Assembly: GCF_035084215.1 (NCBI RefSeq)
Contig: NC_090328.1
Location: forward strand, 6,076,001-6,140,000
DNA length: 64,000 nt
From: Heptranchias perlo
Lineage: Eukaryota
Reading direction: 5' to 3'
Position numbers and translations under genes: made by a program. Below are positions 1 through 64,000 of this stretch, in pieces. Each line of letters starts with the position of its first letter. Position 1 is the first letter of the stretch. The notes under the pieces were generated by a model that did not search any database, was not told the origin of the DNA, and was given only the letters and a program-made list of their open reading frames with translations.

Positions 1-370
1 CTTTTCTTCAACCTCCAGACAGTGAAACCAATCAAAACAAGGAGGATGAATAAAATGGCGGACCCAATGTACAGAGAGATCGTCAACATGTCCCTCTCAG
101 TGGCCCATAAGTGGATCTGACGGACGTCCCTCCCGTGCTCATTTACAGCCACACATCTGTAGTTCCCTCTCAGCGTTGGGTTAAGAATCTCTCCGACAGT
201 TTGATGTTTTTCCAGGAGTTGTGTGACTGTCGTGCTGTTCCCGGGCAGTGCGCTGTTTTCAGGGTCGATCCATGTGATGTTTGCAGGTGGCTCCCCTTCG
301 ACCTTACACACGATGGTGTCTCCGGTTATGTTATCGGTCACGACAGACAGCTCCAGGATGGTGGCTGGGG
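1..370 (-). CDS. Gene A exon 5: C2-set Ig domain plus transmembrane helix in one exon (runs to the window edge)
   Basis: Hand translation after cccaag|CC gives (A)PATILELSVVTDNITGDTIVCKVEGEPPANITWIDPENSALPGNSTTVTQLLEKHQTVGEILNPTLRGNYRCVAVNEHGRDVRQIHLWATERDMLTISLYIGSAILFILLVLIGFTVWRLKK. CxxEGEPP..W..YxCxAxNxxG resembles the Siglec-15 C2 domain. Absent from the ORF track. Confidence 0.9.
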
Positions 371-923
371 CTTGGGGAAGAAAGAGACAGTGAGTTAACT
401 CAATCTAATTAATCTTTATTTGTTGGTCCGTTGCGATGAAATCCGTTACGTAGAGCTGAGAGACACGTGAGCATAGAGGGGTGACGCCCAACAGGAGGAG
501 ATTGGATTGAAATATTCCGTGAGGGAACGGACTGGCTCCTGATCGAAAGGGACGCAGGTTTGATGTTAATGGAGGAGGCGGATGGAAGTTGACCTGAGTG
601 AGTCTGTGGATCTTAACAATGCAGCGACTTCGAAACTGAACAGCCTCCTAAACCTCCGCTATGGCGGCAGGAAACGCACGCTCATTACGAGGCAGAAGTG
701 CGCCGCCATACAGATTGGAAAAGGCAACAAAAATCACGGTGCAGTGACCCACAGAGGGAAATAGCCTGAGTGAGTCTGAGGAGCCCAGGTTCATCAATTG
801 GAATTACAGTGTTTCAGGCCTATCTCAAGTTCTCAGCTCCTCACTGGGAGTGAATTTGCTCTTATGTTTGTTCAACATCTTTTTATCGTTTTCCCAACAT
901 CACTGACGTATATGTTTCCTTAC

Positions 924-1283
924 CGACAACCTGTAGCCTCATCTCATCCTGAGTCACGTTTTCCCCATCTCCATTCTTGACGTGTACGTGACAGAAATAC
1001 TTGCTGGTGTCGTTCAGCCCCAGGTCCCTCATCCTTATGGAGGCGTCTCCTTGGGTTGGGTCTCCGATCAGCTGATATCGCTCTCCTTTATTTACAGTAA
1101 CTGAGTCAGAACCATCCCTGAGGGAACGAGTTTGACTAAAAACAACCGACTCTTTCCATGGATTCTCCTTCATCCAGAGGACAGTGATGTTGCTCGGATA
1201 CTGGTCAGGGGGACTGAAGGTGCAGGGCAGTGCGGCAGAATCTCCCTTGTTCACAGTCACTCGCCAGATATTGTTCCTATCAG
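924..1283 (-). CDS. Gene A exon 4: V2 copy a (near-identical duplicate of 2753-3112)
   Basis: Same splice sites and length as 2753-3112, offset 1829 bp. I count 3 substitutions (R/Q, A/T, one silent). Confidence 0.87.
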
Positions 1284-1799
1284 CTGAGATAGAGAAGGGT
1301 TTCAAAGAATGTATATTATTCAGTCTCACAGTGTATTAAACACAGTTTATACGACATGTATGAAGACCAAAGCCATTGTCTTCGGCCCCCACCGCAAACT
1401 CCATTCACCCCGGCCACCAACACCAACCCCCTCCCTGGCCACGGTCTGAGTCTGAACCAGACCGTTCGTAACCTTGGCGTCCTATTTGACCCTGAGATCA
1501 GCTTACGACCACATGTCCACTCCATCACCAAGACCGCCTACTTCCCCCTCCGTAACATCGCCCGTCTCCGCCCCTGCCTCAGCTCATCTGCTGCTGAAAC
1601 CCACATCCACGTCTTTGCTGTGACACCGTACCAGTAATAATATTGTAAACAGGGACACTTCCAGGTTCCTGTGGATCTATCAAGATACAAAAACATAAGG
1701 TAGTATGGAATAAGAATTCTTTTTAATGGAGAAACATAGGTGAAAGGACCATAGTACAGGACCCCATCAAGGCCAAAAACTACAGCAGAAAATTGGGTA

Positions 1800-2240
1800 A
1801 ATTATAGAATCATAGAAAGGTTACAGCACGGAAGGAGGCCATTCGCCCATTGAGTGCGCAATGCAAGAGCAGTCCAGCCAGTCCCACTCCCCCTCCCTAT
1901 CCCTGTAGCACTGCAATTTTTTTCCTTTCAAGTACTTATCCAGTTCCCTTTTGAAGTCCATGATTGAATCTGCCTCCACCACCCCCTCAGGCAGTGCATT
2001 CCAGATCCTGACCACTCGCTGTGTAAAAAAGATTTTCCTCAAATCATCTTTGGTTCTTTGCCAATCACCTTAAATCTATGTCCTCTGGTTCTTGACTCTT
2101 CCACCAATGGGAACAGTTTCTCTCTATCTACTCTGTCTAGACCCTTCATGGTTTTAAATCCCTTGATCAAATCTCCTCTCAATCTTCTCTGTTCCAAGGA
2201 GAACAACCCCAGCTTCTCCACTCTATCCATGTAACTGAAG
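1800..2240 (-). mobile_element. CR1 3' fragment in the spacer between the duplicated segments
   Basis: LFSLEQRRLRGDLI..FFTQRVVRIWNALP. Confidence 0.9.
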
Positions 2241-2752
2241 GAGTTTATTTGTTGGTCCGTTGCGATGAAATCCGTTACGTAGAGCTGAGAGACACGTGAG
2301 CATAGAGGGGTGACGCCCAACAGGAGGAGATTGGATTGAAATATTCCGTGAGGGAACGGACTGGCTCCTGATCGAAAGGGACGCAGGTTTGACGTTAATG
2401 GAGGAGGCGGATGGAAGTTGACCTGAGTGAGTCTGTGGATCTTAACAATGCAGCGACTTCGAAACTGAACAGCCTCCTAAACCTCCGCTATGGCGGCAGG
2501 AAACGCACGCTCATTACGAGGCAGAAGTGCGCCGCCATACAGATTGGAAAAGGCAACAAAAATCACGGTGCAGTGACCCACAGAGGGAAATAGCCTGAGT
2601 GAGTCTGCGGAGCCCAGGTTCATCAATTGGAATTACAGTGTTTCAGGCCTATCTCAAGTTCTCAGCTCCTCACTGGGAGTGAATTTGCTCTTATGTTTGT
2701 TCAACATCTTTTTATCGTTTTCCCAACATCACTGACGTATATGTTTCCTTAC

Positions 2753-3112
2753 CGACAACCTGTAGCCTCATCTCATCCTGAGTCACGTTTTCCCCATCTC
2801 CATTCTTGACGTGTACGTGACAGAAATACTTGCTGGTGTCGTTCAGCCCCAGGTCCCTCATCCTTATGGAGGCGTCTCCTTGGGTTGGGTCTCCGATCAG
2901 CTGATATCGCTCTCCTTTATTTACAGTAACTGAGTCAGAACCATCCCTGAGGGAACGAGTTTGACTAAAAACAACCGACTCTTTCCATGGATTCTCCTTC
3001 ATCCAGAGGACAGTGATGTTACTCGGATACTGGTCAGGGGGACTGAAGGTGCAGGGCAGTGTGGCAGAATCTCCCTTGTTCACAGTCACTTGCCAGATAT
3101 TGTTCCTATCAG
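2753..3112 (-). CDS. Gene A exon 3: second V-set domain (V2 copy b, His replaces Arg)
   Basis: ctcag|CT acceptor, G|GTAAGG donor, 360 bp, phase 1-1. LPCTF..W..DASI..DTSKYFCHV..LQVV. Confidence 0.87.
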
Positions 3113-3364
3113 CTGAGATAGAGAAGGGTTTCAAAGAATGTATATTATTCAGTAGCGCAGTGTATTAAACACAGTTTATACGACATGTATGAAGACCAAA
3201 GCCATTGTCTTCGGCCCCCACCGCAAACTCCGTTCACCCCGGCCACCAACACCAACCCCCTCCCTGGCCACGGTCTGAGTCTGAACCAGACCGTTCACAA
3301 CCTTGGCTTCCTATTTGACCCTGAGATGAGCTTCCGACCCCATATCTGCTCCATCACCAAAACT

Positions 3365-5480
3365 TGAGCTCAGGTGGGGACAGGCTGCATAAACTTGGCT
3401 GCATTGCCTTGGGTCGAGGAGATTGAGGAGTAACCTGATCAAGGTGTTTAAAATATTAAAGGGATTCGATAGGGTCGGTATGTCTGAGGTACTGAGTGAA
3501 CACTTTGCATCGGTCTTCACTCGAGAAGAGGATGCTGCCATTGTAGCAGTAAAGGGGGAGGTAGTAGTGATATTGGATAGGATAAAAATAGACAAAGAGG
3601 AGGTACTTAAAGGGTTGGCAGTACTCAAAGTAGAAAAGTCGCCCGGTCCAGATGGGATACATCCTCGGTTACTGAGGGAGGAAAGGGTGGAAATTGCGGA
3701 GGCTCTGGCCACAATCTTCCAATCCTCCTTAGATATGGAGACAGTGCCAGAGGACTGGAGGATTGTAAATTTACGCCTCTGTTCAAAAAAGGGGAGAGGG
3801 ATAACCCCGGCAATTACAGGCCAGTCAGCATAACGTCGGTGGTGGGGAAACTTTTAGAGACAATAATGCAGGACACAATTATTCGGCACTTGGAAAAGCA
3901 TGGGCTAATAAATAAAAGTCAGCACTGATTTGTTAAAGGAAAATCATGTTTGACTAAGTTGATTGAATTCTGTGATGAAGTAACAGAGAGGGTTGATGAG
4001 GGTAGTGTGGTTGATGTTATGTATTTGGACTCTCAAAAGGCATTTGATAAAGTACCACATAATAGACTTGCTAACAAAATTAAAGCCCATGGGATTAAAG
4101 GGACAGTGGCAGTGTGGATACAAAATTGGCTAAGGGACGGAACGCAGAGAGTAGTGGTGGACGGTTATTTTTCAGACTGGAGGATGTTCCCCAGGGGTCA
4201 GTATTAGGACCATTGCTCTTTTTGATATATATTAATGACCTGGACTTGGGTATAAAGGGCATAATTTCAAAGTTTGCAGATGACACGAAACTCGGAAATG
4301 GAGTAAACAATGTGGCAGATAGTAACAGACTTCAGGAGGACATGGACAGATTGGTGAAATGGGCAGACACATGGCAGATGAAATTTAATGTAGAGAAGTC
4401 TGAAGTGATACATTTTGGTAGGAAGAATGAGGAGAGGCAATATAAACTAAAGGGTACAATTTTAAAGGGGGTGCAGGAACAGAGAGACCTGGGGGTGTAG
4501 GTACACAAATCTTTGAAGGTGGCAGGACAAGTTGAGAAGGCTGTTAAAAAAGCAAATGGCATTCTGGGCTTTATTAATAGAGGCATTGAGTACAAAAGCA
4601 AGGAAGTTATGCTAAACTTTTATAAAACACTGGTTAGACCTCAACTGGAATATTGGGCCCAATTCTAGACACCACACTTTCGGAAAGGCCTTAGAGTGGG
4701 AGCAGAAGAGATTTACTAGAATGGTTCCAGGGATGAGGGACTTCAGTTACTTGGAGAGACTGCAGAAGCTGGGGTTGTTCTCCGTAGAACAGAGAAGGTT
4801 AAGGGGAGATTTGATAGAGGTGTTCAAAATCATGAACGGTTTTGATAGAGTAAATAAAGAGAAACTGTTTCCAGTGGCAGAAGGGTCAGTAACCAGAGGA
4901 ACAGATTTAAGGTGATCGGCAAAAGAGCCAGAGGCAACAAGAGGAAACATTTTTTTCACTCAACGAGTTATGATCTGGAATGCACTGCCTGAAAGGGCAA
5001 TGGAAGCAGATTCCAGAATAATTTTCAAAAGTGAATTGGATAAATACTTGAAGGGAAAACAAAGACAGGGCTATGGGGAAAGAGCAGGGGAATAGCAGGG
5101 GATAGCTTTTTCAAAGAGCCAGTACAGGCACGATGGGCTGAATGGCCTCCTCCTGTGCTGTACCTACTATGATACAATGATTCTATGAAATAGAGAAACG
5201 ATTTCCTCTGGTTGTGGAATCCAGAAGAAGGGGGAGTAATCTTAAAATGAGAGCCAGGACGTTCAGGAATGAAATCAGGAAGCACTTTTTCACACAAAGG
5301 TTGGTGGAAATTTGGAATTCTCTCCCCGAAAAGGCTGAGGATCAATTGGAGCTTTCAAGGCTGAGATAGGTCGATTTTTTATTGGGTCAGGTTATTAAGG
5401 GATGTGGAGCGATGGGTAAATGGAGCTGAGGTCCAGATCAGCAATGATCTGATTGAATGGCGGAGCAGGAACGAGACTCC
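3365..5480 (+). mobile_element. Degraded CR1 ORF2 (RT) plus further 3' fragments
   Basis: [28 protein letters not shown] and KFADD motifs with frameshifts. Confidence 0.92.
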
Positions 5481-5685
5481 TCCTGTTTGTAATATTCCCA
5501 ATCTCGTGCTCATCACTGCGTGTGGAGGGAATTTTCTTTGATGTGCGTAACTCGAGGTGGAGACACAACGAATTCAAGTCTCCACCAAAATCAGTCCCGA
5601 TAACACTGTGGCTGCACCAGAAACACAGTGGATTTTCAGGGCCAGCGTCTCCAACGATGCAGTGTTGCAAATGAGTAAACGGACG

Positions 5686-6102
5686 GTACGGTAGTGTAGT
5701 GGTTATGTTACTGGATTAGTAATCCAGCTGATCGTGAGTTCTTATCCCACCATGGCAGTTTGAGAATTTGAATTTGAATTCAGTTTTAAAAAGCTGGTAT
5801 TGATAAAAGTGACCATGAAGATGTCAGATTGTCATTAAAAAAAATCAACTGGTTCACTCATGTCCTTTAGGGAAGGAAACCTGCCGTCCTTACCCGCTCT
5901 GGCCGAAATGTGACTCCAGTCTTGTACCAAAGTGGTTGTCACATAAGTGCCCTATGAAGTGGTCCAGCAAACCACTCAGTTGTATCAAACTGCTACCAGT
6001 GGTTCAAGAAGAAGGCCCACCACCACCTTCTCAAGGGCAACGAGGGATGGGCAATAAATGCCGGCCTTGCCAGCGATGCCCACATCCCGAGAATGAATAA
6101 AA
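5686..6102 (+). mobile_element. tRNA-head SINE (MetaSINE/SlmI-like) sharing its 3' tail with the LINE at 9811-10978
   Basis: GTAGTGTAGTGGTT head, CTGGTTCACT..TGTCCTTTAGGGAAGGAAACCTGCCGTCCTTACC core, GGTTCAAGAAG..GGGCAATAAATGCCGGCC tail. Fragments near 14130, 18200, 39795 and 45025. Confidence 0.7.
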
Positions 6103-6392
6103 CAAAGGCAAGCACTGTTTCTGTGTGAGACCTTTCTTTAGATTGCCTAATCTCACTCATTAATAATTGAACTATTCACTTTATTATTCACAGTACACCA
6201 GTCCCACACCAACCTGGCTGACTCCGAACTGCCCTCTGAAGTAGCCTCGAGCGCCACCTTCTCAGCGATGGGACCATAAATGCCTGCCTTCCCAGCAATG
6301 TCCACATCCTCAGGATGAATTAAATAAGACACCCGATTGTGATCGAATCATTTTACAGCACATCCTTATTTCTAGTTTGAATTATTCCTTAC

Positions 6393-6785
6393 CCGTTATC
6401 TTGAGAACTCCGTGAATGAGTTGAAATTTTCCTTTCTCTTTTTCCTTGAAATCCACACGACAATTGTATCTCTCTTCTGTGTCCACTTTCCTCAGTGATT
6501 GGATCATTATGGAAGCATCGTTCTCCCTCGGGTTCCCCATCAGTCTGTAGCGCTCGCCTACATTCTGGTGGATCAGATTCTCAGACCCACTGCTCTGCCG
6601 CTTTCGTGATGGATAATTTGTGTAACTAAAAACCACTTCTGCCATATTTCTCCTCCATGTGACGGTGATGTTGCCTTTATATCCAGGGTAAGGGTGAGTG
6701 AACTTGCAGAACAGAACAGTAGACTTCCGTTCCCTCCCCGTCACCCTATCTGGGGTCTCCATGGACCAACCATTCTTGTTCAAAC
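6393..6785 (-). CDS. Gene A exon 2: Siglec-15-like V-set Ig domain (V1, Arg retained)
   Basis: cacag|GT acceptor, G|GTAAGG donor, 393 bp, phase 1-1. GWSM..VLFCKFTHPY..W..RYRLMGNPRENDASI..YNCRVDF matches the Siglec-15 V pattern (WSM, CxFTHP, GNPRxND, YFCRVEF). Confidence 0.9.
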
Positions 6786-6944
6786 CTGTGAGCACACATA
6801 GATGTCATGTTAACACTTAACTGAGCACAATAGTCAGAAATTTCACGGGGGAAACCACAATGCACCCTGAGATTTCTCACATTCTAATGTCTTTCTGAAA
6901 CCGTGTTGAATTATGAGCAGTTGTGTGTGCTGTGTGTCCACATT

Positions 6945-7525
6945 GTTAAACTTGTACAGAACCTTGGTTATTCCACACTCGGAGTATTGTGCACAGTTCT
7001 GGTCCCCATATTATGGAAAGGATGTCGAGGCACTGGAGAAGGTCCAGAGAAGATTCACCAGGATGATACCGGAACTGAGAGGATATACTTATCAGGAAAG
7101 GCTGAACAGGTTGGGGCACTTTTCTCTAGAAAAGAGAAGGCTGAGGGGTGACCTGATAGAGGTCTTTAAGTTGATGATAGGGTTTGGTGGTGTAGACATA
7201 GAGAAAGTGTTTCCACTTTGTAGAGGAGTGCAAAACAAGAGGTCGTGGATATAGAATAGTCACTAGTGAATCCAGTGGGGAATTCAGGAAAAATTTCTTT
7301 GCCCAAGGAGTGGTAAGAGTGTGGAACACGCTACCACGGGGAATGGTTGGGGCATATATGCATTTGAGGGAAGGCTGGATAGGCACATGAGGGAGAAAGG
7401 AATAGAAGGGTAACCTGATAGGGTCAGATGAAGTAGGGAGGGAAGAGGCTCGTGTGGAGCATAAACGCCCTGCATAGACCAGTGGGGCCGAATGGCCTGT
7501 TTCTGTGGTGTAGTTTCGATGTAAC
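6945..7525 (+). mobile_element. CR1 3' fragment
   Basis: EYCAQFWSP..LEKRRLRGDLIEVFK. Confidence 0.9.
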
Positions 7526-8144
7526 TCAACAGAAAGTGAGCTGGAGTTCCTCAAACCTATTCCACAGAGAAAAGAAAGAGAATGGGAGAGGCCTACAGCA
7601 CAGGAAGTCATTTCACACCTCATGTCTAAGCCTGCTGCTTCCTTCAGAGATATTTATCCCATCAGTGTGTTTTTTAAATAAAAGAAAGAACTTGTATTTA
7701 TATAGCGTCATTCACAACCTCAGGACGACCCAAAGTGCTTTACAACCAATGAAGTACTTTTGATGTGTCGTCATTGTTGTAATATAGGGAAATGCAGCAG
7801 CCAATCTGCACACAGCAAGGTCCAGAAATAGCGATGAAATAACCGGCCATATCATCTGTTTTGGGTCTTGGTTGAGGGATAAATGTCCTGCCTGTCCCAG
7901 CTCGTCGAAATATCTATTGAATTTTTTCCACTCCTCTGCTCGTTCCCAAAGCCCACAAGAAAGAAAAAAAGAAAGAATTTGCATTTATATATTTGCACTT
8001 TTCATGACCTCAGAGCTTCCCAAAGCGCTTTACAGTGACCCTATCAACTCCTTTAATCAACTCTTACCCTTATATACTCAACGTAACACAAGCCTGGTCC
8101 ATGCAATCTGTCCTCAAAATGTAACCACTTCAGTCCTGTTATCA

Positions 8145-8258
<114 letters not shown>

Positions 8259-8527
8259 TTACTGTATCTCAAAATGTTCTTATTTGGGATACATGCAAAT
8301 CTAAAAAGATAATTAAAGCACACACACACAAACATAAAAACACACACATGCATAAGTATAAAAGTTGTTTTTGCCATTGCGGGGAGACACTTGGTTCTAT
8401 TGTACAAAGTAACTGATCCTTCTCCTTTTCTACTGACATCCAGCCCTTCTCTGCTCAGTTAATTATTTTACTAAAACAGTATTACAGTAAGAAATTGGAT
8501 TCCTGTTTCTGATTGGAGAATACGTAC

Positions 8528-8576
8528 GTTCTGCCGAGAGGGACATTGCGAGCGCACAAAACAAAATGCACAGCAT
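8528..8576 (-). CDS. Gene A exon 1: signal peptide (MLCILFCALAMSLSAE + 1 nt)
   Basis: ATG at 8576 is the first in-frame ATG after an upstream TAG. 16 codons of hydrophobic leader, then a phase-1 donor C|GTACGT that joins in frame to the V exon at 6785. Not in the ORF track (too short). Confidence 0.85.
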
Positions 8577-8669
8577 CCTCTTCACTCCTTCAGCGCAGAG
8601 ATCTCTCTAATGGCTGACTGCTGACAATATTCAACTCAGATGGCATCTCACTATTTCCTTAATGTTCTT

Positions 8670-8745
8670 CTTAAATTTGTGGTTGATAAAAAAACTGCGA
8701 TATTTCGCAAGGCTGCCGACCAGCTTCAGATGAGGAAGTGCCTTT
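8670..8745. promoter_or_regulatory. Putative gene A proximal promoter motif cluster (RUNX, GATA, C/EBP-like, PU.1/ETS)
   Basis: TGTGGTT 8678-8684, TGATAA 8684-8689, TTTCGCAA 8703-8710, GAGGAAGTG 8732-8740. All lie 100-165 bp upstream of the leader ATG in non-repeat DNA. Confidence 0.5.
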
Positions 8746-8964
8746 TGGCACATTTGATCTCACCCACCATGTACAGAGCAACGAAGACACCAAGCAAAAC
8801 TGAGCAGCTCCAAACCAAGCGTCAGACAAAGTTCCCTCTCCGGACAGCTCACTGAATGCATGGTGTGTGACAGCAGTAAATACGGGCTAATAGGATCGTG
8901 GGTCACATAGTGAATGGGATTGAGAACAAATCACAGGATACGATACTGAGCCTACAAAGCCCTT

Positions 8965-9410
8965 GGCTCAGTGGGTTGCACTCTCACCTCTGAGTCAGAA
9001 GGTCATTGGGGTCAAGTCCCACTCCAGAGACTTAAGCACATAACCCAGGCTGACACTCCAGTGCTGTACTGAGGGAGTGCTGCACTGTCAGAGGCGCCAT
9101 ATTTCCGATGAGATGTTATCCGAGGCCCCGCCTGCCCTCTCAGGTGGACGTAAAAGATCGCATGGCACTATTTGAAGAGGAGCAGGGGAGTTCTCCCCGG
9201 TGTCCTGACCAACATTTATCCCTCAACCAACATCACTAAAAACAGATGACCTGGTCATTTATTTCATTTCACTGGGAGCTTGCTGCACAAATTGCCTGTT
9301 GTGTTTCCCTCCATTAATACACTTCAAAATTATTTAATTGGCTGTAAAATGCCTTTTGGACACCCTGAGGCCGTGAAAGGCACGATAGAAATGCAGGTTT
9401 GTTCTTTCTT
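8965..9410 (+). mobile_element. tRNA-head Deu-domain SINE (SacSINE1/AmnSINE-like); further copies near 7680, 21655, 27875, 30165, 31080, 45760, 50085, 51440, 52960, 58510, 63455
   Basis: GGCTCAGTGGG..GTTCAAGTCCC A/B-box head, central TCAGGTGGACGTAAAAGATCCCATGGCACTATTT, 3' tail shared with the L2 fragments. Family name is from recollection. Confidence 0.75.
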
Positions 9411-9810
9411 TCAATGAGGGTATTTAGAGTTTCAGCAATTAAAAGCCTTAATGACACAAAAATGTAATTACAAACGGCCCTGAAGGAAAGGTCTCATCTC
9501 ACATTTTTATCCCAGAGTGTCCAATCCCTCGTGATCGAGGGCAGATGACGGCAGTAAGATCAGTGCTGTGCAGTTACATCAGCTGATGGGATTGATGCTC
9601 AGATCAATGCTGAATTCTTTGTGACAGGGTCACTAGAAGACAGACACATTCAATGGGCACAACTCTCCGGTGAGTTCTCTCCGTGTCTAGATACCAATCT
9701 GTAGTTTGGCAGCTCAAACCTTTTAAAGTTTACAGTAAATAAAATCCATATCTTGCCAACCCATCACTAAGCTTGCTCTGCCCTCACTCACTCCGAGTCT
9801 GTGAAGGATA

Positions 9811-10978
9811 GTGGCAGTGATGGAAGTTGTCATCAACAGTGCTATCAAGGGGCACTTACTCACCAATAACCTGCTCACCGATGTTCAGTTTGGGTTCTGC
9901 CAGGACCACTCGGCTCCAGACATCATTACAGCCTTGGTCCAAACATGGACAAAAGAGCTGAATTCCAGAGGTGAGGTGAGAGTGACTGCCCTTGACATCA
10001 AGGCAGCATTTGACCGAGAGTGGCACCAAGGAGCCAGAGTAAAATTGAAGTCAATGGGGATCAGGGGGAAAACTCTCCAGTGGCTGGAGTCATACCTAGC
10101 ACAAAGGAAGATGGTAGTGGTTGTTGGAGGCCAATCATCTCAGCCCCAGGGCATTGCTGCAGGAGTTCCTCAGGGCAGTGCCCTCGGCCCAACCATCTTC
10201 AGCTGCTTCATCAATGACCTTCCCTCCATCATAAGGTCAGAAATGGGGATGTTCGCTGATGATCACACAGTATTCAGTTCCATTCGCAACTCCACAAATA
10301 ATGAAGCAGTCCGAGCCCGCATGCAGCAAGACCTGGACAACATCCAGGCTTGGGCTCGTAAGTGGCAAGAAACATTCGCGTCAGACAAGTGCCAGGCAAT
10401 GACCATCTCCAACAAGAGAGAGTCTAACCACCTCCCCTTGACATTCAACGGCATTACCATCGCCGAATCCCCCACCATCAACATTCTGGGAGTCACCTTT
10501 GACCAACAACACTCAAGAAGCTCGACACCATCCAAGATAAAGCAGCCGCTTGATTGGCACCCCATCCACCACCCTAAACATTCACTCCCTTCACCACCGG
10601 CGCACTGTGGCTGCAGTGTGTACCATCCACAGGATGCACTGCAGCAACTCGCCAAGGCTTCTTCGACAGCACCTCCCAAACCCGCGACCTCTACCACCTA
10701 GAAGGACAAGGGCAGCAGGCACATGGGAACAACACCACCTGCACGTTCCCCTCCAAGTCACACACCATCCCGACTTGGAAAAATATCGCCGTTCCTTCAT
10801 CGTCGCTGGGTCAAAATCCTGGAATTCGCTTCCTAACAGCACAGTGGGAGAACCTTCACCACACGGACTGCAGCGGTTCAAGAAGGCGGCTCACCAACAC
10901 CTTATCAATGGCAATTAGGGATGGGCAATAAATGCCGGCCTCGCCAGCGACGCCCACATCCCATGAACAAATAAAAAA
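9811..10978 (+). mobile_element. Second LINE family (CR1-group, possibly Zenon-like), RT and 3' end
   Basis: ALDIKAAFDR, GVPQGSALGP, MFADD. 3' end TGGGCAATAAATGCCGGCC..CCCACATCCC plus A-rich tail. Clade assignment is from memory. Confidence 0.85.
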
Positions 10979-11749
10979 ACCACAAATGCCCCTCTTGTGA
11001 TATTTGCCTTATTTCTCTCTATTAGGAACATAGGAACAGGAGTAGGCCATTCAGCCCCTCGAGCATGTTCCGCCATTCAATGAGATCATGGCTGATCTGT
11101 ATCCTAACTCCACCCACCCACCTTGGCTCCATGTCTCTTAAACCCTCGTCAAACATTTTTTACACACTTTATCTTCTCACATACATCATGTGTATACTGA
11201 TATTAACACGATTGTGACTTTTCAGTACATCTCTGAGTTGTGCTTACAATTCAATTTAATGGGAACTCTTGTAAAATTGGGTCCTTTACCCTTATTCAGC
11301 CACAGAAATGCGACCACAGCAGGTCCGAAGTTGGGTATTCTGTGGCGAGTGGTTCACCCCCTGACTCCCCAAAGACTCTCCACCACCTACAAGGCACAAG
11401 TCAGGAGTGTGATGGAATACTCTCCACTTGCCTCGATGGGGGCAGCTCCTACAACACTCAACAAGATCAACCCCTTCCAGGACAAAGCAGCCCGGTCGAT
11501 CGGCACCCCATCCACCACCTTGAACATCCACTCCCTCCGCCACCGGCCCACCGTGGCTGCAGATGTCACTGTCTCTGCCACTTTAAGACTCCCTCCAATG
11601 CCTAAACACAAGAAGACTGTAGGCATGTGTCCAGCACCCCTTGCCATTGAGAGGGAAAGGCTTGTGGAAGCTGGTCCCTGAGATGAGAGGCACCTCAGGC
11701 CTCTAAGGCTCCAGGGGGATCTTCACAGCCACCCACTGCTCAATTTCAT

Positions 11750-13130
11750 CTCATAGAATCATAGAATTACAGAAAGGTTACAGCACGGAAGGAGGCCATT
11801 CGTCCCATCGAGTCCACGCTGGCTCTGTGGAAGAGCAATCCAGCTATTCCCACTGCCCCGCCCTATCCCCATAGATCTGCAAATTTTTTCCTTTCAAGTA
11901 TTTATCCAGTTCCCTTTTGAAGGCCATGATTGAATCTGCCTCCACCACCCCCTCAGGCAGTGCATTCCAGATCATAACCACTCACTGTGTAAAAAAGTTT
12001 CTTCTCATGTCACCTTTGGTTCTTTTGCCAATCACAAATCTATGTCCTCTGGTTCTTGACCCTTCCGCCAATGGGAACAGTTTCTCTCTATCTAATCTGT
12101 CTAGACCCTTCATGATTTTGAATACCTCTATCAAATCTCCTCGCAAATGTTTCTGTTCCAAGGAGAACAACCCCAGCTTCTCCAGTCGATCCACATCTCT
12201 GGAATAATTCTTGCAAATCTTTTCTGCACCCTCTCTGAGGCCTTCACATCTTTCCTAAAGTGCGGTGCCCAGAACTGGACACAATGCTCCAGTTGTGGCC
12301 GAACCAGTGTTTTATAAAGGTTCATCATAACCTCCATACTTTTGTACTCTATGCCTCTATTTATAAAGCCCAGGATCCCGTATGCTTTTTTAACCGCTTT
12401 CTCAACCTGCCCTGCCACCTTCAACGATTTGTGCACATAAACCCCCAGATCTCTCTGTTCCTGTACCCCTTTTAGAATTGTGCCCTCTAGTTTATATTGC
12501 CTCTCCTCGTTCTTCCTACCAAAATGTATCACTTCGCATTTTTCTGCGTTAGATTTCATTGCCACGTGTCCGCCCATGCCACCAGCCTGTCTATATCCTC
12601 TTGAAGTCTATCACTATCCTCCTCACTGTTCACTACACTTCCAAGTTTTGTTTGATCTGCAAATTTTGAAATTGTGCCCTGTACACCCATGTCCAAGACA
12701 TTAATATATATCAAGAAAAGCAGTGGTCCCAGTACTGACCCCTGGGGAACACCACTGTACACCTCCCTCCAGTCCGAAAAACAACCATTCACCACTACTC
12801 TGTTTCCTGTCCCTTAGCCAATTCTGTATCCATGTTTCTACTGCTCCCTTTATTCCATGGGCCGCAATCTTGATGATAAGCCTACCATGCGGCACTTTAT
12901 CAAACGCCTTTTGAAAGTCCATATACACCACATCAACTGCATTGCCCTCATCAACCCTCTCTGTTACCTCATCAAAAAACTCTATCAGGTTAGTTAAACA
13001 CGATTTGCCTTTAACAAATCCGTGCTGGCTTTCCCTAATCAATCCACGCTCGTCCAAGTGACTGTTAATTCTGTCCATCATGTATCTATGAATGTTTGGA
13101 AGATTATGGCCAGTAGCTCCGCAATTTCAC
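11750..13130 (-). mobile_element. CR1 RT fragment
   Basis: YMDFQKAFDKVPH and [10 protein letters not shown], frameshifted. Confidence 0.92.
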
Positions 13131-15554
13131 TTAGGAAGCACCTCCTCGGGGCATGAACAAGTTAACTGGCACAAAGGGTAGACGTGGTGTTAAGAGACCT
13201 GGAGTGAGGGACTTCCGTTATGTGGAGAGACTAGAGAAGCTGGGGTTGTTCTCCTGAGAGCAGAGAAGGGGAGATCTAATAAAGATGGGGGGTCCAGAAC
13301 GAGGGGTCACAGTCTCAGGATGTGGGGTAGGACATTTAGGACTGAGATGAGGAGAAATTTCTTCACTCAGAGGGTGGTGAACCTGTGGAATTTTCTACCA
13401 CAGAAGGCTGTGGAGACCAAGTCACTGAATAGATTTAAGAAGGAGATGGATAGATTTCTCGACACAGAAGGCATCAGGGGGTATGGGGAGAGAGCGGGAA
13501 CATGGTATTGAGATAGAGGATCAGCCGTGATCATATTGAATGGCGGAGCAGGCTCGAAGGGCCGAATGGCCTACGCCTGCTCCTATTTTCTATGTTTAAA
13601 ATCATGAGGGGTTTTGATGGAGTAAATAAGGAGAAAATCTTTCCACGGGTAGGAGGGTCAGTAACCAGAGGACACTGATTGAAGGTAATTTGCAAAAGAA
13701 CCAGAAAGGAGATGTGGAGAATATTTTCACCAATGTCTGCTTTCATTGGAAGGATATGATTGGGCAGCCCCTCTGTAACCTTCTTGATGACAGTGGTGAG
13801 CAGCTGTCTGATTAATGTAGCAATGAGCACCAGATGCTGCCTGGAAGGATCCAGTCTCAAAGTAACTCAGGGCCACATTGCCCTTAATAGATACAGACTG
13901 TGCCGTCCTCCTGGTGAAGGTCGTGCCCCCTGTGCAAAGCAATACTTTGAGCAGAGTTGAGTAAAACAAGCAGAAAAAAGTCCTGACTGAATCTCCAAAG
14001 TAGGTGTTAATTTTTTGGGCTGATTTGGGGCTGAAGTTGGGGAGAATGGGTCAGAGGGGTTAGCCGGGCCCCCCTTGACATTGTTTACAGGATCCCAGTG
14101 GACCATAAAGAGAACCTTTCTTAATATTCATTCTCAGGATGTGGCCGTCGCTGTCGAGGCCGGCATTTATTGGCCATCCCTTGTTGCCCTTGAGAAGGTA
14201 GTGGTGGGAGTGGTTTGATACAAATGAGCGGCTTGCTGGGCCACTAGAGAGGGCAGTTAAGAGTCAACCAGTAGAGAGGGCAGTTAAGAGTCAACCACAT
14301 TGATGTGGGATGTTATCACATGTAGGGCAGACTGGGTAAGGATGGCAGTTTTCCTGGATTGTAAGAGCTTCTACAAGTATGTAAAAAGGAAGAGAGTAGC
14401 AAAAGTAAACGTTGGTCCCTTAGAGGCTGAGACAGGAGAATATATAATGGGGAATCAGGAAATGGCAGATGCGTTAAGCAAATATTTTGTATCTGTCTTC
14501 ACAGTAGAAGACACAAAAAGCATTCCAGAAATAGTGGGGAACCAAGGGGCTAATTACAGTGGGGAACTTAAAATAATTAATATCTGTAGAGAAAAAGTAC
14601 TTGAGAAACTAATGGGACTAAATCCCCTGGACCTGATGACCTGCATCTGAGGGTTCTAAAAGAGGTGGCTGCAGAGATAGTGGATGCAGAGATAGTGGAT
14701 GCAGTGATAGTGGATGGACTGGTTATGATCTTCCAAAATTCTCTAGATTCTGGAACAGTCCCAACAGATTGTAAAGTAGCAAATGTAACCCCGCTATTCA
14801 AGAAAGGAGGGAGAGAGAAAACAGGGAACTACAGGCCAGTTAGCCTGATATCAGTCGTCGGGAAAATACTGGAATCCATTATTAAGCAGAGTCAACATGG
14901 TTTTATGAAAGGGAAATCGTGTTTGACAAATTTATTAGAGCTTTTAGAGGATGTAACCAGCAGGGTGGATAAAGGGGAACCAGTGGATGTAGTATATTTG
15001 GATTTCCAAAAGGCATTCGATAAGGTGCCATATAAAAGGTTGTTACACAAGATAAGGGCTCGTGGGGTTGGGGGTAATATATTAGCATGGATTGAGGATT
15101 GGTTAATGGACAGAAAACAGAGAGTAGGGATAAACGGGTAATTCTCAGGTTGGCAGGCTGTAACTAGTGGGGTGCCACAAGGATCAGTGCTTGGGCCTCA
15201 GCTATTTACAATCTATACTAATGACTTGGATGAAGGGACCGAGTGTAATGTATCCAAGTTTGCTGACGATACAAAGCTAGGTGGGAAAATAAGCTGTGAG
15301 GGGGACACAAAGGGCCCGATATTAGGAGGGAGGCGGGTACGCAGCGGGGGGTCGACTGGGTGCGTGGGTAACGCGCCCAGTGAAATCGGGGTGCTCCGCA
15401 CGGAATCGCAGGCTAATTGGAGCCATTTACCTTTGCTTCCGGGTCTCGCCCTGGAAAGCTGCGCAGCGCATCATAGGCTGTCAGCTGGAGGAGCCCTGTT
15501 TAAAGGGGCAGTCCTCCACTGACTGAAGCTGCAGGAAATAGGAAAAATTACAGC

Positions 15555-15800
15555 ATGGAGCAGCCCAGGGGGAAGGCTGCTCCCAGGTTTAATGATGCCT
15601 CACTCCAGGTCATACTGGATGGGGTGAGGAGGAGAGGGAGGACAGAGATCTTCTCCCCGGCGGGTGGGAGGAAGCGGCCTGCCTCTGCCACCAAGAAGGC
15701 CTGGCTCGAGGTGGCAGAGGAGGTCACCAGCACCACCAACATATCGTGCACCTGCATACAGTGCAGGAGACGCTGCAATGACCTCAGTAGGTCAGCCAAA
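15555..15800 (+). pseudogene. Harbinger Myb/SANT-like DNA-binding protein exon
   Basis: APRFNDASLQVILDGV..KKAWLEVAEEV..QCRRRCNDL, followed by a GTGAGC donor at 15801. Confidence 0.8.
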
Positions 15801-16329
15801 GTGAGCACACTTACTCATTCCCCTACACTCCGTCTGCCACATCACCGCCCCCACCCCACATCTCCTTCTGCACTGCCAACACTACTCTGTCACATCACCC
15901 CTCACACCCACTCAAAGCTCATCCTCATCTTACCTGCACCTACTCACCTCGCCAGTACTCATCCCACCACTACCACTCAACCCAATCCTCATACAATCTC
16001 ATGGCTCTATCTCATACTCACCCTCTCGTGCATCTCTTTCACGGTCAGCCTCACCCCACCTGCCACTACCCGTGCTGCAGCCACAGGGCATGCATCACAT
16101 ATGTGCAGTAGGAAGCGTAAGGCAAACGTGTCATGAGCATGATGGGGATGCACAAGGGTGTTTGAGGGTTTGTCATGGTTTTTACTTATATTTAATTTCT
16201 GACCAACCCACATTACATATTATATTGGCACCACTACTGCCACGTCTGTGCGAATCTTGTCTGGTTTGTGCAATAATGCCCTTTCCTGAGGATCACAATG
16301 AAGACCCACAACTGATGCCACCCATTGTG

Positions 16330-16857
16330 TCACTGCAGAGTGGGTGTAGGTGTATTTGCAGGGCTCTTTTGTGCAGACGACTGAGAGACGTCGGCGATGT
16401 CCCCGGTGGCACCCTGGAAGGATGTGGAGGAGAAGTTGTTGAGGGCAGTGGTGACTTTGACAGCGACAGGTAAGAAGATGGTGCTCGGGCCAGCTGGGAG
16501 CAGCTCGGCATGAAGGAGGCTGCAGATGTCCACGACTACATGCCGAGTGACTCTGAGCCTCCGTGTGCACTGCTGCTCAGAGAGGTCCAGGAAGCTGAGC
16601 CTCGGTCTGTAGACCTTGTGGCGAGGGTAGTACCTTCTGCGATGCATCTTTCTCTGCCGTTGCCCTCCCTCCTGCTGTGCAGATGGACGTGTCACAGCAC
16701 TGTGTTGTAGAGCTCCACGTGTCAGAGGTGGACGGCATGGCTGGCGAGGCTGGTGAGGCTGGTGATGCTGTTCGCCCTCCGAGGTGGTCATGACTGCAGC
16801 TACGGCAGCCCCCATCCGGAAGATGTACATTTGAGGGGGTCCGCAAGGTAAGTACAT
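16330..16857 (-). pseudogene. Harbinger (HARBI1-like) transposase N-terminal remnant
   Basis: VYRPRLSFLDLSEQQCTRRLRVTR..LPVAVKVTTALNNFSSTSFQGATGDIADVSQSSA is typical of the HARBI1 HTH region. No DDE core is present. Confidence 0.8.
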
Positions 16858-18477
16858 GTCTCTGGACCCCGGGGTAAGTGTGCAAGTTGGTGAATTTTGT
16901 TGTCAGGAGGAGGGTGGTGGAGTGACAGAGTGACCTCCTGCAATGAGTGAGGGTCTCCCCCCAATCTGTCAAATGGACCTTTGCAACTGCCACAGGCTGA
17001 TGGCTGCAACACGTCCATTTGAACTGGGAGTGTTTCCCCCAGTACGGGAAACAGTCCCAGTTGATCTGAAAATCCCACCCCTCCTAAAATATCAGGTCAA
17101 TCAGGTCTGTAAACGACCTGAAGTACCTGGTTAATTACTTCAAGTGGCATCCCGCCGGCTTTAATTGCTGGCGGGAGTCCCACATGCGGGGACTGCGCGC
17201 GCATGTCAGCGCGTCACTGGGGAACCCGGAAGTGGGCGGGTTGGAGCCGGGCTCCAGACCTGCCCCGGGAATCCCCAATTTTCGCAGCCCCCCCGCCATG
17301 AATGCACCCGCTCGGGGGTGCGAAAATCAAGCCCAAAGAGTCTGCAAAGGGATATAGACAGGTTAAGTGAATGGGCAAGAAGGTGGCAGATGGAGTATAA
17401 TGTGGGGAAATGTGAGGTTATTCACTTTGGTAGGAAGAATAGAAAAACAGAATATTTTTTAAAGGATGAGAAACTATTAAATGTTAGTGTCCAGAGAGAG
17501 TTGGGTGTCTTGGTACAAAAAAACAGAAGGCAATTAGGAAAGCAAATGACATGTCGGCCTTTATTGCAAGGGGTTTGGAGAACAAGAGTAAGGAAGTCTT
17601 ACTACAATTGTACAGGGCTTTGGTGAGACCTCATCTGGAGTACTGGGTCCAGTTTTGGTCTCCTTATCTAAGGAAGGATATACTTGCCTTAGAGGCGGTG
17701 CAACAAAGGTTCACTGGATTAATTACTGGGATGAGAGGGTTGTCCTTTGAGGAGAGTTTGAGTAGAATGGGCCTATACTCTCTAGAGTTTAGAAGAATGA
17801 GAGGGGATCTCATTGAAATATATAAAATTCTGAGAGGTCTTGACAGGGTAGATGTTGAGAGGTTGTTTCTCCTGGCTGGAGAGTCTAGAACTAGAGGGTC
17901 ATAGTCACAGGATAAGGGGTCGGCCATTTAAGACTGAGATAAGGAGGAATTTCTTCACTCAGAGGGTTGTGAATCTTTGGAATTCTCTACCCCAGAGGGC
18001 TGTGGATGCCGAGTCATTGAGTTTATTCAAGACTGAGATCGATAGATTTTTGGACTCCAGGGGAATCAAGGGATATTGGGATCGGGCGGGAAAGTGGAGT
18101 TGAGGTTGAAGATCAGCCATGATCTGAATGAATGGCGGAGCAGGCTCGAGGGGCCGTGCGGCCCTACTCCTGCTCCTACTTCTTATTTTCTTATGTTCTT
18201 CCTTCCCTAAAGGACATTAATGAAGCAGTTGAGTTTTTAATGACAATCCAAGGTCACGCTTACTGAGACCTGCTTTTTATTTCCAGACTTTTTTAGAAAA
18301 CTGAAATCAAATTCTCAAACTACCAGAGTGAGATTTGAACCCATTTCTCACTGGATTATTAGTCCAGGCCTGCTAGGTTTATTAGTCCAGTAATATAATC
18401 ACTGCACTGTCAATTGTTTCGGAGGGTAATTCAAGAGCTGTTTTCTAGCAGCGGATTTGAGGCCGTGGCCTGTAACC

Positions 18478-18722
18478 TTTGACAGGTTGGGGGGAGACCC
18501 TCACTCATTGCAGGAGGTCACTCTGTCACTCCACCACCCTCCTCCTGACAACAAAATTCACCAACTTGCCATCAGCCTGTGGCAGTTGCAAAGGTCCATT
18601 TGACAGGTTGGGGGGAGACCCTCACTCATTGCAGGAGGTCACTCTGTCACTCCACCACCCTCCTCCTGACAACAAAATTCACCAACTTGCACACTTACCC
18701 CGGGGTCCAGAGACATGTACTT
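18478..18722 (-). repeat. Inverted, internally duplicated copy of Harbinger internal sequence ~16850-17001
   Basis: Near-identical reverse complement. A ~90-bp piece is followed by a ~150-bp overlapping piece. Confidence 0.9.
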
Positions 18723-21700
18723 TGCTGGGTCAGAGTATCGAGGGATATGGGTCAAAGGCGGGTAGATGGAGTTGAGGTACAGGTCAGCCATGATCGAATT
18801 GAATGACGGAACAGGCTCGAGGGGCTGAATGATCAACTCCTGTTCCTATGTTCGTAAGAACCCACTTAATGTCTCAAATCTGCCCAAAACAAATTCAGAG
18901 GAGAATCCAGATCAGAATCTCAAAATGGAAGAGAATCAGGCGGACTGTAATTTTGAGCTGTTCTCTTCACCTTTTGTCTTTCGAACACCATTTCAGGGCT
19001 GCCTGAGGTGACCTTTGTCCATCACCCAGCGCTTCTCACACTTTTAATTTTTTAATCTACTTCCAGTTCATCACATGGAATTACACAGCCTGTACAGAAA
19101 CAGGCCATTCGGCCCAACTGGTCCATGCCGGTGTTTATGCTCCACATGAGCCTCCTCCCCCCCCTCTTCATCTAACCCCGTCAAAATAACCTTCTATTCC
19201 TTTCTTACTTTACAGCTTTACCCAGAGTTTGGTTCGAATGTAGAACTCGCTACCACGTGGAGTGGTTGAGACAAATAGTATGGATGTATTTAAGGGGAAG
19301 CTCGATTAACACATGAGGGAGAAAGGAATAGAAGGATATGCTGATAGGGTGAGATGAAGTAGGGAGGGAGGAGGCTCGTGTGGAGCATAAACACCGGCAT
19401 GGGCCTGTCGGGCCTGTTTCTGTGCTATAATTTCTATGTAATTTCTCCCTCATGTGTTTATCCAGCTTCCCCTTAAATGTATCTATGTTATTTGCTTCAA
19501 CTATTCCTTGTGGGAGCGAGTTCCACATTCTCACCACTCTCTGGGTAAAGAAGTTTTTCCTGAATTCTCTCTTGGATTTATTATCTTATATTTATGGCCC
19601 CTAATTAGAAGCTCATTAACCTCATTAGAAGGTGATTTTTGCGATAATACTTAGCACATTTGACTGGTGACCTTGATATGTTGCTGTCCCTCCCTTTTCC
19701 TCTGTTTGTGTCAGTCTGATTCTACACTGAAGTCTGATTACATTTCAGAAGTACTTCATTTGTGACATCCTGAGGTCAGGAATGGCACTCTAGAAATGCA
19801 ATTTCTTTCTTAAATGCAGCTTCTATTCTTCATTAACAAAGTCCCACAAATAGCAATGAGGTGTTTTCTTTAGAGCAGAGAAGGTTAAGGGGAGATTTGA
19901 TGGAGGTGTTCAAAATCATGAAGGGTTTTGATAGAGTAAATAAGGAGAAACTGTTTCCAGTGGCAGAAGGGTCGGTAACCAGAGGACACAGATTGAAGGT
20001 GATCGGCAAAAGAACCAGAGGCGAGGTGAGGAGAATTTTTTTTAACGCAACGCGATGTTCTGATCTGGAACGCGCTGCCTGAAAGGGCGGTGGAAGCAGA
20101 TTCAATAATAACTTTCAAAAGGGAATTGGATAAATACTTGAAGGGGGAAGATTTGCAGGGTTATGGGGAAAGAGCAGGGGGAGTGGGACTAATCGGATAG
20201 CTCTACCAAAGAGCCGACACAGGCACGATGGGCCGAATGGTCTCCATCTGTGATGTAAGATTCTATGATTCTATGAATAACCAGTTAATTTTGGTGGCGT
20301 CAACAGAAAGAGAAATATTGGTCAGGATCCAGGAAAAGCTCTGCTGTTCTTCATATCGTGCCATCTGGTCATCACCATCCACCTCAACAGGCAACAGAAC
20401 CTTAGGGCCGGGTGGAATTTTAACTCGGAGCAGGTTTCCGGTGGGACACGGCTTCAGCGAGTTAATTTCCTGCCCGCCAGCGGCTGAAAGACGCCTTTGG
20501 CGATGTAAACCAATGGACCTCAATTAAATCACGCCAGTCCACTCCCTGCCTGGTACAGGGGTGGGGGGTGGAGGGGGGGTGGGGGGCAGGGCAAAGGTGG
20601 GGGGAGGTGTGATACAGTGCAGTTAAAAACTACTTTCTGGTGGAATGGGTGAAATTCTGATCTCGATTTCACACAGCAGTAAGTGTTGTGTCAATAGACT
20701 GGAAACCCCAATTCAGGTCGAGCATTTGAAAATTGTTACACAGCACACCGCACCCGCTCAGTAAGGGACACACAGTCCGGACATTAAACTCTGGAAACAG
20801 ACTGAAGTCAGCGGGACAGAATTCACTCTGTCACTTCTGTTCTTGTTGTATGTGTTTCTGTGTCACTCAGGGAGTGTTGGAAAACCTCAAACCAGTTAGG
20901 AGGCTTGGTCTCAGGACAAGGGGGCGGGAGGTTTAGGACTGAGATGAGGAGGAATTTCCTCACTCAGAGGGTGGTGAACCTTTGGAATTCTCTACCCCAC
21001 ATGGATGCTCAGTCGTTGAGTATATTCAAGACTGAGAGCGATAGATTTTTGGACTCTAAGGGAATCAAGGGACATTGGGATCGGGCGGGAAAGTGGAGTT
21101 GAGGTCGATCTTATTGAATGGCGGAGCAGGCTGGAGGGGCCGTATGGCCTACTGCTGCTCCTATTTCTAATGTTCTTATTAACTTTGATCTTCTAAACCA
21201 CCATGTTTCGGGTTCAGTTTGGTGTAAACCTTCAGATAGTGGCTCAGTAGAGCTGGTTTATAGACTGCCGCTGCAGAATGCTCCAATAACGGTAAGTAGG
21301 CCCTAAACTCTGGAATTCCCTCTCTCTCTATCTCTCTCTCTCTCCTCCTTTTAGACGCTCCTTAAAACCTACCTCTTTGACCAAGCTTTTGGTCACCTGT
21401 CCTAATATCTCCTCATGTGGCTCGGTGTTAAATTTTGTTTGATAATCGCTCCTGTGAAGCGCCTTGTGACAGTTTATTACGTTAAAGGCGCTATATAAAT
21501 GCAGGTTGTTATTGTTCTTGTTATTGTTACCTGTCTCTCTGAAATAAAAAATAAATGTGGGAAATACACAGCAGGGATATACAGCGCCTCGGTTGAGGTT
21601 TTGGGGAGAGAAACTTTGTCAGAACTGTTAATCAGAAGATAGACCAGCCCCAATATAGAACTTGCATTAATACAGCACCTTTCCCAAACTCAGGGCTTCC

Positions 21701-22229
21701 CAAAGCACTTTACAGATTAATTAAGTACTTTTTGAAGTGCAGTCACTGTTGTAATGTAGGAAACACGGCAGCCAAATTGCGCACAGCAAGATCCCACAAA
21801 CAACAATGTGATAACGACCAGATAATCTGTTTTAGTGATGTTAGTTGAAGGCCCAGGACACCAGGGGGAGAACTCCCCTGCTCTTCTTCAAAATAGTGCC
21901 ATGGGATCTTTTACATCCAACTGGGAGGGCAGACGGGGCCTTGATTTTATATCTCATCTGATAGATGGCACCTCCGAATCTCTCAGTACTACACTGGGAG
22001 TGTCAGCCTGGATTATGTGCTCAAGTCTCTGGAGTGGGACTTGAAACTACAAACTTTTGACTCAGAGGCAAGAGTGCCGCCCACCGAGCAAAGGCAGACA
22101 CACACACACTTTGATTACAACAATCACAGCGTTCCAAAAAAAACCCCAGTAATTCATGTATGCAGCACTGTAAGGTGGTTTGATACGATAAGGTGCTACA
22201 TAAATGCAACTTTTATGAGTTTATACCAG

Positions 22230-25158
22230 TGGACCTCCCTGTGACATTCTGGAGGGGGAGGGTGAACAGCCAGTAGTCGTGGTCCATATCGCTACCAACG
22301 ACATAGGTAAGAAAAGGGATGAGATCCTGCAAGGTGAATTTAAGGAGTTAGGAGATAAATTAAAAAGCAGGACCTCGAAGTCAGGATTACTACCAGTGCC
22401 ACGTGCTAGTGAGTATAGGAACAGGAGAATAGACAGGATGAATGCGTGGCTGCAGGGATGGTGTAGGAGGGAGGGATTTAGATTCCTGGGACATTGGGAC
22501 CGGTTCTGGGGAAGGTGGGACCTGTACAAGCGTGACGGGTTACACCCGAGCAGGACCGGGACAAATGTCCTCGCGGGGGTGTTTGCTGGTGCTGTTGGGG
22601 AAGGTTTAAACTTGAATGGCAGGGGGATGGGAACCTGAGCGGGGAGTCAGAAGGGAATAAAGTTGAGAGCAGCAAGAGAGGGGAAGACCCAGGGGAAATC
22701 TACAATACAAATAGTACAAACAGTTGTTCAAGAACAAGTGAAAGGGAAAAGCATAGAGCAGCGGAAAGAAAGTGTACTTTAGGCACTTTAGGCACGACAG
22801 ATAAAATGAAAACTAGAAGGCGTAAGGCGATTAACCCAGCATCAAAGCTGTGGCAGGGGGTTGGGAACCTGAGCAGGGAGACAGAGGAAAGCGTGTCAGG
22901 AAGGGACAGAAGGTATGGAGTAAAAGGTAAAGTGTTAAAAAAGGAAAAAGCAGGAACTAAGTGTCACAAAACATATTTGAAAGTTCTTTATCTGAATGCA
23001 CGTAGCACTCGTAACAAAATGGACGAGTTAACGGCACAAATAATGACGTATGGGTATGATCTTGTGGCCATTACAGAAACATGGCTGCAGGGTGACAAAG
23101 ACTGGGAATTAAATATGCCAGGGCATTTAACAATCAGGAAGGACAGGCAGGAAGGAAGGGGAGGTGGGGTGGCTATGTTAATAAGGGAAGGAATCACTGT
23201 AATACAGAGAAATGATATTGGGACAAAGGATCAGGATAATGAAACAGTTTGGGTAGAGATAAGGAATAATAAAGGGCAAAAAACACTTGTGGGCGTAGTA
23301 TATAGGCCTCCTAATAGTTGCAACTCTGCTGGAAGAAGTATTAATCAGGAAATAGTCGGGGCATGTAATAAGGGAACAGCTATAATTATGGGGAGATGGC
23401 AAAAATGCTGAACAAATATTTTGTTTCAGTCTTTACAGTAGAGGACACTAAGAATATCCCAACACTGGACAAACAGGGGGCTCTAGGGGGGGAGGAGCTA
23501 AATACGATTAAAATCACTAAGGAATTGGTACTCAGTAAATTAATGGGACTCAAGGCGGATAAATCCCCTGGACCTGATGGCTTACATCCCAGGGTCTTGA
23601 GGGAAGTGGCAGTGGGGATTGTGAATGCTTTGGTAATAATTTTCCAAAATTCTCTGGACTCGGCAAAGGTCCCGGCAGATTGGAAAACTGCCAATGTAAC
23701 ACCCTTATTTAAAAAGGGTAGTAGGCAGAAGGCTGGAAATTATAGACCAGTTAGCTTAACATCTTTGGTGGGTAAAATTTTGGAGTCTATTATTAAGGAG
23801 ACAGTAGCGGAACATTTGGATAAACATAATTTAATAGGACAAAGTCAGCATGGCTTTACAAAGGGGAAGTCATGTCTGACAAATTTGCTTGAGTTCTTTG
23901 AGGATATAACGTACAGGGTGGATAAAGGGGAACCAGTGGACGTAGTGTATTTGGACTTCCAGAAGGCATTCGACAAGGTGCCACATAAAAGATTATTGCT
24001 CAAGATAAAGAATCACTGGATTGGGGGTAATATTCTGGCATGGGTGGAGGATTGGTTATCTAACAGGAAGCAGAGAGTTGGGATAAATGGTACATTCTCG
24101 GACTGGCAACCTGTAGCCAGTGGTGTTCCGCAGGGGTCGGTGCTGGGTCCCCAACTCTTTACAATCTATATTAACGATTTGGAGGAGGGGACCGAGTGTA
24201 ACATATCAAAGTTTGCAGATGATACAAAGATGGGAGGGAAAGTAGAGAGTGAGGAGGACATAAAAAACCTACAAGGGGATATAGACAGGCTGGGTGAGTG
24301 GGCGGAGATTTGGCAGATGCAATACAATATTGGAAAATGTGAGGTTATGTACTTTGGCAGGAAAAATCGGAGAGCAAGTTATTATCTTAATGGCGAGAAA
24401 CTGGAAAGTACTGCAGTACAAAGGGATCTGGGGGTCCTAGTGCAAGAAAATCAAAAGGTTAGTTTGCAGGTGCAGCAGGTGATCAACGGAATGTTTGCTT
24501 TTATTGCTAGGGGGATAGAATATAAAAACAGGGAGGTATTGCTGCAGTTATATAAAGGTATTGGTGAGACCGCACCTGGAATACTGCATACAGTTTTGGT
24601 CTCCATACTTAAGAAAAGACATACTTGCTCTCGAGGCAGTACAAAGAAGGTTCACTCGGTTAATCCCGGGGATGAGGGGGCGGACATATGAGGAGAGGTT
24701 GAGTAGATTGGGACTCTACTCATTGGAGTTCAGAAGAATGAGAGGCGATCTTATTGAAACATATAAGATTGTGAAGGGGCTTGATCGGGTGGATGCGGTA
24801 AGGATGTTCCCAAGGATGGGTGAAACTAGAACGAGGGGGCATAATCTTAGAATAAGGGGCTGCTCTTTCAAAACTGAGATGAGGAGAAACTTCTTCACTC
24901 AGAGGGTGGTAGGTCTGTGGAATTTGCTGCCCCAGGAAGCTGTGGAAGCTACATCATTAAATAAATTTAAAACAGAAATAGACAGTTTCCTAGAAGTAAA
25001 GGGAATTAGGGGTTACGGGGAGCGGGCAGGAAATTGGACATGAATTTAGATTTGAGGTTAGGATCAGATCAGCCATGATCTTATTGAATGGCGGAGCAGG
25101 CTCGAGGGGCCGATTGGCCTACTCCTGCTCCTATTTCTTATGTTCTTATGTTCTTATG
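22230..25158 (+). mobile_element. CR1 LINE with ORF1 SGNH esterase remnant, ORF2 endonuclease start, RT and 3' (TTCTTATG)n tail, internally deleted
   Basis: VHIATNDIG..DGLHP (ORF1); YLNARS..ITETWL..GGGV..YRPP (APE); [26 protein letters not shown] (RT). Confidence 0.95.
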
Positions 25159-25585
25159 TGGCATTGCTGACAGTGAATTGGAGGGAACCACTTTTATAAT
25201 GACAGAAGCATTATCATATCACAAACATTATTTTCAGTATTCGGTTTCTCAGCTAGCATGAGATCAAGATAGCAGACAAAAAGGATTTCCAAAAGGTACT
25301 TGAAATGATTTGATTGGCTACGCTTCTCCTCCTTGCTGGTGGGAACTGTCGCTCTTGATTTTCGATTGGAAGTTCTATCTGAATGATCAATTTCATTCCT
25401 TGCTGCCATCTCTTATATCGGACGCATTCCACTTCTGTTCAGTTGTGATTTGTTGCTGTTTAATAAATATGAAATCTGAGCCAAAGAGCTCTTTATTGAA
25501 CTTTCGTCCTGTTACAACTCCCCATTGATAACCCCATGAAACCGCCCTTGTGAAATCCTCCAGTTTAATCTTCTGTCACTCTTCA

Positions 25586-25602
25586 GCCACTAGATGGCAG
25601 TG
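25586..25602 (+). promoter_or_regulatory. CTCF core motif
   Basis: GCCACTAGATGGCAGTG matches the CCASYAGRKGGCRS consensus. It sits in a unique island between two CR1 copies, between genes B and A. Confidence 0.6.
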
Positions 25603-25761
25603 TTGCGTGACCCAATTTCCAACATCTCTCAATCCACGAATCACCTGACATGTTTATCGACATAGATTTCCCACTCCCGGCTGACCGTCGGAAGGTGTGA
25701 AACAGGCCACCGGGAGCAGAAAGTAGGAGGAGCTCCTCACCTGGCAAACTCCATCCATTTG

Positions 25762-27197
25762 TCATAGAGTCATAGAGTCATACAGTTATACGGCACGGAT
25801 AGAGGCCCTTCGGCCCATCGTGTCCACGCCGGCCATCAAGCCCTGTCTACTCTAATCCCATATTCCAGCATTTGGTCCGTAGCCTTGTATGCTATGGCAT
25901 TTCAAGTGCTCATCCAAATGCTTCTTGAATGTTGTGAGGGTTCCTGCCTCCACAACCCTTTCAGGCAGTGAGTTCCAGACTCCAACCACCCTCTGGGTGA
26001 AAAAGTTCTTTCTCAAATCCCCTCTAAACCTCCCGCCTTTCACCTTGAATCTATGTCCCCTTGTTATAGAACCCTCAACGAAGGGAAAAAGCTCCTTAGT
26101 ATCCATCCTATCTGTGCCCCTCATAATTTTGTACACCTCAATCATGTCCCCCCTCAGCCTCCTCTGCTCCAAGGAAAACAAACCCAATCTTCCCAGTCTC
26201 TCTTCATAGCTGAAGCGCTCCAGCCCTGGTAACATCCTGGTGAATCTCCTCTGCACCCTCTCCAAAGCGATCACATCCTTCCTGTAGTGTGGCGACCAGA
26301 ACTGCACACAGTACTCCAGCTGTGGCCTAACCAGTGTTTTATACAGCTCCATCATAACCTCCTTGCTCTTATATTCTATGCCTCGGCTAATAAAGGCAAG
26401 TATCCCATATGCCTTCTTTACCACCTTATCTACCTGTTCCGCCGCCTTCAGGGATCTGTGAACTTGCACACCAAGATCCCTCTGACCCTCTGTCTTGCCT
26501 AGGGTCCTCCCATTCATTGTGTATTCCCTTGCCTTGTTAGTCCCTCCAAAGTGCATCACCTCGCACTTTTCCGGGTTAAATTCCATTTGCCACTGTTCCG
26601 CCCATCTGACCAACCCATCTATATCGTCCTGCAGACTGAGGCTATCCTCCTCGCTATTTACCACCCTACCAATTTTTGTATCATCAGCGAACTTACTGAT
26701 CATACCTTTTACATTCATATCCAAGTCATTAATGTAGACCACAAACAGCAAGGGACCCAGCACCGATCCCTGTGGTACCCCACTGGCCACAGGCTTCCAG
26801 TCACAAAAACAACCTTCGACCATCACCCTCTGCCTTCTGCCACTAAGCCAGTTTTGTATCCAAAGTGCCAAGGCACCCTGGATTCCATGGGCTCGTACCT
26901 TCTTGACCAGTCTCCTGTGGGGGACTTTATCGAAGGCCTTACTGAAATCCATGTATACCACATCCACTGCGTTACCCTCATCCACACGCCTAGTCACCCC
27001 CTCAAAAAATTCAATCAAATTAGTCAGACATGATCTTCCCTTGACAAAGCCATGTTGACTATCCCTGATTAATCCTTGCTTCTCCAAGTGGAGACTAATT
27101 TTGTCCTTCAGAATTTTTTCCAATAATTTTCCTACCACTGATGTTAGGCTCACTGGCCTGTAGTTCCCCGGTTTTTCCCTACTCCCCTTCTTGAATA
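25762..27197 (-). mobile_element. Young 5'-truncated CR1 LINE with an uninterrupted 450-aa RT/C-terminal frame
   Basis: ORF 25852-27216 has intact RT motifs. 8-bp microsatellite tail. Confidence 0.95.
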
Positions 27198-28764
27198 ATT
27201 TGTGCACCAATTCCATTTCTCTGCACTCTTTTCCGTTGGTCGAAGGAAGTGTTCACACATCTTTTGGCCTTCTCCTGGCTTCCACATCTGGCCAAGGCTT
27301 TAAGCGTCTCATCCATTCCTTCACCCTTTGCTCCACGTATATGCCATCATTGCCAAGACCCTGCTTAATCCAGCAAGGTCAGCCGGTCACTCCATCAGTG
27401 CGGGAGCCCCAGCGAGTCCCTCAATCATAGTGGGGTCAGCCGGTCACTCCATCAGTGCGGGAGCCCCAGCGAGTGCCTCGGTCATGATATAAAAGCAATC
27501 TAAAAGGCTGATAGAACGTTGGGCTTTACCTCAGTGGGGCTGGAATACAAAGTGATGCTTCAGTTGTACAGAGCATTGGCCAGACCCCATCTGGAGATAC
27601 TGCGCTTTGCAGCCAATGAACTGCTTTTGATGTGTAGTCATTGTTGTAACGTGGGAAATGGTGATCAGAGATGAGTTTAATATATAAACTCCATAGGCTA
27701 CAAACCTTTACACAATGGAAGTGAATGAGGTTTTGGTCCATTGAACTTTATATATGATGAGACTGTATAGGAAACAGCTTGGTGCATTGGAATTCTGTAC
27801 AATGGGGGTGAATGTAAAGGGGGTTTGAGTCTATTTGTAAGAGTGAATTGAACATTGTGGAACTCTGTACAATAGAAAGACGAGCATTTATATAGCACCT
27901 TACATGACTTCAGGACGTCCCAAAGCACTTTACAACCAACGAAGTGTTTTTGAAGTTACTGTTATAAATGTAGGAGACGCGGCAACCAATTTGCAAAACA
28001 AATCTGTTTGGACGGTGTTGTTTGAGGGATAAATATTGGCCAGGACACCGGGGAGAACTCCCCTATCCTTCTTTCAAATAGTGGCCCTGGGAACTTTTAC
28101 GTCCACCTGAGAGGGCAGGCGGGGCCTCGGTTTGACGTCTCCTCTGAAAGACGGCACCTCCAACAGGCCAGTGCTCCCTCAGTACTGCACGGGGAGTGTC
28201 AGCATGGATTATGTGCTCGAGAAGGTGGGTTTGATTTTCTATTCAATGGCAGTGAATGAGCCATTGTTTGCTACACCGGTGGGGGGGTGGTTTCTGCTTG
28301 GACAGGGATGGACTCGCCTGGAATTGGCTTTTGTATAATTACTCAGTGCAAAAATCACACCAAATTGACCAACTTTGTTACATAGGTAGAGAACCACATT
28401 TACTACAAATGTTGCATTAATTACAAACAATAAGATAAGTTTACATGGAATTTTATGTAAAAAAAAAATTGATGTCAAAAGCATTAGCCATATTGTAACA
28501 GAAAAATAATTAAATCCATTTTATTGAAACTAAATGAAGTTATTTTGAAAGTCACTCTGTGCTCATTCTGGCCTCCAGCATTATAAAGTCATGGGGTAAA
28601 CGTGAATATTTTAAATCTCTTTTCTCTCCTCAATATCGGGTGAAGAGTGTTCCTGAAGTCACTGAGGAGGGAAGTGCGGCTGAACAAAATATCCAATCAG
28701 GATAGTGTCGATTGGCAGGTCACCGATAGTTTCATCAGAGCACCACGAGGAACACACGGAGGGG

Positions 28765-29935
28765 GGGGGTGATTTTAGGGGGCATTTGCGGATGCGTTGG
28801 GTGCGGGGGGGGTGGGGGTTCCGAAAATCTCGGAAATCCCATTCGGGTTCGGAAGCCGGCTCAAACCCGCCGGCTTCCGAGTTTCCCAGGGACCCGCCTG
28901 TGTGCGGGCGGGCGACCCGAAAACGACAGTTAAAGAGCCAAATGTACCTCATTGAGGTCCTTAAGGCATTTTACCTGTGACAGAGTAAATACTCAAAGAT
29001 TTTGAACTTACCTGGGCAGCTTGCCCACCGCTTCTGATTCACACCTGGTGAAACCAGGCATGAAGGGTCGCACCAGGAAAAAGAGAAACTAAATAAATTA
29101 AATAAAAAACCATGGAAGGAAGTGAAAACACTAAATGAACCCACCTTTGAAACCTGCTGCGATGTCCAATGTCTCCCACTCCGATGTTCCCCCTGATGTC
29201 CTCCTCTTCACCCCTCAATCTTCCCCACCCCCCAATGTCTGCATGTGCACCAGGAAGACCCACTCCCACTTAAAGCCAGCAGGCCCGATACTTAAGAGGC
29301 CAGCGTACCTCATTGAGATACTTAAAATTATGTGTATATGAAAATGAAAATGAATTTAACCTTCTGTTTGGGTTTCCCATCGCTGCCGAATCACGTCAGG
29401 CGGAAAGAGCCGGATCCATGAGGCGAGTGCTTTTATTTTACTGCTTGTGGGTCCGGAGGAGCAGGAGTGCTTCATGCAGGCCCAACAAGCTCACCTGGCC
29501 GACAGGGACCCCGCAATCGGCTGAACAACCCCCTCCCCCGATGCTGGACCCACCTCTGATGTCATTGCTGGCTGACTCCCCCACCCCGGTCTCCGATGCT
29601 GGCTGACCCCCACCGATCCCCAATGCTGGCTGAACCCCCCAATGTCGTCCATGTCCTCCCACCACCCTCCTCCCCCTCTGGTTTTTTCCAAGCCCGTGAT
29701 CTCTCTCTCTCCCTCTCGCCCCCCACCTCTCTCCGATTTGCAGGTTCCTTTCATTGCCGACAGGTAGCCAGGCTGTCAATCCGGCTGCCTGGTGCATAGG
29801 AAACCCGGAAGGACAAATACTCACCTTCAATTGAGTTGTGATCGCAGATTGTGACGCACTCAATTCACCTCGGGGTCCCCCAAGCGGATATCTGCGGAGG
29901 CGCGGGGTACCCGGCTCAAAATAAAAATCATGCCC
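28765..29935. mobile_element. Non-autonomous Harbinger-like element (MITE-type)
   Basis: Ends GGGGGTGATTTT / GGGCATGATTTT (reverse complement) resemble the TIRs at 15312-17334. Similar GC-rich subterminal sequence. No clear TSD. Confidence 0.65.
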
Positions 29936-31875
29936 AAGGAGTCATCAAGTGACACCAATGTTTGGGGTTTAAAAGCCTAAATATAGCAGGGGAATATAAG
30001 AACATCAGAAATAGGGGCAGGAGTGGGTCATACAGCCCCTCGAGCCTGCTCTGCCATTCAATCAGATCATGGCTGATCTTCAACCTCAACTCCACTTTCC
30101 CGCCCGATCCCATCGGGAAGACCAAGGGTTTGAGCGGATCCACGGTTTTGAGGTCTTGAGCGAGAAAGAAAGGAAAGACATTTATACAGCACCTTTCACG
30201 ACCTCAGGACATCCCAAAACGCTTTACAGCCAACGAAGTACTTTTGAAGTGTTGGAATCTAGGAAATGCGGCAGCCAATTTGCGCACAGCGAGGTCCCAC
30301 AATCAGTAATGAGATAATTAATGACCAGAAAATCTGTTTTCAGTGATGTTGGTTGAGGGATAAATATTGGCCAGGCACCCAGAAGAACTCCCCTGCTCTT
30401 CTTTGAAATAGTGCCATGGGATCTTTTACATCCAACTGAGAGAGCTGACAGGGCCTCCGTTTAACATATAATCTGAAAAAGACAGCACCTCTGACGGTGC
30501 AGCACTCACTCAGTACTGCACTGGGTGCGCTCAAGTCTCTGGAGTGGGATCTTCTAACTCAAAGGCAAGAGTGCTACCAACTGAGCCACAACTAACATTT
30601 TGATGACAACCCAACAGAGATGTAGAGGAGAGTCAGAACATATAACATGGGGTATTTGCAGTTTAGAGGAAAGTTGAGAGCAGAACGGGCCATAGTAATA
30701 TTGATTAAAAAAAAGTCAAGCGGAGGTCTTACCAGAAATAGAGAGGGAGCAACTCAAGGCAGGTGCCAAAAGAGGGCTCAATTAACATGTGACAAGTTCT
30801 GCCCCTCTCACTGCCTCTCAATACATTATAAATTCATTTCTCTTAGCTTTAATAAAAGAAAAGTACTGAGGAAAACTTTTGACGGTTTGCAAACTCCGAG
30901 ACAGCATCTGCTCCAACGTAACATTTCCACGGCAACCAAATGTAGTTCTTCAGTGGGGGCCATTTCAGGAATTGTACCTAAAACAAAGCTGTATTATGGC
31001 AACAGTTTTGGAATTTCAGATCTGATTATGCAATTCAAAAGAAAGGGAGATAAAGCTAATTGATAATTAATTCTAGAAAAGAAGAAAAGAATTTGCATTT
31101 ATATAGCAACTTTCACCTCCTCAGGACATCCCAAAACGCTTTACAGCAAATGAATTACTTTTGAAGTGTGGTCACTGTTGTTTATGCCAATTTGTGGGCA
31201 ACAAGATCCCACAAACAGCAATGTGTCTAATCCTGTCCGAAACCAACCTCCACTCACACACACACACACGCACTTTCCAGCAAAGATCACTAGACATTGA
31301 GCCGGTCCCTGGACTAAATTCTTCCCCCACCACTAGCCCATGGATACCGAGGCCAATGGAAACTCTACTGTTGCCAATTGTTAAAGTTCCACAATCGTAC
31401 AGGCCCACCCACATACGGTTGAAATTGTTGTGTGATATTAGTCACAAACATAGAATCATAGAATCGTAGACGTTTACAACATGGAAACAGGCCCTTCGGC
31501 CCAACATGTCCATGTCGCCCAGTTTATACCACTAAGCTAGTCCCAGTTGCCTGCACTTGGCCCATATCCCTCTATACCCATCTTACCCATGTAACTGTCC
31601 AAATGCTTTTTAAAAGACAAAATTGTACCCGCCTCTACTACTGCCTCTGGCAGCTCGTTCCAGACACTCACCACCCTTTGAGTGAAAAAATTGCCCCTCT
31701 GGACCCTTTTGTATCTCTCCCCTCTCACCTTAAATCTGTGCCCCCTCGTTATAGACTCCCCTACCTTTGGGAAAAGATTTTGACTATCTACCTTATCTAT
31801 GCCCCTCATTATTTTATAGACTTCTATAAGATCACCCCTTAACCTCCTACTCTCCAGGGAAAAAAGTCTCAGTCT

Positions 31876-32730
31876 TTTTTTTTATTCGTTCACGGGATGT
31901 GGGCGTCGCTGGCGAGGCCAGCATTTATTGCCCATCCCTAATTGCCCTCGAGAAGGTGGTGGTGAGCCGCCTTCTTGAACCGCTGCAGTCCGTGTGGTGA
32001 CGGTTCTCCCACAGTGCTGTTAGGAAGGGAGTTCCAGGATTTTGACCTAGCGACGATGAAGGAACGGCGATATATTTCCAAGTCGGGATGGTGTGTGACT
32101 TGGAGGGGAACGTGCAGGTGGTGTTGTTCCCATGTGCCTGCTGCTCTTGTCCTTCTAGGTGGTAGAGGTCGCGGGTTTGGGAGGTGCTGTCGAAGAAGCC
32201 TTGGCGAGTTGCTGCAGTGCATCCTGTGGATGGTACACACCGCAGCCACAGTGCGCCGGTGGTGAAGGGAGTGAATGTTTAGGGTGATGGATGGGGTGCC
32301 AATCAAGCGGGCTGTTTTATCTTGGATGGTGTCGAGCTTCTTGAGTGTTGTTGGAGCTGCACTCATCCAGGCAAGTGGAGAGTATTCCATCACACTCCTG
32401 ACTTGTGCCTTGTAGATGGTGGAAAGGCTTTGGGGAGTCAGGAGGTGAGTCACTCGCCGCAGAACACCCAGCCTCTGACCTGCTCTCGTAGCCACAGTAT
32501 TTATATGGCTGGTCCAGTTCAGTTTCTGGTCAATGGTGACCCCCAGGATGTTGATGGTGGGGGATTCGGCGATGGTAATGCCGTTGAATGTCAAGGGGAG
32601 GTGGTTAGACTTTCTCTTGTTGGAGATGGTCATTGCCTGGCACTTATCTGGCGCGAATGTTACTTGCCACTTATGAGCCCAAGCCTGGATGTTGTCCAGG
32701 TCTTGCTGCATGCGGGCTCAGACTGCTTCA
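31876..32730 (-). mobile_element. Same second LINE family, nested in a CR1 (31450-32930)
   Basis: YKAQVRSVMEYSPLAW ORF. Poly-T at 31875. The CR1 continues on both sides. Confidence 0.88.
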
Positions 32731-33214
32731 TTATCCAACCTCTCCCTATAAGTCAAACCATCAAGTCCCGGTAGCATCCTAGTAAATCTTTTCTGCACTC
32801 TTTCTAGTTTAATAATATCCTTTCTATAATAGGGTGACCAGAACTGTACACAGTATTCCAAGTGTGGCCTAAATAATGTCTTGTACAACTTCAACAAGAC
32901 ATCCCAACTCCTGTATTCAATGTTCTGACATGTGAACGTCATCATGTGAAATACTTTTGTTCTCCATTTTAGAGAAGGTTTCATTACAGTATGACGACAT
33001 TTTCGTTACTGATATCACCCAGCGCAATTTCAACCCAAATAGCTTTTAGTGTCTCAGGCCGAACCAAAGAGTTCGCCACTTTAGCCTTCTGTGTGACCCC
33101 GAGCTGTAATTTCGAACCCATCATAAAAAGTGCTTATTTCCACCTAGGATCATTGAATGGTACAGCCATTCGGCCCATCATGCCTGCGCCGGCTCTTGGA
33201 AAGAGCTATCCAAT

Positions 33215-35360
33215 TAGGAACACAGGAACAAGGAGTAGGCCATTCAGCCCCTCGTGCCTGCTCCGCCATTTGATAAGATCATGGCTGATCTGTGATCTAA
33301 CTCCATATACCCGCCTTTGGCCCATGTCCCTTAATACCTTTGATTGCCAAAAAATTATATCTCAGATTTAAATTTAGCAATTGAGCTCGTATCAATTGCC
33401 ATTTGCGGAAGAGAGTTCCCAACTTCTACCATCCTTTGCGTGTAGAAATGTTTTCTAATCTCACTCCTGAAAGGTCTGGCTCTAATTTTTAAACTGTGCC
33501 CCCTACTCCTAGAATCCCCAACCAGCGGAAATAGTTTCTCTCTATCCACCCTATCTGTTCCCCTTAATATCTTATAAACTTCGATCAGATCACCCCTTAA
33601 CCTTCGAAACTCTACAGAATACAACCCCAATTTGTGTAATCTCTCCTTGTAACTTAACCCTTGAAGTCCGGGTATCATTCTAGTAAACCTACGCTGCACT
33701 CCCTGCAAGGCCAATATGTCCTTCTGAAGGTGCGGTGCCCAGAACTGCTCACAGTACTCCAGGTGCGGTCTAACCAGGGTTTTGTATAGCTGCAGCATAA
33801 CTTCTGCCCCTATCAAATTAGTCCCACTTCATTGCCCTTTCCCCATAGCCCTGCAAATTTTTCCCCTTCAAGTATTTATCCAATTCTCTTTTGAAAGTTA
33901 TTATTGAATTTGCTCCCACTACCCTTTCAGGCAGTGCATTTCAGATCATAACTCTCTGCGTTAAAAAAATGTTTCCTCGTGTCGCCTATGATTCTTTTGC
34001 CAATTATCTTAAATCTGTGTCCTCTGGTTACCGACCCTTCTGCCACTGGAAACAGTTTCTCCTTATTTACTCTATCAAAACCCACCATGATTTTGAACAC
34101 CTCTATTAAATCTTCTGTTGGCTAGGGGCTGCAGAAAGTAACCTGAGATTCCCCAGCTGCTGATACACAGGCAAGAACAACTTTTGAACTGAAGTAACCT
34201 GAGTCCAGTCGCTGGCCTGAGCTGGCCGGAACCGGTTTGAATCAGCTAAGTTTTGTGAAAGACAAAGGAAATGTGATAAGACACAAGTCCTTATTTAGAA
34301 AAGGAGTAATGAGGTAATGCTACCTAAATCCTTGGGACAGAGCCAATGAGGAGAAGACACAGGGTAACTGAGAAAGCCTAAACCAACGGAAGACACAGCA
34401 CAGCTTGAAGAGATAAGATTCGGAATAAGAATGAAGGATCTGGGGCATGGAGTCAGAGCGAAGACTCCGGAGACCAACCATCGCGGAAGTGGAAGAACCT
34501 ACGTCAGGGACGTAGAGACGACGTCGAGAGAGAGAGAGAACGGAACGCCTGGCCAGCGTCAGCTCTCCTTTTCGGGTATTATCCTTTATATTCTGTGACC
34601 ACTCAGGGAGTGTCAGAGAAAACTAGTGGGTGTGCGTTTAGATCTTAGTTTGGGTATAAAACTGTATAACCTGGTGTAAACTGCATGTCTATATCTAACC
34701 AGACGTATAAGCTATATGTATATGATCTAACGGCGTGAATAAAGTGAATTGAGAGTTAAGAGAGAATTGACACTTCTCCTCTTTGTACTAAGCCAATAAC
34801 CGTAACCGGTGACCTCTGGTCAACACTTCCCTTAATCTTTTCTGCTCCAAGAGGAACAATCCCAGCTTCTCCAATATCTCCACGTAACTGAAGTCCCTCA
34901 TCCCTGGTTCCATTCTTGTAAATCTCCTCTGCACCCCCTCTAAGGCCTTGACATCCTTCCTAAATTGTGGTGCCCAGAATTGAACACAATATTCAAGCTG
35001 GAGCTTAACCAGTGTTTTATAAAGATTTAGCATAACTTCCTTGCTTTTGTACTCTATGCCTCTAATAATAAAGCCCAGGATCCCATATGCTTTTTTAAAC
35101 AGCCTTCTCAACTTGTCCTGCCACCTTCAAAGATTTATGTATGTGCACCCCCAGGTCTCTCTGTTCCTGCACCCCCTTTAAAATTGTACCATTTTGTTTA
35201 TATTGCCTCTCCTCAATCTTCCTACCAAAATGCATCACTTCATACTTCTCTGCATCTGCCATGAGTCTGCCCATTTTACCAGTCTGTCTATGTCCTCCTG
35301 AAGTCTGTTACTATCCTCCTCACTGTTTACTACATTTCCGAGTTTCGTGTCATCTGCAAA
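33215..35360 (-). mobile_element. Cluster of CR1 3' fragments flanking the LTR-like insert
   Basis: [13 protein letters not shown] and RRLRGDLIEV motifs. Confidence 0.85.
34116..34798 (+). mobile_element. Putative solo LTR
   Basis: TGTTGGCT...AGCCAATA imperfect inverted ends, TATAAAA at 34655, AATAAA at 34738. Interrupts CR1 sequence. No TSD found. Confidence 0.5.
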
Positions 35361-35663
35361 CTTCACCTGCCTCTGCCCCTACCTCAGCCCATCTGCTGCT
35401 GAAACCCTCATAACATGCCATTGACACTTCCAGATTTGACTGTTCCAATGCTCTCCACCCTCCATCCTTCCACCAACTTCAACTCATCCAAAGCTCTGCT
35501 GCCTGTATCCTATCCTGCACCAAGGAGATTTGATCGAGGTATTCAAAATCATGAAGGGTCTAGACAGAGTAGATAGAGAGAAACTGTTCCCATTGGCGGA
35601 AGGGTCAAGGACCCTGATGTCACCTTTGGGTCTTTTGCCAATCACCGTAAATCTATGTCCTTA

Positions 35664-36850
35664 AATCATAGATTACTAAACCCTTTAACAACATTACAGG
35701 ATATGACGGGGGAGTTAGCACTGATTCCCTGATAAATTGCTTTTACACTGGTGACCTGTTGAGCTTGGATCCCAGGAGACCAGCATCTACGAGCTGAATC
35801 CCTGCACCAAACCTCAGGAAGGATATATTGGCCTTGGAGGGGGTGCAGCACAGATCCACCAGAATGATAGGCTTGAAGGGTTAAATTACGAGGACAGGTT
35901 GCATAAACTTGGCTTGTATTCCCTTGAGTATGGGAGATTTGAGTGTTTAAAATGTTAAAAGGATTCAATTGGGTAGATACAGGGAAACTATTTCCTGCGA
36001 TGCGGGAAATCAAGAACAAAGGAATACAATCTTAAAATTAGAGCCAGGCCGTTCAGGAGTGAAATCAGAAAGCACTTTTTCACACAAAGGGTAGTGGAAA
36101 TCTAGAACTCGCTCCCCCAAAAGGCTGTGGATGCTGCGGGTTAATTGGAGCTTTCAAGACTGAGATCAATAGGTTTTTATTGGGTAAGGGTATCGAGGGA
36201 TATGGAGCTAAGGCGGGTAAATGGAGCTCAGCTTTGATCTAATTGAATGGCAGAGCAGGCTCGAGGGGCTGAATGGCCTCCTCCTGTTCCTAACACTAGT
36301 CTATAACCATTTCATACACTGATGCTTGTTTAGCTTTGAATCTGGGATACAAAGCTAAACAAAGCTGGGTCAAAATCCTGGAACTCCCTTCCTAACAGCA
36401 CTGTGGGAGAACCGTCACCACACGGACTGCAGCGGTTCAAGAAGGCGGCTCACCACCACCTTCTCGAGGGCAATTAGGGATGGGCAATAAATGCCGGCCT
36501 TGCCAGCGACGCCCACATCCCGTGAACGAATAAAAAAAAAAAGAGGTGTCCCTGAGCCAGCTCCCTGCGTTTATATTACAGTCCTCACCACCTGTACCAT
36601 CTGCGCTTATCGTATGCATTAAATCCAGCTCCTCTGTCTCGGCAGCGGATTTTCTGGGGCTATGGGTCTGCCTCAAGGGATAAGGGAAGTGGATTTACTG
36701 GTATAAATGCAGGGATTCAGCTCGTAGATGCTGGTCTCCTGGGATCCAAGCTACACAGGACACCAGTGTGAAAGCAGCTTATCAGGGAATCAGTGCTAAC
36801 TCCCCAGTCATATCCTGTAATGTCGTTAAAGGGTTTAGTAATCTACGATT
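35664..36850. repeat. ~143-bp inverted repeat pair (35664-35806 / 36708-36850)
   Basis: The arms are reverse complements at roughly 90% identity. They give matching peptides (YQGISANSPVISCNVVKGFSNL) on opposite strands. Confidence 0.93.
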
Positions 36851-36942
36851 AACACAACCATTTCCAACATGCTTGATCGCATCGTATAACTTCAGTCAAG
36901 CGTTAAAATGCCAAAACATTGCATTACTTACACCAATTACCT

Positions 36943-36974
36943 TTAGTGAATGACAACAGCTGCGTAGGTCACGT
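36943..36974 (-). CDS. Gene B last coding exon (DVTYAAVVIH*), canonical ITIM
   Basis: gccttttatttcag|AC acceptor in phase 1. VTYAAV fits [IVLS]xYxx[LV]. TAA at 36945-36943. Confidence 0.82.
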
Positions 36975-37314
36975 CTGAAATAAAAGGCAGCATTATTCAT
37001 TGAATTTTTTTTAAACAGATATTGATATATAATGACGGTGCAGTTTTAAGATCTCAATGTACCAGCGTCGCCAAGGAATTCTGCATCTCCCAGGACCTTT
37101 AATTCTACCCAGTCACACTTAAAAGTGTCAAGAGCGTTAAAAAAAAAGAGAACCCAGTCCTTCCATGCTGGTTCCTTCTAGCCCGGAGCCAGAAATTTGC
37201 GAGCGACATCCAATCTGCACATTTCACTCCCCATCGGCACTTAGCCTCCCAGTTGCCCGAGGGATGTGATTATTTCCAAATGCTGGACTTTGCCAACTTA
37301 GAGGATTAGTTTGG

Positions 37315-38740
37315 TAAAATTAGAGCTAGGGCGTTCAGAGGGTGATGTCAGGAAGCACTTCTTCACACAAAGGGGAGTGGAAATCTGGAACTCTCTCCCC
37401 CCAAAAAGCTGTCGAGGCCGGGGGGTCAATTGAAAATTTCAAAACTGAGATTGATAGATTTTTCTTGGGTAAGGGTATTAAGGGTTACGGAACCAAGGCA
37501 GGTAGATGGAGTTAAGATGCCAATCAGCCATAATCTAATTGCATGGCAGAACAGACTCGAGGGGCTGAATGGACTTCTCCTGTTTCCTACGTTCCTATGT
37601 GTGAAACTTAGCAGCAGGATATTGCATGGTTTAACATGTTGTTGTAAAATAGCATCTTGTCCCACTTTCCCTGAGCAATGCCACGGGAGATCAGCTAGTA
37701 TGCAATTACTAAGCATGACTGGAGTATGGATAACAGTAATATCTTGGGTTGGAAATTGGTCGGAAGGCAGCGGGCAGAGTGTTAGATTAGGGGACCATTC
37801 TCTAATTGGTGGTCGTGACAAGTGGTGTCCCCCAGGGATCTGTGCTGGGGCCTCAACTTTTCACCATATTTAGCGATGACTTGGATGAAGAATTAGGGAG
37901 TTGTGTATCCGAGTATGCAGGTGACACTGAGCTGGGTGGTGCAGGAAGTCGTGCAGATGGGAGCAGGGAGTTACAAAGGGACATGAACAGATGGAGTGAG
38001 CGGGGAAAACTATGGCAGGAGGAGTTCAATGTGTCCAAGTGTGAGGTCATTCACTTTAGGCCCGAGAAAGATAAATCAAAGTAATTTTTAAAATGGTGAG
38101 AAACTAGGAACTGTAGAAGAGCAGAGGGATTGGGGAGGTCAAGCACACAAATCATTAAAAGTACAAAAAGTAGTTTAATAAAGCTAATGGAATGTTGGCC
38201 TTTATCTCAAGGGGGTGGGGGTGGGGGGAGGACTAGAATACAAAAGGGGTAGACGTTATTCTTCAGTTGTACAGAGCCTTGGTCAGACCCTATTTAGAGT
38301 TCTTCTTTCAGTTCTGGGCACCGCACCTCAGGAAGGATATATTGGCTTTAGAAGGGGCGCAGCACAGAATAATACCAGGGCTTAAAGGGTTAAATTATGA
38401 GGCCAGGCTGCATAAACTTGGCTTGTATTCCCTTCAGTTTAGACCGTTGAGGGGTAATCTAATTGAGGCATTTAAAACGATAAAAGCATGCGATGGGATA
38501 GATGCAGAGAAACTATTTCCTCTGGTGAGGGAATCCAAAACAAGAGGACACAATCTCAACATTAGAGCCAGGCCATTCAGGAGTGGTGGAAATCGAACTC
38601 CCCCCTCCCCCCTGCCCCCAAAGGCTGCGGACGCTGGGGGTCAATTGGAGCTTTCAAAAGGCGGGTTAATGGAGTTGAGACACTATGATCTAAATGAATG
38701 ACGGAACAGGCTCGAGGGGCTGAATGGCCACCTCCTGTTC
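37315..38740 (+). mobile_element. Older CR1 fragments
   Basis: [13 protein letters not shown] and QFWAPHLRKD. Confidence 0.85.
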
Positions 38741-39098
38741 CGAAGGTTTCCTGTTTAACTTCACATTGTCCATTTGACCCTTTATTGGCAAAAAAAAACA
38801 AATGCCAAGGCCATTTTTCTCGATCACTGAGGCCGAGGACTGTGAAGATTGACATTGTCGCATCGTAGACACAACTAGGCCCCTCTTTGACATGATTTTC
38901 TCGAACCAAACAACAAAACGATAGTCACAGCCCAGAGGAGGGTTCAGAGGCTTCTGATGGAGAGCCTCCCTTTTAAACTTGAAAATAGCTTTAGCGTGTT
39001 ATCTTATTGTCATTGAAATCCATTGGGATTATCATCATTCGGATGGATTGTTATAGCCGACAGACAGCAGAAATGAATCACAGATATAATTTAGTTAC

Positions 39099-39134
39099 CA
39101 GAATCCGAAAAGTCGACAGCGCGATCCCTGCCAT
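39099..39134 (-). CDS. Gene B cytoplasmic exon 5 (DGRDRAVDFSDS)
   Basis: ttggtttttatcttcgtagttttag| acceptor, CTG|GTAACT donor. 36 bp, phase 1-1. Confidence 0.7.

Positions 39135-64000: not shown

What the first reader, a model, noticed from the sequence alone, without database searches (positions are those of the whole stretch)
415..3360. Very recent tandem duplication of the V2 exon lengthens the gene A ectodomain
Seen: two 360-bp exons differing by 3 nt (2 nonsynonymous), both with intact phase-1 splice sites. The new intron 1284-2752 has a complete donor and acceptor. Inference: domain-number evolution caught in progress, either as a three-V receptor or as alternatively used exons, and possibly a copy-number polymorphism.
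Basis: partly seen in the sequence, partly recalled or inferred. Interest (0 to 1): 0.7.

Follow-up and report, generated by a model that had tools for sequence, protein, structure and literature searches.

The report
Shark Siglec-like receptor gains extra domain
A shark immune-receptor gene related to Siglec-15 carries two nearly identical copies of one domain-coding exon, and spliced RNA contigs join that exon to itself, so this predicted inhibitory receptor likely gains an extra domain that would hold its putative sugar-binding tip further from the cell.

Summary
Observation confirmed. Exons 924-1283 and 2753-3112 (minus strand) differ at 3 bases (2 amino acids) and keep phase-1 splice sites. 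Contigs of two RNA-like runs from one sample join the exon's end to its start. DNA contigs hold letters private to each copy and to the spacer. An assembly artefact is unlikely.

It is not a plain head-to-tail repeat. Only 415-~1460 is near-identical (9 differences in 1,053 bases). The right edge lies inside a LINE fragment whose two copies share no private letters beyond 1467. The spacer is a 6-7% diverged piece of the gene's own tail region. 'Very recent' is unproven: a repeat-mediated crossover and an older duplication homogenised by gene conversion both fit.

Gene A is the ITIM/ITSM-bearing member of a Siglec-15-like receptor pair. Its lysine-transmembrane partner, 79 kb away, shares the exons but is broken in V1. 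The doubled V2 has His in place of the sialic-acid arginine, so it likely acts as a spacer. V-exon repeats recur in a neighbouring gene and in chimaera and skate gene models. Real and tidy, but a known kind of event, and the three-V form is already in NCBI's models.

The parts
8528..8576 (-). Coding part of the leader exon of gene A
   Evidence: Peptides of NCBI model P0007 map here; ATG and GT donor read
6393..6785 (-). V1 exon; keeps the Arg that aligns with R143 of Siglec-15
   Evidence: an RNA-like contig starts at 6785
2244..3363 (.). Copy 2 of the duplicated segment (gene-upstream copy)
   Evidence: a DNA contig at 3334-3474 has no other letters
2753..3112 (-). V2a exon, 360 nt, phase 1-1; Gln7, Thr17; His at the sialic-acid Arg position
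3191..3363 (+). LINE fragment (L2-like, label recalled) upstream of V2a, cut off at 3363
1284..2752 (-). New intron between the two V2 exons, 1,469 nt, GT-AG
   Evidence: spliced joint
2241..2243 (.). Three filler bases at the junction between the spacer's CR1-like fragment and copy 2
   Evidence: Alignment to L020:1-275
1615..2240 (-). Spacer copied from the gene's own tail region (C4:6065577-6066210): CR1-like fragment 1800-2240 plus a tail exon
   Evidence: 91% over the length; the CR1 part has 4 shared and 25 differing columns of 384
1615..1676 (-). Truncated copy of the 72-nt cytoplasmic-tail exon; acceptor intact, donor lost
1362..1617 (+). LINE fragment (L2-like, label recalled); like copy 2 up to 1451-1467 and unlike it beyond; inferred crossover or end of a conversion tract
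924..1283 (-). V2b exon, 360 nt, phase 1-1; Arg7, Ala17; His at the sialic-acid Arg position
415..1534 (.). Copy 1 of the duplicated segment; near-identical part 415-~1460
2..370 (-). Exon for the membrane-proximal Ig (C2-like) domain plus an uncharged transmembrane helix
   Evidence: an RNA-like contig covers exactly 2-370

Best explanation
Gene A, a Siglec-15-like shark receptor with a predicted inhibitory tail, holds two near-identical V2 exons that RNA contigs show joined end to start, so it likely makes a V1-V2-V2-C2 protein in which the extra arginine-less domain would act as a spacer, and the copy likely arose by unequal crossover between two LINE fragments. Shown: the two exons, their splice sites, the exon-to-exon joint, the tail-derived spacer and the abrupt loss of shared letters inside the LINE fragment. 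Inferred: (1) a crossover at 1452-1467 between the fragment upstream of V2 and a second one lying next to an old misplaced tail-exon piece, probably on another allele; (2) both exons are normally included, and skipping one keeps the frame (360 nt, phase 1-1); (3) V1, the only domain with the essential Arg, binds ligand and is moved out by one Ig domain (about 4 nm, recalled); (4) the ITIM/ITSM tail recruits SHP-type phosphatases (family knowledge). My odds: real and co-spliced 0.85; crossover rather than old duplication plus conversion 0.55; spacer role 0.5.
For: RNA-like contigs in X5 and X6 are 390 nt: the whole exon plus its last 29 nt joined to its first base (table 8). Other contigs stop at exon edges 2-370 and 6785, so they are spliced. 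DNA contigs carry copy-1 letters (564, 1325-1328), a copy-2 letter (779/2608), the copy-2 right flank (3334-3474, 0 differences) and spacer-specific letters at 1665 and 1681. The X4 depth ratio is 2.1 against 1.92 expected for a duplication. Against 29 family members, the two LINE fragments share 12 non-majority letters in 105 columns of 1340-1467 and 0 in 67 columns of 1468-1534, where they differ at 10. The likelihood ratio for two elements over one is 3-102, depending on assumed ages. Gene D in the same cluster has a V2 duplication with a hybrid repeat and both parent repeats in place. NCBI models P0002 and P0007 include both exons. His stands at the R143 position in V2 and Arg in V1; R143A abolishes binding in Siglec-15 (PMC10264397, passages). 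ITIM ILYSSV and ITSM TLYSTV are in the modelled tail.
Against: All four runs laid are contigs of one sample, possibly the assembly's own, and 'RNA' is the tool's guess. A back-spliced circle of one exon gives the same joint. The X1 depth ratio is 1.37, nearer the two-alleles model (1.23) than the duplication model (1.86). No listed contig bridges 2243/2244, and 80 rows were not shown. No V1-to-V2 joint appears among the 7 and 5 contigs laid for X5 and X6. The second parent LINE fragment is absent from the present tail region (no hit in L018-L020), so the crossover needs an allele not seen here. NCBI also has a one-V2 model (P0003). No binding or signalling data.
Confidence: 0.55

Rival explanations
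1. Same three-V product, older history: a segment from V2 to the second tail exon (about 12 kb) was duplicated in tandem, an internal deletion removed C2-TM and tail exon 1 from the first copy, and recent gene conversion made 415-~1460 near-identical again.
For: The spacer holds exactly the pieces, in the order and orientation, that such a duplication plus deletion would leave. One junction has 3 shared bases (1615-1617) and the other 3 filler bases. The spacer is 6.5% diverged from its source. Conversion is evident here: A and A' share exons at 90-98.6% with unrelated introns, and copy 2 equals A' at 5 of the 6 in-tract sites where the copies differ. No unseen allele is needed.
Against: One LINE insertion split at that age should leave about 1-3 shared private letters and 4-7 differences in 1468-1534; 0 and 10 are seen. 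Only 2% of 406 pairs of family members differ at 10 or more sites there.
Confidence: 0.3
2. The duplication is real but the exons are mostly used one at a time, and the V2-V2 joint is minor or comes from an exon circle.
For: NCBI model P0003 skips V2a. Either exon alone keeps the frame. Contigs give no isoform ratios.
Against: The joint is part of the main V2 contig in both RNA-like runs. The intron is 1,469 nt with normal GT-AG ends, so nothing obvious forbids joining. The exons differ by only 2 residues, so alternative use would add little.
Confidence: 0.1
3. False duplication: two haplotypes joined in tandem by the assembler at the LINE fragment.
For: The copy-to-copy difference (0.85%) is of the same order as read-versus-assembly differences near V1 (3 letters in about 910 bases in X1). 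The X1 depth ratio is 1.37. No bridging contig is listed at 2243/2244.
Against: The V2-to-V2 exon joint is in both RNA-like runs. The X4 depth ratio is 2.1. There is no N gap near the site. X6 shows further V2 letters found in none of the three assembled copies, which points to a separate second haplotype.
Confidence: 0.05

Closest known systems
Siglec-15 (human, PDB 7zoz; PMC10264397, passages read)
   Same: Best solved-structure match for both V1 (E 7.6e-16) and V2 (E 1e-11). V1 keeps the F-strand Arg. There is one membrane-proximal C2-like domain. The partner gene A' has a transmembrane Lys.
   Different: Three V domains instead of one; V2 has His for Arg; the C95-C104 cysteine pair is absent from V1 and V2; gene A has an uncharged helix and an ITIM/ITSM tail; it lies in a multigene cluster on C4, whereas the urea-transporter genes recalled as SIGLEC15 neighbours are on C1.
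Primate paired receptors Siglec-11/Siglec-16 (PMC5701461, abstract and Background read) and Siglec-5/-14 (PMC4042635, search listing only)
   Same: Linked inhibitory and activating genes with ectodomain exons homogenised by conversion. The activating member is broken in its first V exon here, and human SIGLEC16P has a 4-bp deletion in exon 2.
   Different: Siglec-15-like rather than CD33-related. The genes converge 76 kb apart rather than lying head to head 9 kb apart. The tracts cover exons and short flanks only, and the V1 tract stops before the Arg-bearing strand. No doubled V exon is described in the parts I read.
Tandem exon duplication by repeat-mediated unequal crossover (general; recalled; PMC8373072 seen in search listing only)
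   Same: Symmetric-phase exon doubled with its splice sites; edge inside a dispersed repeat.
   Different: RNA shows the copies joined in series, not only substituted for one another. The spacer is foreign to both flanks, and only one parent repeat is in place.
[quoted passage not shown]
   Same: Both V2 exons are already in automatic models.
   Different: The models say nothing on origin, pairing or the Arg state. P0004 starts inside V1 without a leader.

Membership tests
Siglec family | N-terminal V-set domain with the essential F-strand Arg | tested here: met
   V1 Arg aligns with the Arg of 7zoz
Siglec family | One V-set domain followed only by C2-set domains (PMC5701461 Background) | tested here: not met
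   Three V-set exons and one C2-like exon
Siglec family | Sialic-acid binding | not testable with these tools
   Needs a glycan array with an Arg-to-Ala control
Siglec family | Cytoplasmic ITIM/ITSM or charged transmembrane residue | tested here: met
   ILYSSV and TLYSTV in model P0007; tail exons mapped to C4:6047570-6074310
Siglec-15 orthologue | Transmembrane positive charge for DAP10/DAP12 | tested here: not met
   Uncharged helix in gene A; Lys present in A'
Siglec-15 orthologue | Extra C95-C104 disulfide in the V domain | tested here: not met
   No cysteines at those places in V1 or V2
Siglec-15 orthologue | Shared gene neighbourhood | tested here: inconclusive
   All 12 urea-transporter matches are on C1 and the cluster is on C4; the human neighbourhood is recalled and only one marker was tried
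Paired activating/inhibitory receptors | Near-identical ectodomains with opposite transmembrane/tail types | tested here: met
   A vs A': V2 96-97%, C2 98.6%, part of V1 90%; identity ends before the helix
Paired activating/inhibitory receptors | Ectodomains group by species, not by signalling type | tested here: met
   V2 tree: A+A' 100/99, Callorhinchus pair 100/100, Heterodontus pair 93/96; C2 tree: Heterodontus 99/97, Callorhinchus 100/100, A+A' unresolved. No topology test was run.
Paired activating/inhibitory receptors | Both partners intact | tested here: not met
   A' V1 has an in-frame TAG and a net 4-base insertion relative to A in this assembly
Paired activating/inhibitory receptors | Co-expression and opposite signalling | not testable with these tools
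   Only contigs of one sample were available
Repeat-mediated unequal crossover (NAHR) | Hybrid repeat at the junction | tested here: met
   12 shared private letters left of 1467, 0 right of it; a conversion tract ending there would look similar
Repeat-mediated unequal crossover (NAHR) | Both parent repeats present at the ends of the unit | tested here: not met
   No family hit in L018-L020; met for gene D
Mutually exclusive tandem exons | The two exons are not spliced to each other | tested here: not met
   V2-to-V2 joint in 2 of 2 RNA-like runs; a circle is not excluded

The most novel reading that the evidence does not exclude
Cartilaginous fishes keep an ancient Siglec-15-like receptor pair in which the inhibitory member repeatedly lengthens its ectodomain by doubling V exons (V2 twice here, V1 three times in a chimaera, V2 two to three times in a skate) while the lysine-transmembrane member stays short and usually lacks the sialic-acid Arg. 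Receptor length would be a selected, possibly polymorphic dial that sets the reach of the inhibitory signal relative to its activating twin.
Probability: 0.2. Interest if true: 0.7.

Novelty: new member of a known kind. Interest (0 to 1): 0.4.

Why it matters
It is a well-resolved case of an immune receptor gaining a domain, with both junctions readable and the spliced product visible. It gives a simple length test: the same ligand-binding tip on one or two spacer domains. It also warns that near-identical exon copies in conversion-prone clusters cannot be dated from their identity. The wider pattern, Siglec-15-like activating/inhibitory pairs homogenised within species in sharks and a chimaera, would push paired-Siglec logic back to early jawed vertebrates. 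Seven paper searches listed no paper on this shark family, but the library lacks most subscription journals, and earlier notes of this scan already describe the pairing.

Tried and rejected
No RNA holder was on record in the run index; X5 and X6 are guessed RNA.

Junction 2243/2244: no bridging contig was listed. It abuts a very high-copy repeat, so I treat this as uninformative rather than as proof either way.

A tail-only protein search for inhibitory orthologues (P0007 480-656) returned only this gene, 2 of 1,456 candidates; relatives were found by the representative search instead.

Rfam: nothing at E 0.1 in 300-3600.

A self-BLAST count of internal repeats returned nothing even for P0002. 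I dropped it as a method failure and redid it by direct offset comparison.

The idea that the 1362-1617 repeat is a bounded SINE was rejected: family members run on at both ends.

My early reading that the whole 1,120 bases were one 7%-old duplicate was weakened by the shared-letter test and is kept as the main rival.

No C2 or transmembrane exon was found for gene B (window 58091-63197) or gene D in the stretches read; this was not pursued.

No structure or complex prediction was run. No supplements were read.

Full report
1. The observation. The window's best non-tandem self-match is 415-1534 against 2244-3363: 1,120 bases, 19 mismatches, no gaps. Each copy holds a 360-nt minus-strand exon (924-1283, 2753-3112) with an AG acceptor and a GTAAGG donor. 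The exons differ at three bases, one synonymous and two changing residues 7 (Arg/Gln) and 17 (Ala/Thr). Both are V-set domains.

2. The gene. The window lies at G000:C4:6076001-6140000. Gene A runs on the minus strand: leader 8576-8528, V1 6785-6393, V2a, V2b, and one exon for a C2-like domain with an uncharged helix at 370-2. Seven tail exons lie left of the window down to about C4:6047570. The tail of NCBI model P0007 has one ITIM and one ITSM by motif scan. V1 and V2 both match human Siglec-15 best among solved structures. V1 keeps the Arg that aligns with R143 and V2 has His. R143 forms the salt bridge to sialic acid, and R143A abolishes binding (PMC10264397, passages). NCBI has models with both V2 exons (P0002, P0007) and one with V2b only (P0003).

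3. Is it real and spliced? I laid 4 of the 24 listed runs; all are Logan contigs of one sample. In both RNA-like runs the V2 contig is 390 nt: the whole exon plus its last 29 nt joined to its first base. Other contigs stop at exon edges (2-370, 6785), so these runs contain spliced RNA. The joint is what V2a-to-V2b splicing gives, and 22 nt into the exon it carries the V2b letter. A circle of one exon would give the same joint. DNA contigs collapse the copies into one mosaic. They show copy-1 letters (564, 1325-1328), a copy-2 letter outside the tract shared with the paralogue (779), the copy-2 right flank without differences, and spacer-specific letters. Depth is split: X4 gives 2.1 times single copy (duplication predicts 1.92, two alleles 1.26), X1 gives 1.37 (1.86 and 1.23). 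No listed contig bridges 2243/2244. I put an assembly artefact at about 5%.

4. Anatomy. The repeat is X-spacer-X, not head to tail. The spacer 1615-2240 matches C4:6065577-6066210 at 91%, the gene's own second tail exon with the CR1-like fragment upstream of it. The exon piece keeps its acceptor and has lost its donor. Three filler bases lie at 2241-2243 and three shared bases at 1615-1617. In the CR1 part the spacer and its source share 4 private letters and differ at 25 of 384 columns. The mismatches between the copies are 9 in 415-1467 and 10 in 1468-1534. The change falls inside a LINE fragment with 1,747 candidates in the genome. Against 29 family members the copies share 12 non-majority letters in 105 columns up to 1467 and none in the 67 columns beyond. 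The labels L2-like and CR1-like are recalled from the translated motifs and come from no library call.

5. Origin and age. Two histories fit. (a) Unequal crossover at 1452-1467 between the fragment upstream of V2 and a second fragment beside an old misplaced tail piece. The shared-letter pattern favours two elements by 3 to 102 fold, but the second parent is not in the present tail region, so an unseen allele or a later deletion is needed. (b) An older duplication from V2 to tail exon 2, an internal deletion, and recent conversion. This explains the order of the spacer pieces without an unseen allele. I weigh them about 0.55 to 0.3. Identity does not date the event. At 7e-10 per generation (PMC10587355, abstract; a different shark) 9 in 1,053 would be about 6 million generations. 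Yet the differences may be allelic (3 other letters in about 910 bases near V1 in X1) or imported by conversion (copy 2 equals the paralogue at 5 of 6 sites).

6. The pair. A third V2 copy lies 79 kb away on the opposite strand. It belongs to gene A', whose exons match A at 90% (part of V1), 96-97% (V2) and 98.6% (C2) while the introns do not align beyond short flanks. Identity stops just before the helix, which in A' carries a Lys and a short tail. V1 of A' has an in-frame stop and a net 4-base insertion. Lys-helix relatives with one V2 were found in five other sharks and rays and a chimaera. In the V2 tree, A and A' group together (100/99), as do the Lys and uncharged forms of Callorhinchus (100/100) and, less firmly, Heterodontus (93/96). 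The C2 tree supports the last two and leaves A with A' unresolved (hits under 40-44% identity or 60 residues were left out; no topology test). Five of 6 Lys-helix proteins with a readable V1 F strand have Leu for the Arg (P0004, P0005, P0006, P0009, P0016); the chimaera P0015 keeps it. This parallels SIGLEC11/SIGLEC16P (PMC5701461, abstract and Background).

7. Recurrence. Gene D at C4:5.697-5.702 Mb also has two V2 exons differing at 3 bases, all non-synonymous, with intact splice sites. About 1.1 kb around the exon is 99% alike. The repeat between the copies matches one flank on its left and the other on its right, with both parents in place. No transmembrane exon was found for D, and its NCBI model joins exons 730 kb apart, so its status is unclear. 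Five of 20 A-type proteins have an internal repeat of at least 70% over 90 residues: this gene, two isoforms of one chimaera ITIM-type gene (V1 repeated), a skate model (V2 twice) and a manta model that looks like two fused genes. None of the 7 Lys-helix proteins has one, and 6 of 64 D-type proteins do. These are automatic models, some of them fused.

8. How it likely works. Including both exons gives leader-V1-V2-V2-C2-helix-tail, 120 residues longer. V1 is the only Arg-bearing domain, so the added V2 would raise it by one Ig domain and add three N-glycosylation sequons. The tail would recruit SHP-type phosphatases (family knowledge). Skipping one exon restores the short form in frame. Binding, signalling and any benefit of length are untested, and the gain may be neutral.

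9. Verdict. The feature is real and probably expressed. It is a new, well-documented instance of exon duplication in a fast-evolving paired-receptor cluster. It works like an inhibitory paired Siglec but fails several tests for Siglec-15 orthology. 'Very recent' and 'polymorphic' remain open. Other papers seen: PMC7226832 and PMC13358205 (passages; neither contains 'shark' or 'cartilaginous'). Interest 0.4.

Noticed in passing
L012:9071-9470 and L013:1610-4043 (C4:5995071-6000043, + strand): Gene A', the lysine-transmembrane partner of gene A, has a stop and a frameshift in V1, while its counterparts in other sharks are modelled as intact. The V1 conversion tract stops just before the strand that carries Arg in A and Leu in A'.
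   Followed up: partly
L028/L029 (C4:5697283-5700397): Second V2 tandem duplication, in gene D: 3 base differences, all non-synonymous; unit about 2.76 kb with a hybrid repeat (Penelope-like, label recalled) and a 33-nt tandem array.
   Followed up: partly
L018:4297-4368, L019:9567-9638, L020:8239-8310: Gene A's tail contains three copies of one 72-nt exon; two carry a Tyr motif and one has His in its place. NCBI isoforms differ in their use.
   Followed up: partly
window 1611-1676 (minus): The truncated tail exon in the new intron keeps its acceptor, and a weak GT at 1610-1609 would give an in-frame 66-nt insert between the V2 domains. It is not seen in the RNA contigs.
   Followed up: partly
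window 1325-1328: Three copy-1-only changes cluster 42-45 nt upstream of the V2b acceptor, next to a branch-point-like motif (consensus recalled); they could bias exon inclusion.
   Followed up: no
window 1195 and 1211 (3024, 3040): The X6 RNA-like contig has two V2 letters found in none of the three assembled copies, one changing Pro24; probably the second haplotype.
   Followed up: partly
window 58091-58450 and 62826-63197 (minus): Gene B: a V1 exon with the essential Arg and a V2 exon with His; no C2 or transmembrane exon was found downstream in the window.
   Followed up: partly
L016:8445-8790 and L017:734-1120 (C4:6034445-6037120, + strand): Gene C between A' and A: a single V with Arg, then a C2 and uncharged helix; the most Siglec-15-like layout in the cluster.
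   Followed up: no
C4:4966500-4973322, 5697280-5702526, 5803217-5817713: Three D-type genes (V1-V2, no C2 found) share exons at 97-98%. NCBI model P0168 joins exons of two of them across 730 kb and is probably chimeric.
   Followed up: partly
window 25769-26218 and 63551-64000: 450 bases at 99.1% identity, running to the window's end; a young repeat copy or part of a larger duplication.
   Followed up: no
window 42781-44127 and 59415-62296; L021: Long minisatellite arrays in and beside gene B.
   Followed up: no
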